Assembly: GCA_045544855.1 (NCBI GenBank)
Contig: JAZPZV010000023.1
Span: forward strand, 2,401-66,400
Direction of reading: 5' to 3'
Length of the DNA stretch: 64,000 nucleotides
Source of the DNA: Eubacteriales bacterium
GTDB lineage: Bacteria > Bacillota > Clostridia > Oscillospirales > CAG-382
Positions within the stretch are counted from its first letter, which is position 1, and each line of letters starts with the position of its first letter. Below are positions 1-64,000 of this stretch, piece by piece. Position numbers and translations under genes: made by a program. The notes under the pieces were generated by a model that was given only the letters and a program-made list of their open reading frames with translations, did not search any database and was not told the DNA's origin.

Positions 1-1
1 A

Positions 2-91
2 GGCACTTATGAAATAACGGCAGAGATTGACGAGTTTATAGCATTTGTAAAATTAGGCTCAGATGTAATTGAATGTTTTGAGTTAAAATAA
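2..91 (+). CDS. 3' end of a hypothetical protein (truncated by window start)
   Basis: Frame 2 is open from the window edge (GTYEITAEIDEFIAFVKLGSDVIECFELK) to TAA at 89-91; AT-rich like the next two genes. Confidence 0.5.
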   Translation, partial: GTYEITAEIDEFIAFVKLGSDVIECFELK

Positions 92-121
92 TGTAAATTC
101 ATATTTAAAGAGGTGATTATT

Positions 122-1018
122 ATGGTTAAAGAATTTTCAAAATATCTTTTCTGCTATTTTGTTGGTAATCATCCTCATGAAGAGCGTGTTCATTTTGCTA
201 TTTCAAAGGACGGATACAACTTTACTGCAGTTAATGAAAACAAGCCCATAATAATTCAGACTAAAGGGAAAAAATGTTGCCGAGACCCTTTTATCTTTCG
301 TGATAATGATGGCGTTTTTCATATAATCGCAACAGATATGAAAAGTGAAGAGGGTTGGGCAAACAACAACTCAATGGTTATGTGGGATAGTGTTGACCTT
401 GTACATTGGACAAACGAAAGAATAATTGATTTTTCAAACTTTGAAGAAACAAAAAATGCTAATAGAGTGTGGGCACCACAAGTCATATTTGATAAATTCA
501 AAAATGAATATATGGTTTATTGGACTCACAACAACGCGGACGATGACCTTGATACAATTACGTGGTACGCATATACAAAAGATTTTCATACCTTTACCAC
601 TCCACCACAAGTGCTTTTTAAGCCAAAAAGCGGAATGTGTGCCATTGATGCCGATATAATAGAGCATAATGGAAAGTATTATCTATATCAGGCAGACGGC
701 GAAAAAGAAGCAATTTGTTATTGCGTGGCAGACAGACCTGATGGTCCATATTATGAGCCTGATTCTAACAAGGTTTCGGTTGCTGATACCGCATTGGAGG
801 GCAACTGTATATACCGAATACTTGGTACAGATAAGTTTGTTATGATTGCTGACCAATTCCGAAAGGGTGGATATTTTATGCAGGAAACAACGGATTTGAT
901 GAATTTCAGTAAAGTCGATGAAAGCAGATTTTCCCTTAATCATCTGACCCCTCGCCACGGCTCTGTTCTTTATATTACCGAACAGGAATACAAGTTTTTG
1001 GAAATTTCAAAATTCTGA
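122..1018 (+). CDS. Glycoside hydrolase family 43 protein
   Basis: GH43 motifs RDPFI, WAPQV, IDADI, LEG and C-terminal RHG; no signal peptide; AGAGGTG RBS upstream of ATG 122 (ORF track starts at GTG 113); low GC. Confidence 0.85.
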   Translation: MVKEFSKYLFCYFVGNHPHEERVHFAISKDGYNFTAVNENKPIIIQTKGKKCCRDPFIFRDNDGVFHIIATDMKSEEGWANNNSMVMWDSVDLVHWTNERIIDFSNFEETKNANRVWAPQVIFDKFKNEYMVYWTHNNADDDLDTITWYAYTKDFHTFTTPPQVLFKPKSGMCAIDADIIEHNGKYYLYQADGEKEAICYCVADRPDGPYYEPDSNKVSVADTALEGNCIYRILGTDKFVMIADQFRKGGYFMQETTDLMNFSKVDESRFSLNHLTPRHGSVLYITEQEYKFLEISKF

Positions 1019-1034
1019 GCTGAATAATAAACTC

Positions 1035-1056
1035 GTCAAATTCCAATTTATCGAAC
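1035..1056. repeat. Boundary motif GTCAAATTCCAATTTATCGAAC (related copies: inverted 1120-1139, direct 1651-1672, core only 95-106)
   Basis: Direct reading: 1037-1056 vs reverse complement of 1120-1139 match 18/20; 1035-1056 vs 1651-1672 match 19/22. Confidence 0.8.
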
Positions 1057-1087
1057 TGAAACTTCAAAAGCAGCAGCCTGAAAACTA

Positions 1088-1117
1088 TTGCACTTCTCTT
1101 GGTATGGGTGGTATAAT
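1088..1117 (+). promoter_or_regulatory. SigA-type promoter (TTGCAC-N18-TATAAT, extended TGn -10) between inverted repeats
   Basis: TTGCAC 1088-1093, TG at 1109-1110, TATAAT 1112-1117. Confidence 0.6.
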
Positions 1118-1142
1118 TGGTTCGATAAATAAGAATTTGTAG

Positions 1143-1646
1143 GTGCGAATGATGAAAACTTTATATATGATTGGTGGCACTATGGGAATTGGAAAAACAA
1201 CTGTGTGCCAACAGCTCAAACAGGATTTACCGAATAGTGTATTTCTTGACGGAGATTGGTGTTGGGATGCAAGTCCGTTCCAAGTAACCGATGAAACAAA
1301 AGCAATGGTGACAAATAATATTTGTTATGTACTCAATAATTTTCTGAAGTGTTCTGCATACGAGAATATCATTTTTTGTTGGGTGATGCACGAGCAGAGT
1401 ATTATCAATTCTATACTTGAGAAGCTAGATACACAAAACTGTGAGGTGAAATGCGTCTCACTTGTAGCGAATGAAAAAACTCTGTGTGAAAGATTGGAAA
1501 TGGATGTAGAAAGAGGTATTCGTTCTGAAGATGTAATTGAGAGAAGCATAGCAAGAATACCGATGTACCAAGCACTCAATACCATTAAAATTGATACGAA
1601 CGCCAAAACTGTGGCTGTGATTGCCAATGAGATAAAGCAGTTGTAA
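1143..1646 (+). CDS. AAA-family / P-loop nucleotide kinase-like protein
   Basis: N-terminal Walker A GGTMGIGKTT, FLDGDWCW motif, 167 aa small-kinase size; low GC; start may be ATG 1149 or 1152. Confidence 0.8.
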   Translation: MRMMKTLYMIGGTMGIGKTTVCQQLKQDLPNSVFLDGDWCWDASPFQVTDETKAMVTNNICYVLNNFLKCSAYENIIFCWVMHEQSIINSILEKLDTQNCEVKCVSLVANEKTLCERLEMDVERGIRSEDVIERSIARIPMYQALNTIKIDTNAKTVAVIANEIKQL

Positions 1647-1677
1647 TACTGTCAAATTCCAATAGGTCGAACAGATA

Positions 1678-1710
1678 AGAGCAGATGGGGAACCCACCTG
1701 CTCTCTCTTT
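1678..1710. terminator. Intrinsic terminator between the convergent kinase and cotJC genes
   Basis: AGAGCAG-atggggaacccac-CTGCTCT hairpin followed by a pyrimidine/T run. Confidence 0.55.
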
Positions 1711-1717
1711 TGTGCGT

Positions 1718-2317
1718 TTATCTCTTATCAAAGCTGGGGTTATAGGCGTAGAAATTCTTGTAGTCCAGGTCGTCCTGGATCATGCGCATACATTCCCCAA
1801 AGCGCTGGAAGTGGACGATCTCACGCTCGCGAAGGAAGCGGATGGGATCACGGACGTCGGCATCATCGCAGAAGCGCAGGATGTTGTCGTAGGTGGTGCG
1901 TGCCTTCTGCTCCGCCCCCATGTCCTCGGAGATGTCGGTGATGGGGTCGCCCTTGGATTGGAGATAGGCCGCGGTGAAGGGTACGCCTGCGGCGGAAACG
2001 GGGTAGATCCCCGTGGTGTGATCCACGAAATAGGCGTCAAAGCCGGACTTTTGGATCTCCTCCATGGTGAGGTTGCGGGTGAGCTGGTACACGATGGCAC
2101 CGATCATTTCCAGATGCGCCAGCTCCTCCGTGCCGATGTCCGTGAGAGCGCCGATAACGTTCTTGTTAGGCATGGAATACCGTTGGGAGAGATAGCGCAG
2201 GGAAGCGCCCAACTCACCGTCGGGGCCGCCGAACTGGGTGATGATCAGCTTTGCCAGGGCGGGGTTGGGGTTCTTGATATTCACGGGGTATTGCAGTTTT
2301 TTCTCGTATGACCACAT
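1718..2317 (-). CDS. cotJC: Spore coat protein CotJC (manganese catalase family)
   Basis: Starts MWSYEKKLQYPV; GGPDGELGA, GTEELAHLE and REIVHFQRF dimanganese catalase motifs; downstream of cotJA/cotJB. Confidence 0.93.
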   Translation of the reverse strand: MWSYEKKLQYPVNIKNPNPALAKLIITQFGGPDGELGASLRYLSQRYSMPNKNVIGALTDIGTEELAHLEMIGAIVYQLTRNLTMEEIQKSGFDAYFVDHTTGIYPVSAAGVPFTAAYLQSKGDPITDISEDMGAEQKARTTYDNILRFCDDADVRDPIRFLREREIVHFQRFGECMRMIQDDLDYKNFYAYNPSFDKR

Positions 2318-2318
2318 A

Positions 2319-2618
2319 TCAGTTGCCTCCTTTCCACGGGCGGGCGTTTTCACCGGGAGAACATCCGCAATTTTGCCATGGCCAGGGGTGCTCCGTCCAG
2401 GTCCAGCGGTCGCTGTTGACGCCGAAGGAAGTGAGAGGTCCGTGGTTCTTTTCAAAGGCGGTGCAAAGCTCGTCGAGCTTCTTTTTGTACGTCTTGTAGA
2501 GGGATAACGCCTTGCGGTTGTCGGGGTGGGTGTCCAGATACAGCACCAGCTCGTGGAGGGCAAAGCCGGTCTCACGGATCTGTTGCAGGGCGGTTTCGTA
2601 GGCAGTCACGTTGTTCAT
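2319..2618 (-). CDS. cotJB: Spore coat protein CotJB
   Basis: LYLDTHP and W-x-W-x-x-x-PWPW motifs. Confidence 0.92.
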   Translation of the reverse strand: MNNVTAYETALQQIRETGFALHELVLYLDTHPDNRKALSLYKTYKKKLDELCTAFEKNHGPLTSFGVNSDRWTWTEHPWPWQNCGCSPGENARPWKGGN

Positions 2619-2809
2619 CGGTGCTTACCTCCTACGAAGGGGAAGTTCAGCGAGCGGAACAGGGTGCCGTTTTTCAGGGCTTCGTCCTCGCCGTAGAGGT
2701 TTTCGAAGGGCTGGTTGGGCACGTAGGACATGGCAAGGGAAATTTTGGCGGGGAACATGCTTTCTTCAAAAGCCATCATGTCCGCCACAAATTGGTCCAA
2801 GGGTTCCAA
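2615..2809 (-). CDS. cotJA: Spore coat associated protein CotJA
   Basis: LAMSYVPNQ...EAL..GTLF..L..PF motif; first gene of cotJABC; start uncertain. Confidence 0.88.
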   Translation of the reverse strand: MEPLDQFVADMMAFEESMFPAKISLAMSYVPNQPFENLYGEDEALKNGTLFRSLNFPFVGGKHR

Positions 2810-2860
2810 AGGGAAGCCTCCTTTTTTATTTTAGGGCAGACGATGGTCCTGCCCATTGAC

Positions 2861-2888
2861 AGGGTATGAAGGATGGCGAAAAATGGTG
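2861..2888 (-). promoter_or_regulatory. Putative mother-cell (sigmaK-like) promoter of cotJABC
   Basis: Minus strand CACC-N16-CATACCCT fits the mACm-N16-CATAnnnT consensus; upstream of a coat operon. Confidence 0.55.
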
Positions 2889-3000
2889 AAAAGGCGGCAA
2901 CAAGAGACGAAGAATCCTCATTTATTTTATATGAAAACTTGCAAAACGATGGGGAATATGGTATACTATACGTGCAAGCAAGATAAAGGAGGCGGAGAAT

Positions 3001-3606
3001 ATGGTTTTGGAAAACAAGCTGGGCATTACCGATGCTCCCGCGCTGGCGGAAGCAGAGGAGAAGATCAGCAAAAAGAAGGCGGCAGAGCTTTTTGAAGGGG
3101 GGCTTCTTAGCAACTTGGAAGCCGGTACGTTTGCTTCCTTGCAGGCCATCCATCGCTACCTTTTCGGGGAGATCTACCCCTTTGCGGGAAAACTCCGCAC
3201 CGTGAACATGGCAAAGGGCAACTTCCGTTTCGCACCTGTGATGTATCTGGAGGCGGCACTTGCCAACATCGACAAGATGCCACAGTCCACTTTTGATGAA
3301 ATCGTGGAGAAATACGTGGAAATGAATATCGCCCATCCTTTCCGTGAGGGTAACGGCAGAAGCACACGCATCTGGCTGGATTGCATTTTCAAAAAGGAGA
3401 TCGGCAAGGTGGTGGATTGGAGCAAGGTGGACAAAGAGGACTACCTGCTTGCAATGGAGCGCAGTCCCATTAGGGATATCGAGATCAAGCATATCCTGAA
3501 AAACGCCCTTACCTCCGACGTGGACAGTCGCGAGGTTTACATGAAGGGCATCGATCACAGCTACTACTATGAGGGATACGCTACCTTTAAGACGGAAGAA
3601 TTGTGA
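3001..3606 (+). CDS. fic: Fic protein, class III (NmFic-like adenylyltransferase)
   Basis: Canonical HPFREGNGRSTR motif and C-terminal inhibitory SYYYEG motif; AAGGAGG RBS; TTGCAA-N17-TATACT promoter at about 2939-2967. Confidence 0.92.
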   Translation: MVLENKLGITDAPALAEAEEKISKKKAAELFEGGLLSNLEAGTFASLQAIHRYLFGEIYPFAGKLRTVNMAKGNFRFAPVMYLEAALANIDKMPQSTFDEIVEKYVEMNIAHPFREGNGRSTRIWLDCIFKKEIGKVVDWSKVDKEDYLLAMERSPIRDIEIKHILKNALTSDVDSREVYMKGIDHSYYYEGYATFKTEEL

Positions 3607-3615
3607 GGTGCAGAG

Positions 3616-4701
3616 ATGCCGGAGGAAAAGAATTGGCAATTTGAGCTTGAAGAATATATCAAGCAGGGAGAGCCGAGTGCAATTGAAAAGAGCCGGGCGT
3701 GGCAGACCGCCATTGGCCTGCAAGCGGTTGATGGATTAAAGACCTCCGAATACTTGCTGGATACCGCCAAGGAGCATATCGAAGGAAACATCACCATTGA
3801 CGAGGCGCAGAACCGAATCCAAAGCTACTATGAGCAACGCACGGAGCGTACGCAAATAGAAGACGAGACCAAGGAAGCGGACATTGTTTCAACGAGAATC
3901 GCAAAGCTTTTGGGCGAAAGAGCCTTTCAGTTTTCCCCCGCCGGATGGCTGACCATTCATCGGAGATTGTTTGAGGGGGTCTTCCGTCACGCCGGGCAGA
4001 TTCGGCAGTACAACGTCACGAAAAAAGAGTGGATCCTGAACGGAGATACCGTCACCTATGCTGATTGGAACGGCATCCGCGACACTTTGGATTATGACTT
4101 TTCTGTGGAAAAACAGTTTTCCTACGAAGGCTTGTCGGTGGATGCGGCTGTAAAGCATTTGGCCAAGTTTGCATCGGATATCTGGCAGATCCACCCCTTT
4201 GGAGAGGGAAATACCCGAGCCACTGCCGTTTTTATGATCAAATACCTGAGGACCTTCGGCTTCACCGTGAACAACGAAGCGTTCGAGAAGAATTCTTGGT
4301 ACTTCCGCAATGCGTTGGTAAGGGCAAACTACAATAACCTGCAAAAAGGAATCCATTCCACGACGAAATACTTGGAGCTGTTTTTCGAAAACCTTCTGTT
4401 GGATGCGGGACACGACCTGAAGAATCGGTATCTGCACGTTGCTTATGTGGAGGGAAACGATTCCCAAAGTGCCAATTTCGAAATCCCAAAGTGCCAATTT
4501 GGCACTTTAGACTGCACTTTGGAAGAACTGGCGATCTTGGAGCTGATTGTAAAGAACCCTGCTGCCAAACAGCAAGAAGTGGCCGATGCATCCGGGAAAT
4601 CGCTTAGAACCATCAAACGTCTGATGAAATCCTTGCAGGAAAAGAACTATATCCGCCGGGAAAACGGCAAGCGTTACGGCAAATGGGAAGTTCTGGTCTG
4701 A
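3616..4701 (+). CDS. Fic family protein with N-terminal VbhA-like segment and C-terminal HTH
   Basis: HPFGEGNTRAT motif; N-terminal AWQTAIGLQAVDGL; C-terminal wHTH (QQEVADASGKSLRTIKRLMKSL...GKWEV). Confidence 0.88.
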   Translation: MPEEKNWQFELEEYIKQGEPSAIEKSRAWQTAIGLQAVDGLKTSEYLLDTAKEHIEGNITIDEAQNRIQSYYEQRTERTQIEDETKEADIVSTRIAKLLGERAFQFSPAGWLTIHRRLFEGVFRHAGQIRQYNVTKKEWILNGDTVTYADWNGIRDTLDYDFSVEKQFSYEGLSVDAAVKHLAKFASDIWQIHPFGEGNTRATAVFMIKYLRTFGFTVNNEAFEKNSWYFRNALVRANYNNLQKGIHSTTKYLELFFENLLLDAGHDLKNRYLHVAYVEGNDSQSANFEIPKCQFGTLDCTLEELAILELIVKNPAAKQQEVADASGKSLRTIKRLMKSLQEKNYIRRENGKRYGKWEVLV

Positions 4702-4721
4702 CGCGAATCTTCACACAACAC

Positions 4722-4753
4722 AAAAAAGCACCCTTCAAGCGGAGGGTGCTTTT
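4722..4753. terminator. Bidirectional intrinsic terminator
   Basis: AAAAAAGCACCCT-tcaagcgg-AGGGTGCTTTT between convergent genes. Confidence 0.75.
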
Positions 4754-4772
4754 CAATTGCTTTTTGGGATTT

Positions 4773-6152
4773 TTATTCCGCTTCCTTCAAAGGCTTGATC
4801 TTTTTGCGGTAAATGCGGATAAACAGCACGATGGTGGCGGCAAGGCTGACGAACTCTGCGATGACGAAGGCCCACCACACCAGATCCACGTTGCCTGCAA
4901 GGCTTAACAGATACGCCACGGGCAACAGCACCAAAAGCTGTCTGCTTAAGGAGACGATGGTGGAATAGAACCCGTTCCCCAGCGCCTGGAAGGAGGCGGA
5001 CAAGGCGATGGCCACCGCCGCAATGGGGAAGGACCAGGAAATGACCCGCAAGGCCACGCGGCCGATGGTCAAGAACTCATCCGTCAGGTTAAACAGCCCC
5101 AACAGGAAGTCCGGCGCAAGCTGGAAGGTGAGCCAGCCCGCAAACATGACCCCCAAGGCGATGCCGCAGGTAAGCTTCAGGGTGCGGGTAATGCGGGAGG
5201 GCTTGCGGTAGCCGTAGTTGAAGGCCACGATGGAGATGCAGGCGTTGTTCATGCCGAACAGGGGCATAAAGAAGAAGCTCTGGATCTTGTAGTAGATGCC
5301 GAAGACCCCCGTTGCCGTCTCGGAAAAGCCCTGGAGAATACGGTTGATGCCGAAGTTCATCACGGCGCCGATGGCCATCATAATGGCAGAGGGGATACCG
5401 ATGGCAAGGATCTCCTTGACCAGATGCCACTTGGGCAGCAGGTAGGACAGGCGGAAATCCACGTCCTTGTTGCACTTCAAATTGAAGAACAGCGCCAGAA
5501 GTGCCGCCACCCACTGACCGATCACCGTTGCGATGGCCGCGCCTGCAATGCCCATTTCGGGGATGCCCAAGGCGGGAACGCCGAAGATGAAGATGGGGTC
5601 AAGAATGATGTTCAAAACGGCACCCGTGCCCTGGGTATACAGGGTATAGATGGTTCTGCCCGTGGCCTGGAGCATACGCTCAAACAGCACCTCGAACACG
5701 ATGCCCACGATGAAGATACAGCAGATCGCTACGTAGGTAGAGCCGCTTTCCACGGTAAAGGGCACGTCGGACTGCATTTCGAAGAAAGGCCTTGCACCGA
5801 AGAAGCCGAAAAGCATGAACAGCACCGTGACCACGGCGGAAAGGAAAATGCCGTTCCCCGCTACGCGGCTGCCCCGCTCCCTGTCTCCTTCCCCCAAAAA
5901 GCGGGAAAGCAGAGCGTTCACGCCCACGCCCACGCCGGTGGCAAAGCCGATCTGCAGGTTCTGGATGGGGAATGCCAGGGAGAGGGCTGTGGAAGCCTCG
6001 GGGTTGTATTGGGTGACGTACATGCTGTCCACAATATTGTAGAGGGCCTGCACCAGCATGGAGGTGATGAGAGGCCACGCCATGTTCAGAAGGAGCTTGC
6101 CTTCCGACATCACCGCCATTTTGTTATCGTTTTTGGAAATGGTCTTGGTCAT
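4773..6152 (-). CDS. MATE family efflux transporter
   Basis: About 12 TM helices; LYNIVDS, NIILDPIFIFG, GAAIATVIG and FNYG motifs. Confidence 0.92.
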   Translation of the reverse strand: MTKTISKNDNKMAVMSEGKLLLNMAWPLITSMLVQALYNIVDSMYVTQYNPEASTALSLAFPIQNLQIGFATGVGVGVNALLSRFLGEGDRERGSRVAGNGIFLSAVVTVLFMLFGFFGARPFFEMQSDVPFTVESGSTYVAICCIFIVGIVFEVLFERMLQATGRTIYTLYTQGTGAVLNIILDPIFIFGVPALGIPEMGIAGAAIATVIGQWVAALLALFFNLKCNKDVDFRLSYLLPKWHLVKEILAIGIPSAIMMAIGAVMNFGINRILQGFSETATGVFGIYYKIQSFFFMPLFGMNNACISIVAFNYGYRKPSRITRTLKLTCGIALGVMFAGWLTFQLAPDFLLGLFNLTDEFLTIGRVALRVISWSFPIAAVAIALSASFQALGNGFYSTIVSLSRQLLVLLPVAYLLSLAGNVDLVWWAFVIAEFVSLAATIVLFIRIYRKKIKPLKEAE

Positions 6153-6176
6153 AAAACGTCCTTTTTGGGGGAGAGC

Positions 6177-6527
6177 TTAACGAAGATCTGCGGTGGCTAC
6201 CAGATTGGCGCCGAAAAGGTCTGCCAGCAATACGTCCCCGATCTTCACACCGTCGGGAGCGATGACGCCGTTTACCTGCTCCATGGCGGCAAACAGGCTT
6301 CCCTTGGGGATGGGTCTGTCCGTCTTCACGGGCAACAGCTTCCCGCTTGCCGTCTTCACGGTGGTGGTGAGGGTGCGTACAGGGTGCAGCAGCTCGTTTT
6401 TTGCGTAGGGAACGCCCCGGGGGCAGGTGTTGCCCTCCACAGAGAGGATCTCGCCCTCCTGGTTTTGGGTGACGGTGAGGGTACAGCCCATGGGGCAGAC
6501 GATACAAGTCAGTTCGGTTGTCTTCAT
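6177..6527 (-). CDS. DUF1667 domain-containing protein
   Basis: CIVCPMGC...GNTCPRG motif, typical third gene of this oxidoreductase cluster. Confidence 0.85.
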   Translation of the reverse strand: MKTTELTCIVCPMGCTLTVTQNQEGEILSVEGNTCPRGVPYAKNELLHPVRTLTTTVKTASGKLLPVKTDRPIPKGSLFAAMEQVNGVIAPDGVKIGDVLLADLFGANLVATADLR

Positions 6528-6540
6528 GGTTGTCCTCCGA

Positions 6541-7782
6541 TTATTCTACGCAAACCGTCAGATCCCCGTTTGCCTCCGAAAGCAGGGCGGGGGAGAGACG
6601 GACGGATTCCATTTCGCCGGGGGTCATACGGCGCTTTTTCTTGGTGAGAAGCAGATTGTCCCCGCATTTTACGGTGAGCAGGGCGCTGTCCGCCACGCTT
6701 CCCACGCGGAAGAACAGGGTGACCTCCTCCTTTGCGCTGTCGATGCGCTGGGGGACGGTGTAACGCACCTTCCCCGCGGGCTTGACGGCCAGGGCGATCT
6801 CCTTGGCGGGAGCGTTCCCCTTGATATATGCCGCGGCGGCGTTGCCTGCCAAAGCGGCCTCCTCGGAAACGAAGTCCACCAGATCGTGTACGTGCAACAC
6901 GTTGCCACAGGCAAACACGCCCTCCAAGGCGGTTTCACGGTTCTGGTTCACGGTGGCACCGCCGGTGATGCCGTCTAAGGGGATGCCCGCAGACTTGGTC
7001 AGCTCGTTTTCGGGGAGCAGACCGCAGGAAAGAAGCAGGGTGTCGCAGGGGATGTAGGTCTCCGTCTCGGGGATCACCTGCAAACGTTCATCCACCTTAG
7101 CGATGGAAACGCCGGTGACACGCTCTTTACCGTGAATGCGGGAGACGGTGTGGCTGAGATACAGGGGAATGTCAAAGTCGCGGAGACACTGCACGATGTT
7201 GCGGTTCAAACCGCCGGAATAGGGCATAAGCTCGCAAACTGCCTTTACCTTTGCCCCCTCCAAGGTCATACGCCGTGCCATGATCAGGCCGATGTCTCCC
7301 GAGCCCAGGATCACCACCTCTTTGCCGGGCATGTAGCCCTCCATGTTCACGAATCTCTGCGCCGTACCTGCGGTGAAGATCCCCGCGGGACGGGTGCCGG
7401 GAATGTTCAAAGCGCCTCTGGGACGTTCTCTGCACCCCATGGCCAGCACCACGGCGGTGGCCTCCAGGGTGAAGATGCCCATCTGCTTGTTCATGGCGGT
7501 GACGGTCTTGTCGGGGGATACGGAAAGCACCATGGTGCCGCAAAGAGATTCAATACCTCTTTCCCGCACCTGCTGTTCGTACCGTGCGGCGTATTCCGGG
7601 CCGGTAAGCTCCTCCCCAAAGCGGTGGAGCCCAAAGCCGTTGTGGATGCATTGCTGTAAGATACCGCCCAGGGAGGTATCACGCTCTAAAACGAGAATAT
7701 CCCGAATCCCGCTGTCGTAAGCGGCAACGGCGGCGGCAAGGCCCGCAGGACCTCCGCCGATGATCACCAATTCCTTTTTCAT
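6541..7782 (-). CDS. FAD/NAD(P)-dependent pyridine nucleotide-disulfide oxidoreductase
   Basis: GGGPAG Rossmann motif, QCIHNGFG, GSGDIG, FACGNVLHVHDLVD. Confidence 0.88.
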   Translation of the reverse strand: MKKELVIIGGGPAGLAAAVAAYDSGIRDILVLERDTSLGGILQQCIHNGFGLHRFGEELTGPEYAARYEQQVRERGIESLCGTMVLSVSPDKTVTAMNKQMGIFTLEATAVVLAMGCRERPRGALNIPGTRPAGIFTAGTAQRFVNMEGYMPGKEVVILGSGDIGLIMARRMTLEGAKVKAVCELMPYSGGLNRNIVQCLRDFDIPLYLSHTVSRIHGKERVTGVSIAKVDERLQVIPETETYIPCDTLLLSCGLLPENELTKSAGIPLDGITGGATVNQNRETALEGVFACGNVLHVHDLVDFVSEEAALAGNAAAAYIKGNAPAKEIALAVKPAGKVRYTVPQRIDSAKEEVTLFFRVGSVADSALLTVKCGDNLLLTKKKRRMTPGEMESVRLSPALLSEANGDLTVCVE

Positions 7783-9233
7783 GCTTGTTCTCCTTTCGTC
7801 TTACCGATCAGGAGGTTACTGCCTTCTGCACCCTTTTCCACGTCCATGGGGGAAAGATTCAGCTCTCTTGCCAAAATCTCCACCAAAAGCGGGGTACAGA
7901 ACCCGCCCTGGCATCTGCCCATGCCGCTGCGGAGGCGGTGCTTCAAGCCGTCCAGGGTGGTGGCGCGGGGTGCGCGGTGGATAGCCTCCACGATCTCACC
8001 CTCCGTCACCGTTTCGCAACGGCAGACCACCCGCCCGAAGGCAGGGTTTTTGCGGATCACGGCGTTCTTTTCCTCCACGGAGAGGGAGGAGAACCAATGG
8101 TAGGACTTCCGTTTGCCGTTAAAATCCTTGTTTTCGGTGAGCTCCAGCCCTGCTTGAGCCAACAATGCTACCGCATAGGGGGCGATGGCAGGAGCGGAGG
8201 AAAGACCGGGAGATTCTATTCCCGCCACCTGGAGGAAGCGGGGATCTTTTTCGGAAAAACGGATGATAAAATCCTCTTGATCCGGTACGCTTCTCACCCC
8301 GGTGAAGGAGGTGATGACGGCACGGAAGTTCAGACCGGGCACGCTCTTGACGGCGGTTTCCCGCACGAAGGCCAGCCCCTCGCGGGTGGTGGCGGTGTTG
8401 CCCTTTTCCCCGATGTTCAAGGCGGTGGGGCCTGTCAGCAGGTTGCCGTGAACGGTGGGGGTGACCAGAATGCCCTTGCCCATCTCGTTGGGGGTCTGGA
8501 AAATGGTGTGGGACACGGTGTCCCCTTCGGATTTATCCAACAGGAGATATTCTCCCGCTCTGGGCTTGATGGTAAAGCTGTCGTCCCCGATGAGGCGGGA
8601 GATCTCGTCGGAACGGATGCCCGCGCAGTTGACCACGTAATCCGCCTGCAGGGTCTTTTCTCCGCAGGTGAGGACAAAGGACGCCCCGTCCTTTTCAATG
8701 GCGGTGACGGGAGAAGCCATCCAAAGCTCCGCCCCGTTGTCTGCCGCATTGCCTGCGGCGGCGATGGCAAGGGAATAGGGACAGATGATCCCCGCAGAGG
8801 TACAGCGCAAAGCGCCGACTGCCTCGGGAGACAGGTTGGGCTCCAAAGCGTGAAGCTCCTCTGCATTCAATACGGAAAGACCGGGAACACCGTTTTCCAG
8901 CCCTCTGGCGTATAATTTGCCAACGTGCTCCATTTCCTTTTCGGAAAAAGCCAGCACCAAAGAGCCGTTGTTCTTGTAGGTAACCCCCAGATCCTCTGCC
9001 AAGGCGGGCATCATGGCCGCACCCTTGACGTTCAGCTTGGCCTTCAGCGTCCCGGGAACGGGGTCAAACCCGCCGTGGACGATGGCGCTGTTGGCCCCGG
9101 TTGCTCCCGTGGCCATATCCTCACGAGCCTCGATGAGCACCACCTTCAGCTCGTATTTCGTTAATTCTCTGGCGATCAGGCTACCTACGACACCCCCGCC
9201 GATGACGGCTACCGTCGGTTTCATGTTTCGCAC
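7779..9233 (-). CDS. FAD-dependent oxidoreductase (GlpA/LhgO-like) with C-terminal BFD-like [2Fe-2S] domain
   Basis: GGGVVG, ANSAIVHGG, GIESPGL, CRCE...GRCQGGFC; ATGA overlap with the downstream gene. Confidence 0.88.
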   Translation of the reverse strand: MRNMKPTVAVIGGGVVGSLIARELTKYELKVVLIEAREDMATGATGANSAIVHGGFDPVPGTLKAKLNVKGAAMMPALAEDLGVTYKNNGSLVLAFSEKEMEHVGKLYARGLENGVPGLSVLNAEELHALEPNLSPEAVGALRCTSAGIICPYSLAIAAAGNAADNGAELWMASPVTAIEKDGASFVLTCGEKTLQADYVVNCAGIRSDEISRLIGDDSFTIKPRAGEYLLLDKSEGDTVSHTIFQTPNEMGKGILVTPTVHGNLLTGPTALNIGEKGNTATTREGLAFVRETAVKSVPGLNFRAVITSFTGVRSVPDQEDFIIRFSEKDPRFLQVAGIESPGLSSAPAIAPYAVALLAQAGLELTENKDFNGKRKSYHWFSSLSVEEKNAVIRKNPAFGRVVCRCETVTEGEIVEAIHRAPRATTLDGLKHRLRSGMGRCQGGFCTPLLVEILARELNLSPMDVEKGAEGSNLLIGKTKGEQA

Positions 9234-9359
9234 ACTCCTCCCAAAACAAACATCAATGATTTAACATCTTATTCTATCACAAACCGCCATGGAAATCAAC
9301 CGCAAAACCCTTATTTTCCGTGGGTTTTTTCGTTTTTTGAAAAAGAAAGAGCTGAGTCT

Positions 9360-10226
9360 TCACGACTCAGCTCCGGGAATGGAAAAATCAATAAGTGTTT
9401 CAAGCTTGATATCGTTGGATGCGTTTTGCAGCAAGAGCGCACCGCAGACGGTTGTGCAGAGAGAAGCCACGGAGGACAAAATCTGCAGGAAATCGGCACC
9501 GCCTGCCAGCAGGCCCAACAAGCTCAGCGCGGAAAAACCTGTGACGATCCACAGAAGCACGGGGAGCAAGCGGGCGGGCTTTGCGGGAATGTCCAAGAGG
9601 AGCAGGTCCTTCATGGCGTTGCAATGCTTGATCAGCGGTACGCAGTACAGGAAAATGGCCGCTACGCAGACCGCACCGATGGCCAGCATCGCAAAGGTCA
9701 AGAGGTCGAACAGCTCTGCGATGTCGTTCAGGTTCAGATTCTCTACCAGCTCCATCAGAGATTCCCGGGTAGCGGGATCTTCGCGGAGCACCTGCTCTAC
9801 CGCCCTGGCCCCATTTTCGGAGCTGATGATCATACTGCTAAAAACCATCACTACGCCCATCAGAGCCAGACCCACCAGCTCGATGATGGCGACCACCTTG
9901 ATAACGGTAAAGCCTGTGGCCGGGATAGGCCCCGACCGATTGGCGTGCAACAAGAAGGAGAACAGGGTCCAGACCAACAGCCCGGACAGAACAGCTCCCG
10001 TCAATGCGGCGAAAACGCCGTTGATCCACAGATTGACGATAAAGGAGAACACAAGCGAGGCACACATCCCTACTGTGAGCGCTTTGATCAGCCCGGAATT
10101 TTTTACAATAAACCTGCGGAACGCAGAGGAGCCGGAGGCTCCCGGTTGGGAGATCTTTGCGTTGCAAGACATACAATAGCGGGCGCCTTCAAAAACGGAT
10201 GCGCCGCATTTGGGGCAGAATGACAT
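9360..10226 (-). CDS. Zinc-ribbon domain membrane protein
   Basis: MSFCPKCG...YCMSCN followed by about 6 hydrophobic helices; AAGGAGG RBS before ATG 10226. Confidence 0.75.
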   Translation of the reverse strand: MSFCPKCGASVFEGARYCMSCNAKISQPGASGSSAFRRFIVKNSGLIKALTVGMCASLVFSFIVNLWINGVFAALTGAVLSGLLVWTLFSFLLHANRSGPIPATGFTVIKVVAIIELVGLALMGVVMVFSSMIISSENGARAVEQVLREDPATRESLMELVENLNLNDIAELFDLLTFAMLAIGAVCVAAIFLYCVPLIKHCNAMKDLLLLDIPAKPARLLPVLLWIVTGFSALSLLGLLAGGADFLQILSSVASLCTTVCGALLLQNASNDIKLETLIDFSIPGAES

Positions 10227-10254
10227 AGAAACCCTCCTTTTTGTTTTCAATTAC

Positions 10255-10283
10255 AGTATAACGCATGAAAAGCCGATTGTCAA
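10255..10283 (-). promoter_or_regulatory. SigA promoter for the zinc-ribbon membrane protein
   Basis: Minus strand TTGACA-N17-TATACT. Confidence 0.7.
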
Positions 10284-10356
10284 GTGCGTTTCGTCCCGAG
10301 GATTTGCAGATTGTCCCACCGGAAGTTTTTTGCAGAGGCAGATGCTCTTCTTTCCC

Positions 10357-10385
10357 TTGACGGCGGGGGGATTTTGTGATATACT
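10357..10385 (+). promoter_or_regulatory. SigA promoter of polA
   Basis: TTGACG-N17-TATACT with TG extension. Confidence 0.65.
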
Positions 10386-10414
10386 ATGCTTGAGAAAATT
10401 TGTCGGAGGGCAAT

Positions 10415-12907
10415 ATGGAAAAGCTCATCGTTTTTGACGGCAACAGCATTCTGAACCGTGCGTTTTACGGGGTGCGCCCCCTTTCCACCAAGGAAGGCAT
10501 CCCTACCAACGCCATCTTTGGGTTCGTGAACATCATCCGCCGCGCCATGCAGGAGGCGGGGGAGGATCTGAAGTACGCCGCCATCGCCTTCGATCGCAAG
10601 GGGCCCACCTTCCGACACAAGGCCTGCGATTTTTATAAGGCCAACCGCAAGGGGATGCCCGAGGAGCTGGCACAGCAAATGCCCTACGCAAAAGAGGTTG
10701 CCGCGGCTTTGGGGCTTGCGGTGGTGGAATTGTCCGGCTTTGAGGCGGACGACATCATCGGCACGTTAACGGAGAGCTTCTCCCGCCGCGGGACGGAGTG
10801 CATCATCGTCACGGGGGACAGGGACAGCTTCCAATTGGTGAACAACCGTGTCACCGTCCACCTTGCCGCCACCAATGAGACCCGTGTCACCGGGGTGAAG
10901 GAAATTTTTGAGCAATACGGGGTGGATCCCAAGCGCCTGATCGAGATCAAGGCTATCATGGGGGACAGCTCCGACAACATTCCCGGGGTGGCGGGCATCG
11001 GCGAAAAGGGTGCTATCAAGCTGATCGCCCAGTACGGGGACGTAGAGGGTGTCTACGCCAACATCCAGGAGATCAAGGGCGCTTTGCACGACAAGCTGTT
11101 GGCGGGGAAGGAAATGGCCTACACCTCCCGCTTCTTGGCGGAGATCCGCTTGGATGCGCCTATCGAAACCGCCCCCGAGGGCTATCTTTACGGGGGACAG
11201 AACGTTCCCGCTTTACGGGAATTGTATACCAAATTGGAGTTCCGCAAGCTGTTGGAGCAGCTGCCCGGGGAGGAAGAAGCCGTCCCCGCGGCGGAATTGC
11301 CGGAGCAAGTGACCTATACGGAGGCGGACACCGTCTGCGCAGACCGTTTCGGGGTGTTGCCCGCAGAGGATGGCTGTCTGGTTTTTGACGGCAATGCGGG
11401 CTACCGTATTCCCTGGGACAGGGCGGAAGCTTTGTTTGCCCGGGGAAAGACCGCTTTGGTGTGGTCGATCAAGGAGACTCTGCATACACTTTGGAACAGG
11501 GGGATCGAGCCTGCCTGCGAGATGGAGGATCTCTCCCTGCTGGCATATCTTTCTTCTCCTGCGGATAACGGCATTTCCTTTGCGGGAGCGGTGTTCCGCG
11601 CCACCCAGGCCGTGGTGGAGGACGTTCCCGACCCCGCCTTGTATTTCCTGTTGTACGACGCCTTCCGTCCCTCTCTGACGGAAGCCTTGGAAAAGCTTTA
11701 CACCGAGATGGAAAAGCCCCTTGCCTACGTGCTGGCGGACATGGAAAAGGAGGGATTCCTTCTGGACCGCGGGGGCTTAGAGGCCTTCACCGCCGCCCTG
11801 GAGGAGGAAATTGACCTCTACGCCCGGCAGATCTACGCTTTGGCAGGGCATGAATTTAATATCAATTCTCCCAAGCAGTTGGGGGAGGTATTGTTTGAGG
11901 AGCGGAAGCTTCCCCACTACAAAAAGACAAAATCCGGCTATTCCACCGACGCGGAGACCCTGGAAAAGCTGGCCCTCTACGACCCCTTGGTGCAGTTGAT
12001 CTTGGATTACCGCAAGGCCGCCAAGCTGAGATCCACCTACGGGGAAGGGCTGTTGAAGGTGATCTCCGAGGACGGCAGAGTTCACACCACCTTCAAGCAG
12101 ACCATGACCATGACGGGCAGACTTTCCTCCGCAGAGCCCAATTTGCAGAACATCCCCGTCCGCACGGAAAAGGGGAGAGAGCTGCGGAAGTTCTTCAAGG
12201 CAAGGGAAGGATGCGTTCTGGTGGATGCGGACTATTCCCAGATCGAATTGCGGTTGCTTGCCCACATTTCCGGGGACGAGGCTCTGTGCAACGCCTTCCG
12301 TGAGGGGGCGGACATCCACACCGCCACCGCCGCCCAGGTCTACGGCGTGCCCATGGAGATGGTGACGGGGGAGATGCGCAAATCCGCCAAGGCGGTGAAC
12401 TTCGGCATCATCTACGGCATCGGGGAGTATTCCCTGTCTCAGGACATCGGTGTTTCCGTCAAGGAGGCCAAGGGCTTCATCGCCAGATATTTTGAGAAAT
12501 ATCCCGCCATTCGGGACTATATGGAGTGGGCAAAATCCTTTGCCGCAGAGCACGGCTACGTGGAGACCCTTTACGGCAGACGCCGTGAGATCCCCGAAAT
12601 GAAGCAGGCCAACAAGATGCGCCGTGCCTTCGGGGAGCGGGTGGCCATGAATACCCCCATCCAGGGAACGGCGGCGGATCTCATCAAGATCGCCATGATC
12701 CGTGTGTTCCACGCCTTGAAGAAAGCGGGTCTGGAAGCCAAGCTGATCCTGCAGATCCACGACGAACTCATCGTGGAAGCTCCCGAAGGGGAAGCAGAGC
12801 AGGTAAAGGCGCTTTTGGAAAAGGAAATGGTGGAAGCGGCAGAGTTTGCCGTGCCCTTGGTGGCAGACGCCAAGATCGGCAAAAGCTGGTACGATGCAAA
12901 AGACTAA
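10415..12907 (+). CDS. polA: DNA polymerase I
   Basis: 5'-3' exonuclease motifs (FDGNS, EADD, TGDRD, GDSSDNIPG) and PolA motifs DYSQIELR, KAVNFGIIYG, LQIHDEL; GGAGG RBS. Confidence 0.97.
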   Translation: MEKLIVFDGNSILNRAFYGVRPLSTKEGIPTNAIFGFVNIIRRAMQEAGEDLKYAAIAFDRKGPTFRHKACDFYKANRKGMPEELAQQMPYAKEVAAALGLAVVELSGFEADDIIGTLTESFSRRGTECIIVTGDRDSFQLVNNRVTVHLAATNETRVTGVKEIFEQYGVDPKRLIEIKAIMGDSSDNIPGVAGIGEKGAIKLIAQYGDVEGVYANIQEIKGALHDKLLAGKEMAYTSRFLAEIRLDAPIETAPEGYLYGGQNVPALRELYTKLEFRKLLEQLPGEEEAVPAAELPEQVTYTEADTVCADRFGVLPAEDGCLVFDGNAGYRIPWDRAEALFARGKTALVWSIKETLHTLWNRGIEPACEMEDLSLLAYLSSPADNGISFAGAVFRATQAVVEDVPDPALYFLLYDAFRPSLTEALEKLYTEMEKPLAYVLADMEKEGFLLDRGGLEAFTAALEEEIDLYARQIYALAGHEFNINSPKQLGEVLFEERKLPHYKKTKSGYSTDAETLEKLALYDPLVQLILDYRKAAKLRSTYGEGLLKVISEDGRVHTTFKQTMTMTGRLSSAEPNLQNIPVRTEKGRELRKFFKAREGCVLVDADYSQIELRLLAHISGDEALCNAFREGADIHTATAAQVYGVPMEMVTGEMRKSAKAVNFGIIYGIGEYSLSQDIGVSVKEAKGFIARYFEKYPAIRDYMEWAKSFAAEHGYVETLYGRRREIPEMKQANKMRRAFGERVAMNTPIQGTAADLIKIAMIRVFHALKKAGLEAKLILQIHDELIVEAPEGEAEQVKALLEKEMVEAAEFAVPLVADAKIGKSWYDAKD

Positions 12908-12912
12908 AGACC

Positions 12913-13073
12913 TGCTTGTAAAACTGCGTTTTACAAGCATGAACCGCGCGGCGGGGTACGCGCGCTTATCGCCGCCTGTCAAAATCTTTGATTTCAACAG
13001 GCTCCCCTCGGCGCGCGAACTCGCTTCGCTCGCTTAAAAGGTGTTTTTCCGAAGGCGAAGCCTCCGAAAAAAC
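12913..13073. repeat. Multi-hairpin REP-like intergenic element
   Basis: Perfect 12-bp stem TGCTTGTAAAAC/GTTTTACAAGCA (12913-12939) plus further GC-rich imperfect hairpins up to 13073. Confidence 0.5.
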
Positions 13074-13137
13074 GGAATTTATTATATTTTGCGTGCCACG
13101 GACGCTACTTGACGCAAAAGATTAAGGAGACGTAACT

Positions 13138-14964
13138 ATGTGCGGGATCGTAGGATTTACGGGCAACCCGGAGAATAAAGAGCAGATCATCCGCGCCATG
13201 GCGGATGCCATTGCCCACAGAGGCCCCGACGGAGAAGGCTATTTCTGCGAAGACGGGGTGGCTCTGGGGCATCGCAGGCTTTCCATCATCGACTTGGAGG
13301 GGGGCGCACAGCCTCTGTTCAACGAAGATGGCAGTCTTGCCTTGGTGTTCAACGGGGAGATCTATAATTTCATGGAGCTTCGGGAGGAGCTTTTGGCAAA
13401 AGGACATACCTTCACCACCCGTTCCGACAGCGAGGTGCTGTTGCACGGATTTGAGGAATGGGGAACGGCGTTGCCGGAAAAGCTGCGGGGAATGTTCGCC
13501 TTCGTGATCTGGAACAAAAACGAAAGGGAGCTGTTTGCCGCAAGAGATCCCTTCGGCATCAAGCCCTTCTATTACGACGCAAGGGATGGCAGACTGCTGT
13601 TCGCCAGCGAGATCAAGGCTTTTCTCCATCACCCGGAGTTCAAAAAAGAGTTTAACGAGTCGCAACTGACTCTGTACCTTTCCTGCCAGTATTCCCCCGG
13701 GGAGGACACCTTCTTTACAGGGGTGAAAAAGCTTCTCGCGGGGCACCGTCTGCTTTGGAAGGACGGGGAATTGACTGTGGAGCGGTATTTTGAGCCCACT
13801 TTCGTTCCCAATGCGGAAAAGACCGAGGAGGAATGGGTGGAGACAATCGACAAGGTGATGGCAGATTCCGTCCGTGCCCACAAGATCGCCGACGTGGAGG
13901 TAGGGTCTTTCCTGTCCTCCGGGGTGGATTCCAGCTTCGTGGCTTGCATCGCCAAGGTGGACAAGACCTTTACCGTGGGCTTTGAAAACCGCAATTACGA
14001 CGAGGCGGAGTATGCAAAGGCCTTCTCCAAAGAGCTTGGGGTGAAGCACAGCGTGTACTACATCAGCCCCGAGGAATATTGGGAGAACCTGCCAAAGATC
14101 CAGTACCACATGGACGAGCCCTTGGCAGATGCCGCCGCCGCGGCGCTGTTCTTCTTAAACAGAGATGCCGCCAAGCAGGTGAAGGTCTGCCTTTCCGGTG
14201 AGGGGGCGGACGAGTTCTTCGGTGGCTACAACGTGTACAAAGAGCCCTTTGCCTTGGCTTGGTTCGATAAGCTTCCCGGGTTTCTCCGCAGAGGCCTTGG
14301 CAAGGTGGCGGAAAGATTCCCCCGCATGAAGGGCGCCAACTTCCTGTTGCGCCGTGCCAAGCCCTTGGAGGAGCGTTACATCGGCAACACCAACCTGATG
14401 AGCGAATCCTTCAAAAAACAGCTGCTTTTGAATTACGACGGCAAGGTGAAGCCCACCGACCTTACCAAGGCTTACCGCCACAAGCTGAAGGGGATGGATG
14501 CCGTCACCAAAATGCAATACATTGACCTGCACACCTGGCTCATGGGAGATATCCTGCTGAAGGCGGATAAAATGAGCATGGCCAGCAGTCTGGAATTGCG
14601 CGTTCCCTTCCTTGACCGAGAGGTGTTCGCCCTGGCCTCCACCATCCCCACCAAGTACCGTGCCAATAAAAACGGCACCAAGCTTGCTATGCGCAAAGCC
14701 GCCGCCAAGCACATTCCCGATGGGGTGGCCTCTAAGAAAAAGCTGGGCTTCCCCGTTCCGGTGAGAGCCTGGCTGAGAGAGGAAAAATACGCCTCTCTGG
14801 TGCGGGAGCAGTTCGCCTCTCCCCACGCCGCCAAATTCTTCCGCACCGATGTCCTCTTGCAGCTTTTGGAGGAGCACGTGTCGGAAAAGAAAGACAATTG
14901 GCGTCAGATCTGGTGCGTTTTTGTCTTCTTGGTGTGGTACGAGGAGTTTTTTGTCAAACGGTGA
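13138..14964 (+). CDS. asnB: Asparagine synthase (glutamine-hydrolysing)
   Basis: MCGI Ntn cysteine, HRGPD, RLSIID, FNGEIYN, LSSGVDSS, SGEGADE, ELRVPFLD. Confidence 0.95.
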   Translation: MCGIVGFTGNPENKEQIIRAMADAIAHRGPDGEGYFCEDGVALGHRRLSIIDLEGGAQPLFNEDGSLALVFNGEIYNFMELREELLAKGHTFTTRSDSEVLLHGFEEWGTALPEKLRGMFAFVIWNKNERELFAARDPFGIKPFYYDARDGRLLFASEIKAFLHHPEFKKEFNESQLTLYLSCQYSPGEDTFFTGVKKLLAGHRLLWKDGELTVERYFEPTFVPNAEKTEEEWVETIDKVMADSVRAHKIADVEVGSFLSSGVDSSFVACIAKVDKTFTVGFENRNYDEAEYAKAFSKELGVKHSVYYISPEEYWENLPKIQYHMDEPLADAAAAALFFLNRDAAKQVKVCLSGEGADEFFGGYNVYKEPFALAWFDKLPGFLRRGLGKVAERFPRMKGANFLLRRAKPLEERYIGNTNLMSESFKKQLLLNYDGKVKPTDLTKAYRHKLKGMDAVTKMQYIDLHTWLMGDILLKADKMSMASSLELRVPFLDREVFALASTIPTKYRANKNGTKLAMRKAAAKHIPDGVASKKKLGFPVPVRAWLREEKYASLVREQFASPHAAKFFRTDVLLQLLEEHVSEKKDNWRQIWCVFVFLVWYEEFFVKR

Positions 14965-15088
14965 ACGCTTTTTACAAAATGTTTTCAATTAGCCCTTGCA
15001 AAATAAAAAGGGCGTGTTATAATAGTGTATACCTTGCATATACCCTGTTTCGACAGACTACATCCTATGAAAGGAAATAGAGATCATT

Positions 15089-17251
15089 ATGACCCGTAAC
15101 GTAAAATTGTTTCTTACCATGTTCCTGGTGTTCACTCTGCTGTCCGTTTTTGGGGCGGTGGCATTGGCTGAACCGGAGGATACCTGCACGGTAAAGCTGG
15201 AGGGAGAATTGGAGGCGTTTTCTGCCTATTTCAACGGTGCAGACACCCCCGCTACCGAATTCCAAGCTCCCGTGGGCGCAACCTTGAGCATTCGCATCGT
15301 GCCCGCCGAGGGATACCGGGTGGACAGCGTAAAGCTGTTCAACGCCGTGCCCGTTCCTACGGAGGATAACCTGGTGTATTCCCTTGAGATCACCGAGAGC
15401 ATGGAATACGTTCTCAACGTAAAGACCACTCAGGTGGTTGTGGAGCTTCCTTCCGAGGATCCCTCCGAGGACCCTGTTCCTTCCGAGGACCCTGCACCCT
15501 CCGAAGAGCCCTCCGTTGAGCCTTCCGAGGAACCCTCCGAGGAACCTTCCGAGGAACCTTCTGTTGAGCCTTCCGAGGAACCCTCCGAAGAACCTTCTGA
15601 AGAGCCTTCCGAAGAGCCTTCCGAGGAGCCCTCCGACGAGCCCTCCGACGAGCCTTCCGATGAGCCCTCCGATGAGCCCTCCGACGAGCCTTCCGACGAA
15701 CCCTCCGACGAGCCCTCCGATGAGCCCTCCGAAGAGCCCTCCGAAGAGCCCGATCCCGAGACCGCAGAGCTCCGCGTGACCATCAAGGGCGCAGGCTCCG
15801 TGCAGGCAGGGGACACCCTGATCACCGGCACCGGCAACCGAGTGGTGGAATCCGTTTGGCTGGAAATGGGCGTGGCAACTCCCATTAAGATCACTCCCGC
15901 ACTGGGTCATAAGCTCGTTGGCTTGAAGGTGGACGGCAAGGAAAGAGACCTTTCCAGAGGCGTTTCCTCCTTGCGGATCACCGAACTCACCACCCTGGAG
16001 GTGACCTTTGAAGAAGAGGTCATCACCGTTCCCACATACCAGATCGTTGTTTCCTGTGCCACCGCAGGCGGTTACGTTTCCGCAGGCGGCTACACCATCA
16101 CCTCCGGCAGTGCCACCACCATCAACGTGGAGGCAGGGCAGTCTTTGGTGATCAGCGTTTACGCCGCAGACGGCTATCAGATCGATGCCTTCCGTGTAGG
16201 CGGTGCGGCGCAGAACCTCACCGACGGTACTTACGTGCTGGAGAACGTAGCGGCCAACGCTACCGTTACCGTCAGCTTCAAGGAAGTGGTCACCGAGATC
16301 AATCCTGTGGAGGCAGAGGATTTCGATTGGACGCCCGACGCCAACGGAATGATCGTTCTGGATCTCACGGGGAACTCTTACATCGGCAAGTCCGTGTTCG
16401 ATAAGATCAACACCCTCACCGCAGAAAGCGGCAGCTACGTGGTTCTGAAGACCGCTTACGTGCAGTGGTTCATCCCCTGCGGCGGCATTGTAGAGGGCGT
16501 GGAGAAGGAGTACATCAACTTCGCCGTTGCCGTAGACGGGGACGGTTCTTACTACGAGATCATCCGTAACGCAGTTCTTTCCGCAGACGCAGAGACTGTG
16601 TTCAAGTATTTCGAGCTGGCAGAGACGCCCACCTTCCCCGAAGGCACTCTGGCTTCCTTCAACCTTTCCGAGCTTGCCACCGCTACCGGCGGCGACGGCG
16701 TTGACCTGATGGTCAAGGACGGAACCAATCTGAAGGTGGTTGGGGTTGGCACCACCGAGGCAGGCGGCTGGACCGCCCGCATGACCTTCCTGACCTCCCG
16801 CAACATGGTGGTACGTATCAAGGTGCTTGACACCTACGTGCTCCAGGCGGCGGCAGGGAACGGCGGTACCATCACCCCCGCAGGTGCGAACACCGTATCC
16901 CGCGGCGGTGAATTGGCGTTCACCATCACCGCAGACAGCGGATTTATCATCTCTGCCGTATACGTGGACGGTGTTGCCATTGCAGGTCCTGCAGGCAGAA
17001 CCGCTTACCTGTACACCGCAAGCGACGTCAGCGCAGATCACACCATCCGTGTGGAATACCTCTCCGCAAGTGTGAACTTCCAGATCGTTGGCAACGTGGC
17101 CGTTGAGGTGGAGGAAAGCTCTGTGGAAAGCATTCCCGAAGAGCCCGTACGTTCCAACACCGGTCTCATCGTAGCCTTGGTGATCATCTTCGTAGCCATC
17201 GCAGGTGCGGCAGCATTGTTCATCGTGAAGTGGCGCCAGGAAAAGTTTTAA
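15089..17251 (+). CDS. Secreted, membrane-anchored surface protein with PSEE/PSDE linker and InlB-B-repeat-like beta domains
   Basis: Signal peptide; repeated units such as '[16 protein letters not shown]...DHTIRV'; long acidic linker; C-terminal TM plus KWRQEKF. Confidence 0.8.
15448..15750 (+). repeat. 12-bp tandem repeat (CCYTCCGANGAR) encoding (PSEE/PSDE)n
   Basis: About 25 in-frame units read directly. Confidence 0.9.
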
Positions 17252-17264
17252 TCCTTAAATAATC

Positions 17265-17303
17265 AAAACTCCGTAAGAGCGTAACAGCTTTTACGGAGTT
17301 TTT
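17265..17303. terminator. Intrinsic terminator after the surface protein gene
   Basis: AAAACTCCGTAA...TTACGGAGTTTT stem with T run. Confidence 0.75.
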
Positions 17304-17334
17304 ATGTGCAGGAGCTTCATCCTAAGTTGGAAAT

Positions 17335-17618
17335 AGGAACCTCATCCACCGTCTCGGGGGTCTTATTCAATGCCTCTGCCATAATTAGATCTCCCCGCGA
17401 CGGTCCCCCTTCCCCGCTTGCGGGGAAGGTGAAGCACGCCGCCGGCGTGCGCACAAATGCGTTCAATCGTTCACGGACACAAGCAATGGCGTAAATACAG
17501 AAAAGCTTTTGTCCGCCCCGCGAGGGGCCAACCTTCCCCACTGGTGGGGAAAAGAAATCTCCCTTCGGTCGATTACTTTCGGGGGACCATACGCTTGCGT
17601 ATGGTGGATGAGGTTCCT
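17335..17618. repeat. MITE/REPIN-like element with 16-bp terminal inverted repeats
   Basis: AGGAACCTCATCCACC (17335-17350) / GGTGGATGAGGTTCCT (17603-17618); internal TTCCCC...GGGGAA hairpins at about 17409 and 17532. Confidence 0.7.
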
Positions 17619-17708
17619 TTTTCCGCACAAGTCGAAGCTTTTGCGGAAGGAAGCCCCCCTGTCAACAAAAAAACAGTGCGGTTGTTCGCCGCACTGCGTA
17701 TCTCGTAT

Positions 17709-19316
17709 TTACGGGGCGATAAAGGTATCGCCCATGGACAAAGCGAAGAAGAAATTGCCGTTGTCTGCGCTGATGCCCAGAGAGCCAAGCTCTTCGGCAC
17801 GGGAAATCTGATCTCCTGCTTTTACCGAAACGGAATCCAGCAGACAGTAGTAGCTGAAGATCCCGCAGCCGTGGTCGATCACCACCGTATTGCCTGCGGC
17901 ACCCAGCTCCCCTGCAAACACGCAGATACCCTGCTGAGTCGCTTCCACGGTGTGACCCTCCGTGCCGTGGTAAAGCTTACCCTTGAGGTAGGAAAGGCCG
18001 GGATCCTCTGCGGCTTCGGCATTGCCGATGATCACGGTGGTGCCGTAATCGTAGGCCAGCTCCCCGCGAACCACCTCGATGAACAGCAGGTCGGTCCTCA
18101 ACCGAGGGGTGCCGTCGGAGGCCTTTCTCAGCTGTGCCAGCTGTTCGTGGAGCGCTTCCAGCACGGCGGGGGCGTAGTAGGCTTGGTAATCGTCGGCATT
18201 GGGGGCATAGGAGATGATCGCTTCGTTTTCCCGTTCCTCCACGGTGACGGAATAGATATATTCCTTCTCCCCGGAACGGACGGTGAGGGGGTAAGTTCCT
18301 GCGGGAGTCTCGGGAGACACGGGCAGGAAGGCGTAGCTGTTGCCGCTTTCCGGGTGGTGGTAGAACTTCAGGTTGTCCGTTTGCCCTTCAAAGGTGATGG
18401 AAAGATCCTCGGCAGGGTTGGTGTACTCTGCGATCAGGGAGAGGTATCCCCCAGCGGTGAGGGTGACGGCGTTGTTCTCACTGCCCAAGAGCTTCACCGC
18501 GGCGGGTACGTCGTACAGCGCCAGGAAACGGTAGTGAGCCTCCCCGTATTGGGCGGAATTGGAGGCCTGGCTCCAGGTGGCGGTGATCTCCACACTCACC
18601 AGAGTGTCCCCGGTGAAATGCAACCCGCCAAGAGAGGTAACGGGAATCTCGGCTCCGTCCGTGCCGTTTTCCACCTTCCGCACCACAAAGCTGTAGTGGG
18701 AGGGCTCTACGGAAAACTCCATGCCGTTTTCAAAGTCTGCAAACAGGTTGAAGCTGAGGATCTCCTGGGAGGTGGGGGCGGACAGGTCGTTGTAATACAC
18801 CCCGTCTGCCTTCTTGTAGGACCAAACGTATTCCAAGGGGAGAATGGGGTGAACGTTTTCCCCGGAACGGACGGCGAGGGAAGGGAGATGATACTCCGCA
18901 TAAAGATATTCCAGCTCGGGACGCACCACCAAGGCGGCGGCATCCTCGGGATCCAGCAGGTAACATTTGCCCGCCTTGTCAAAGGCCATACAGCCGGAAA
19001 GGCTGGTGGAGGGATACAGTTCGTAGACCTCTTCCCCCACGGTCAGCTTTAAGGGCGTTTCCTTTTCCACGTCCCGCACGGGATCGTCAATGGGCGTGGC
19101 CCGTTCCAGCATCCCCACGTAGAGGGATAATTCGGGACCTTCCTTGAAGGTGAGACGGCTGCCGTCCCGGAGCTCCAACGAGGCCTCCGTCACGTGGTCG
19201 AAGGAGATCCCGCCTGTGACGAGCTGGACAGCAAACAGCACCACGAACACCAAGGGAATGCACAGCAATACCGCGATCACCGCGGCGGTTTTTTTATGAT
19301 TGGCAAGCTCTAACAT
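17709..19316 (-). CDS. Membrane-anchored protein with degenerate C-terminal M23 (LytM) domain
   Basis: N-terminal TM; GNTVVIDHG...V..GD M23 pattern; Zn ligands not recognisable; TTGACG-N17-TATAAT promoter at 19351-19379 (-). Confidence 0.8.
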   Translation of the reverse strand: MLELANHKKTAAVIAVLLCIPLVFVVLFAVQLVTGGISFDHVTEASLELRDGSRLTFKEGPELSLYVGMLERATPIDDPVRDVEKETPLKLTVGEEVYELYPSTSLSGCMAFDKAGKCYLLDPEDAAALVVRPELEYLYAEYHLPSLAVRSGENVHPILPLEYVWSYKKADGVYYNDLSAPTSQEILSFNLFADFENGMEFSVEPSHYSFVVRKVENGTDGAEIPVTSLGGLHFTGDTLVSVEITATWSQASNSAQYGEAHYRFLALYDVPAAVKLLGSENNAVTLTAGGYLSLIAEYTNPAEDLSITFEGQTDNLKFYHHPESGNSYAFLPVSPETPAGTYPLTVRSGEKEYIYSVTVEERENEAIISYAPNADDYQAYYAPAVLEALHEQLAQLRKASDGTPRLRTDLLFIEVVRGELAYDYGTTVIIGNAEAAEDPGLSYLKGKLYHGTEGHTVEATQQGICVFAGELGAAGNTVVIDHGCGIFSYYCLLDSVSVKAGDQISRAEELGSLGISADNGNFFFALSMGDTFIAP

Positions 19317-19387
19317 GGGGCGGATACCTTCCTTACAGTTTCTTCCTTACATTATATAATAGGGAAGCGGTTTCGTCAAGAGATTTT

Positions 19388-19966
19388 TTAAAGCAGTTCC
19401 GCTACGGAGCAGACCGCAATGCCCATCCCTGCGGAGAGGAGAATGAGCCAGATGGAGGAAAGCTTTTTCTTCCACAGCTTCTTCACCCCGAAATAGACTC
19501 CCAAAAGCAGGGCAAAGATCACCATGGAGCGGAAATCCGGGGTGAACTCCGGCTTGAAGAAGAATCCAAAGGCGTTTGCCAGCAGTACCGCGCCGGTGGA
19601 AAGGATCAAGGCGGAGACCACGGGCTTGACACCCTTTAAAAAGCCCTTGAAATACTTGTTCTCGGTGAAATTCTTCAGAATGGAAGCGATGATGAGAATG
19701 ATGATAAAGGCGGGCAACACCGTACCCAGGGTGGCGATCACGCTTCCCAAGGGGCCACCGGTCACGGAGCCCACGTAGGTGGCCATGTTCACGGCGATGG
19801 GGCCGGGGGTGGATTCGCAGACCCCCACGAAATCGTAGAATTGCTCCGCGGTGAGCCAGCCCTTGGCAACCACGGTTTCTTCCATGAGGGGCAACATCCC
19901 GTAGCCGCCGCCGAAGCAGAACAGACCCACCTTAAAAAAGCTTAAAAACAGTTCCAAATAGATCAT
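19388..19966 (-). CDS. Short-chain chromate transporter (ChrA family), second subunit
   Basis: FGGGYG and ESTPGPIAVNMATYVG motifs; start MIYLELF overlaps the upstream stop. Confidence 0.9.
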   Translation of the reverse strand: MIYLELFLSFFKVGLFCFGGGYGMLPLMEETVVAKGWLTAEQFYDFVGVCESTPGPIAVNMATYVGSVTGGPLGSVIATLGTVLPAFIIILIIASILKNFTENKYFKGFLKGVKPVVSALILSTGAVLLANAFGFFFKPEFTPDFRSMVIFALLLGVYFGVKKLWKKKLSSIWLILLSAGMGIAVCSVAELL

Positions 19967-20529
19967 TTCTTGCCCTCCTGTTCTTTTGCACTGCGGAGAG
20001 CGTAGGCGTAAATGCCGATGGCGCCGCCTGCCAGGATCCAAACGATGGCGCTGACGCTGACGGCAAACCACTCAAGCACCAAAAGGGTAATAAACAAAAC
20101 GCCAAAGGTGATCATGGGCAACAGCTTTTTTCCTGCCTTGGAAAGCAGGTTGAAGCCCGCCTTCAGGATCAAAAACGCCACCGCACAGCGGATTCCCACG
20201 AAGGCGTATGCCACGTACTTGTTTGCCATAAAGGGCTCCAGGAACAGGGAGATGAGATAAATGATCACCAAAGAGGGTGTCACCACGCCCAGGGTAGCCA
20301 GGGCACTGCCCAAAACGCCGGCTTTCTTGTAGCCTACGAAGGTGGCCATATTGATGGCGATGGGGCCGGGGGTGGATTCCGCGATGGCGATGACCTCCAT
20401 GAACTCGTCCTCCGTCAGCCAGCCGAATTTATCCACCACGGTCTCCTTCACCACGGCGATCATGGCGTAGCCGCCTCCGAAGGTAAAAAGACCGATCTTA
20501 AAAAAGTTGAAAAACAATTTCCATATCAT
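19963..20529 (-). CDS. Short-chain chromate transporter (ChrA family), first subunit
   Basis: TFGGGYAM and ESTPGPIAINMATFVG motifs. Confidence 0.9.
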   Translation of the reverse strand: MIWKLFFNFFKIGLFTFGGGYAMIAVVKETVVDKFGWLTEDEFMEVIAIAESTPGPIAINMATFVGYKKAGVLGSALATLGVVTPSLVIIYLISLFLEPFMANKYVAYAFVGIRCAVAFLILKAGFNLLSKAGKKLLPMITFGVLFITLLVLEWFAVSVSAIVWILAGGAIGIYAYALRSAKEQEGKK

Positions 20530-20621
20530 AGGCTCCAAAACCTCCTTGCCTTTCAGTATATCATAGTTTCCCCCCGATTGCAAGGCGTGTTTCTTTTTGC
20601 AGAGAAAAAACCGCCGTTCTC

Positions 20622-20650
20622 TTGACAAAAGACGACACAGGTGGTACAAT
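20622..20650 (+). promoter_or_regulatory. SigA promoter of uraA-upp
   Basis: TTGACA-N17-TACAAT with TG extension. Confidence 0.7.
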
Positions 20651-20725
20651 AGCATTTAAGAACAAAGTTCGAACAAACTTTGAAAAAGAAAAGAATAAAT
20701 AAAAAACAAGGAAGGTCTTTTTCCC

Positions 20726-22072
20726 ATGAAACTTACCTACGGCGTCAAAGACAAGCCGAAGTTTGGTCAGACGATCATCTTCGCAATCCAGCAGCTCCTT
20801 GCCATTATGGCCGCAACCCTGGTGGTTCCGATCATCGTCGGCAACAACATGAGCCCCGCCGCCGCTCTGTTCGGCGCAGGTGTTGGTACTCTTGTGTACC
20901 TGTGCTTCACCAAGTTCAAGAGCCCCGTATTCCTTGGCTCCTCCTTCGCGTTCCTCGGCTCTATGTCCGCTGCCTTTGGAGGCGGTGTTTCCATGGCTCT
21001 GGGCTACGTCGGCCTGATCATCGGTGCCGTATTGGCAGGTCTGGTCTACGTGATCATCGCCATTTTGGTGAAGATCGCAGGCGTTAACTGGCTGAACAAG
21101 CTGATGCCCGCCGTTGTTATCGGCCCCACCGTTGCCATCATCGGTCTTTCTCTGGCAGGGAACGCTATCGGCGACCTCCAGGCAGGCGACGTTGCCACCG
21201 GTTCCCCCTACGTAGCTTTGATCTGCGGTCTCATCGCTCTGATCGTTACCATTCTCTGCTCTACCTACGGCAAGAAGATGATCAAGCTGATCCCCTTTAT
21301 CATGGGTATCCTGGCGGGTACTGCCGCCGCTACCATCTTCACCATCATCGGTGACGTGATGGGCAACGACGCTCTGAAGCTGGTTGACTTCTCCAACTTC
21401 ACCAACCTGTGGGCAAACGGTGTGAATCTCGAGACCTTTATCACCCTGCCCAAGTTCACCTTCCAGACCGCTCTTGACGGCGTGAAGGAGATCTCTCTCG
21501 ATTACATCATCGCTATCGCAGTGGCTTATATGCCCGTTGCTATGGTAGTCTTTGCCGAGCACGTTGCTGACCACAAGAACATTTCCTCCATCATCGAATC
21601 CGATCTGCTGGAAGAGCCCGGTCTGCACAGAACCCTGCTGGGCGACGGCGTCGGCTCCATGGCCGGTGCCTTCTTCGGCGGCTGCCCCAACACCACCTAC
21701 GGTGAGTCCGTTGCTTGCGTAGCTATTTCCGGCAACGCTTCCGTCATCACCACCCTGTTCGCCGCCATCGGCGCGATCCTCATCGCCTTCTTCGCTCCCT
21801 TCGTAGCCTTCGTTAACTTCATCCCCGCTTGCGTTATGGGCGGTATCTGCGTGGCTCTCTACGGCTTCATCGCAGTTTCCGGTCTTAAGATGATCCAGAA
21901 GGTTGACCTGGAGAAGAACCGCAACCTGTTCGTGGTATCCACCATTCTGATCTGCGGCATCGGCGGGCTGTCTCTCTCCTTTGGTGAGGTTACCATCACC
22001 TCCATCGCTTGCGCTCTGATCCTGGGTATCATCGTAAACCTGATCCTCTCCGGCGAAAAGGACGCAGAGTGA
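20726..22072 (+). CDS. uraA: Uracil permease (NCS2 family)
   Basis: [16 protein letters not shown] and [13 protein letters not shown]2 signatures; adjacent to upp. Confidence 0.88.
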
Positions 22073-22097
22073 TCTCCTTTTGAAAGGGCTTTCAATC

Positions 22098-22727
22098 ATG
22101 GCACAACTTCACGTTATCGACCATCCTCTGATTCAGCATAAGCTGTCTATCATGAGAAATCAGAATACCGGCTCCAAGGATTTCCGCCAGCTTTTGGAGG
22201 AGATCTCCATGCTCATGGGCTACGAGGTGACCCGTGAACTGCCCTTGGAGGATTACACCATCAAGACCCCTCTTTGCTCCATGACCGCCAAGCGCATTTC
22301 CGGCAAGAAGCTGGCCATCGTTCCCATCCTCCGCGCAGGTCTGGGCATGGTGGACGGTCTGCTGTCTCTCATGCCCGTGGCAAAGGTTGGGCACATCGGT
22401 CTCTACCGTGACCCCGATACCCACCTTCCCGTGGAGTATTACTGCAAGCTTCCCCCGGACGTGGCAAACCGCACCGTGCTGTTGGTTGACCCCATGCTGG
22501 CAACCGGTGGCTCTGCTTCCGACGCTTTGACCAAGCTGAAGGAGCGGGGTGTGACGGATATCCGTCTCATGTGTCTGGTGGGCGCACCCGAGGGTGTGAA
22601 GAAGATCGAAGAGGATCACCCCGACGTTCCCATCTATCTGGCGGCGTTGGACGAGAAGCTGAACGATCACGCTTACATCCTGCCCGGTCTGGGCGACGCG
22701 GGCGACCGTATCTTCGGTACGCTTTAA
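22098..22727 (+). CDS. upp: Uracil phosphoribosyltransferase
   Basis: [38 protein letters not shown]. Confidence 0.97.
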
Positions 22728-22733
22728 CAACTT

Positions 22734-22769
22734 GCGGGACTGCCTTTTCAAAGCGCAGTCCCGTTTTTT
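22734..22769 (+). terminator. Intrinsic terminator after upp
   Basis: CGGGACTGC...GCAGTCCCG followed by TTTTTT. Confidence 0.75.
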
Positions 22770-22791
22770 ATCCAAAAAAGGAGGCTTTTCT

Positions 22792-24117
22792 ATGGCCGTC
22801 AATTTACCGGAAGCGTTTTTGGAACGCATGAAGACCCTGTTGGGGGAGGAATATCCCGCCTTTCTTGGGGAATATGACAAGGAATCCACCCGTGCGTTGT
22901 ACAAAGCGGCAGAGGTCACCCTTGATTTTCCCGCCGCTCCCATTGACCATCTGCCACACGGGTACACCTTTGACACGGAAAAGCCGGGGAACCACCCCCT
23001 TCACCACGCAGGGGCGTTTTACGTCCAGGATCCCTCCGCCATGGCCACCGTGTCCGCCGTTCCCTTCCGTGAGGGGATGCGGTGTCTGGACCTTTGCGCT
23101 TCCCCCGGAGGGAAGACGGTGCAGATGGCTCACCGCATGGGGAAAGAGGGCTTTTTGGTGTCCAACGAGATCAATCCTTCCCGCTGTAAGGTGCTTTACG
23201 GCAACGTGGAGCGGATGGGCTTTGACAACGTGCAGGTGACCAACGCCGATCCCAAGCGGATAGCGGCTTGGTACCCGGATTTCTTTGACTTGGTGACGGT
23301 GGATGCCCCCTGCTCGGGGGAGGGGATGTTCCGCAAGTACGAAAACGCCCCCGCGGAGTGGTCGGAAAATGCCCCCGCCTTCTGTGCCGCAAGGCAAAAG
23401 GAGATCTTACACTACGCAGGGCAGACGGTGGCCCCCGGGGGATATTTGCTGTACGCCACCTGTACCTTCTCCGTGGAGGAAAACGAAGGCTCCGTGAAGG
23501 CCTTTTTGGAGGAATATCCGGAGTTTTCCCTGCAAGAATTGCCTCCCCGTTTGCAGGCGGTGTCCTCCCCCGGGGTGGAGATGCCTTTTGCACGGCGGTT
23601 CTACCCCCACAAGGCGGCAGGGGAAGGGCAGTTTGTTGCCCTTTTGAAGCGGAGCGACGAAGGATTGCGCCGAGAGACCCCCGCCTTCCCCGACGGCAGA
23701 GAGGTGATCCCCTACGAGGAACTGAATATTTTGCAGGACTTTTTGGAATCCGTCATGGAAAAGGGCGGAGACCTCACCCTGTGCAAATACGGGAAATACC
23801 TGTATTCCGCTCCCATGCCCGTGCCGAAGGAGAACGTTTTCTCTGCGGGGGTGACCCTGGGCACGGTGGAAAAGCGCCGTTTCGTCCCCCATCACCAGCT
23901 GTTTAAGTGCTTCGGAACCCGTTTCCTTCGGAAATTGGAGCTTGATCTCCACGACAAGCGGGTAGCCCAGTACCTTTCCGGGGCGGAGATCGAATGCGAC
24001 CTCCCCGACGGCTGGGCGGCGGTGCTTCTTTGCGGCTTGCCCTTGGGAGGCATCAAGGTCTCCGACGGCCGCGGCAAAAACCACTATCCCAAAGGGCTAC
24101 GTATGAACGGGCTGTAA
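22792..24117 (+). CDS. rsmF: RsmF/RsmB (NOL1/NOP2/Sun) family rRNA m5C methyltransferase
   Basis: YVQDPSA, DLCASPGGKT, DAPCSGEGMFRK, YATCT, C-terminal KNHYPKGLR. Confidence 0.88.
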   Translation: MAVNLPEAFLERMKTLLGEEYPAFLGEYDKESTRALYKAAEVTLDFPAAPIDHLPHGYTFDTEKPGNHPLHHAGAFYVQDPSAMATVSAVPFREGMRCLDLCASPGGKTVQMAHRMGKEGFLVSNEINPSRCKVLYGNVERMGFDNVQVTNADPKRIAAWYPDFFDLVTVDAPCSGEGMFRKYENAPAEWSENAPAFCAARQKEILHYAGQTVAPGGYLLYATCTFSVEENEGSVKAFLEEYPEFSLQELPPRLQAVSSPGVEMPFARRFYPHKAAGEGQFVALLKRSDEGLRRETPAFPDGREVIPYEELNILQDFLESVMEKGGDLTLCKYGKYLYSAPMPVPKENVFSAGVTLGTVEKRRFVPHHQLFKCFGTRFLRKLELDLHDKRVAQYLSGAEIECDLPDGWAAVLLCGLPLGGIKVSDGRGKNHYPKGLRMNGL

Positions 24118-24197
24118 ATTACATTTTTCGCCCTTGACAGTGCCCCTGCTTCCATGTTAAAATGAAATCAGAAATTCATTGGAAAGAAGTTATTTTT

Positions 24198-27100
24198 GTG
24201 AAAAGATCCTGTCTGCGTTGTTGCTGTTTTTTTCTGGTTCTCAGTGTGCTTGCGGGGTTGCTCCCCGGGGTCACCGTGTTTGCGGGAGATCCCTTTGCCT
24301 ATGAGATCGTAAACGGCGAGGCCATCATCACTGCGTACAATGGAACAGAAGAGGTTGTGACGGTGCCCGACACGCTGGAGGGGGTGCCTGTTACGGGGAT
24401 CGGGGCGTTGGCCTTTGAGGATGCCCCCGTGAAGGAGCTGATCCTGCCCGACGGCGTGACCGCCATTGCGGACGGGGCTTTTTACGCCTGCAAATTTTTG
24501 GAGAAGATCCACTTGGGGAACAGTCTGGTCTCTCTGGGCGAAGGGGCGTTTGCGGATTGCTTTGCTCTTGCCGAGGTGATCCTTCCCGCAACCCTGCAGA
24601 CCATGGGAACGCAGGTGTTCTCCGGCTGTAAAGCCTTGACTCTTTTGGCGGTGGAAGAGGGGTGCGAAGCCTTTTCTTCCGCAGGGAACTGTATCATCGA
24701 CGCAAACGGCGTGCTGGTTGCGGGGTGCAGTACCTCCGTGATCCCCGCAGACGGCAGTGTGCTTGCCATCGCTCCCTACGCTTTTTCCTTTGCCACGGGA
24801 CTGACCGAGGTTTCCATCCCCGAAGGGGTGACGGAGATCGGTGAGGGTGCTTTTGAAAACACGGGGCTGACCACTCTGTTCATTCCCGACACCGTCACCA
24901 AGGTGGGGAAGCACATCCTCCACGGCACCAAGCTGGTTTCTTTGTATTGCGGCAGCGCTTCTCAGCCCGTGGATTGGCACATCAAATGGAACTTTGGGTT
25001 GCAGATCCCCGTGATCTGGGGCTACGACAACACCTGCGCCCACGGGGAGACCCGTCACGAAGCCCTTGATCCCACCTGTACCGCCGAAGGGTTTGAAAAG
25101 CTGGTGTGCAATCTTTGTAACAGCATTTTGACGCTGAAGCTGTTCCCCCCCATAGGGCATACCGAAAAAACGGAGACGATTGCTCCCACCTGTGCCAAGG
25201 CGGGGTATACCCGTGTGACCTGCACGGTGTGCGAAAAGGAGCTTTCCTATACCACGCTGTCTCCCACCGCTTCCCACGGGGAACTGCGGGAGGAGATCCT
25301 GGAACCTACCTGTTGCGAGGAAGGATACCGCGTTCAGATCTGCACGGTGTGCGATCGGGTGGTGGCTTCCGCCACGTATCCGCCCTTGGGGCATAACGAG
25401 TATACCGAGACGGTGATGCCCACCTGTGCATCCGACGGCTACACCCGCGTCACCTGTCTGGATTGCGGCGAGGAGGTCTCTTACGCCGTCCTGCCCGCCA
25501 TCTCCACCCACGGGGAGCTTCGCACCGAGGTGCTTGATCCTACCTGCACCGAAAAAGGCTACCGAAAAGAGATCTGTACCGTCTGCGAAAAGGTGCTTTC
25601 CAACCGCACCCTCCCTGCGCTGGGACACAAAGAGCATACGGAGACGGTTGCTCCCACCTGCATTGCCACCGGTTTTACTCGTGTGACCTGCACGGTGTGT
25701 GAAAAAGAGCTTTCTTACACCCTTCTGCCCATAGCTACGGAGCATGCTCATCTGCAGACGGAGCGGGTAGAACCCACCTGTACCGAAGCGGGATACGAAA
25801 AAGTCACCTGCGCACTTTGCGGCATAGTCACCCTGGACGAGGTACTGCCTCCCACGGGGCATACCGAAGAGACGGAGAGGGTGGAACCTACCTGTATCGC
25901 CGCAGGGTATACCCGCGTGACCTGTTCCGTTTGCAAGATTGAGCTTTCCTACACGGAACTGCCCATGGCTACGGAGCATGCTCACCTGCAGACGGAGCGT
26001 GTAGAACCCACCTGCACCCAAGCGGGATACGAAAAAGTTACCTGCGCACTTTGCGGCATTGTCACCCTGGATGAGGTACTGCCTCCCACGGGACATACCG
26101 AAGAGACGGAGACGGTGGAGCCCACCTGCGTTTCCCCGGGCTATACCCGTGTGACCTGTTCCGTTTGCAAAACAGAGCTTTCCTACACCGAGATCTCTCC
26201 GTTGCCCGCGCATCCTTCCTTCCGCACGGAACGTGCAGAGCCCACCTGCACCGAAGCGGGATACGAAAAAGCGATCTGTACCCTGTGCGGGGAAGTGGTG
26301 ACCGAGACGGAGCTGCCTCCCACGGGACATACCGAGGAGACGGAGACGGTGAACCCCACCTGTGCGGTAGCGGGCTACATCCGTGTGACCTGCAGGGTGT
26401 GTAACGCGGAGATCTCTTATACCGAACTGCCCGTGACGGAGGAGCATCCTTCCTTCCGCAGGGAACGTGCAGAGCCCACCTGCACCGAAGCGGGATACGA
26501 AAAGGCGATCTGTACCCTGTGCGGGGAAGTGGTGACCGAAACGGAGCTGCCTCCCACGGGACATACCGAAGAGACGGAGACGGTGAACCCCACCTGTGCG
26601 GTAGCGGGCTACATCCGTGTGACCTGCACGGTGTGCAAGGCAGAGCTTTCCTACACCGAGCTGCCTGTGACAGAGGAGCACGCTTCCGTCCATACCGAGA
26701 CCAAAGCGCCCACCTGTACGCTGGTGGGGTCACAAACAAGCACCTGCACTCTGTGCGGGAAGGTGTTGCAAAGCCTTGTCCTGCCCGCCTTGGGGCATAC
26801 TTACGAGATCACCACCCTACGTCCTACCTGCGGCATGGAGGGGTACACCTTGGTTGCTTGCAGTGTTTGCGGAGATCAAAAATCCTACACCGTTTTGCCC
26901 AGGACAACGCATACCCAGGGGGCGGATGGCAGATGCACCTATTGCGGCGTTGCCTCCGGGAACCCGGAAGCCGATTTTACCTACACCTTAGGTCCCTACG
27001 GCCTTGTGATCACGGGGTACGTGGGAACGAGCACCAAGGTGGCCATTCCCGCCTACATCAAGGGCGGCCCTGTGACGGCCATCGCCAGCGGTGCTTTTGC

Positions 27101-28487
27101 GGGGAAAAACATCACGGAGGTGCAGTTCCCCGACACCCTGCGGGAGATCGGTAAGTTTGCCTTTGAGGATTGCACCGCCTTGACAGAGCTTTTGATCCCA
27201 GGGAGCGTGAAGCTCATTGACGAAGGGGCGTTTTTGGGGTGCACGGGAGTGTCCTCCTTGTACCTTTCCGAGGGTGTGGAGTCTATTCTGTACGCCGCCT
27301 TTGCGGGGTGCGGGAATTTGTCCTCCGTGACCCTCCCCGCCAGCCTGAAGACCCTTTCCTACGGGGCTTTCGGCAACTGCTCTTCCTTGCGCCGCTTGCA
27401 GGTGCGGGAGGGGAACACCGTGTTTGCCTCCGCAGGGAACTGCGTTTACGAGCAGACCACGGGACTTTTGCTGGCAGGCTGTGTTTCCAGCGTGATCCCC
27501 GACGACGGACGCATCAAGTCCATCGCTCAAGGTGCTTTTGAGGGCTTTGGGGAGCTGACCTCTCTCTATATTCCCGAAGGGATCACCTCCATCGGTGCGT
27601 ACGCCTTCCGCGGCACGGGGCTGACGGAGCTGACCCTACCTTCCTCTGTGGAACAGGTGGGCAGATACATCCTGTTCGACACCCCCACAGAACGGATCTA
27701 TTGCTCCCCCGAGGAAAAACCCGCGGGGTGGCACGACAACTGGATCGCAGGAAGTGCCGCACAAGTAAACTGGAACAGCAACGCTTGCGTCCATGAGGAA
27801 TCGGTTCTCTTGCGGGAGATCCCTTCCGACTGTATGAACGAGGGCAATCGCATTTACGGCTGTGCGACCTGCGGCGCCGTGACGGAAACGGAAGTCCTGC
27901 CGGTGCTTGCCCACACTTACAGCAAGGGCGTTTGCAGTGCCTGCGGATACGTGGACGGTCTGCTTTTGGAGCCTTGGGACGGGGGATACCGCATCCTTGG
28001 GTATACGGGAACGGAAAAGGTCCTTGTGATCCCTGCGCAGGTGGCAGGCATTCCCGTGCTGGCCATCGATTCCCGTGCCTTTGCAGGAAACCTTCTGCTG
28101 AAGACGGTGTACATCCCTTCCTCGGTGGTTTGTATCGGCGAAGAAGCGTTTGCAGATTGCGAGAATCTGGCTGAGATCCGCTGTCAGCGGGACGCCGCTT
28201 TGAGCACCTGGCATCGAAACTGGGCGTCCCACACGGATGCCGCCTTTGTTTGGAGTGCCGATCTTCCCACCGCTCCTGCGGTTCTGTACGGAGATATCAA
28301 CGGTGACGGAAGGATCACCACCCTTGACTACGCCATGCTGAAGCGCTACGTGATGAAAAAGCTGGCTCTGACGGAGACGCAGCTTCTTGGCGCAGACGCG
28401 AATAGGGACGGCAGAGTGAACGCCTTGGATTACGCTTTGCTGAAACGCCACGTTTTAAAAACTTACGTGATCAAGCAGGACGGTTGA
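24198..28487 (+). CDS. Secreted BspA-type leucine-rich-repeat protein with Cys/His repeat stalk and C-terminal dockerin
   Basis: Signal peptide; three LRR_5 blocks (IP..VT.IG..AF); 16 tandem PTC..GY..CxxC..H repeats; duplicated GDxNGDG Ca-binding dockerin loops; start GTG 24198 or ATG 24162. Confidence 0.9.
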   Translation: MKRSCLRCCCFFLVLSVLAGLLPGVTVFAGDPFAYEIVNGEAIITAYNGTEEVVTVPDTLEGVPVTGIGALAFEDAPVKELILPDGVTAIADGAFYACKFLEKIHLGNSLVSLGEGAFADCFALAEVILPATLQTMGTQVFSGCKALTLLAVEEGCEAFSSAGNCIIDANGVLVAGCSTSVIPADGSVLAIAPYAFSFATGLTEVSIPEGVTEIGEGAFENTGLTTLFIPDTVTKVGKHILHGTKLVSLYCGSASQPVDWHIKWNFGLQIPVIWGYDNTCAHGETRHEALDPTCTAEGFEKLVCNLCNSILTLKLFPPIGHTEKTETIAPTCAKAGYTRVTCTVCEKELSYTTLSPTASHGELREEILEPTCCEEGYRVQICTVCDRVVASATYPPLGHNEYTETVMPTCASDGYTRVTCLDCGEEVSYAVLPAISTHGELRTEVLDPTCTEKGYRKEICTVCEKVLSNRTLPALGHKEHTETVAPTCIATGFTRVTCTVCEKELSYTLLPIATEHAHLQTERVEPTCTEAGYEKVTCALCGIVTLDEVLPPTGHTEETERVEPTCIAAGYTRVTCSVCKIELSYTELPMATEHAHLQTERVEPTCTQAGYEKVTCALCGIVTLDEVLPPTGHTEETETVEPTCVSPGYTRVTCSVCKTELSYTEISPLPAHPSFRTERAEPTCTEAGYEKAICTLCGEVVTETELPPTGHTEETETVNPTCAVAGYIRVTCRVCNAEISYTELPVTEEHPSFRRERAEPTCTEAGYEKAICTLCGEVVTETELPPTGHTEETETVNPTCAVAGYIRVTCTVCKAELSYTELPVTEEHASVHTETKAPTCTLVGSQTSTCTLCGKVLQSLVLPALGHTYEITTLRPTCGMEGYTLVACSVCGDQKSYTVLPRTTHTQGADGRCTYCGVASGNPEADFTYTLGPYGLVITGYVGTSTKVAIPAYIKGGPVTAIASGAFAGKNITEVQFPDTLREIGKFAFEDCTALTELLIPGSVKLIDEGAFLGCTGVSSLYLSEGVESILYAAFAGCGNLSSVTLPASLKTLSYGAFGNCSSLRRLQVREGNTVFASAGNCVYEQTTGLLLAGCVSSVIPDDGRIKSIAQGAFEGFGELTSLYIPEGITSIGAYAFRGTGLTELTLPSSVEQVGRYILFDTPTERIYCSPEEKPAGWHDNWIAGSAAQVNWNSNACVHEESVLLREIPSDCMNEGNRIYGCATCGAVTETEVLPVLAHTYSKGVCSACGYVDGLLLEPWDGGYRILGYTGTEKVLVIPAQVAGIPVLAIDSRAFAGNLLLKTVYIPSSVVCIGEEAFADCENLAEIRCQRDAALSTWHRNWASHTDAAFVWSADLPTAPAVLYGDINGDGRITTLDYAMLKRYVMKKLALTETQLLGADANRDGRVNALDYALLKRHVLKTYVIKQDG
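25030..26950 (+). repeat. About 117-bp (39-aa) tandem Cys/His repeats with 234-bp higher-order duplications
   Basis: Near-identical blocks 234 bp apart, e.g. 25731/25965 and 26211/26445. Confidence 0.85.
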
Positions 28488-28494
28488 ACCTGCA

Positions 28495-28532
28495 AAAAAA
28501 GAAAGGAGCGGCGATCCGCTCCTTTTCCTTTT
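28495..28532 (+). terminator. Intrinsic terminator
   Basis: AAAGGAGCGG-cgat-CCGCTCCTTT followed by a T-rich tail. Confidence 0.7.
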
Positions 28533-28593
28533 CTCTTGCAAAACGTAAAAAGGTATGATATAATGAAGCTATAAACACAAAGGGTGGTTTTAT

Positions 28594-29949
28594 ATGAAGC
28601 GAAGATTGCTTTCGGGAATCGTTTTCCTGCTTCTGATCGCGCTCCTTGGGGCGGGGTCCTCTTTCCGCGCCTTCGCCGCAAAGCCGCTCTTGGGGGACGT
28701 GGACGGAGACGGCAGGGTAAGCGCTTTGGATTACGCCATGCTGAAGCGCCACGTCATGCGAACCCGCACGTTGCCCGCCAAATCCCGCGAGATGGGAGAC
28801 GTGGACGGGGATGGCAGGATCACTGCGATGGATTACCTGCTGGTAAAGCGCCACGTGCTGAAAACCTACGACCTCCATGCGGATCACACCTATGATCACC
28901 ATCTGTTCCTGAAATATCGAGGAAAGGGCAATTGCGAAAGCCTGACGGGCAAGGTAAGCGTTCTGCTGGTGTTTGTGAACGACACGGAAAGCGCCTGGGA
29001 CAACGCCGCCAAGGAAGAAGCACAGATCCGTCTTTGCGAAGAGATGGTGAAGTTGGCGGGCTACGCCCGTACCGCAGGGGCAGAGCTTTCTTTGGAATAC
29101 GGAGAGATGGACGTGACCTTGTCCCTTGCGGCGCACTCCTACAACACCGCCGCCTGGGAGAACGAAGCGGCGGAAGCCCTGGGCTTTGCCTCCGTGGACG
29201 CTTTGCAGACCCGTCTGGAAGAGGAATGGGAAGTAGGATCGGTGCCGGTGGTCTTTTTGCTGAACAAGGCAGGCCGTGCGGTGGCCTATTACACCAAGAA
29301 CAAAGCGGGGGCGGAATATCTGACCATGTACGCCTCCGATTACAGCCCCTTCTGCCACGAGTTGCTCCACCTTTACGGAGCGCAGGATTATTATTATCCC
29401 GCACAGGTTGCCGCCGCGGCAAACGGCTTTTTGAAAAACAGTATTATGAACACGGGGGATGCGGTAGATCCTCTCACCGCCTATACCGTGGGCTGGACGA
29501 ATGTTTTGAGCTATGAAGCCAAAGGATTTTTGGACGCGGTTTCTTCTCTTACCGAAAAAGAGCTGGAGGAGGCGTCCAAGGCGGAGCGGTTCACAGGCTA
29601 CGGAATCAAGACGTATCCCAACGGGGACGTGTACGAGGGGTATCTGGAGCTGGGCATTCCCCACGGTTTGGGGGAATACCGCTTTGCAGATGGCAGCGTT
29701 TATCTGGGCGAATTTGCAGGAGGGATCTTCCACGGCATGGGTCGTATGGAATGGGCAGGCGGTGCCGTCTACGAGGGAGATTTTGTAAGCAACGTCCGCA
29801 CGGGCGAGGGCACTTATTGGTGGCCCAACGGAGACCGCTATGAAGGAGAATTCCTGGAAGGAAAGCCCCACGGCTACGGAACCTATTATTACGCCTCGGG
29901 AGACGTGCAAAGCGGCTACTGGGAATACGGCGTTTACCGTTCAAACTAA
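28594..29949 (+). CDS. Secreted protein: N-terminal dockerin, zincin metallopeptidase domain, MORN repeats
   Basis: Signal peptide; GDVDGDG twice; HELLHLYGAQD zinc motif; YEGxF..G.PHG.G MORN units; TTGCAA-N17-TATAAT promoter at 28536-28564. Confidence 0.85.
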   Translation: MKRRLLSGIVFLLLIALLGAGSSFRAFAAKPLLGDVDGDGRVSALDYAMLKRHVMRTRTLPAKSREMGDVDGDGRITAMDYLLVKRHVLKTYDLHADHTYDHHLFLKYRGKGNCESLTGKVSVLLVFVNDTESAWDNAAKEEAQIRLCEEMVKLAGYARTAGAELSLEYGEMDVTLSLAAHSYNTAAWENEAAEALGFASVDALQTRLEEEWEVGSVPVVFLLNKAGRAVAYYTKNKAGAEYLTMYASDYSPFCHELLHLYGAQDYYYPAQVAAAANGFLKNSIMNTGDAVDPLTAYTVGWTNVLSYEAKGFLDAVSSLTEKELEEASKAERFTGYGIKTYPNGDVYEGYLELGIPHGLGEYRFADGSVYLGEFAGGIFHGMGRMEWAGGAVYEGDFVSNVRTGEGTYWWPNGDRYEGEFLEGKPHGYGTYYYASGDVQSGYWEYGVYRSN

Positions 29950-29969
29950 AAACTCTTTGGAGGAGCGAT

Positions 29970-32753
29970 ATGAAACGATTGTTAGCAGGACTTTTATCCG
30001 GACTTTTGCTGGGCACAGTGTTTGCCGTTCCCGCGACTGCAACGGGAGAAAACCCCGCGCCTACGGTATTACCCGCCATTCGTGAGTGGCAGGGAGGAAG
30101 CGGCAGATTCGTGGCGGAAGAACGCATCACCTTGGTGAACCTCAACGATTCTCCCGCTGTGGAGAAGGTGCAGGGCTATTTTCACGATATGCTTTCCATG
30201 GAGGCGGAGATCGTAGCCTCGGGGGAAAGCGGCGTGATCTTCCAAAAGGATGATTCTCTTCTGGAAACCGTGGGCGAGGAGGGCTATACCCTGGATGCCA
30301 CGAAGACCAAGATCCTCATCAAAGCCGCCACGGACGTGGGTCTGCTGTACGGCGGCATCACCGTGTGCCAGAGCTTGTATGCCGATGGGTACTTCCCCGT
30401 AGGGCAGGCGGTGGACTATCCCTCCTATCCCATCCGTTCCGGTATGATCGACGTGGGCAGAGCCTGGATCCCTTTGGAATACGTGGAGGAGATCTCTCGC
30501 TACATGGTGTGGTTCAAGATGAACGAGATCCATCTCCACATCAACGACGAGGGCAGCAACGGCTATTCCGCCTTCCGTCTGGAAAGCGACGTGAAGGGGC
30601 TCACCGCCAAGGACGGCTATTATTCCAAGGAGGACTACCGCGCGTATCAGAAGCGGATGCTGGAATACGGTATGTCGGTGGTGACGGAGATCGATACCCC
30701 CTTCCATTCCCGTTGCTATCAGAATGCGGACAACCCGCCTCCCCATCTGCCGGGGAACGACAGATGTCTGGATATCTCCAAGCCCGAGACCTTGGAGTTT
30801 GTGAAGAATCTGCTGGCGGAATACATGACGGGGGATGACCCTGTTTTCGTAGGCAAGGTGGTGCACATCGGCACCGACGAATATCCCAGAGAATACGCAG
30901 AGGATATGCGTAAGTATACCGACGCACTCATCAAGTACGTGGATTCCTTGGGTTACATTCCCCGCCATTGGGGCAGTATGGGTCCCAACGGCTTCCCCGG
31001 GGAGACCCCCGTGGCACAGATCGGCCAGGTGAACTTCTGGGATTGGGGCATTTCCGGGCCCTCCGAGACCATGGCCAGCAATTACGACGTGATCAACACC
31101 GTCAATTCCATTCTGTACACCGTTCCCACCACCAACTACAACTTCCCGGACTACTTCGACCTGCCCTATATGTATAACACCTGGCAGGTGAACGTGTTCA
31201 ATTATTTCAACGACGCCAAGGTGGATCCCAACGATCCCCAACTGAAGGGTGCTTGCTTCGCCCTGTGGAACGACCTGCACACCGCCTACAAGGGGGTCAC
31301 CCGCTACGATATCTTCGACCGCCTGCGGGGCATGGTCTGTATGGTGGCGGAAAAGACCTGGCTGGGTGTGGAGACCAAGAACATCCCTGCCGATGATTTT
31401 ATGAAGCGGTACGAGACTTTGTCTCTGTTGGCGGGGGATGCTGACCCCGGCAGACACACCTATCCCGCCGAGGGCATTGATCTGACCTACGAAGACGGTT
31501 TTGTTCTGGACGGAAAGAGCAGCCTTTCCATGGAGATCCCCGCCTTGGGATTCCCCAACACGTTGGAATTTGAGATCTCCCTGGAGGAGTTGCCCGACGG
31601 ACCTCTGTTTGCAGGGGACGGGGTGGAGATCTGGGCGGACGCCGACGGCAAGGGACACTTCGGCTTCAAGAACGAGGTGTATACCTTCACCTACGATTAC
31701 ACCCTGCCCATTGGGGAAAAGGTGAAGCTGCGCCTTTCCTGCGATGGCACCACCACCGTGCTGACGGTGAACGACAGCCTTTGCTTTGAGCCCAACAACG
31801 CCCGCAACCCGAACGATACCAAGCTTTCCACCCTCACCATCCCTCTGGAGACCATCGGCAAGGGGGCAAAGGGCAAGCTGTACAGCCTCCGTGTCACCCC
31901 TGCTTACGAGAGCGTTGCACACCTGGTGGCAGGACGGAATCTGGCTCTGAACGCCCCGGTCTCCGTCTCCAAGCTGGAGGTGGATGACGGTCGCTTCACC
32001 GCCGACCTCGCGGTGGACGGGGATGAATCCACCCGCCTCTCCTTCTCCGCAAAGGAGGACGAGCAATGGCTGGTGGTGGATCTGGGCGCCGTTTGCGACA
32101 TTACCCGGGTGGAGATCTGCTACAACGAGCGTGTGAGTGAATACGATCTGCAGGTGTCCGACGACGGCGAGAACTTCACCACCGTTTACAACCTTACCGG
32201 AGGAGAAGAACGGAAGCAAGAGACCGACGTGATCCAGCTGGAAAACGTCTCCGGCCGATACATCCGTTACCGCCAGCACAAGCGCTGGTATCACGCCGAG
32301 TGGAATACCTATTACAGCGGCGGTATTCGTGAGTTCCGCGTGTTCTCCGTTGGCCTTACCGCTTACGAAGAAGTGATCGAGCAGGCTTACACCATGCTGG
32401 AGGAGCTGGACGGTGCAGACCCCCGCAGAAGCGCTATCCGCAAGGCGGTCAACGCCTTGAAGGCCTACATCACCTCCGGGAAGACGGTGTATATCGGCAA
32501 TGCGGACCTCCTGAGCCAAGCGGTTACGGAGGCTATGAACGCAGAGCTGCCCGTAGATCCGCCCTCCGATGAATCCGAGGACGTTTCCCAAGAAGAAAGC
32601 CTGCCCGAGGCTTCCACTCCCGTACCTGCACCTGCAAGCAAGGGCTTCCCTTGGGGCTGGGTAGCAGGAGGCATCCTCGCCCTTGGCGCAGTTGCCGTGG
32701 CGGCGATCCTCTTTAGCAAAAAGAAATCGGGAAAAGTTTCCGAAAAGTCTTGA
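29970..32753 (+). CDS. GH20 beta-N-acetylhexosaminidase with F5/8 type C (CBM32-like) domain and C-terminal membrane anchor
   Basis: EEGYTL, RSGMIDVGR, KMNEIHLH, EIDTPFH, HIGTDE catalytic pair; NLALNAPV...AVDGD...VDLG discoidin domain; TM plus KKK. Confidence 0.9.
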   Translation: MKRLLAGLLSGLLLGTVFAVPATATGENPAPTVLPAIREWQGGSGRFVAEERITLVNLNDSPAVEKVQGYFHDMLSMEAEIVASGESGVIFQKDDSLLETVGEEGYTLDATKTKILIKAATDVGLLYGGITVCQSLYADGYFPVGQAVDYPSYPIRSGMIDVGRAWIPLEYVEEISRYMVWFKMNEIHLHINDEGSNGYSAFRLESDVKGLTAKDGYYSKEDYRAYQKRMLEYGMSVVTEIDTPFHSRCYQNADNPPPHLPGNDRCLDISKPETLEFVKNLLAEYMTGDDPVFVGKVVHIGTDEYPREYAEDMRKYTDALIKYVDSLGYIPRHWGSMGPNGFPGETPVAQIGQVNFWDWGISGPSETMASNYDVINTVNSILYTVPTTNYNFPDYFDLPYMYNTWQVNVFNYFNDAKVDPNDPQLKGACFALWNDLHTAYKGVTRYDIFDRLRGMVCMVAEKTWLGVETKNIPADDFMKRYETLSLLAGDADPGRHTYPAEGIDLTYEDGFVLDGKSSLSMEIPALGFPNTLEFEISLEELPDGPLFAGDGVEIWADADGKGHFGFKNEVYTFTYDYTLPIGEKVKLRLSCDGTTTVLTVNDSLCFEPNNARNPNDTKLSTLTIPLETIGKGAKGKLYSLRVTPAYESVAHLVAGRNLALNAPVSVSKLEVDDGRFTADLAVDGDESTRLSFSAKEDEQWLVVDLGAVCDITRVEICYNERVSEYDLQVSDDGENFTTVYNLTGGEERKQETDVIQLENVSGRYIRYRQHKRWYHAEWNTYYSGGIREFRVFSVGLTAYEEVIEQAYTMLEELDGADPRRSAIRKAVNALKAYITSGKTVYIGNADLLSQAVTEAMNAELPVDPPSDESEDVSQEESLPEASTPVPAPASKGFPWGWVAGGILALGAVAVAAILFSKKKSGKVSEKS

Positions 32754-32811
32754 AAAATCCACGCATATTTGATAATATGAAATCAACAAAAACATCAAAG
32801 GAGACCACGTT

Positions 32812-33876
32812 ATGAAACAGTTTAACATTGCCATCATCGGTCAGGGCAGAAGCGGTAGAGATATCCACGGTCTGCACCTGAAGAAGGATACGGAGCGTTT
32901 CCGCGTCGTTGCCGTTGTGGAAAAGCTGGAAAAGCGTATGAACCGCGCGGCGGCAGAATACGGCTGTGACGTTTACGACGATTATACCAAGCTGTTTGAG
33001 AGAAATGACATCGATCTGGTGGTCAATTCCTCTCCCAGCCATTTGCACTACGCCATCTCCAAGGATCTGCTTTCCCACGGGCTGAACGTGCTGTGCGAAA
33101 AGCCCTGCGTTCCCACCGTGGAGGAGTTTGACGACCTTTGCGAAACCGCAAAGCAGAACGGTTGCCACTTCTTGGTGTTCCAGCAGAGCCGCTTTGCCAA
33201 CTACTTCCTCAAGGTCAAGGAGGTCATTGCCTCCGGCGTGTTGGGCAGGATCGTCCACGTGGGCATCCAGTTCAACGGCTTTGCCCGTCGTTGGGACTGG
33301 CAGTGCTGTCTGGACTTCAACGGCGGTAACCTTGCCAACACCGGCCCTCATCCCGTTGACCAGGCGCTGAACATTCTGGACGCTTACGACAAGGATCTGG
33401 AGATCTTCTGCAAGATGGATCGCTGTAACACCTTCGGCAACGCCGAGGACTACGTAAAGCTGATCGTCACCGCTCCCGGCAAGCCCGTGATCGATCTGGA
33501 CATCTCCTCTTGCGACGCTTACCCGCTCTATACCTACAAGGTGGAGGGTACCAACGGCACTCTGAAGGGCAACATGGCCCACATCGATTGGAAGTACTTC
33601 AAGCCCGAGGAAGCTCCCGAACAGAAGCTGATCCGTACCCCCCTCTACGTGGACGAGGAGCAGATGCCCGCATACTGCGGCGAGAAGCTCACCTGGTACG
33701 AGGAAAGCTGGGACGGCGATCCCCAGGCACCCTTCATTGCGGCGGTGCAGACCTACTACGATCAGATCTACGCCCTGCTGTCTGAAGGCAGGGAGCACGA
33801 TATCAAGCTGTTCCAGGTTCGCCAGCAGTTGGATCTCATCCGTAAGTGCCACGAGATGAACCCCCATATCTGCTAA
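32812..33876 (+). CDS. Gfo/Idh/MocA family oxidoreductase
   Basis: IIGQGRSG Rossmann motif, VLCEKP, GG.L...GPH.VD. Confidence 0.9.
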   Translation: MKQFNIAIIGQGRSGRDIHGLHLKKDTERFRVVAVVEKLEKRMNRAAAEYGCDVYDDYTKLFERNDIDLVVNSSPSHLHYAISKDLLSHGLNVLCEKPCVPTVEEFDDLCETAKQNGCHFLVFQQSRFANYFLKVKEVIASGVLGRIVHVGIQFNGFARRWDWQCCLDFNGGNLANTGPHPVDQALNILDAYDKDLEIFCKMDRCNTFGNAEDYVKLIVTAPGKPVIDLDISSCDAYPLYTYKVEGTNGTLKGNMAHIDWKYFKPEEAPEQKLIRTPLYVDEEQMPAYCGEKLTWYEESWDGDPQAPFIAAVQTYYDQIYALLSEGREHDIKLFQVRQQLDLIRKCHEMNPHIC

Positions 33877-33888
33877 GGAGAAGGGGAA

Positions 33889-34746
33889 ATGAGACCGTTT
33901 TGGGGTATTGACATTACCAGAAACAAAAAGAACGACCATCCCGACGGAGACCCGCTGATCGTCGCCTCCACCTCCGCCGCAAAGGAGGCAGAGGTGAATC
34001 AGGCCGCAGAGCAGGCGGAGGCTATGAAGGAAAAGGCAAAGCTTCCTCTCTGGGTGCGGATCATTTACCGCGGGTGCGGTATTGTTGCCTTGATCGTTCT
34101 GGTGGGTATTTTGCGCGCGGACGTGACCTTTGCACAGGGATACGAGAACGCTCCCGCCCTCCACTGGATCGGCTTGATCTGCGGCGTGGTTGCCATTGGG
34201 CTGTTTATCTGGTCCAAGGTCAGACAAAGCAAGGTGGAAAAAAGCAAGGAATTTGCGGACACGGTGGTTCAAGCGGAGCAGGCAACCGCTACGGCGGCAG
34301 AGGAGCTGGGCATCCCCTCAAACGCTCTCGACGTGGACGTGCTGGCGGGGAAGTATAAGCTCAAGGATGGCAACTTGAAGTTCTGTGAGCTTTCTCCCTT
34401 AAGCGGCGCCACCTTCGTGAACGTTTCCGCTTGGGCGTTTGTGGAAAACGACACCCTGTATCTGGCGGACGTGAACCACAAATATGCCATTCCGCTTTCG
34501 GAGATCACCTGCATTCGCAAGGGGAAAAAGCGTGCCGTGTTCCGTGGGTGGAACAAGCCCATTCCCATGGATGAGCCGCCCTACAAGGAGTGCAAATTCG
34601 GCGTCAACCAGTTTGGGGACATCTTCAGTAAGACCCACTACATTCTGGAGTTCCGCCACAGCGGCGAAACCTGGGGCGTGTATTTCCTGCCCTACGAATT
34701 GCCTGCTTTTGCCAAATTGACGGGAATCACAGAGGTTACGGAATAA
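33889..34746 (+). CDS. Hypothetical membrane protein (2 TM plus C-terminal soluble domain)
   Basis: 285-aa ORF with RBS, host-like codon usage, two hydrophobic helices. Confidence 0.75.
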   Translation: MRPFWGIDITRNKKNDHPDGDPLIVASTSAAKEAEVNQAAEQAEAMKEKAKLPLWVRIIYRGCGIVALIVLVGILRADVTFAQGYENAPALHWIGLICGVVAIGLFIWSKVRQSKVEKSKEFADTVVQAEQATATAAEELGIPSNALDVDVLAGKYKLKDGNLKFCELSPLSGATFVNVSAWAFVENDTLYLADVNHKYAIPLSEITCIRKGKKRAVFRGWNKPIPMDEPPYKECKFGVNQFGDIFSKTHYILEFRHSGETWGVYFLPYELPAFAKLTGITEVTE

Positions 34747-34778
34747 GAACGGAATCCGCATAGTTGCTAACACTTGAA

Positions 34779-34813
34779 AAAATCGGCAGAAATATTGCTT
34801 TTCTGCCGATTTT
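34779..34813. promoter_or_regulatory. 14-bp perfect inverted repeat (terminator and/or operator) overlapping a TTGCTT-N17-TATACT promoter
   Basis: AAAATCGGCAGAAA-N7-TTTCTGCCGATTTT; -10 at 34818-34823. Confidence 0.55.
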
Positions 34814-34858
34814 GTGTTATACTGAGATAGGATATCCTGCCGAAAGGAGAAGCTTTGC

Positions 34859-35500
34859 ATGCAGAAAATTGAAATCAGACAGCGGTGTCTCCCGTCGGGA
34901 TACCACATGAAAACTTTTTTCATCGATGAACGGCCCTTGTCCGCGTATATGGATGAGTGGATCGCAGGAAATGAGGCTTTGGAATATTTATTGCCTTGCG
35001 AGGGCTTGGAAATTTGCTGGACCGATGAATATGATTACGAAGGCGACGCAAGATTTATGCGCTTTGTTCTGAATCGGCAGGACGCAATCACCCCGATTTT
35101 GAGTTGCCCGGATGACATGGATTTTTCTTGCATCGTAATCGTGGCAGACGTTCTCAAGCAAGGCGATACAGTGATCTGGAAACGCATTGGGCTGGTGGAT
35201 CACTCCTATGAGTCTTTTGAAGTCGAAAAAAGCAGGGGCATTGCTTTTGCCGAAGCATACTCCGAAGAAGATCGTGTGCGTTATGGCGGACAGCCGGAGC
35301 TGACAAAGGTAGGCAGCCCAGCGTGGAATAAATGGACAGGGAAAAACTGGGAGGAAGAATTGTACCGCAGAAGGGTCAACTACACCTTCCCGTATTATCA
35401 GGATGAGACACATATTCAGTGGCTCGCCGATTGTCATTTTGTGTTCCAGAGAAGAGAATACGACGCGGTTGTAGAGCTCTGCTACAAAGAAAACAACTAA
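34859..35500 (+). CDS. Hypothetical protein
   Basis: 213-aa ORF with AAAGGAG RBS, own promoter and terminator; PILSCPDDMDFSC motif; lower GC than neighbours. Confidence 0.75.
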   Translation: MQKIEIRQRCLPSGYHMKTFFIDERPLSAYMDEWIAGNEALEYLLPCEGLEICWTDEYDYEGDARFMRFVLNRQDAITPILSCPDDMDFSCIVIVADVLKQGDTVIWKRIGLVDHSYESFEVEKSRGIAFAEAYSEEDRVRYGGQPELTKVGSPAWNKWTGKNWEEELYRRRVNYTFPYYQDETHIQWLADCHFVFQRREYDAVVELCYKENN

Positions 35501-35512
35501 AACTGCAAGAGG

Positions 35513-35541
35513 AAGCCCCGACAGAAAGCTGTCGGGGCTTT
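35513..35541 (+). terminator. Intrinsic terminator
   Basis: AAGCCCCGACAG-aaag-CTGTCGGGGCTT. Confidence 0.75.
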
Positions 35542-35591
35542 GCTTTGCATAAATAGGGGATTGGTTAAGTTGTATGGCGTGTAGCGCAAAA

Positions 35592-35648
35592 GGCTCCCCT
35601 TAGCAAGGGGAGCTGTCGCGGCGTTTCCGCCGTGACTGAGGGGATTGT
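35592..35648. repeat. REP-like double-hairpin element
   Basis: GCTCCCCTT-agc-AAGGGGAGC then TGTCGCGGCG...CGCCGTGACTGAGGG between convergent genes. Confidence 0.5.
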
Positions 35649-35664
35649 TTTGATGGATAGCCCA

Positions 35665-36180
35665 CTACATTCTTTTTTCCAAGCTTACCGTCAACTTTGC
35701 CGCCAAAAACAGCTTTGCCAAGTCAAAGGGGAGAAAGGGCAATACGTAGCGGAGCAACGCCGCGGCGATGCCTCCCCAGCCGGCGGCGGGTACGTAGAAC
35801 AGCAATACCCAAGCGGTGCCGCATAAGTACAGCACCAAAAGGCCGCAGAGCATCCGCAAAAACAGGGGAAGCTTCTTTGGCAAGAACCCGGTGGTTGCCA
35901 CGGCGGGGAGGAAGCCTATCAAAAATCCGCCGGTGGTGCCGATCAAATGCCCCACGCCGCCACGGAAGCCCGCAAACACGGGAACGCCCGCCGCACCTAA
36001 CACTAAGTAACAGCCCACCGCCACAAGCCCCCATTTGCCTCCCAGCACCCCCGCGCATAAGAACACGGCGAAGGTCTGCAGGGTAAAGGGCGGGTCGAAG
36101 GGGATCTGCAACAGAGAACACACGGCGATGAGGGCGCAGAACAACCCCACCCGTGTGAGAGTACGGTATTTGGTTGTCAT
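35665..36180 (-). CDS. bioY: Biotin transporter BioY (ECF S component)
   Basis: PFTLQTFAV, G.PVFAG..GG, TGGFLIGF, PF..FD..K. Confidence 0.92.
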   Translation of the reverse strand: MTTKYRTLTRVGLFCALIAVCSLLQIPFDPPFTLQTFAVFLCAGVLGGKWGLVAVGCYLVLGAAGVPVFAGFRGGVGHLIGTTGGFLIGFLPAVATTGFLPKKLPLFLRMLCGLLVLYLCGTAWVLLFYVPAAGWGGIAAALLRYVLPFLPFDLAKLFLAAKLTVSLEKRM

Positions 36181-36195
36181 TCTGCACCTCCTCGG

Positions 36196-36966
36196 TCAGT
36201 TCTTTACGGCGTAGCCCGCCTCCATGGTGAAGGCTTCACGGAAGCCTGCGCGGTAGCAGATATGCTCCGAAGGACCTGCCCATTGCCAGCACATGGGGAA
36301 ATCGTGGGATTTGCAGTATTCCACCACGTAGGAAAGCAGCTCACCTGCGTAGCCCTTGCCCCGCTGCTCTTTGGCGGTGACGATGTAATCGTAGCGGGTA
36401 TTACCGTGGCGGGAGACGTGGATATCGGTGTAGACCACGGCTTTTCCGTCGATCGTGCCCAGGAACAGGTAGGTGCCCTCCTGCTGTAGGCGCTTCTTGG
36501 TGACCTCGATCTCCCAGGGCTCTCCGCAGGGGATGAGGATATCCGTTGCCACCCGTTCATCCCACGCGGTGGAGAGGGCGATCTCCAAGCGGTTTTCGGA
36601 CGGGATGGTGTTTTCGGCGGTGAGAAGCATCACGCGGTGGTCGGGCTTGCTTACGTGGGTGTAGCCGTGGGAGGTTAGGATCTCTTTGTTCTTCTCAAAG
36701 TATCCCTTTTCGTAGGGATGGTAAATGGAAGGACGGTGGATGCCGCATGCGGCGTAGAAGGCCGTGACCTCCTCCAGAACGGCACCTAAGTCGGTGATCT
36801 TTTCCGGGTAAAGGCAGGCGTGGTTGCCGTCGTAGGAATCCTTGTTGTCGTCCATGTAGTAGAAGATGCCGTATTCCTTTTCCTCAAAAGAGGCAAACAG
36901 CTTGGGGAAATCGATCTCTTCTTGCTTGATGCCTTGGATCAAGGCGGGTAAATTTTGATTGTTCAT
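36196..36966 (-). CDS. GNAT family N-acetyltransferase
   Basis: C-terminal acetyl-CoA motif QRGKGYAGELL and YRAGF. Confidence 0.8.
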   Translation of the reverse strand: MNNQNLPALIQGIKQEEIDFPKLFASFEEKEYGIFYYMDDNKDSYDGNHACLYPEKITDLGAVLEEVTAFYAACGIHRPSIYHPYEKGYFEKNKEILTSHGYTHVSKPDHRVMLLTAENTIPSENRLEIALSTAWDERVATDILIPCGEPWEIEVTKKRLQQEGTYLFLGTIDGKAVVYTDIHVSRHGNTRYDYIVTAKEQRGKGYAGELLSYVVEYCKSHDFPMCWQWAGPSEHICYRAGFREAFTMEAGYAVKN

Positions 36967-37226
36967 AATCGGTTTTCTTGGGGTTTGTTAAGGGGGCTTC
37001 TTTTTTCCTAAAAGAAGTCCCCTTGACGTTGTGAATCATACGATAAAAATGCGTCGCTCATGCGGATTCATTCCGCATGAAAAGACACCGATTTTGGTTT
37101 TTCTCCCCAGCGGTTAGCGGGGAGAAAAATTCGCAACTTGTTGCGAACCCCGTAAGGGGCTCGCCCCTCGCGGAAGAGGGGCGAAACCACCCCAAACACG
37201 TGTTGTTTGGGGTGGGCGCGGAGCGC

Positions 37227-38990
37227 TTACTTTGCTTTGGTATCTCTCTCGACAATGATCTTATCCATGAGTTCAGCCATGGAAAGACTGCCCAAATTGC
37301 CTTCCTTGCGGGAGCGGATGGAAACGGTGCCGTTTGCCATCTCCTCGTCGCCGATGACCAGCATATAGGGGATCTTTTCCAGCTGTGCCTCGCGGATCTT
37401 GTAGCCGATCTTCTCGTTGCGGGTATCCACCTCTGCACGGAAGCCTGCCTTCTTCAGCACCTCCAGGCACTGATAAGCGTAGTCTGCGTGACGGTCTGCG
37501 ATGGGCAGGAGGCGAACCTGCTCGGGCATCAGCCACAGGGGGAGAGCGCCTGCATACTTCTCGATGATGTAAGCCAAAGTGCGCTCAAAGCAGCCCAAGC
37601 TGGTGCGGTGGATGATATAGGGACGCTTTGCGGTGTTGTCGGAATCGGTGTATTCCATGCCGAACTTCTCAGCCAACAGCATATCGATCTGGATGGTGAC
37701 CAGAGTGTCTTCCTTGCCGTATACGTTGTGGTACTGAATGTCCAGCTTGGGACCGTAGAAGGCCGCCTCGTCGATGCCGATGGTGTATTCCACGCCCAGA
37801 TTGTCCAGAATCTTGGCCATGGTGTTCTGGGCTTCTTCCCACTGCTCGGCGGTGCCTTCGTACTTGTTCTTGGGGTTGGCGGGATCCCACTGGGAGAAGC
37901 GGAAGGTACAGTCCTCCAGCAGACCCACGGTATCTAAGAAGTACTTTGCCAGCTCCAGACAGCCCTTGAACTCCTCCTCCAGCTGATCGGGACGGAGGAT
38001 GTAGTGCCCCTCGGAGATGGTGAACTGACGCACACGGATCAGACCGTGCATCTCCCCGGATTCCTCGTTACGGAACAGGGTAGAGGTCTCGGTGAGGCGC
38101 ATGGGCAGATCGCGGTAGGAGCGCTTTCTGTTCAGATAGACCTGGTACTGGAAGGGGCAGGTCATGGGACGCATGGCGAAGCATTCCTTCTCTTCGTCTG
38201 CGGGGTCGCCGATGATGAACATACCGTCCAGATAGTGATCCCAGTGACCGGAAATGCGGTAAAGATCACGCTTTGCCATCAAAGGCGTCTTGGTAAGGAG
38301 ACAGCCCTTCTCCTGCTCAACGTCCTCCACCCATCTCTGCATAAGCTGTACCACTCTTGCGCCCTTGGGCAACAGCACGGGCAAGCCCTGACCGATGGAA
38401 TCCACGGTGGTGAAGTACTCCAGCTCTCTGCCAAGCTTGTTGTGGTCACGCTTCTTGGCTTCCTCCTGGGCAACCAGGTAGGCTTCCAGATCTTCCTTGT
38501 TCAGGAAAGCGGTGCCGTAGATACGGGTGAGCATCTTGCGGGAGGAATCGCCTCTCCAGTATGCGCCGGTGGCGGAGGTGAGCTTGAAGGCCTTGATCTT
38601 CTTGGTGTAGGAGACGTGAGGGCCTGCGCAAAGGTCGGTGAAATCCCCCTGCTTGTAGAAGGAAAGCTCCTCGTCCTCGGGGAGGTCGCCTATCAGCTCG
38701 ATCTTATAAGGCTCGTCCTTCATCAGCTCCAAAGCCTCGGCTCTGGGGAGGGTGAAGCGCTCGATCTTCAGATTGGCCTTGATGATGGCCTTCATTTCCG
38801 CCTCGATGGCCTCAAAATCCTCGGCGGTGAGAGGTCTGTCTCCGCAGTCGAAGTCGTAATAGAAGCCGTTATCAATGGCAGGGCCGATGGCCAGCTTTAC
38901 CTGGGGAAAAAGGTGTTTGACAGCCTGCGCCAGCACGTGAGAACAGGAATGTCTCAGGGTGCGCAGTTCGTCGTAGATGATGTCGCTCAT
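37227..38990 (-). CDS. thrS: Threonine--tRNA ligase
   Basis: HSCSH editing motif, DLCAGPH, RDHNKLG, PMTCP, FRNE.SG, AFYGPKLD, IHR, anticodon domain KIREAQ. Confidence 0.97.
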   Translation of the reverse strand: MSDIIYDELRTLRHSCSHVLAQAVKHLFPQVKLAIGPAIDNGFYYDFDCGDRPLTAEDFEAIEAEMKAIIKANLKIERFTLPRAEALELMKDEPYKIELIGDLPEDEELSFYKQGDFTDLCAGPHVSYTKKIKAFKLTSATGAYWRGDSSRKMLTRIYGTAFLNKEDLEAYLVAQEEAKKRDHNKLGRELEYFTTVDSIGQGLPVLLPKGARVVQLMQRWVEDVEQEKGCLLTKTPLMAKRDLYRISGHWDHYLDGMFIIGDPADEEKECFAMRPMTCPFQYQVYLNRKRSYRDLPMRLTETSTLFRNEESGEMHGLIRVRQFTISEGHYILRPDQLEEEFKGCLELAKYFLDTVGLLEDCTFRFSQWDPANPKNKYEGTAEQWEEAQNTMAKILDNLGVEYTIGIDEAAFYGPKLDIQYHNVYGKEDTLVTIQIDMLLAEKFGMEYTDSDNTAKRPYIIHRTSLGCFERTLAYIIEKYAGALPLWLMPEQVRLLPIADRHADYAYQCLEVLKKAGFRAEVDTRNEKIGYKIREAQLEKIPYMLVIGDEEMANGTVSIRSRKEGNLGSLSMAELMDKIIVERDTKAK

Positions 38991-39025
38991 AGTCGTAATG
39001 ATTCCTTTTTAGTTTAGGTTTTGCT

Positions 39026-39964
39026 TCAGGATTTTTTTAAAAAAGAGGATAAGGGGGTCGCCCCTTGGTTGTGGGAAAGCTGATGCTTTGCCTTGGCCAC
39101 CGCCCCGACGACAGGTTCTTTTTCCAAACGGAACAGGGTTGCCTGTGACGGGATATGCTTTGCCACCATTTCCATGGCAAGGGGATCTTTGAAGATGCCG
39201 CCTGCCAATGCCACGGAATAGGGCTTGCCCTCAAAGAGGCTTGCCGCCGTGGTGATCAGCTCGCCGATGTAGGCGAAGTTCTCCTCCAAAATGGCCAGCG
39301 CCGCAGGGTCATTTTCCCGCGCCGCGGCAAAGACCACGGGAGCAAAGGCGGCAAATTGCGTCTTGGTGTAGCCGTTGATCTCAAAAATGCTCTTGTGACA
39401 TCCTTCGGGGAACTTTGCGTCCATCATGGAAGCCAAAACGCCGTAGGTGTCTCTGCCGTCCAGGGTGCGGAACACGTGGGCAAAGGCGGCTTTTCCCATT
39501 TCGTAGCCGTTGCCTGTGAGATCGAACTGACCGTAGCCGCCGATGCGGTAGACGGTATCCTTTACCTTGGCAAAGCAGGAAGAACCCGTGCCGCAGATGA
39601 TGATGGCGCCGTCCTCCCCGTTGGGGAACCCGCCGTACAGCACGTTCATGCCGTCGTGGGAGCAATCGCAAAGGGCGTTGGGGAAGACTGTTCCCAATTT
39701 GTCCCGCAACAGCTCGTTCATTTTAAAGGAGGTGAGCCCTGCGATCCCCGCAAAGACGGAGGCTACTTCGCCCTGCTCCACCCCGTTTTCACGGCAGAGG
39801 GCGGTAAAGCCCTCCAAAAGCAGAGCCTCCATGGCCTCATAACCGATGTCCCCGGGGTTGGATCTCCCGCGGGTGCAGGAGGCGATGGGGTTTCCCTCGA
39901 TGTCGGCCAGAAGGAAGGCGGTCTTACTGCCGCCTCCGTCTGCGCCCAACAAATAGCGTTTCAT
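39026..39964 (-). CDS. BadF/BadG/BcrA/BcrD-type ATPase (N-acetylglucosamine kinase-like)
   Basis: GADGGGSKT, ICGTGS and RIGGYG ASKHA motifs. Confidence 0.85.
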   Translation of the reverse strand: MKRYLLGADGGGSKTAFLLADIEGNPIASCTRGRSNPGDIGYEAMEALLLEGFTALCRENGVEQGEVASVFAGIAGLTSFKMNELLRDKLGTVFPNALCDCSHDGMNVLYGGFPNGEDGAIIICGTGSSCFAKVKDTVYRIGGYGQFDLTGNGYEMGKAAFAHVFRTLDGRDTYGVLASMMDAKFPEGCHKSIFEINGYTKTQFAAFAPVVFAAARENDPAALAILEENFAYIGELITTAASLFEGKPYSVALAGGIFKDPLAMEMVAKHIPSQATLFRLEKEPVVGAVAKAKHQLSHNQGATPLSSFLKKS

Positions 39965-39968
39965 GGAC

Positions 39969-40454
39969 TTATTTCTTTTCGTCCAGCAGGGTCTTGATCT
40001 CGTTCAGAACGGCCAGGGTCTTCTCCTCAACGGTGGGCTCTGCGGGAGCGGGGGGAGGGGGAGGAGGAGCTGCTGCTTCCTCTTCCTCGCGAAGCGCTTC
40101 CATCTTCTTCTGGAATCTCATAGCGGAACGGATGATGACGAACAGGGTCAGCGCAACGATGAAGAAGTTGATCACGTAGGAAAGGAACAGACCGTAGGAG
40201 ATAGCCACCTCTGCGGTGACAACGTTGCCTGCTTCGTCCAACACCTCGGGGGTGAGAACGTACTTCAGGTCCACAAGGTCCTGGGTGTTGCAAAGGTTCC
40301 CGATGACGGGCATCAGGATGTGGTCAACCAGAGATTTTACGATCTGGTTGAAGGCAGTACCGATGATCATACCGACTGCCATATCAAGGATGTTACCCTT
40401 GGTGATGAAGGTCTTAAACTCTGTGAAGAAACCGGACTTCTTTTTCTTAGCCAT
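39969..40454 (-). CDS. mscL: Large-conductance mechanosensitive channel
   Basis: EFKTFITKGNILDMAVG, YGLFL..VINF, L.EIK.LL. Confidence 0.95.
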   Translation of the reverse strand: MAKKKKSGFFTEFKTFITKGNILDMAVGMIIGTAFNQIVKSLVDHILMPVIGNLCNTQDLVDLKYVLTPEVLDEAGNVVTAEVAISYGLFLSYVINFFIVALTLFVIIRSAMRFQKKMEALREEEEAAAPPPPPPAPAEPTVEEKTLAVLNEIKTLLDEKK

Positions 40455-40469
40455 TATGTATCCCTCCTT

Positions 40470-40664
40470 TTACGCAATAGCGGCGTTCAGCTTTGCCAGA
40501 AGGGTATCGGCATCGGTGCCGTGTACTTCGCAAGCCTGCTCGATGGATTCTCCGCGGGAGTGGGGGCAGCCAAGGCAGTGCATACCGATTTCAAAGAAAT
40601 ACTCTGCCAGCTGGGGGTACTGATCCAGCACGTCGCCGATCAGCATGTCTTTGGTGATTTTCAT
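40470..40664 (-). CDS. DUF1858 domain-containing protein
   Basis: ITKDM.IG...GMHCLGCP...ESIEQAC.VHG. Confidence 0.9.
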   Translation of the reverse strand: MKITKDMLIGDVLDQYPQLAEYFFEIGMHCLGCPHSRGESIEQACEVHGTDADTLLAKLNAAIA

Positions 40665-40677
40665 AGTGGGATCTCCT

Positions 40678-43242
40678 TTATTTTTCTTTTTTCTTTTTCG
40701 ATCTGAAGAAGAGGAACAGCTGTACCACCCCTTGCCACAGGGCTACCAAAGCACCGGCGAGCAACAACTGCTTCCAGGTGGGCAGGACAAACAGCCCGGG
40801 GACGAACAGCAACAGCCCGCAATACGCCGCCAGACAGGGGAAGGTGATCCAAAGGGCTCTGCTTCCGAAGCGGCCGCGGCGGAGGGCGCCTTCCTCATAC
40901 AGGCACCCGCAGGCGTATAAGAATTGGGAGAGCAACCCTCCCGGGAACAGGCAGGCGGAGCTGCCGGTAAACAGGAACGCAAGATACAGCACCACGCCGT
41001 TGCCCAACCCGAAGAGGATGGGGGAAAGGGCTTCCCGACGGTAGGTCTTTTTGCCGGGGGCGGGGACTTGGTAGTTGAGAATGGAGCGGTCGGTGGGCAG
41101 CAACGCCACCACGGTGGCCAATACAAGGTTTCCCACCACGCCGCCGAACAATACCTCGGGCAGTCCGTAGGGGAGTGCGCCTCCCGCAAACAGACCGATC
41201 AGCAGGCAGATAAACCAACTGCACACCCCTGCGGTCAACAGCTGTAACAGCCAGCGCAAACGGAAATACAGCATTTTCGCCCCTGCAATGGCGGAAGCAA
41301 ACACCTGAAAGCCGTTTTCCGTCATCAAAAGGTCTGCGCTTTCCCGCAGGATGTCCTTTTCGTTTTTGGGCACGGCGGAGATATCCGCTTCTCTCAACAG
41401 AGGGATGTGGGATTCCTCCGTGCCGGTGGCCAGCACCGTTCTGCCCCCTTCCTTTCGGAGGCGGAGGGCATCCAGCCATTGCTCCTGGGTGGGCTCCAAG
41501 AACACTTTATATTTCCCGGAATTCAGTACGTACATACCTCTGTCGGAGGCTTCGATCTCACGGGAGCTGATCATCTCGCCCTCGTTTTCGATGATGCCAA
41601 CGCTTTTGGCAATGCCTGCGGCGGTATGGTAGGGATCGTCGGTGGAAAGCACGCATTCGATCCCCGCCTTGGAGGTGCGGTAGATGCCCCCTGCCATGTC
41701 TACCTCCATGGAGAGGCGGAAGGCCAGGAAGCCGCGGAAGATCAGCCGCCGCTCCACAAGGGGGCTTTGCAGGCTTTCTTCCTTGGTGACTCCCGAGGCA
41801 ACGGCCACTAAGTAAGCCATGTTGCGGGTGGCACGCTCTGCGGCGGAAAGGATCTTTTTCCGTGCGGCAGGAGTCATTTTGTATTCCTTGCCGTTGGATT
41901 CGTATCCCGCACAGGCGGCAAGAACGTTCTCGGGAGCGCCCTTGATCACCACGCGGTTGTGGTCTTTGTTCAGAGAGATGACTCGGTCAACCTCCCCCTC
42001 TTCGTTCCTTGCGGTGTCCACACGGAACCATTCCTCCGTCAGCTCCGTCAAGGGGATACAGCGATCCCGCAAGTAGGCGGAGGTGACTTCGTCGTAGCCG
42101 TGGAGGGCGCGGGGAAACTCCGAACACACCAGGGAAAGCTTCAGGATCTCCTGCATGGCGTGGTTGGGGGGGATCTCTGCGGAATACAGCTTCCCGCCTG
42201 CAAAAACGCTGTCCAAAACGGGCTTTTTGGGAGGGAAGGTAAGCTCCTTGGGGCACATCACCGTGTTCACACGGGCCAAGCGGGTGATCTTATCCAGATT
42301 CCGCAGGACTGCACCCTTCTGCTCGGGCTTTCTCAATCCGTCCCCAAAAGAGAGACAGGCCAGCGACAAGGCGACGTCACACAGAGAAACCGCCGCAGTA
42401 GCCGCAGAAAGAGCAAGCATGGTGCCAAGGCCTCTGCCCATCAGCGCTCCGATAACGGAAAGCAGGAAGCAACCCAGCAATCCCAACAGGGAAAGGCGGC
42501 GACAATATTCCCGCACGTGGGCCAGTAGGGGAGGCAGATAGTCTTTTTTAGAGGTGCGGATCTGACGCAGCAGGGTATGATCCCCCGTGCGGCACACCAT
42601 GGCAAGGCAGGAGCCGCCGGTGATCAGCGTGCCTGCGTACACCATGTTCCCGCTGACGGCTTCTTCCTCCTTGGCGGGGATGCGGCAGGATTTCCGCACT
42701 GCGGAGCGGACACCGCTGACAGGGGTCTCCAAAGCGGACAAACGTCCGTCATCCTCCAGAATGCGGGCATCGGCGGGCACCAGATTGCCCTGCTCCAGAT
42801 ACAGCAGGTCTCCCGGCACCAGCAGGCGGCTGTCCGTCTTTTGGGTTTTTCCGTCGCGGACCACCTGCACCGCCAAGGCGGAATATTTCTCCCGCTTCCA
42901 AAGAATGCGGGCGGCGATCAGCTCCCAAATAGCGCCAACGCCCCAGGTGAACAGCCCAAGCCCCATGGAGATCAGGTAGATGTTGTCCTGCAAGAACAGG
43001 TACAGCACCAGCATGGTGGCGATGAAAAGCAGGCTCACCATGCCCCGCAATTGGCTTTTGATCCCTTCGGCGGGGCGGAGGGCAAACTCCTTGCGGAACA
43101 GATTCTTTCCGTGGAGGCGGAGACGGTAGCGGGCTTGCCTTTGGGTCAAGCCGCTTTGCCCGTGGGATTCCAGATGGAAGACAAGCTCCTCCGGGGAGCA
43201 GGTCTGGGGAACGAAGGTCTCGGTCTCTTTGGTTGTCTGCAC
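40678..43242 (-). CDS. P-type (P2-like) cation-transporting ATPase homolog with degenerate catalytic motifs
   Basis: GLT..QA..RL..HG.N, LVPGD, VPADAR and KGAPE retained; DKTGT, TGES, PEGL and GDGxND not present. Confidence 0.8.
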   Translation of the reverse strand: MQTTKETETFVPQTCSPEELVFHLESHGQSGLTQRQARYRLRLHGKNLFRKEFALRPAEGIKSQLRGMVSLLFIATMLVLYLFLQDNIYLISMGLGLFTWGVGAIWELIAARILWKREKYSALAVQVVRDGKTQKTDSRLLVPGDLLYLEQGNLVPADARILEDDGRLSALETPVSGVRSAVRKSCRIPAKEEEAVSGNMVYAGTLITGGSCLAMVCRTGDHTLLRQIRTSKKDYLPPLLAHVREYCRRLSLLGLLGCFLLSVIGALMGRGLGTMLALSAATAAVSLCDVALSLACLSFGDGLRKPEQKGAVLRNLDKITRLARVNTVMCPKELTFPPKKPVLDSVFAGGKLYSAEIPPNHAMQEILKLSLVCSEFPRALHGYDEVTSAYLRDRCIPLTELTEEWFRVDTARNEEGEVDRVISLNKDHNRVVIKGAPENVLAACAGYESNGKEYKMTPAARKKILSAAERATRNMAYLVAVASGVTKEESLQSPLVERRLIFRGFLAFRLSMEVDMAGGIYRTSKAGIECVLSTDDPYHTAAGIAKSVGIIENEGEMISSREIEASDRGMYVLNSGKYKVFLEPTQEQWLDALRLRKEGGRTVLATGTEESHIPLLREADISAVPKNEKDILRESADLLMTENGFQVFASAIAGAKMLYFRLRWLLQLLTAGVCSWFICLLIGLFAGGALPYGLPEVLFGGVVGNLVLATVVALLPTDRSILNYQVPAPGKKTYRREALSPILFGLGNGVVLYLAFLFTGSSACLFPGGLLSQFLYACGCLYEEGALRRGRFGSRALWITFPCLAAYCGLLLFVPGLFVLPTWKQLLLAGALVALWQGVVQLFLFFRSKKKKEK

Positions 43243-43278
43243 CCGGGATCACGCTCCTTTCCCACGGGAGAAGATGGA

Positions 43279-45548
<2,270 letters not shown>

Positions 45549-45552
<4 letters not shown>

Positions 45553-46124
45553 TCCTTGTTTCTCCTCATGTTCTCAAAATGTTTGATCCCGTAAAGTCCG
45601 CGGAAGATCTTTACGTAATACATGATCAGCGCGAACAGAATGGTAACGATCAGCAACCCGCAGAGAATAGCGTTCAGCACGGCGTTGTGAGGATACAGGA
45701 TCATGGTAATGGTCAATACGAAGATCACGGCAGTGGCAAGCTTTCCGTACCAGAAAGATGCCACTACGCTGTGCTTTGCCCGCAGGACGATAATGGCGCC
45801 TACCATCATGGTCAGCTCCTTCAAGGAGAAGAGGATGAGAAGCACCAAGGGGATGATAAACATATCATCGTCCTTGAAATCAATGGTCAAGCAAAGCAAA
45901 ACGGTAAATTGCATAAGCTTATCCGCCACGGGGTCGAGGATCTTGCCCACGTTGGTGATCCAGTTGTTCCGTCTTGCCAGGTAACCGTCCAGCACGTCCG
46001 TTGCGGAGGCAAAGAAGAATACGCCTGCCGCCGCCATGCGGTTTCCCTGCCAGAATACCCACACGAAGACGGGAATACAAAGCAAACGGATCACGGATAA
46101 GATGTTGGGAATTTGTTTTTTCAT
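45549..46124 (-). CDS. pgsA: CDP-alcohol phosphatidyltransferase (PgsA-like)
   Basis: PN.LS..R and D..DG.LAR...G..LDPVADK signature. Confidence 0.8.
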
Positions 46125-46170
46125 GGTTTATGTGCCCCTTAAGTTATACGTCTATGGGTTGGAAAAATTG

Positions 46171-46878
46171 TCAGAACAGGAATTTCAGAATTTGGATCGC
46201 ATCAAAGAGGCGGAACAGAATGGTTTCTTCGGGGTCCAAAGAAGCGAAAAGGTCCCAACCGATGGCGGTTGCCACGGTGGCGATCACGCTGACCACGGCG
46301 CAGAAGATGAGCACCCGCACGAAGGCCAGCAACACGCCCAACAGGAGGCCCAGCAGGGTGTTGAAGGTGCGGATAACGGGGATCTTTTCCACAATGCCGG
46401 TGAGCAGCTTTCCAAAGAGCTTAAGCAACAAAACGGTTCCGAAGAACAAGATCAGCGTGGAGAGGGCTCTCATCACCAACGAGGTGACGGGATCGGCTAT
46501 GTAGTTTACGATCTTCTTCTGCAGCTTATCCTCTTCCTCGGCAAGGTGATCCTCCACCCACTCGGAAAAATCCTCGGTATCGACGCCCAGGGTATCCATG
46601 GCGGAATACAAAGCGCTGTCGGAGTCCTGTGCCAATTCGGTGATGCTGGTCTTTTCCGTCAGCCCTTCCACAAAGTTTTCCACGCCGCCGTAGACCGCAT
46701 CCCCCAACGGAGTGGAGACCAGTGCGCCGGCCAGCAGGCCGGTAAAGCAAGCTACCACGATCAAAGCGATCAAAGAGCTTGCGGCGGAAACCACGGTCTT
46801 GATAAAGCCGCGCTTTGCAGCCATCACGATGGTCATGACCGCAATGACGAGAATGATAAGATCAACGAGAATGTTCAT
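46171..46878 (-). CDS. CvpA (colicin V production) family membrane protein
   Basis: D.IIL...KRGFI and IP.I..FN.LLG.LLG pattern. Confidence 0.75.
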   Translation of the reverse strand: MNILVDLIILVIAVMTIVMAAKRGFIKTVVSAASSLIALIVVACFTGLLAGALVSTPLGDAVYGGVENFVEGLTEKTSITELAQDSDSALYSAMDTLGVDTEDFSEWVEDHLAEEEDKLQKKIVNYIADPVTSLVMRALSTLILFFGTVLLLKLFGKLLTGIVEKIPVIRTFNTLLGLLLGVLLAFVRVLIFCAVVSVIATVATAIGWDLFASLDPEETILFRLFDAIQILKFLF

Positions 46879-48115
46879 AAGATTCCTCCTTGCTTGTAAC
46901 AGTCAATCTGTACGTTAAGTTTTTTTCAAAAATAACGGGAGTGCCGTCATCGTCAAACAGTAATTGGGCCGCTTCCTCTCTGGCAGGGTAAACGACGGGC
47001 TCTTCCCCGGAAAGAACGGTGAGCTTATCGGCGGAGAGCAGATACAGGGTGTCCTCGTGATACCGCAGGTCGATGGGGATCCCCTCGCAGGGGGTGTGGA
47101 CGACCGTCTTGCCTTCGCTGTTGTACACCGTCAGCGTCACGCCGTCGGAAAGTCCTTTTCCCGTGGTGATCAACGCCAGGACTCCGTTCCCGAAGCGGCA
47201 GTTGGCAAGACCCGCCCCCTCTACGGAAAGGGTCTCCGTGGGGGTGTTGCTTTCCCCGTCGTAGAACCGCACCGCAGAGCCGGTGAGCACCGCGTAATCC
47301 CCGTTTTCCATGTAGCCTACCATCAGGGGAAGCTCCCCCGTGTAGGTGGCGGAAAACAGCGGGTCTTCCTCCTTTACGGAATAGACCTGCAGCAGGGTGC
47401 GGAGGTAACCGCCTCCCGCCTCGTGGCCCAAGGCCAGGAATCTGCTTCCGTCGGGGGAAAGGGCGATGTAATCGATGTAGGTGTTGCTCAGCAGACGCTT
47501 ATAGATCTGCCGTGCGTAGGCGTCGTAAACGTAAATGGCACTGCGGTAGTTCTTTTCCGCGGTGATCACGGCGAAGTGACCGGAATCCACGGCGGAAAAG
47601 CCGTAGATGGGATAATCCATGGAAAGGCGTGCCAATTGGGAGTAGGAATTGAACATCCGCACCTCGTTGCCCCCCAGATCGTAAGCAAAGATGTTCTGGG
47701 TGGTGGCCACCAAGCGGGGATCCTCCATGCGGAAGCTTTCGGAGAACATCTTGTTCCCCACCGTGCCCGCTTCACGGCTGTATACCGTAAGCCCGTCGGT
47801 GTTCAGCACCGCAAGGTCGCCCTTGAACAAAGCGCCTCGGTTGGACTCTCCGTAATCGTAGCGGACCTCCGCCGTCTCGGAAACGTCAACCTCCGTCAGA
47901 TCCAGAAATTTCAACATATAGCGGAAATTTTCTGCGGTAAGCACGTCCCCGTGGGCGGCAAAGCCGTACACCACGAAAAGCACCGTCAAAAGCAGACAGA
48001 TATACCGCAGGTGGGATACCCGCCGTGCTTTCTTCTCGTAATACTGTTCCACGGTGGGCGTTTCCGTATTCTTTTTTTGCTTTTTGCGGTCGGTAAAAAT
48101 GGAAAACGCAGACAC
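46862..48115 (-). CDS. Membrane-anchored beta-propeller protein (DUF5711-like)
   Basis: Single N-terminal TM then repeated beta-strand blades (YDLGG, ALSPDG); located before cvpA. Confidence 0.65.
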   Translation of the reverse strand: MSAFSIFTDRKKQKKNTETPTVEQYYEKKARRVSHLRYICLLLTVLFVVYGFAAHGDVLTAENFRYMLKFLDLTEVDVSETAEVRYDYGESNRGALFKGDLAVLNTDGLTVYSREAGTVGNKMFSESFRMEDPRLVATTQNIFAYDLGGNEVRMFNSYSQLARLSMDYPIYGFSAVDSGHFAVITAEKNYRSAIYVYDAYARQIYKRLLSNTYIDYIALSPDGSRFLALGHEAGGGYLRTLLQVYSVKEEDPLFSATYTGELPLMVGYMENGDYAVLTGSAVRFYDGESNTPTETLSVEGAGLANCRFGNGVLALITTGKGLSDGVTLTVYNSEGKTVVHTPCEGIPIDLRYHEDTLYLLSADKLTVLSGEEPVVYPAREEAAQLLFDDDGTPVIFEKNLTYRLTVTSKEESYEHSR

Positions 48116-48143
48116 AAAAACACTCCGTAGAAATCAGATGGCG

Positions 48144-48875
48144 TTAGTAAAACACTTTCTCCAGACAAAGTCCCGTGGGGGGCATGGTACGACCCGCCGC
48201 ACTGCGGTCCTTGGCTTCCAGAATGGAAGCGGGGGTCCCTGCCAATACTCCGTCGTGAAGATCCAGCACGGTACCCACCAGAATGCGCACCATGTTGTAT
48301 AAGAATCCGTCGGCAGATACGGTAAACAGCACCGTATCACCCTCTCGTTTGCAGGAAAACTCGTAAACCGTTCGCAAGGTATCCTCAATGTCGCTGCCCG
48401 CCGCCATGAAGGAGCGGAAATCATGCTTCCCCGTAAAGGATTTGCAAAGGGCGTCGCAAGCCGTTTCGTCAATAGGCTTCTGCCAAAGAGAAGCGGTCTG
48501 TGCGGTAAAGGGGTCTTTCACACGGGAATTGCGGATACGGTAGACGTATTCCTTTCCCTTGGCGTCGTAGCGGGGGTGAAATTCCGTGGGGACCTCCCAC
48601 GCCTCCAGCACGGAGATGTCCTCCGGCAGGCGACTGCCCAACGCCAGGGGGATCTTTTCCGTGGGAATGCTTGGGGGGATGCCCTCCGCCTTACACACGA
48701 AACCTCTGGCGTGGACTCCTGCATCGGTGCGGGAACAGCCCGTAACGGTGCCGCGAGTGCCGAAGGCGGCCTCCATGGCATCCTGCAAAGCTTCCTGCAC
48801 ACTTTTGCCGTTTTTCTGCACCTGCCAGCCGCAGTAACGGGTGCCCAGATAGGCGATCCTCAAGGCCGCCGTCAT
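48144..48875 (-). CDS. truA: tRNA pseudouridine(38-40) synthase
   Basis: Y.GWQ.Q, SRTDAGVHA, FHPRY, HDF.SF, GFLYNMVR; ATG 48875 overlaps the ecfT stop. Confidence 0.95.
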   Translation of the reverse strand: MTAALRIAYLGTRYCGWQVQKNGKSVQEALQDAMEAAFGTRGTVTGCSRTDAGVHARGFVCKAEGIPPSIPTEKIPLALGSRLPEDISVLEAWEVPTEFHPRYDAKGKEYVYRIRNSRVKDPFTAQTASLWQKPIDETACDALCKSFTGKHDFRSFMAAGSDIEDTLRTVYEFSCKREGDTVLFTVSADGFLYNMVRILVGTVLDLHDGVLAGTPASILEAKDRSAAGRTMPPTGLCLEKVFY

Positions 48876-49705
48876 AAAGCAAAGGCTCCCAGGGTGAAGG
48901 ACAGATAGTGATTCATAAAGGGGACTGCCACGCAAAGGGCGATAAACAACAGCAGGAACAGGTAATCGGAGGGGCGGCTCTTCATCACCTTCAGCTTGGT
49001 GCGTCCGTCGCCGCCGCGGTAGCAACGGCATTCCATGGCCTCCGCCAGCTCATCCGCTCTGCGGAAGGCAGAGACGAACAGGGGGATCAGCACGGGGATC
49101 AAGGCCTTGGCCTTCTTGATCAGGCCGCCGTCGTCAAAATCCGCACCTCTGGCTTTTTGAGCGGAGATGATCTTATCCGTCTCCTCGATAAGGGTGGGGA
49201 TGAAGCGCAAGGCGATGGTCATCATCATGGCGAACTCGTGGACGGGCACGCGGATCTTACGCAAAGGACCGAAGAGAGATTCAATGGCATCCGTCAGTGC
49301 CAAGGGGCTGGTGGTGTAGGACAGGAGAATGCTGCTCCCCGCCACCAGACAGATCAGGCGGATCATCATAAACACCGCAGTGCGGATGCCTTCGGGGTAG
49401 ATGGTAATGATCCACCACTCTACCAAAGGCGTCTCCCCGGTGGTGAAAAACAGGTTGATGGCTCCCGTGAACAACAGCACGAAGAATACGGGCTTCAAGG
49501 AGCCAAGCAACACGGAAAAGCGAATGCGGGAGGAAACGGCCAGCGCAACCGTCACTCCAAGGACCAAAGCCATGGAGGCGGCGTTCTGCGCCAACAGCGC
49601 AAAGACCATAAAGATCACCAGCACCACCAGCTTGATGCGGGGATCGGCCTTGTGCAAAAAGGAATTCCCGGGGAAAAACTGGCCCAGGGTCACGTCTTTC
49701 AGCAT
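48872..49705 (-). CDS. ecfT: ECF transporter transmembrane component EcfT
   Basis: TLGQFFPG.S.LH..DPR.K, ALRFIP, AQKARG, AMECR. Confidence 0.93.
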   Translation of the reverse strand: MLKDVTLGQFFPGNSFLHKADPRIKLVVLVIFMVFALLAQNAASMALVLGVTVALAVSSRIRFSVLLGSLKPVFFVLLFTGAINLFFTTGETPLVEWWIITIYPEGIRTAVFMMIRLICLVAGSSILLSYTTSPLALTDAIESLFGPLRKIRVPVHEFAMMMTIALRFIPTLIEETDKIISAQKARGADFDDGGLIKKAKALIPVLIPLFVSAFRRADELAEAMECRCYRGGDGRTKLKVMKSRPSDYLFLLLFIALCVAVPFMNHYLSFTLGAFAL

Positions 49706-51429
49706 TCCAGCATCCTTTCCAACTGCTTCTTGGCGTAGTTCACGGTGTAGATATCCGTGCTTGCGCAAAGGGAGCGCTTTTTCAGCTCGATAAACAGTTT
49801 GGTGATCTGGGGCAGGTCAAGGGAGGCATCGAACAGCTTTTCAGCCTGCCCGAACACCTCTTCCACCGTGCCGTAAAGATAGACCTCGCCGCGATTCAAT
49901 ACCAGAATACGGTCGGCGTACTTGGCTACCTCTTCCATGCTGTGGGAAATAAGGAGCAGGGTCGCCCCCAAACGGTCCTTGTATTCCATAAGACCGCCGA
50001 AGATCTCTTCTCTGCCCTTGGGGTCCAGCCCTGCGGCGGGTTCGTCCAGCACCAGGACCTCCGGCTCCATGGCAACCACGCCCGCAATAGCGGCACGGCG
50101 CTTCTGTCCGCCGGAAAGCTCAAAGGGGCTTCTTCTCAATTCCCCTTCGGAAAGGCCGCAGAAACGGGCGGCATCCTCCACACGGCGGGAGATCTCATCT
50201 TCTGTCAGCCCCATATTACCGGGACCGTATGCAATGTCCTTGCGGACGGTTTCTTCAAACAATTGGTATTCGGGGTATTGGAACACCAGCCCCACACGGG
50301 AGCGGATCTTCCGCATCTCCTTGGGCTTGGCGTAGATGCTTTCTCCCCCCAGCAAAATATCCCCGGAGGTGGGGTTGCGAAGCCCGTTGAGCAGGGTGGC
50401 AAGGGTGCTTTTCCCCGAGCCGGTATGGCCGATGATGCCGATGACCTCCCCCTTGGGGAAGGAAACGGAAACGTTCTTCAAGGCCTCCTTGCGGAAGGGC
50501 GTGCCCTCGCCGTAGACCACGGAGACGTTTTTCACCTCCAAGGCCGCAGGCTTTTCCTCGTGACCCGCCGCTTCCTTGGGGGTGGCGGGGAAAACGTTCT
50601 TGGGCAATACCTTCTCCAGCTCCTCGGCCGCCTCCATGGTGTGGAGGATCCCCTTGGGGAAGGGGTGGCCATCCTTGGTCATCAGGTGCAAAAGCTCGGT
50701 GACCTGGGGGACGGAGAGGGAGACGTTTTTCAATTCCTCTACGTTGGAGAAGATCTCACGGGGGGCGCCGTCCATGAGGATGCGGCCGTGATCCAGCACC
50801 ACCACGCGGTCTGCCTCGATGGCCTCCGCCATGTAGTGGGTGATGGTGATCACGGTGATCTGCTTTTCCTTGTTCAGCTTCTTCATGGCCGCCATGATCT
50901 CCCGCCTGCCGTTGGGGTCAAGCATGGCGGTGGCTTCGTCGAAAATAATGCAATCGGGACCCATGGCAAGAACTCCCGCAATGGCGATCCTTTGCTTTTG
51001 TCCGCCGGAAAGCTTGCTTGTGGCGTGGTGGGCGTATTCCGTCATGGAGACGGTGGCCAGGGCCTCGTCCACACGGCGGCGGATGACCTCACGCTTGTAG
51101 CCCAGGTTTTCGGGAGCAAAGGCCACGTCCTCTTCCACCACACCCGCAACCAGCTGGTTATCGGGGTTCTGGAAGATCATGCCGCATTTTTCCCGCAGCT
51201 TCCACAGGGATTCCTCGTCGTCGGTGGGCAGACCCGCCACGGTGATCTTCCCCGCAGAGGGCTGTAAGATCCCGCAGATCAGCTTGGCAAGGGTGGATTT
51301 TCCGCTGCCGTTGTGCCCAAGCACGGCGGTATAGCTCCCTTTTTCGAAGGAAAGGGTCACGTCGTTTAAAACGGGCAGATCGCTTCCCTCGTAAAAGAAA
51401 GTTAAATTTTGAATATCGATAAAACTCAT
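49699..51429 (-). CDS. ecfA: Fused ECF transporter ATPase EcfA1-EcfA2
   Basis: Two complete ABC domains in one ORF: GHNGSGKST/QNPDNQ/LSGGQ and GHTGSGKST/QYPEYQ/LSGGQ. Confidence 0.9.
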   Translation of the reverse strand: MSFIDIQNLTFFYEGSDLPVLNDVTLSFEKGSYTAVLGHNGSGKSTLAKLICGILQPSAGKITVAGLPTDDEESLWKLREKCGMIFQNPDNQLVAGVVEEDVAFAPENLGYKREVIRRRVDEALATVSMTEYAHHATSKLSGGQKQRIAIAGVLAMGPDCIIFDEATAMLDPNGRREIMAAMKKLNKEKQITVITITHYMAEAIEADRVVVLDHGRILMDGAPREIFSNVEELKNVSLSVPQVTELLHLMTKDGHPFPKGILHTMEAAEELEKVLPKNVFPATPKEAAGHEEKPAALEVKNVSVVYGEGTPFRKEALKNVSVSFPKGEVIGIIGHTGSGKSTLATLLNGLRNPTSGDILLGGESIYAKPKEMRKIRSRVGLVFQYPEYQLFEETVRKDIAYGPGNMGLTEDEISRRVEDAARFCGLSEGELRRSPFELSGGQKRRAAIAGVVAMEPEVLVLDEPAAGLDPKGREEIFGGLMEYKDRLGATLLLISHSMEEVAKYADRILVLNRGEVYLYGTVEEVFGQAEKLFDASLDLPQITKLFIELKKRSLCASTDIYTVNYAKKQLERMLEC

Positions 51430-51468
51430 AATTGCGTCATTCTTAAAAAGGGAAAAGTTTTGAGGTTT

Positions 51469-51520
51469 CTTAAGGAACTTTTTCAAAAGTTCCTTAAGCG
51501 GGTGAAGGGCAGCGCCCTTC
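51469..51520. repeat. REP-like double inverted repeat
   Basis: CTTAAGGAACTTTT-tc-AAAAGTTCCTTAAG (14-bp perfect arms) followed by GAAGGGC-agc-GCCCTTC. Confidence 0.6.
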
Positions 51521-51546
51521 GTAAACTTTCAAGCGGGAGCGTAGCG

Positions 51547-52404
51547 TCACCTTGTCCATCTGCTCGCGGCGCCGCAAGGGAGAGGGATCCCGCTGGCTAC
51601 CACAGGCAAGCCCAATTCATCGCTGACCACCTTGCCGCCGAACCGCTTCATGTGGCGGTTCAACACGTAGCCGTTGGTGGAGGGGGAAAGTCCTGTGGTG
51701 TAAGAGTTCAGGATCACGAACAGGGGGTCGTCGGACAGAACGCCGCAAACCAGCTCTACCAGCCCGTCCAGACTTTCCTCAATGACCCAGCGTTCTCCGC
51801 CGGGACCTCTGCCGAAGGAGGGCGGGTCCAGGATCACCGCATCGTAGCGGTTGCCTCTGCGGATCTCCCGCTGAACGAACTTGGCGCAGTCGTCCACGAT
51901 GTAGCGGATACGGTCTGCGGGAATGCCGGACAAGGCCGCGTTCTGCTTGGCTCTTGCCACCATGCCCTTGGAGGCATCCACGTGGCAGACGAAGGCGCCC
52001 GCCTTGGCCGCCGCCACGGAAGCACCGCCGGTGTAGGCAAACAGGTTCAACAGCTTGATCTCTCTGCCTGCGTTCTTGATGAGCTCGGAGAACCAATCCC
52101 AGTTGGCCGCCTGCTCGGGGAACAGCCCCGTGTGCTTGAAGCCCATGGGGGAAAGAAGGAACTTCAAGTCCCCGTAGGAGACTACCCATTCCTCGGGAAT
52201 GTCTTTCTTGACCCATTCGCCGCCGCCCTTGTTACTGCGGCGGTAGATGCCCCCGGCCTTTTTCCATTCCGGGCGCTTTTTGTCCCCGCCCCAAATGATC
52301 TGGGGGTCGGGACGGATGAGGATGTGGTCTCCCCATTTTTCCAGCCGTTCGCCGTCCGCGGCGTCCAGCAGGGTATATTCTTTCCAGTTTTCTGCAACAA
52401 ACAT
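51547..52404 (-). CDS. Class I SAM-dependent methyltransferase (RlmI/RlmK-like)
   Basis: KHTGLFPEQ, LNLFAYTG, VDASK, ILDPPSFG. Confidence 0.88.
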   Translation of the reverse strand: MFVAENWKEYTLLDAADGERLEKWGDHILIRPDPQIIWGGDKKRPEWKKAGGIYRRSNKGGGEWVKKDIPEEWVVSYGDLKFLLSPMGFKHTGLFPEQAANWDWFSELIKNAGREIKLLNLFAYTGGASVAAAKAGAFVCHVDASKGMVARAKQNAALSGIPADRIRYIVDDCAKFVQREIRRGNRYDAVILDPPSFGRGPGGERWVIEESLDGLVELVCGVLSDDPLFVILNSYTTGLSPSTNGYVLNRHMKRFGGKVVSDELGLPVVASGIPLPCGAASRWTR

Positions 52405-53501
52405 CAGTTTTCCTCGTCGTTTTCAAAGGAGAGTTGTTCCGCCGCGCCGTAAACCTGCTCCGGGTAGGGCACGCCGATGTGGCGGTAAGCTCCCGCCGTG
52501 GCCATTCTGCCCCGGGGGGTGCGGTTCAGGAAGCCCAACTGCATGAGATAGGGCTCGTAAACGTCCTCGATGGTGACTGCCGCCTCGCCGGTGACAGCCG
52601 CCAGGGTGTCCAGCCCTACGGGGCCGCCGCCGAAGTGGCGGATGATAGCGTCCAGCATTTTGCGGTCCACCGCGTCCAGACCCAATTCGTCCACCTCCAT
52701 GGCCCGCAGGGCAATGTCGGCGATCTCTCTGTCGATGGTGCCGTCTCCCTTCACCGCCGCAAAGTCACGGACACGCTTCAAAAAGCGGTTGGCGATACGG
52801 GGCGTGCCTCTGGAACGCTTGGCGATCTCCAAAGCACCCTCGGGGAGGATGGGCGTGTCCAAAATGCCCGAAGAACGGGTGACGATCCGGGCAAGCTCCT
52901 CCGGGGGATACAGCTCCAAGCGGAAGGTCATGCCGAAACGGTCACGGAGAGGGGCGGACAACTGCCCCGCTCTGGTGGTGGCACCGATGAGGGTAAAGGG
53001 CTTCAAGGGGATGCGGATGGAACGGGCGGAGGGTCCCTTGCCCATCATAAGATCCAGGCAATAGTCCTCCATGGCGGGGTAGAGCACCTCCTCCACCTGC
53101 TTGGGGAGACGGTGGATCTCGTCGATAAACAGAATGTCGTTCCGTTCCAGGGTGGTCAGCAGCGCCGCCAGATCCCCCGCCTTTGCAATGGCAGGGCCGG
53201 AGGTGATCTTCAGATTGACCCCCAATTCCGAGGCGATGATGCAGGACAGCGTGGTCTTACCCAGACCGGGAGGGCCAAAGAGCAATACGTGATCCAAAGC
53301 CTCCTGTCTTGCGGTGGCGGCCTGGATGTAGACCTCTAAGTTGGCCTTCAGCTTTTCCTGCCCCACGTATTCCGATAAGGTCTTGGGGCGTAAGGACAGC
53401 TCTGTTTCCGTGTCCTCCGAGATATATTCCGATGCGGTAAAACGGCTTTCAAAATCGAAGTCGTCGTTCCCGTAGGTAGGCACTTTCGTGTTAATGGGCA
53501 T
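52404..53501 (-). CDS. ruvB: Holliday junction branch migration helicase RuvB
   Basis: [42 protein letters not shown]. Confidence 0.97.
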
Positions 53502-53525
53502 GGCAAATTACCGTTCCTTGTTCAC

Positions 53526-54119
53526 TTATCGTTTGGAGGCCAAGATCCGTAAGGTCTCCGCAATCATTTCTTCCAAGGGCAGGGAAGGGGAGACGGAACG
53601 CATAGCGTCACGGATCTGCTCTCTGGAGAAGCCGTACAGGGTCAGGGTGTCGATGACCCGGGAGGCGTTTGCACCGCCGCTGACACCGGGAACGTCCGAG
53701 GTCACGGGCAGGCCGTCCGCCACCTTGTCCTTCAGCTCCAAGATCACCCTCTGGGCGGTCTTGTTTCCCACGCCGGGGGCACGGGCGATGGCCTTGTAGT
53801 CCCCGTCGGCACAGGCACGGATGAATTCCTCGATGGTCAGCACCGAAAGGATGGCGCCCGCTCCCTTGGGTCCTATGCCGGAAACGGAGATCAGCTTGCG
53901 GAACAGCTCCAATTCCTCCTCCGTGGCAAAGCCGTAAAGGTCTGCCGCATCCTCCCGCAAAGTCAAATGGGTGTAAAGCAGAGCCTCCTTCTTCAGCTTG
54001 GAGGACAAGGCCGCAAAGGTAGAGGCGGGGATGTTCAGCTTATACCCCACGCCGCCGCAATCCAGAACGGCAAACTCGTTTTGCAGGACGGTCAACGTCC
54101 CTCTCAGATAATAAAACAT
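53526..54119 (-). CDS. ruvA: Holliday junction branch migration protein RuvA
   Basis: GVGY, REDA..LYGF, SGIGPK, PGVG.KTA.R...ELK. Confidence 0.96.
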   Translation of the reverse strand: MFYYLRGTLTVLQNEFAVLDCGGVGYKLNIPASTFAALSSKLKKEALLYTHLTLREDAADLYGFATEEELELFRKLISVSGIGPKGAGAILSVLTIEEFIRACADGDYKAIARAPGVGNKTAQRVILELKDKVADGLPVTSDVPGVSGGANASRVIDTLTLYGFSREQIRDAMRSVSPSLPLEEMIAETLRILASKR

Positions 54120-54136
54120 ACCGATGTATCTCCGTT

Positions 54137-54616
54137 TTAATACTTATGCATGGCGGTGCTTCCGTGGCAAATGGCGATAGCGATGGCATCCGCCGCATCG
54201 TCGGGCTTGGGAGTTTCCTTCATGTGGAGGTATTGCCGCACCATGTACATTACCTGCTGTTTTTCCGCCCTGCCGTAGCCCACCACGGCGGACTTCACCT
54301 GCAAGGGGGTGTATTCGTAAATGGGCAGGCGAGCCTTGTTGGCGGCCAGCAGGATCACGCCTCTTGCCTGTGCCACGTCCACGGCGGTCTTCTGGTTGTT
54401 GTTGAAGAACAGCTCCTCTACGGACATACAGTCGGGGCGGTGGCGGGCGATCAGCTCCGTCATGCCGTCGTAGATCTCCGAAAGCCGATCCTCCAAAAGG
54501 GTGTGAGCGGGGGTGGTGATACAGCCGTATTCCAAACAGCGGAAATTCCCGCTGACACACTCCACCACGCCGTAGCCCACAATGGCCACACCGGGGTCGA
54601 TGCCCAAAATCACCAT
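54137..54616 (-). CDS. ruvC: Crossover junction endodeoxyribonuclease RuvC
   Basis: ILGIDPG, EELFF, QARG, YTP.QVK, DD.ADA. Confidence 0.96.
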   Translation of the reverse strand: MVILGIDPGVAIVGYGVVECVSGNFRCLEYGCITTPAHTLLEDRLSEIYDGMTELIARHRPDCMSVEELFFNNNQKTAVDVAQARGVILLAANKARLPIYEYTPLQVKSAVVGYGRAEKQQVMYMVRQYLHMKETPKPDDAADAIAIAICHGSTAMHKY

Positions 54617-54679
54617 GCCTTACCTCCCGCATTTTCAACAACCGTCGGCTCGGGGCAAAATGCCCCCTATAATTCTGTT

Positions 54680-54708
54680 ATTATATCATATAATGATAGT
54701 TTCGTCAA
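54680..54708 (-). promoter_or_regulatory. SigA promoter of ruvCAB
   Basis: Minus strand TTGACG-N17-TATAAT with TG extension. Confidence 0.7.
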
Positions 54709-54802
54709 GAAGAAAGGTCGCAAAAATGCCGTATATTTTGTGAATTTTTCGTTTTGTTTTTTTGCGCTTCCGAAAAAAATGTCCCGCAGGAAAAAATTTT
54801 CC

Positions 54803-54831
54803 TTGACAAACGTCGAAATTTGTGGCATAAT
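54803..54831 (+). promoter_or_regulatory. SigA promoter of the dockerin protein gene
   Basis: TTGACA-N17-CATAAT with TG extension. Confidence 0.65.
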
Positions 54832-54880
54832 GTTGCGGATCGCGGACGACTGCGACCTAACACATAAGGAGTAAACCGCC

Positions 54881-55813
54881 ATGTCGACTTTAAAACGGAC
54901 AGCAGTGCTGTTTTTGACCCTTGCCCTTCTGGTGACGGGAGTGTGGACGTTTGGTATGACCGCTTTTGCGGCGGAGCATATTCTGGACGCCGAGGAAGCC
55001 CACGGCAGTGATTATACCGATTCACCCGCTCTGGCCGCCGCATTGGATGCCATTTTTGCCGGAGATATCGACCTTTACAAGAACTATTCCTGCACCAAGG
55101 AGAAGGAGGCGGCTCTGGGTTCCTCCCATCTTACCGATAAGAACCAGTATTACATCACCTGTCCCGCCACCGGCGGCGTGATCTCCGGCTGGCAGTGCTA
55201 CATTTACGCCAACGCGGTGTATAACAAGCTGTTCGGCGAGTACGTTCGCCACGGCGACCATGCGTTTTTGTATTCCGAGGTGGTCATGGGCGGGGGCGCC
55301 AAGACGGTGTCCTACGAGGATTTTGTGGAAGCGGGTGTCCGTTGCGGAGCGTATATGCGCACCACCGCCAACAAAAACGGCTCCTATAACAGCTCCTACG
55401 CCCATTCCTTGATCATCCTTTCCTACGACGAAGAGACTATTACCTACTTGGACGGCAATTCCGATGGCAGAGGTCTGGTGCGGATCAACGTCCGTACCTG
55501 GGAGGATTTCAACTACGTCAACCTCACCCGCAAGAGCCGCCGTGTGAACCACATCGTTCAGCCCACCGAAGCGTATTTTGAAAGCCTGTATCCCACCCCC
55601 GCAGAGGACGTGATGCTTGGGGACGTGAACGGCGACGAGGAAGTGAATGCGGTGGATTACATGATGGTCAAGCGTTCCGTGCTGGGGAAATACGAGCTGG
55701 ACAAGACCCAGAAGTATGCCGCCGACGTGAACGAAAACGGCAGGGTGGATGCCACCGATTACGCCATGGTCAAGCGCCACGTTCTGGGCACGTACCGGAT
55801 TCCCGAGGATTAA
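54881..55813 (+). CDS. Secreted CHAP/papain-like domain protein with C-terminal dockerin
   Basis: Signal peptide; WQCYIYA...AHSLII...YLDGN Cys-His pattern; GDVNGD / ADVNENG dockerin duplication. Confidence 0.8.
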   Translation: MSTLKRTAVLFLTLALLVTGVWTFGMTAFAAEHILDAEEAHGSDYTDSPALAAALDAIFAGDIDLYKNYSCTKEKEAALGSSHLTDKNQYYITCPATGGVISGWQCYIYANAVYNKLFGEYVRHGDHAFLYSEVVMGGGAKTVSYEDFVEAGVRCGAYMRTTANKNGSYNSSYAHSLIILSYDEETITYLDGNSDGRGLVRINVRTWEDFNYVNLTRKSRRVNHIVQPTEAYFESLYPTPAEDVMLGDVNGDEEVNAVDYMMVKRSVLGKYELDKTQKYAADVNENGRVDATDYAMVKRHVLGTYRIPED

Positions 55814-55824
55814 ACGAATACCTT

Positions 55825-55854
55825 TTGCCCCGACGGCTTTTGTCGGGGCTTTTT
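55825..55854 (+). terminator. Intrinsic terminator
   Basis: GCCCCGAC-ggctttt-GTCGGGGC followed by a T run. Confidence 0.75.
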
Positions 55855-55957
55855 TGTCCCGCCGGGTAATTGAAAAACCGCGGAGACAAAAGATTTTTCT
55901 TGATTTTGCTTTGGAATGTGGTATACTGTAGCCAAAGAGAGAAAAGGCAGGTCTTTT

Positions 55958-56881
55958 ATGGAACACGTCACCATCGGAAAACAATACGGAGAGGGAAAGA
56001 TCGTTTATGCGGAATGTGCGGTAAACGGCGACCTTTCCCGGGTGGACATCAAGGGGAAGAGCTTCCTGTTGGTGTGCCTTTCCGAGGGGGATCTGCGGTT
56101 TTCCGTGGGAGGCAGGACCTACGTGGGGAACGCCCCCTGCTTTTTGTGCTTTGACGAGGGGGAAGACCCCGTTTTTGAAAATACTACAGGGGCAAGATAC
56201 GCCTGTATTTGGTTCCATCCCCTGTTTTTGAACGTGAACATGACTCTTTCCCGCATCCGCTCTGTGGACTACGAGGACATGGCCTCCGTCCACGACCTGT
56301 TCCTGCTTCGTCCTTTTCTGGACGGGGGCTATATCGTCCCCGCCACTGCGGAACGGCTGGCAAGCGCGGAGCACGCCTGCCGCTGTATGGAGCGGGAGCT
56401 GAGGGAACAGCGGGATTGGTATTGGTCCTGCCGCAGCCGCAGCTATTTTATGGAGCTGCTGATCGGCTTGGAGCGTGTCTACGCAGAGGTGGGCTATCCC
56501 CACGTTGCCAACGAGCCCTACGGGGAAACCGCGGGGGAGGCGGATCTTTTGCAGGACGCCATTCTTTATCTGGAAGGCCATTTTGCCGAGGATCTGACCA
56601 TTCGGGATGTCTGCACCCGTTTGGGAGTAAGTCGTTCCACCCTCACTGCCGCCTTCCGCAAGGGGAGGAATACCACGGTGATGGAGTATCTCATGGCCTT
56701 CCGTGTGAGGGTGGCAAAAAAGCACCTTGCCTTCACCGAGATCCCCCACAAGGAGATCGCCTTCCGTTGCGGATTCAAGACCGTCCAGCACTTTTCCCGC
56801 GTGTTCAAACAGCACACCGGCCAGACCCCGGGGGAATTTCGCAGGAATGCGGTGCAGAAACGAAAGGATGAAATCAAATGA
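55958..56881 (+). CDS. AraC family transcriptional regulator
   Basis: C-terminal double HTH (EIAFRCGFKTVQHFSRVFKQHTGQTPGEFR). Confidence 0.92.
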   Translation: MEHVTIGKQYGEGKIVYAECAVNGDLSRVDIKGKSFLLVCLSEGDLRFSVGGRTYVGNAPCFLCFDEGEDPVFENTTGARYACIWFHPLFLNVNMTLSRIRSVDYEDMASVHDLFLLRPFLDGGYIVPATAERLASAEHACRCMERELREQRDWYWSCRSRSYFMELLIGLERVYAEVGYPHVANEPYGETAGEADLLQDAILYLEGHFAEDLTIRDVCTRLGVSRSTLTAAFRKGRNTTVMEYLMAFRVRVAKKHLAFTEIPHKEIAFRCGFKTVQHFSRVFKQHTGQTPGEFRRNAVQKRKDEIK

Positions 56882-59562
56882 AAAGAATTTTTGCCATGGC
56901 TTTATGCCTTTTGCTGTTGCTTTCGGCGGTGCCCTTCCGGGCGGAGGCCGCAGGGTATGAGGAGGAAGGAGACTTTCTCTACACGGTAAGCAACGGGCAG
57001 GCTCAATTGCGTTTGTATCAAGGAAACGATAAGGTCGTAGAGGTACCCGCCGAGTTGGGCGGCTGTTCGGTGGTCAGAATTGACACCTATGCCTTCAAGG
57101 AATCTTCCGCGGAGGAGGTCATCCTGCCGGAAGGGATCACCGATATTGGCGTCCAAGCCTTTGAGGATTGCGCTTCCTTGAAGAAGATCAACCTTCCCGA
57201 AGGGCTTTTGGACATCGGCATGGGGGCGTTCCTCCGTTGCAGTGCTTTGGAAGAGCCGGATTTTCCCTCCACCTTACGGTCTGTGGGCATGAGCGCCTTT
57301 CAGAAATGCGCCTCCTTGGAAGAGGTGGTGCTTCCCGAGGGGCTTTTATACCTGCAGTCCGGCGCTTTTCTCGGATGCACGGGGCTGCGAAAGGTCGTTT
57401 TGCCCTCCACCCTGCAGCTTCGGCTGACGGACAGCAGTTTGTTCCAGAGCTGTACCGCTTTGGAAGAAGTGATCCTGTCGGAAGGGTTCACCTTGATACC
57501 CTCCGCCGCGTTTGCGGGCTGTACTTCCTTGGCGAAGGTGGAGATACCCTCCACCGTGACCCGCATTGACACCCTTGCTTTTGAAAACTGTACCTCTTTG
57601 AATCGCTTGACACTTCCCGCTTCCTTGTCCACCGTGGGAGGGGGCATCCTGTCGGGGTGCGGCGAGGTGGAGATCGTTTTGGAAGAGGGCTCTCCCTTGA
57701 CCTATGAAAACGGCGCCTTGTATAACGAAAGCGGCTTTTTGGTGTACGCAAGGGGGATGGAAGAGCTTCCTCCCCTGCAAAACGGCATCGAGAGCTATGC
57801 TTTTGCCGGTAACACGGTTTTGAAAACCGCCCATATTCCCGCAAGGGTCACGGCGGTGCGTTCTTACGCTTTTCGGAATTGCACAGCCTTGGAGGCGGCT
57901 ACCGTTCCCTGGTCTGTGGAGGATCTGAACGGCACGTTCTGCGGATGCGAAAGCCTTTCCTCCGTGAACCTGTACCAGGGACTGGAGATCATCGGGGCGC
58001 AGACCTTTGCAGGGTGTAAGAATCTGACGGAGATCCGTCTGCCCGAGGGGCTTTTGACCATCGGCCTCCGTGCTTTTGCGGAGTCGGGGCTGACCTCTGT
58101 GTATATTCCCGATACCGTTACCCGGATCGAGCAGGAAGCCTTTCTGGATTGCCCCAACCTGACCCGTATCGAATGCGGTGCCTCGGAAAAGCCGAAGGGA
58201 TGGAGCGACGCTTGGGCACCCGAAGGGGTGGAGATCGTCTGGGGCGTCTCCCGCGAGGAGGACCCCGCCTTTACCGTCAAAAAACAGGACGGATATCTCT
58301 ATCAGTTCCTGGGGGAGGAAGCCGTTCTTTTGGGCTACGAGGGGACTGCAAAGGAGTTGAAGATCCCCGCTACCCTTGGGGGCAAGCCCGTGACGGAGAT
58401 CTGGCAGAACGCCTTCAGTATGCTTGGCGACGTTCGCGGCGAGAGTATGGACAAGGTTGTGATCCCCGAGGGGGTAAAGCGGATCGGCGAAATGGCATTC
58501 TTTGAATGCGGTGAGTTGTCCTCCGTGGTGCTTCCCGACAGTCTGGAATTCATTGGGGAAGGGGCTTTTTACAGCTGTGCTTTGAGAAAAGTGAAGATCC
58601 CCGCCTCGGTTTCCGTGATTCCCGCAAATTGTTTTGCTCAGTGCCAGTGGATGACGGAGGTCGAGATCCCCGAAGGGGTCACCGAGATCCGTGAGGACGC
58701 TTTTTACAACAGTTCCTTGAAGGCGGTCTCTCTGCCCGCTTCGGTGACGGAGATCGATCCCACGGCTTTTTCACGGCTCCAGTTTTTGACATCCTTTACG
58801 GTTTCCTCCGAAAACCCCGTGTACAGCGGGTGGGAAAATTGCTTGCTGAAGGGAGACACCGTGGTGTTGGCAACGGGAGAATTCCCCCAGGAGTTTTCTC
58901 TTCCCGAGGGGGTGCGGGTGATCGGAGAAAACGCCTTTGCCTCTGCGGAATATCTGAAATCCGTGGTTCTTCCCTCCACTTTGGAGCGGATCGAGAACGG
59001 CGCTTTTTCCGCCTGCACCCGTTTGACCTGCATTGAGATCCCCGAGGGGGTGACCTACGTGGGGGACAGAGCGTTTTACAGTACCGAAGCTTTGGCAGAG
59101 GTGATCCTGCCGGAAAGCCTGACCCACATCGGAGACTCCGCTTTTGCGGGGGCGGCCTTGACCTCCGTCTACGTGCCCAAGGGCGTGACCTTCATCGGCA
59201 GAGAAGCCTTTGCCTACAACGATAACCTGACGGAATTGCTCTTCGGCGCCACGGAAAAGCAGGAGGGTTGGGACGAAACCCTGGCGTACCGTTGCCCCGT
59301 GTCGAATTCGGGCAATATGAAGCTTGGTGTGAAAAATCCCTACGCCTCCGAAGACCCCGAAGAAGACGCCGGCGGAGAGACCTCCGGGGAAGAAAGCTCG
59401 GAAGCCGCTTCCGAAGAACCCTCGGAAGAACCCTCGGCGGAAGCAAGCAGTGCAGTTTCCGTGCCTCCCGAAGAAGGAAAGTCCTTCCCGTGGGTTTGGG
59501 TGGTCCTCGCGGTGGCGGCGGTTGCCGCGGCAGTGTTGGTCGTGGTGAAAAAGAAAAATTAA
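56878..59562 (+). CDS. BspA-type leucine-rich-repeat surface protein with C-terminal membrane anchor
   Basis: Signal peptide, many LRR_5 units, acidic SEEP linker, FPWVW-TM-KKKN; ATGA overlap with the AraC gene. Confidence 0.9.
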   Translation: MKRIFAMALCLLLLLSAVPFRAEAAGYEEEGDFLYTVSNGQAQLRLYQGNDKVVEVPAELGGCSVVRIDTYAFKESSAEEVILPEGITDIGVQAFEDCASLKKINLPEGLLDIGMGAFLRCSALEEPDFPSTLRSVGMSAFQKCASLEEVVLPEGLLYLQSGAFLGCTGLRKVVLPSTLQLRLTDSSLFQSCTALEEVILSEGFTLIPSAAFAGCTSLAKVEIPSTVTRIDTLAFENCTSLNRLTLPASLSTVGGGILSGCGEVEIVLEEGSPLTYENGALYNESGFLVYARGMEELPPLQNGIESYAFAGNTVLKTAHIPARVTAVRSYAFRNCTALEAATVPWSVEDLNGTFCGCESLSSVNLYQGLEIIGAQTFAGCKNLTEIRLPEGLLTIGLRAFAESGLTSVYIPDTVTRIEQEAFLDCPNLTRIECGASEKPKGWSDAWAPEGVEIVWGVSREEDPAFTVKKQDGYLYQFLGEEAVLLGYEGTAKELKIPATLGGKPVTEIWQNAFSMLGDVRGESMDKVVIPEGVKRIGEMAFFECGELSSVVLPDSLEFIGEGAFYSCALRKVKIPASVSVIPANCFAQCQWMTEVEIPEGVTEIREDAFYNSSLKAVSLPASVTEIDPTAFSRLQFLTSFTVSSENPVYSGWENCLLKGDTVVLATGEFPQEFSLPEGVRVIGENAFASAEYLKSVVLPSTLERIENGAFSACTRLTCIEIPEGVTYVGDRAFYSTEALAEVILPESLTHIGDSAFAGAALTSVYVPKGVTFIGREAFAYNDNLTELLFGATEKQEGWDETLAYRCPVSNSGNMKLGVKNPYASEDPEEDAGGETSGEESSEAASEEPSEEPSAEASSAVSVPPEEGKSFPWVWVVLAVAAVAAAVLVVVKKKN

Positions 59563-59569
59563 GCAGATC

Positions 59570-59603
59570 GGTCGGACGGGATCTTCCTGCCCGACCTTTT
59601 TTT
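59570..59603 (+). terminator. Intrinsic terminator
   Basis: GGTCGG-acggg-atctt-cctgc-CCGACC followed by TTTTTT. Confidence 0.65.
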
Positions 59604-59690
59604 CGTGAAGGCGGGGCGTCTTACCGTTTCGCAAAAGGGGACTACGAACACGCAATGGGTAAGGGCGGGGATTTACGTTTTGCACCCCGT

Positions 59691-60183
59691 GCGGGGGATA
59701 CGGTTTGATTTTCCACCGTTTTCGTTTCGTGCCCGTAGGGGTTGACGTCCACGGCAACCCGCATTGCGGGGGATGCGGTTTGGTTTTCCACCGATCTGCG
59801 CTCGTGTTCGTAGGGGTTGACGCCCACGGCAACCCGCATTGCGGGAGATGCGGTTTGGTTTTCCACCGATCTGCGCTCGGGTTCGTAGGGGTTGACGCCC
59901 ACGGCAACCCGCATTGCGGGGGATACGGTTTGATTTTCCATCGTTTTCGTTTCGTGTCCGTAGGGGTTGACATCCACGGCAACCCGCATTGCGGGGGAGG
60001 CGGGTTGATTATCCATCGTTCTTGTTTCGTGTCCGTAGGGGTTGACGTCCACGGCAACCCGCATTGCGGGGGATGTGGTTTGATTTTCCACCGATCTGCG
60101 CTCGGGTTCGTAGGGGTTGACGTCCACGGCAACCCGCATTGCGGGAGAGGCGGTTTGATTCTTCGCCGTTCTTGTTTCGTGCT
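59691..60183. repeat. 75-bp tandem repeat array (6 conserved 37-bp REP-like cores and 7 related 38-bp intervening segments)
   Basis: Core CGTAGGGGTTGACRYCCACGGCAACCCGCATTGCGGG starts at 59734, 59809, 59884, 59959, 60034 and 60109. Confidence 0.92.
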
Positions 60184-60332
60184 TACGGTTTCTCCCGAGC
60201 GTGTGGCAAAGATTTCCCGCCTGTGAGCCGTTTTTCCGCCGAACCGATCCGTTTTTTCGATTTTATGGAATGAAAAACGAATTTTGCTAAGGATTTCCGC
60301 CACTTTTCGGCAGAAAAATCCGCCGTTTCCAC

Positions 60333-60361
60333 TTGACAAAGAAAAGGGGAAGTAGTATAAT
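60333..60361 (+). promoter_or_regulatory. Consensus SigA promoter of the hydrogenase operon
   Basis: Perfect TTGACA-N17-TATAAT. Confidence 0.8.
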
Positions 60362-60479
60362 GAGACCCGTAAAGAAAGATTCTGTCGAACGGCCTCGGTT
60401 GCGTGGTCGCTTTTTGTGCGTAACGGGTTGGGCGGCAGAGCCACGGTTTCTGAAAAACATTATGCAGGAGGATAAGCAA

Positions 60480-60956
60480 ATGGCACTTACCCAGGAACAA
60501 ATCGCAAGCAAGACGGAAGACCTGAAAGCTTACATTGCTGCGCATAAGGACATCGACGGCCCTCTCATGCCGATCATGCAGTACGCGCAGGAGTCTTTCA
60601 GCTACCTGTCTATGGAAACGATGACGCTCATCGCCGATTCGTTGGGCATCCCCGTTACCGACGTTTACGGTATCGCAACCTTCTACGCACAGTTCTCTCT
60701 CAAACCCAAGGGTGACTACGTTATCCAGGTTTGCCAGGGTACTGCATGCTACGTTAAGGGCGCGGCAGCCGTATTGGACGAGGTGAAGGACATTCTCGGC
60801 ATCCAGTCCGGTGAGACCACGGAGGACGGCAAGTTCTCTATTCAGGATACCCGCTGCCTCGGCTGCTGCGGTCTGGCTCCCGTTATGACCGTCAACGCCG
60901 ACGTTTACGGCCGTATCACCCCCGACGACGTCAAGGGCATTCTGGAAAAGTATTGA
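60480..60956 (+). CDS. hydC: [FeFe]-hydrogenase subunit gamma (NuoE-like, [2Fe-2S])
   Basis: ATFYAQF, VCQGTACYVKG, RCLGCCGLAP; AGGAGG RBS before ATG 60480. Confidence 0.9.
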   Translation: MALTQEQIASKTEDLKAYIAAHKDIDGPLMPIMQYAQESFSYLSMETMTLIADSLGIPVTDVYGIATFYAQFSLKPKGDYVIQVCQGTACYVKGAAAVLDEVKDILGIQSGETTEDGKFSIQDTRCLGCCGLAPVMTVNADVYGRITPDDVKGILEKY

Positions 60957-61008
60957 TCTTTTCACGGAAAAATGCGATTTCTAAAAATTACAGGAAGGGT
61001 TTAATTGT

Positions 61009-62886
61009 ATGAATCTTGAACAACTTGCTCAAATTCGTGAAGCAGGCCGTGCGACCGTAGAGCTGCGTAAGGCTACCGGTATCCCCGGCACCGGCATGCA
61101 TCACATCATGATCTGCGGCGGTACCGGTTGTGCTTCTGCAGGCTCCAATAAACTGAAGGACATTTTCGAGTCCGAGGCAGAGCGTCTCGGCATCGGCGAT
61201 CAGATCAAGGTAGTTCTCACCGGCTGCTTCGGTCTGTGTGCGCTGGGCCCCATCGTCATCGTTTACCCTGAAGGCACCTTCTACAGCCAGGTTCAGGCTG
61301 AGGACGTTCCCGAGATCGTGGAAAGCCACCTGAAGGGCGGCGTTCCGGTTGCCCGTCTGGTATACGAGGACATCGGTGATCTGAAGCTGGAGGAGGGCCA
61401 CTCTCCCACGCTGTTCGACACCACCTTCTATCACAAGCAGGTTCGTCTGGCGCTCCGTAACTGCGGCGCCATCAACCCCGAGGATATCAACGAGTACATC
61501 GCAGTAGAGGGCTACCAGGCTCTTGCAAAGGCACTTACCGAGATGACTCCCGACGAAGTCATCCAGACCGTGTTGGATTCCGGTTTGCGCGGCAGAGGCG
61601 GCGCAGGCTTCCCCACCGGCAGAAAGTGGATGTTCGCAAAGGGTCCCGCTCCCAAGAAGTACGTTGTATGTAACGCCGACGAGGGCGACCCCGGTGCCTT
61701 CATGGACCGTTCCATTCTGGAGGGCGACCCCCACACCGTTATCGAGGCTATGGCCATCGCAGGCTACGCCATCGGTGCAGACGAGGGTTACGTATACGTT
61801 CGTGCAGAGTACCCCATCGCAGTCAGACGTTTGCAGAAGGCCATCGATCAGGCCCGCGAGGTAGGTCTGCTGGGTAAGAACATTCTGGGTACCGGCTTCA
61901 ACTTCGATATGCAGATCCGTCTGGGCGCAGGCGCATTCGTCTGCGGCGAGGAGACCGCACTGCTGACCTCTATCGAGGGCAACCGCGGCGAACCCCGTCC
62001 CCGTCCTCCCTTCCCCGCAGTGAAGGGTCTGTTCGGCAAGCCCACCGTTATCAACAACGTTGAGACCTACGCCAACATCTGCCAGATCATCCGTAAGGGT
62101 GCAGACTGGTTCAAGGCTACCGGCACCGAGACCTCTACCGGCACCAAGGTATTCGCTCTGGGCGGTAAGATCAAGCACACCGGTCTGGTAGAAGTTCCCA
62201 TGGGTATCACCCTCCGCGAGATCATCTACGATATCGGTGGCGGTATCCCCAACGGCAAGAAGTTTAAGGCGGCTCAGACCGGTGGTCCTTCCGGCGGCTG
62301 TATCCCCGCTATCAATCTGGACACTCCCGTTGACTTCAACTCTCTGATGGCCATCGGCTCCATGATGGGCTCCGGCGGTATGATCATCATGGACGAAGAC
62401 AACTGTATGGTTGACATCGCTAAGTTCTTCCTGGAATTCACCGTTGACGAATCCTGCGGTAAGTGCGTTCCCTGCCGTCTGGGTACCAGAAGAATGCTGG
62501 ACATCCTGACCCGTATCACCGAGGGTGAAGGTCAGGACGGCGATATCGAGAAGCTGGAAGCTCTGGCAGAGGATCTGAAGACCTCCGCGCTCTGCGCACT
62601 GGGTCAGACCGCTCCCAACCCCGTAGTTTCCACTCTCCGTTACTTCCGCGACGAGTACGAGGCTCACATCTACGAGAAGCGTTGCCCCGCAGGTGCATGT
62701 AAGGCCCTGCTGCAATACACCATCGATCCCGAGAAGTGCAAGGGCTGTTCCCTCTGCGCACGCAAGTGTCCCGCAGGCGCTATCACGGGCGAGATCAAGA
62801 AACCCTACACCATCGATCCTGCCAAGTGTATCAAGTGCGGCGTTTGCGAAGCTACTTGTAAGTTCGGCGCGATCAGCAAGAAATAA
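61009..62886 (+). CDS. hydB: [FeFe]-hydrogenase subunit beta (NuoF-like, FMN/NADH binding)
   Basis: N-terminal thioredoxin-like [2Fe-2S], GRGGAGFP, NADEGDPGAFM, GAFVCGEET, GGPSGG, ESCGKCVPCR, C-terminal 2x[4Fe-4S]. Confidence 0.92.
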   Translation: MNLEQLAQIREAGRATVELRKATGIPGTGMHHIMICGGTGCASAGSNKLKDIFESEAERLGIGDQIKVVLTGCFGLCALGPIVIVYPEGTFYSQVQAEDVPEIVESHLKGGVPVARLVYEDIGDLKLEEGHSPTLFDTTFYHKQVRLALRNCGAINPEDINEYIAVEGYQALAKALTEMTPDEVIQTVLDSGLRGRGGAGFPTGRKWMFAKGPAPKKYVVCNADEGDPGAFMDRSILEGDPHTVIEAMAIAGYAIGADEGYVYVRAEYPIAVRRLQKAIDQAREVGLLGKNILGTGFNFDMQIRLGAGAFVCGEETALLTSIEGNRGEPRPRPPFPAVKGLFGKPTVINNVETYANICQIIRKGADWFKATGTETSTGTKVFALGGKIKHTGLVEVPMGITLREIIYDIGGGIPNGKKFKAAQTGGPSGGCIPAINLDTPVDFNSLMAIGSMMGSGGMIIMDEDNCMVDIAKFFLEFTVDESCGKCVPCRLGTRRMLDILTRITEGEGQDGDIEKLEALAEDLKTSALCALGQTAPNPVVSTLRYFRDEYEAHIYEKRCPAGACKALLQYTIDPEKCKGCSLCARKCPAGAITGEIKKPYTIDPAKCIKCGVCEATCKFGAISKK

Positions 62887-62903
62887 GGGGAGGAGAAACA
62901 GAC

Positions 62904-64000
62904 ATGGAAAATATGGTAACTCTGACCATCGACGGCGTACAGGTAACTGTTCCGTCTACTTATACCGTTCTTGATGCCGCAAGAGAAGCGGGCATCAACA
63001 TTCCCACCCTTTGCTACCTGAAGGACGTAAACGCCATCGGCGCATGCCGTCTGTGCGTTGTTGAGATCCAGGGTGCAAGAGGTCTGCAGGCAGCCTGCGT
63101 TTCCCCCGTTGCAGAGGGACAGGTGGTTTGCACCAACAACGAGAAGCTGAGAAAGTCCAGAAAGACCAACCTGGAGCTGATCCTGTCCAACCACAACCGC
63201 GAGTGCACCTCCTGCGTACGTAGCGGCAACTGTGAGCTGCAGAAGCTCTGTCTGGAGTACGGCGTTGACGAGTACCGTTTCGACGGTTCTCTCTCCAGCG
63301 AGATGTACGACGACGTCAGCCCCTCTCTGGTGCGTGACAACTCCAAGTGTATCAACTGCCGCCGTTGCGTTGCGGCTTGTAAGAATATGCAGGGCATCGG
63401 TGCCATCGGCGTTTCCGGCAGAGGCTTCAAGGCTGAGGTCGGCTGCGTTTACGGCGAGAGCCTGGCAGACAGCCCCTGCGTATACTGCGGCCAGTGTATC
63501 CTGGCTTGCCCCGTTGGCGCTCTGAAGGAAAAGGACAGCATCCGGGACGTTTACGCCGCATTCGCTGCAGGCAAGCACGTTGTGGTTCAGCCCGCTCCCG
63601 CAGTCCGCGCTACCATCGGCGAGGAATTCGGCTATCCCGTTGGCACCTCCGTCACCGGTAAGCTGGCTACCGCTTTGCGCCGTCTGGGCTTCGCAAAGGT
63701 ATTTGACACCGACTTCGGCGCAGACCTGACCATTATGGAAGAGGGCACCGAGCTTCTGGGCAGAATCCAGAACGGCGGCGCACTTCCCATGATCACCTCC
63801 TGCTCTCCCGGTTGGATCAACTACTGTGAGACCTTCTACCCCGAATTCATCCCCAACCTGTCTTCCTGCAAGTCTCCCCACGAGATGGAAGGCGCTATGA
63901 TCAAGACCTACTACGCCGAGAAGGCAGGCATTGATCCCAAGGACATCTACGTTGTTTCCGTTATGCCCTGTACCGCTAAGAAGTACGAGGCACAGCGCCC
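62904..64000 (+). CDS. hydA: [FeFe]-hydrogenase catalytic subunit alpha (truncated at window end; absent from the ORF track)
   Basis: Manual translation: MENMVTLTIDG...IPTLCY...GACRLC...H.REC..C...C, H-cluster motifs TSCSPGW and MPCTAKKYE; GGAGG RBS. Confidence 0.92.
   Translation, partial: MENMVTLTIDGVQVTVPSTYTVLDAAREAGINIPTLCYLKDVNAIGACRLCVVEIQGARGLQAACVSPVAEGQVVCTNNEKLRKSRKTNLELILSNHNRECTSCVRSGNCELQKLCLEYGVDEYRFDGSLSSEMYDDVSPSLVRDNSKCINCRRCVAACKNMQGIGAIGVSGRGFKAEVGCVYGESLADSPCVYCGQCILACPVGALKEKDSIRDVYAAFAAGKHVVVQPAPAVRATIGEEFGYPVGTSVTGKLATALRRLGFAKVFDTDFGADLTIMEEGTELLGRIQNGGALPMITSCSPGWINYCETFYPEFIPNLSSCKSPHEMEGAMIKTYYAEKAGIDPKDIYVVSVMPCTAKKYEAQR

Follow-up and report, generated by a model that had tools for sequence, protein, structure and literature searches.

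An integron comprises an IntI gene, an attI site, and a Pc promoter together with promoterless cassettes, whose attC sites are imperfect palindromes of 57–141 bp that fold as single strands. A phage moron is a self-expressed gene of deviant composition lodged between two phage genes, and we know of no site common to morons. In staphylococcal islands of the SCCmec kind, insertion is into the 3' end of a gene, tandem units are split by direct repeats of that gene end, and the recombinase is a ccr large serine enzyme (some units carry none). Nearest, by analogy, to the locus described here are the dif modules of Acinetobacter. According to the published account, such a module, frequently one gene under a promoter of its own, has short, inversely oriented recombination sites at its two ends and encodes no recombinase; modules of two classes must follow one another in turn, and related backbones exchange one module for another, with the breakpoints falling at the sites (PMC13141974).

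Our own locus lies at one end of a 64-kb stretch of DNA (the window, by which we mean the whole of that stretch). In steps of 300 nt, GC is 0.31–0.41 up to position ~1650 and 0.54–0.61 from 1651 on, the mean of the genome (G000) being 0.535; a sequence-only reading of the window had called the first ~1.68 kb much AT-richer than the rest, ending just after the last copy of a recurring motif, and the AT-richness is borne out, with the step at ~1650, where the last site lies. What is this AT-rich stretch? We lean, with slightly better than even confidence, toward reading positions 1–1675 as the cotJC-proximal end of an island made of small modules joined at one palindromic site (Table 1). The island would extend from C55:85745, on another contig of the genome, to C23:4075 on the window's own contig, with one or more assembly gaps between. 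On the latter contig, 2.4 kb of sequence precede the window, and those 2.4 kb hold the GH31 gene, a promoter module, and the end of a gene for a 2Fe-2S-domain protein (open reading frames and Pfam).

Table 1. Features at the island end of the window, with positions, strand, and basis
Feature	Position	Strand	Basis and remarks
GH31-family gene, 3' end	1–91	+	Starts at G000:C23:533, 652 aa; stop TAA 89–91; Pfam Glyco_hydro_31_2nd, 6.9e-67
AAATTCATATTT, between GH31 stop and GH43 ribosome-binding site	95–106	+	Only the loose core matched
GH43-like gene, second in the GH31-GH43 cargo	113–1018	+	Open reading frame; stop 1016–1018; Pfam Glyco_hydro_43, 4.4e-14
3'-type site GTCAAAT-TCCA-ATTTATCGAAC(TG), end of the GH31-GH43 cargo	1035–1058	+	Motif search; metagenome contigs
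Promoter module: TTGCAC 1088–1093, 18 nt, TGgTATAAT 1109–1117	1057–1119	+	By eye; absent from promoter scan
5'-type site, plus strand reading GTTCGATAAAT-AAGA-ATTTG	1120–1139	-	Between -10 element and ribosome-binding site AGGTG 1141–1145
P-loop kinase-like cargo gene	1149–1646	+	Pfam AAA_18; ATG at 1149 or 1152; stop 1644–1646
3'-type site GTCAAAT-TCCA-ATAGGTCGAACAG, the island's last	1651–1674	+	Motif search; chromosomal sequence follows ...GAACAG
GC-rich hairpin AGAGCAGATGGG-GAA-CCCACCTGCTCT, then CTCTCTTTTG	1678–1704		Kept beside cotJC in G012 and G007
cotJC	1718–2311	-	Pfam Mn_catalase, 1.5e-50

With at most one mismatch, the 20-nt form CAAATTCNNATNNNTCGAAC occurs in the 64-kb window three times, at 1037–1056 (+), 1120–1139 (-), and 1653–1672 (+), and in none of 100 shuffles. 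The loose core AAAT-N4-ATTT also has three matches, against 0.82 expected; 8 of 100 shuffles reach three, and it is hence not significant alone. The recurring motif of the sequence-only reading is borne out in its 20-nt form and not, by itself, in its loose one. Its inverted copy ahead of the kinase start is the minus-strand match, its first copy (AAATTCATATTT, 95–106) matches the loose core only and may be a decayed short junction or else chance, and its third (AAATTCCAATAG, 1654–1665) does not match the loose core at all. It was right that the motif comes soon after each stop: the GH43 stop (1016–1018) has a site at 1035, the kinase stop (1644–1646) one at 1651, and the GH31 stop (89–91) the weak copy at 95.

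Could the repeats be mere chance similarity in AT-rich DNA? The insignificance of the loose core alone speaks for that idea, which we find scarcely credible given the shuffles, the genome-wide excess, and hundreds of equally placed copies elsewhere. G000 has 13 sites with a score of 17 or more out of 22, versus none for a reversed-motif control (24 versus 2 at a score of 16), and all that score 18 or more fall in low-GC patches. An exact 17-mer is found in at least 120 loci (65 of 80 titles, among the matches listed, are Clostridia-type gut genomes), and this 17-mer is also present in 36 viral contigs. Among the matches listed, 63 of 126 come no more than 20 nt behind the stop codon of an open reading frame of at least 50 codons on the same strand, compared with 9 of 126 random positions in the same loci; a 5'-type site lies 100–3000 nt upstream in 44 of those 126. 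The site is thus nonrandom and widespread in gut Clostridia and their prophages, and it is found as well beside passenger genes of IS1595-like elements on plasmids. A plasmid collection searched with window positions 1030–1680 gave no match, an Rfam search gave one match, below threshold, and literature searches (supplementary files aside) turned up no description of the motif. Set by eye against the boxes of Spo0A, CodY, LexA, ArgR, PurR, and IHF, it bears them a partial likeness only.

The site is an imperfect palindrome of 22–24 bp with a polar center and the core AAATTCCAATTT, and it comes in two forms: a 5' copy, GTTCGATAAAT-AAGA-ATTTG, between TGnTATAAT and the ribosome-binding site, and a 3' copy, GWCAAAT-TCCA-ATTTRTCGAACAG, after the stop codon. 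The placement of the 5' form between the -10 element and the ribosome-binding site is common to many loci; TGnTATAAT lies 3–8 nt upstream of it in the window, in C55, C51, and C20, and in many other loci (by eye; not in the scan list). Each cargo is flanked by inverted copies, rather than followed by the one site per cassette of the sequence-only reading. The GH31 and GH43 genes share one bracket, from C23:500–521 to window positions 1035–1056, and the kinase gene (AAA_18) is a separate unit, so the cargo that had been called unrelated is so for the kinase and not for the two glycoside hydrolases. A 97% copy of the promoter module at 1057–1119 stands upstream of GH31 (C23:458–519), and a 95% copy of the kinase-like gene is found at C55:86215–86757 of the same genome. 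The kinase-like protein has a weak NCBIfam match to Gar/GrdA (36 bits, under the cut-off of 170).

The site is also the point where one cargo meets different backbones and one backbone meets different cargos. Relatives of the kinase occur in at least 589 loci (genome contigs). The contexts around them are of 34 distinct kinds on the 5' side and 30 on the 3' side, and similarity begins and ends inside the site. Agreement per column is at least 0.9 from AATTTG to CAAATTCCAAT (a few columns fall to 0.5 at two positions that vary with cargo lineage), 0.6–0.8 in the 3' outer arm, 0.5–0.9 in the 5' outer arm, and ~0.3–0.4 further out; at its ends the cargo carries 7-bp inverted repeats, GAATTTG...CAAATTC, that hardly vary. 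In four gut metagenome runs from four studies (Logan contigs rather than raw reads), depth steps at the sites from 6–22 in GH43 to 70–100 in the promoter module and 800–7000 in the kinase, and then back, a jump of ~100-fold. Contig ends cluster at 1036–1038, 1118–1145, and 1650–1674, and other sequence is joined to the 3'-type site at 1035–1058 at positions 1036 and 1038. With the kinase ~100 times more abundant than its flanks in all four, we are therefore dealing with a heavily exchanged gene. Among public runs, searched as contigs only, none contained half of the sampled words.

The sites at 1035 and 1651, in direct orientation, bracket promoter plus kinase, so that this stretch could conceivably be excised as a circle; the Logan contigs showed neither a circle nor an inversion. 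Some metagenome contigs do "go back" from 1674 to 1127, joints that may represent the common inter-cassette junction rather than a circle. There is also a joint from 1147 to 1655, one side of which is just 20 nt. We count neither kind of joint as evidence.

Relatives, prophages, and insertion sequences provide slots of the same kind. G012 joins a different gene to the same ...GTCGAACAG|ATAAGAGCAG-cotJC junction as G000, and at the right edge of the island, similarity to G012 begins at 1653 and to G007 at 1677. The check that had been suggested on relatives thus came out as predicted, with gene content changing exactly at the motif here and in other genomes. In prophages, a slot between tail-protein and tape-measure genes takes at least five cargos in 15 contigs; two such cassettes (L263 and L273), between a tail protein (phrog_2115) and a tape measure (phrog_58), have a GC of 38–42% versus ~50%. 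The ISSag10/ISCco2 backbone, GTCGCCTAAT-TAGA-ATTTG...CAAAT-nnCA-GTTTGTAGGGG, carries lnu(C), a GNAT gene, or an AAA ATPase gene; lnu(C), one cargo of this IS1595-like slot, is a lincosamide resistance gene, and a chromosomal cassette of Clostridia (L068) is similar to the insertion-sequence copy of lnu(C) exactly from AATAAGAATTTG to CAAAT. Arms of the ISSag10 backbone and of its cargo have just ~5–10 nt in common. Across the loci, the cargo spectrum takes in acetyltransferases, methyltransferases, nucleotidyltransferases, and small kinases. That the motif delimits gene units, as first noticed, is therefore seen in the window, in relatives, in metagenome contigs, in prophages, and in IS1595-like elements.

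How might such modules move? Cargo modules alternate with linkers, which can be a promoter piece of 63 nt, a terminator together with backbone, or as little as 2 nt, and exchange would take place by site-specific recombination near the center of the site, on duplex DNA, with an enzyme supplied in trans rather than encoded by the cassette. Two crossovers could then replace a single module, and sites in direct orientation could allow linker-plus-cargo pairs to be gained or lost, as proposed for the Acinetobacter dif modules. An island of site-joined modules subject to such exchange in trans, with a separate insertion at the 3' end of cotJC, is the account we favor, by a little more than an even chance. 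The broader proposal (that gut Firmicutes and the phages of these bacteria share a so far undescribed system of cassette exchange, in which a 22-bp polar palindrome and a trans-acting enzyme move single, self-expressed genes among chromosomes, prophages, and insertion sequences) we put forward tentatively, at somewhat short of even chances. Because the whole site is kept in every context, the crossover is placeable no more closely than the central 6–10 nt. Against site-specific exchange, the centers of the 5' and 3' sites differ (AAGA versus TCCA), and since the product of a simple attB x attP reaction would share its crossover bases, this difference counts against it. If short homology drove the exchange, the pattern would look no different, and neither the promoter nor the terminator that we see by eye is listed by the sequence scans. 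The hairpin at 1678–1704, which the terminator scan omits, is thus a putative terminator.

That the sites keep a set place with respect to promoter, ribosome-binding site, and stop codon would suit an expression signal too. On that rather unlikely account, the motifs belong to a common "expression scaffold," in which the 5' copy could serve as an operator (+1 to +20) and the 3' copy, past the stop, as another operator or as an element of the mRNA end, and swapping is a by-product of homologous or microhomology recombination. The 5' copy is indeed always between TGnTATAAT and the ribosome-binding site and the 3' copy just past the stop, ahead of a terminator-like hairpin; the copies always face the gene in one orientation, and the ~30 kinase contexts examined include no inverted cargo. 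The window's 105-nt pair of sites (1035–1139) can even form a long stem (z -3.09). It is, however, the only pair that folds: single sites reach -0.3 to -1.5 kcal/mol (z -1.05 to +0.65), the common 46-bp junction does not fold (z +0.49), and the C51 copies have no compensatory changes between 5' and 3'. Sites also bracket noncoding modules and an IS200-like element in a contig of the Verrucomicrobia type (L115 and L133), and L034 has three tandem units of ~100 nt, each starting with the motif and with no open reading frames between; finally, the few nucleotides that ISSag10 arms share with cargo arms are too little for homologous recombination.

Are the cargos instead nonautonomous transposons, whose terminal repeats GAATTTG...CAAATTC are moved in trans into a palindromic target in the manner of mobile insertion cassettes or REP/RAYT elements? 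This we consider improbable, even with the near invariance of those 7-bp ends. A Y1 (IS200-like) transposase gene is bracketed by sites in L133, another contig has a 400-bp noncoding derivative, and the pair at 1035–1139 resembles an inverted REP doublet. Yet a mobile insertion cassette or MITE would leave direct target-site duplications, and we find none, the flanks being inverted; the Y1 family (PF01797) has no match in G000, no Y1 gene is present among the 365 other loci examined, and single sites, unlike REP sequences, do not fold. For these last reasons, a Y1/RAYT mechanism was rejected, as was folding of a hairpin or attC kind, which is not general. No empty docking site X-N4-X' was met among the loci examined, and no uninterrupted target was found: of 74 sites chosen by their arms alone (the TCGATAAATNNNNATTTATCGA search), about nine of which would be expected by chance, 20 have the spacer TCCA, and these 20 loci, from Clostridia-type gut genomes, read as ordinary 3' sites. 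Restriction and ligation at RAATTY cores was dropped because the 3' site of ISSag10-lnu(C) has no RAATTY and because the predicted empty form, GATAAAYNNGAATTCCAATTTRTC, had only two matches, both within genes.

The sequence-only reading had looked to the left for a recombinase, and the 2.4 kb up to the contig start do not contain one. G000 has three tyrosine recombinase genes (PF00589; C7:222483–223442, C7:226734–227735, and C55:14018–14926; one XerC-like, one XerD-like, and one more), all far from the sites and none near C23:1–4100 or the C55 end. The genome's only dif-like palindrome (ATAA-N6-TTATG, C55:13966–13993) is beside the third of them and is unlike the motif; Xer/dif may be the acting system, but this reading is not supported. 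Serine recombinases (PF00239) have no match in G000, which is 98% complete. Large serine recombinase genes do sit beside a cassette in two viral contigs (L275, a pair, by Pfam; L256, by eye) and not on other backbones, and a serine recombinase was accordingly set aside. Clustering of the genes that neighbor 126 sites in at least 120 loci gave no recurrent gene family or recombinase among the matches listed.

An integron, then, this is most probably not: a classical one, or an attC cluster without integrase, we hold to be very improbable. Small, co-oriented accessory genes with a recurring imperfect palindrome between them, and cargo types like those of integron cassettes, do recall one. The integron-like label of the sequence-only reading fails in its defining features, as there is no recombinase of the IntI type at the island head or near it, the units have promoter-like elements of their own, and the 22–24-bp sites do not fold as attC does; moreover, the sites form inverted pairs, two to a cargo.

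With the dif modules, the likeness goes further. Inverse orientation and alternating classes are found here in the order + at 1035, - at 1120, and + at 1651, and again in arrays L165, L187, L191, and L192, where site orientation alternates and the 46-bp junction recurs; module replacement between backbones with breakpoints at sites is found in the kinase contexts, the insertion sequences, and the prophages. Differences remain: a dif site is 28 bp (XerC arm, 6-bp spacer, XerD arm) and the modules reside on Rep_3 plasmids, whereas here the site is 22–24 bp and is found in chromosomes of Firmicutes, in prophages, and in insertion sequences; of its two types, one always belongs to the 5' leader and one always follows the stop codon. 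The prophage cassettes L263 and L273 answer to the definition of a moron (the copy in the window lies outside any phage), and the site recalls the "boundary sequences" of modular phages, short conserved sequences at module borders; unlike in morons, one defined site is common to phages, chromosomes, and insertion sequences of different phyla. ISSag10/ISCco2 (MTnSag1 with lnu(C)) has one of these cargos as its passenger; the element moves by its own transposase and ends, whereas its cargo slot changes by a separate process.

If the palindrome is a recombination site, it would account for the arrival on unrelated backbones, in gut anaerobes, of small accessory genes that bring no recombinase with them, such as those for small kinases, GNAT acetyltransferases, and Lnu(C) and other enzymes of the resistance type. 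It would also give phage morons a concrete mechanism of acquisition and metagenomics a simple sequence tag for mobile cargo. The broader system proposed above would be nature's own version of recombinase-mediated cassette exchange, with lnu(C) and a very abundant kinase-like gene among the genes exchanged.

The place of the island is a separate matter. To its right stand cotJC, cotJB, and cotJA (Pfam Mn_catalase, CotJB, and CotJA), and the last 82 nt of cotJC (1717–1798) are repeated, at 94% identity, at G000:C55:85663–85744, marking the island's far end. The position of the island is set by repeated insertion into the 3' end of cotJC, of which this displaced gene-end copy is the mark. Small integrase-less units would insert there again and again, via a recombinase or by homologous recombination; each unit carries a replacement cotJC end, and old ends would therefore pile up as direct repeats. 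In this stacking, and only in this, the locus resembles islands of the SCCmec type, where direct repeats of the target gene's 3' end likewise bound the stacked units; it differs in having no ccr-type recombinase in G000, units of 0.7–3 kb, and a repeat made of cotJC. No ccr-type serine recombinase is present beside the arrays of G003, G007, G010, and G019 (open reading frames judged by eye), and literature searches, supplementary files aside, found no account of such units inserting at cotJC. That tiny units without an integrase are stacked on cotJC is a second and separate oddity of the genus: G003, G007, G010, G012, G014, and G019 each have two to three direct copies of the cotJC end, 53–210 nt long and 0.7–3 kb apart.

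Where along this DNA does a gene cease to belong to its neighbours? The linkage between a cargo (one or more genes bracketed by inverted site copies) and its backbone (the DNA outside) breaks at a conserved, polar, palindromic duplex site. The 3′ copy has the consensus GWCAAAT-TCCA-ATTTRTCGAAC(AG) and starts 4–16 nt past the stop codon in the window (genome-wide, from 5 nt before it to 16 nt after); the 5′ copy is the same palindrome inverted around a different centre, GTTCGATAAAT-AAGA-ATTTGWS, and stands 3–8 nt downstream of a TGnTATAAT element, immediately before the ribosome-binding site. Promoter and terminator were identified by eye, and the promoter and terminator scans list neither. The sequence-only reading had cast its motif more loosely: the 20-nt form is real (three copies in the window, none in 100 shuffles), but the loose core alone is not significant, and the copy placed at 95–106, which matches solely that core, is weak. 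In the source genome, 13 sites score at least 17 of 22, against none with a reversed-motif control, and those scoring at least 18 all lie within low-GC patches (contigs C20, C23, C51, C52 and C55). When sites are selected by palindromic arms alone, with the 4-nt centre left free, 20 of 74 carry TCCA, so the centre belongs to the signal and gives the site direction. Single-strand folding of the site is not general, which counts against an attC-like or REP-like mode.

The first 1.68 kb of the window has 31–41% GC, compared with 54–61% beyond and a genome mean of 53.5%; the window spans C23:2401-66400, so just 2.4 kb of that contig lie to its left, likewise AT-rich. The window's last site forms the left half of a common 46-bp junction, and chromosomal DNA begins past ...GAACAG.

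Features at the left end of contig C23, in order
Feature	Position	Remark
End of 2Fe-2S-domain gene	contig start	first in order
62-nt promoter piece	C23:458-519	between 2Fe-2S gene end and GH31
GH31 gene	C23:533 to window 91	
GH43 gene	window 113-1018	
Site	window 1035-1056	
Second promoter-piece copy	window 1078-1139	97% identity to C23:458-519
Inverted site	window 1120-1139	
P-loop kinase-like gene	window 1149/1152-1646	Pfam AAA_18
Site	window 1651-1672	last of window
GC-rich hairpin		between last site and cotJC
cotJC, cotJB, cotJA		after hairpin; opposite strand

The kinase-like cargo travels among many backbones. It has at least 589 relatives, many of which, from Clostridia, Bacilli, Erysipelotrichaceae and further groups, exceed 90% amino-acid identity. 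Its surroundings fall into 34 distinct contexts on the upstream side and 30 on the downstream side. Across these, agreement per column stays at 0.9 or more between AATTTG and CAAATTCCAAT, except for a few columns at two positions that vary with cargo lineage; it is 0.5–0.9 in the 5′ outer arm, 0.6–0.8 in the 3′ outer arm and at background further out, and several other cargo ends behave likewise. Four gut metagenomes, one from each of four studies, have contig ends clustered at the sites, and their summed contig depth is 6–22 for GH43, 70–100 for the promoter piece, 800–7000 for the kinase and low for cotJC. The high-depth kinase-like stretch is window 1121–1680; the gene itself matches the Gar/GrdA gentamicin-resistance family weakly (36 bits, cut-off 170).

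The converse, a single backbone with alternative cargos, is also found. One prophage, whose genome encodes portal, major head, major tail and tape-measure proteins (PHROGs), has a slot flanked by its tail-protein and tape-measure genes; across 15 contigs this slot takes at least five cargos, always framed by the same 5′ and 3′ sites. Among these viral contigs (L252-L290) one cargo is ThuA-like, and each cargo has TTGAAA-17-TGGTATAAT as its promoter. On plasmids (Glaesserella, Campylobacter and others), the place immediately after the transposase gene of the IS1595-like elements ISSag10 and ISCco2 is taken by lnu(C), a GNAT gene or an AAA ATPase gene; all three cargos share the TAGA-ATTTG junction on their 5′ side, and those with lnu(C) or GNAT also have CAAAT-nnCA-GTTTGTAGGGG as their 3′ end. 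A chromosomal cassette of a Clostridia genome (L068) encodes Lnu(C) (379 bits, cut-off 300), and its likeness to the IS copies spans precisely site to site. In the close relative G012 (~95% identical), a different gene adjoins the same ...GTCGAACAG|ATAAGAGCAG-cotJC junction.

How might such linkages be broken? We infer site-specific recombination, in which an enzyme supplied in trans would recombine duplex sites near their centre, because the arms are conserved even between unrelated flanks, because the centre is conserved, because the stretch shared in ISSag10 falls short of what homologous recombination needs, and because backbones this diverse could not have a common enzyme of their own. 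The differing centres of 5′ and 3′ sites count against recombination, and the sites could also be an expression signal, which their fixed placement in the leader and past the stop codon would suit. No enzyme for the recombination reading was found (the source genome encodes only three recombinases of the tyrosine type and none of the serine type, and lacks a Y1 transposase), and no circles or empty sites were seen in public runs, examined as assembled contigs only. The third tyrosine recombinase gene (C55:14018-14926, 303 aa) adjoins a dif-like palindrome, TGGCTACATAATTTATATTATGTTGTTG, at C55:13966-13993; distinct from the XerC-like/XerD-like pair on contig C7, the two may be a single-recombinase Xer-type module.

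The pattern extends far past this window. One 17-mer taken from the 3′ site is found, without mismatch, at no fewer than 120 loci in the genome collection, where uniform composition would give ~139 matches by chance, and 65 of 80 titles among the matches listed are Clostridia-type gut genomes. Half of the site matches (63 of 126) follow, by no more than 20 nt, the stop codon of an ORF on their own strand with 50 codons or more, compared with 9 when positions are drawn at random from those loci, and 44 of the 126 have an upstream 5′ site. Some loci depart from single genes: three tandem ~100-nt units, motif at the start of each and ORF-free between, in a Clostridia MAG (L034:2730-3050); and, in Verrucomicrobia-type contigs, sites bracketing a Y1 transposase gene (IS200-like) whose inverted repeats are GC-rich and 170 bp long (L133:4280-5180) or a 400-bp non-coding derivative (L115:4740-5150), the latter with a further repeat module past the site that recurs past the site in two other Akkermansia-type contigs, L032 and L073.

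Does any described system fit? Readings as an integron, a mobile insertion cassette or REP/RAYT were each tested here and fail on a defining feature. Closest is the dif-module system of Acinetobacter plasmids, in which inversely oriented pdif sites bound two alternating module classes and single modules are exchanged through cointegrate formation and resolution (PMC13141974). The present site is unlike dif in both length and sequence, so we claim no membership, and literature searches found no published description of the motif. The sequence-only reading was largely correct in its observation and wrong in its integron label. Its underlying idea, single genes bounded and swapped at a recurring site of a type unmatched to a described system, holds up well.

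Within arrays, successive sites point in opposite directions, so that linker modules stand between the cargo modules; a linker may be 2 nt, a promoter piece, or a terminator together with backbone. The 2-nt linker yields the recurrent 46-bp junction (C55, L165, L181, L183, L187, L191, L192, L197). The end of contig C55 is the opposite extremity of the island that opens the window: it carries 82 nt repeated from the 3′ end of cotJC (94% identical), and past these a 245-nt leader, a promoter bearing a 5′ site, a small membrane ORF, then the common junction, a kinase copy (95%) and a 3′ site. In G012 an entire unit—terminator, cotJC end, leader, promoter, cargo and 3′ site—recurs head to tail. 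Six congeners (G003, G007, G010, G012, G014, G019) have the 3′ end of cotJC (53–210 nt) two or three times in direct orientation downstream of cotJC, spaced 0.7–3 kb with AT-rich units between (L007, L018-L023). Because their cargos differ, some without the motif, and no integrase was read by eye among the ORFs beside these arrays, we regard cotJC stacking as separate from motif exchange; it could be site-specific, or Campbell-type insertion via 82–145 nt of homology.

Short direct repeats lie just 3′ of cassettes at C51:25100-25200 (also in G049 and G012), C20:47480-47520 and C23:340-400; with sequences TGTCGTAAA..TGTGTCGTAAA, GGTGCAAATTTGGTGCAAC and TGTGGTCAA..TGTGGTCAAA, they resemble iterons, or else arm-type binding sites from integrative elements that have decayed. 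At C20:46870-46990, ahead of a cassette and directly after the terminator-like hairpin of an upstream GC-rich gene (rpsI by eye), is an apparent tyrosine recombinase gene 3′ end (by eye), possibly left over from the element with which the cassette arrived.
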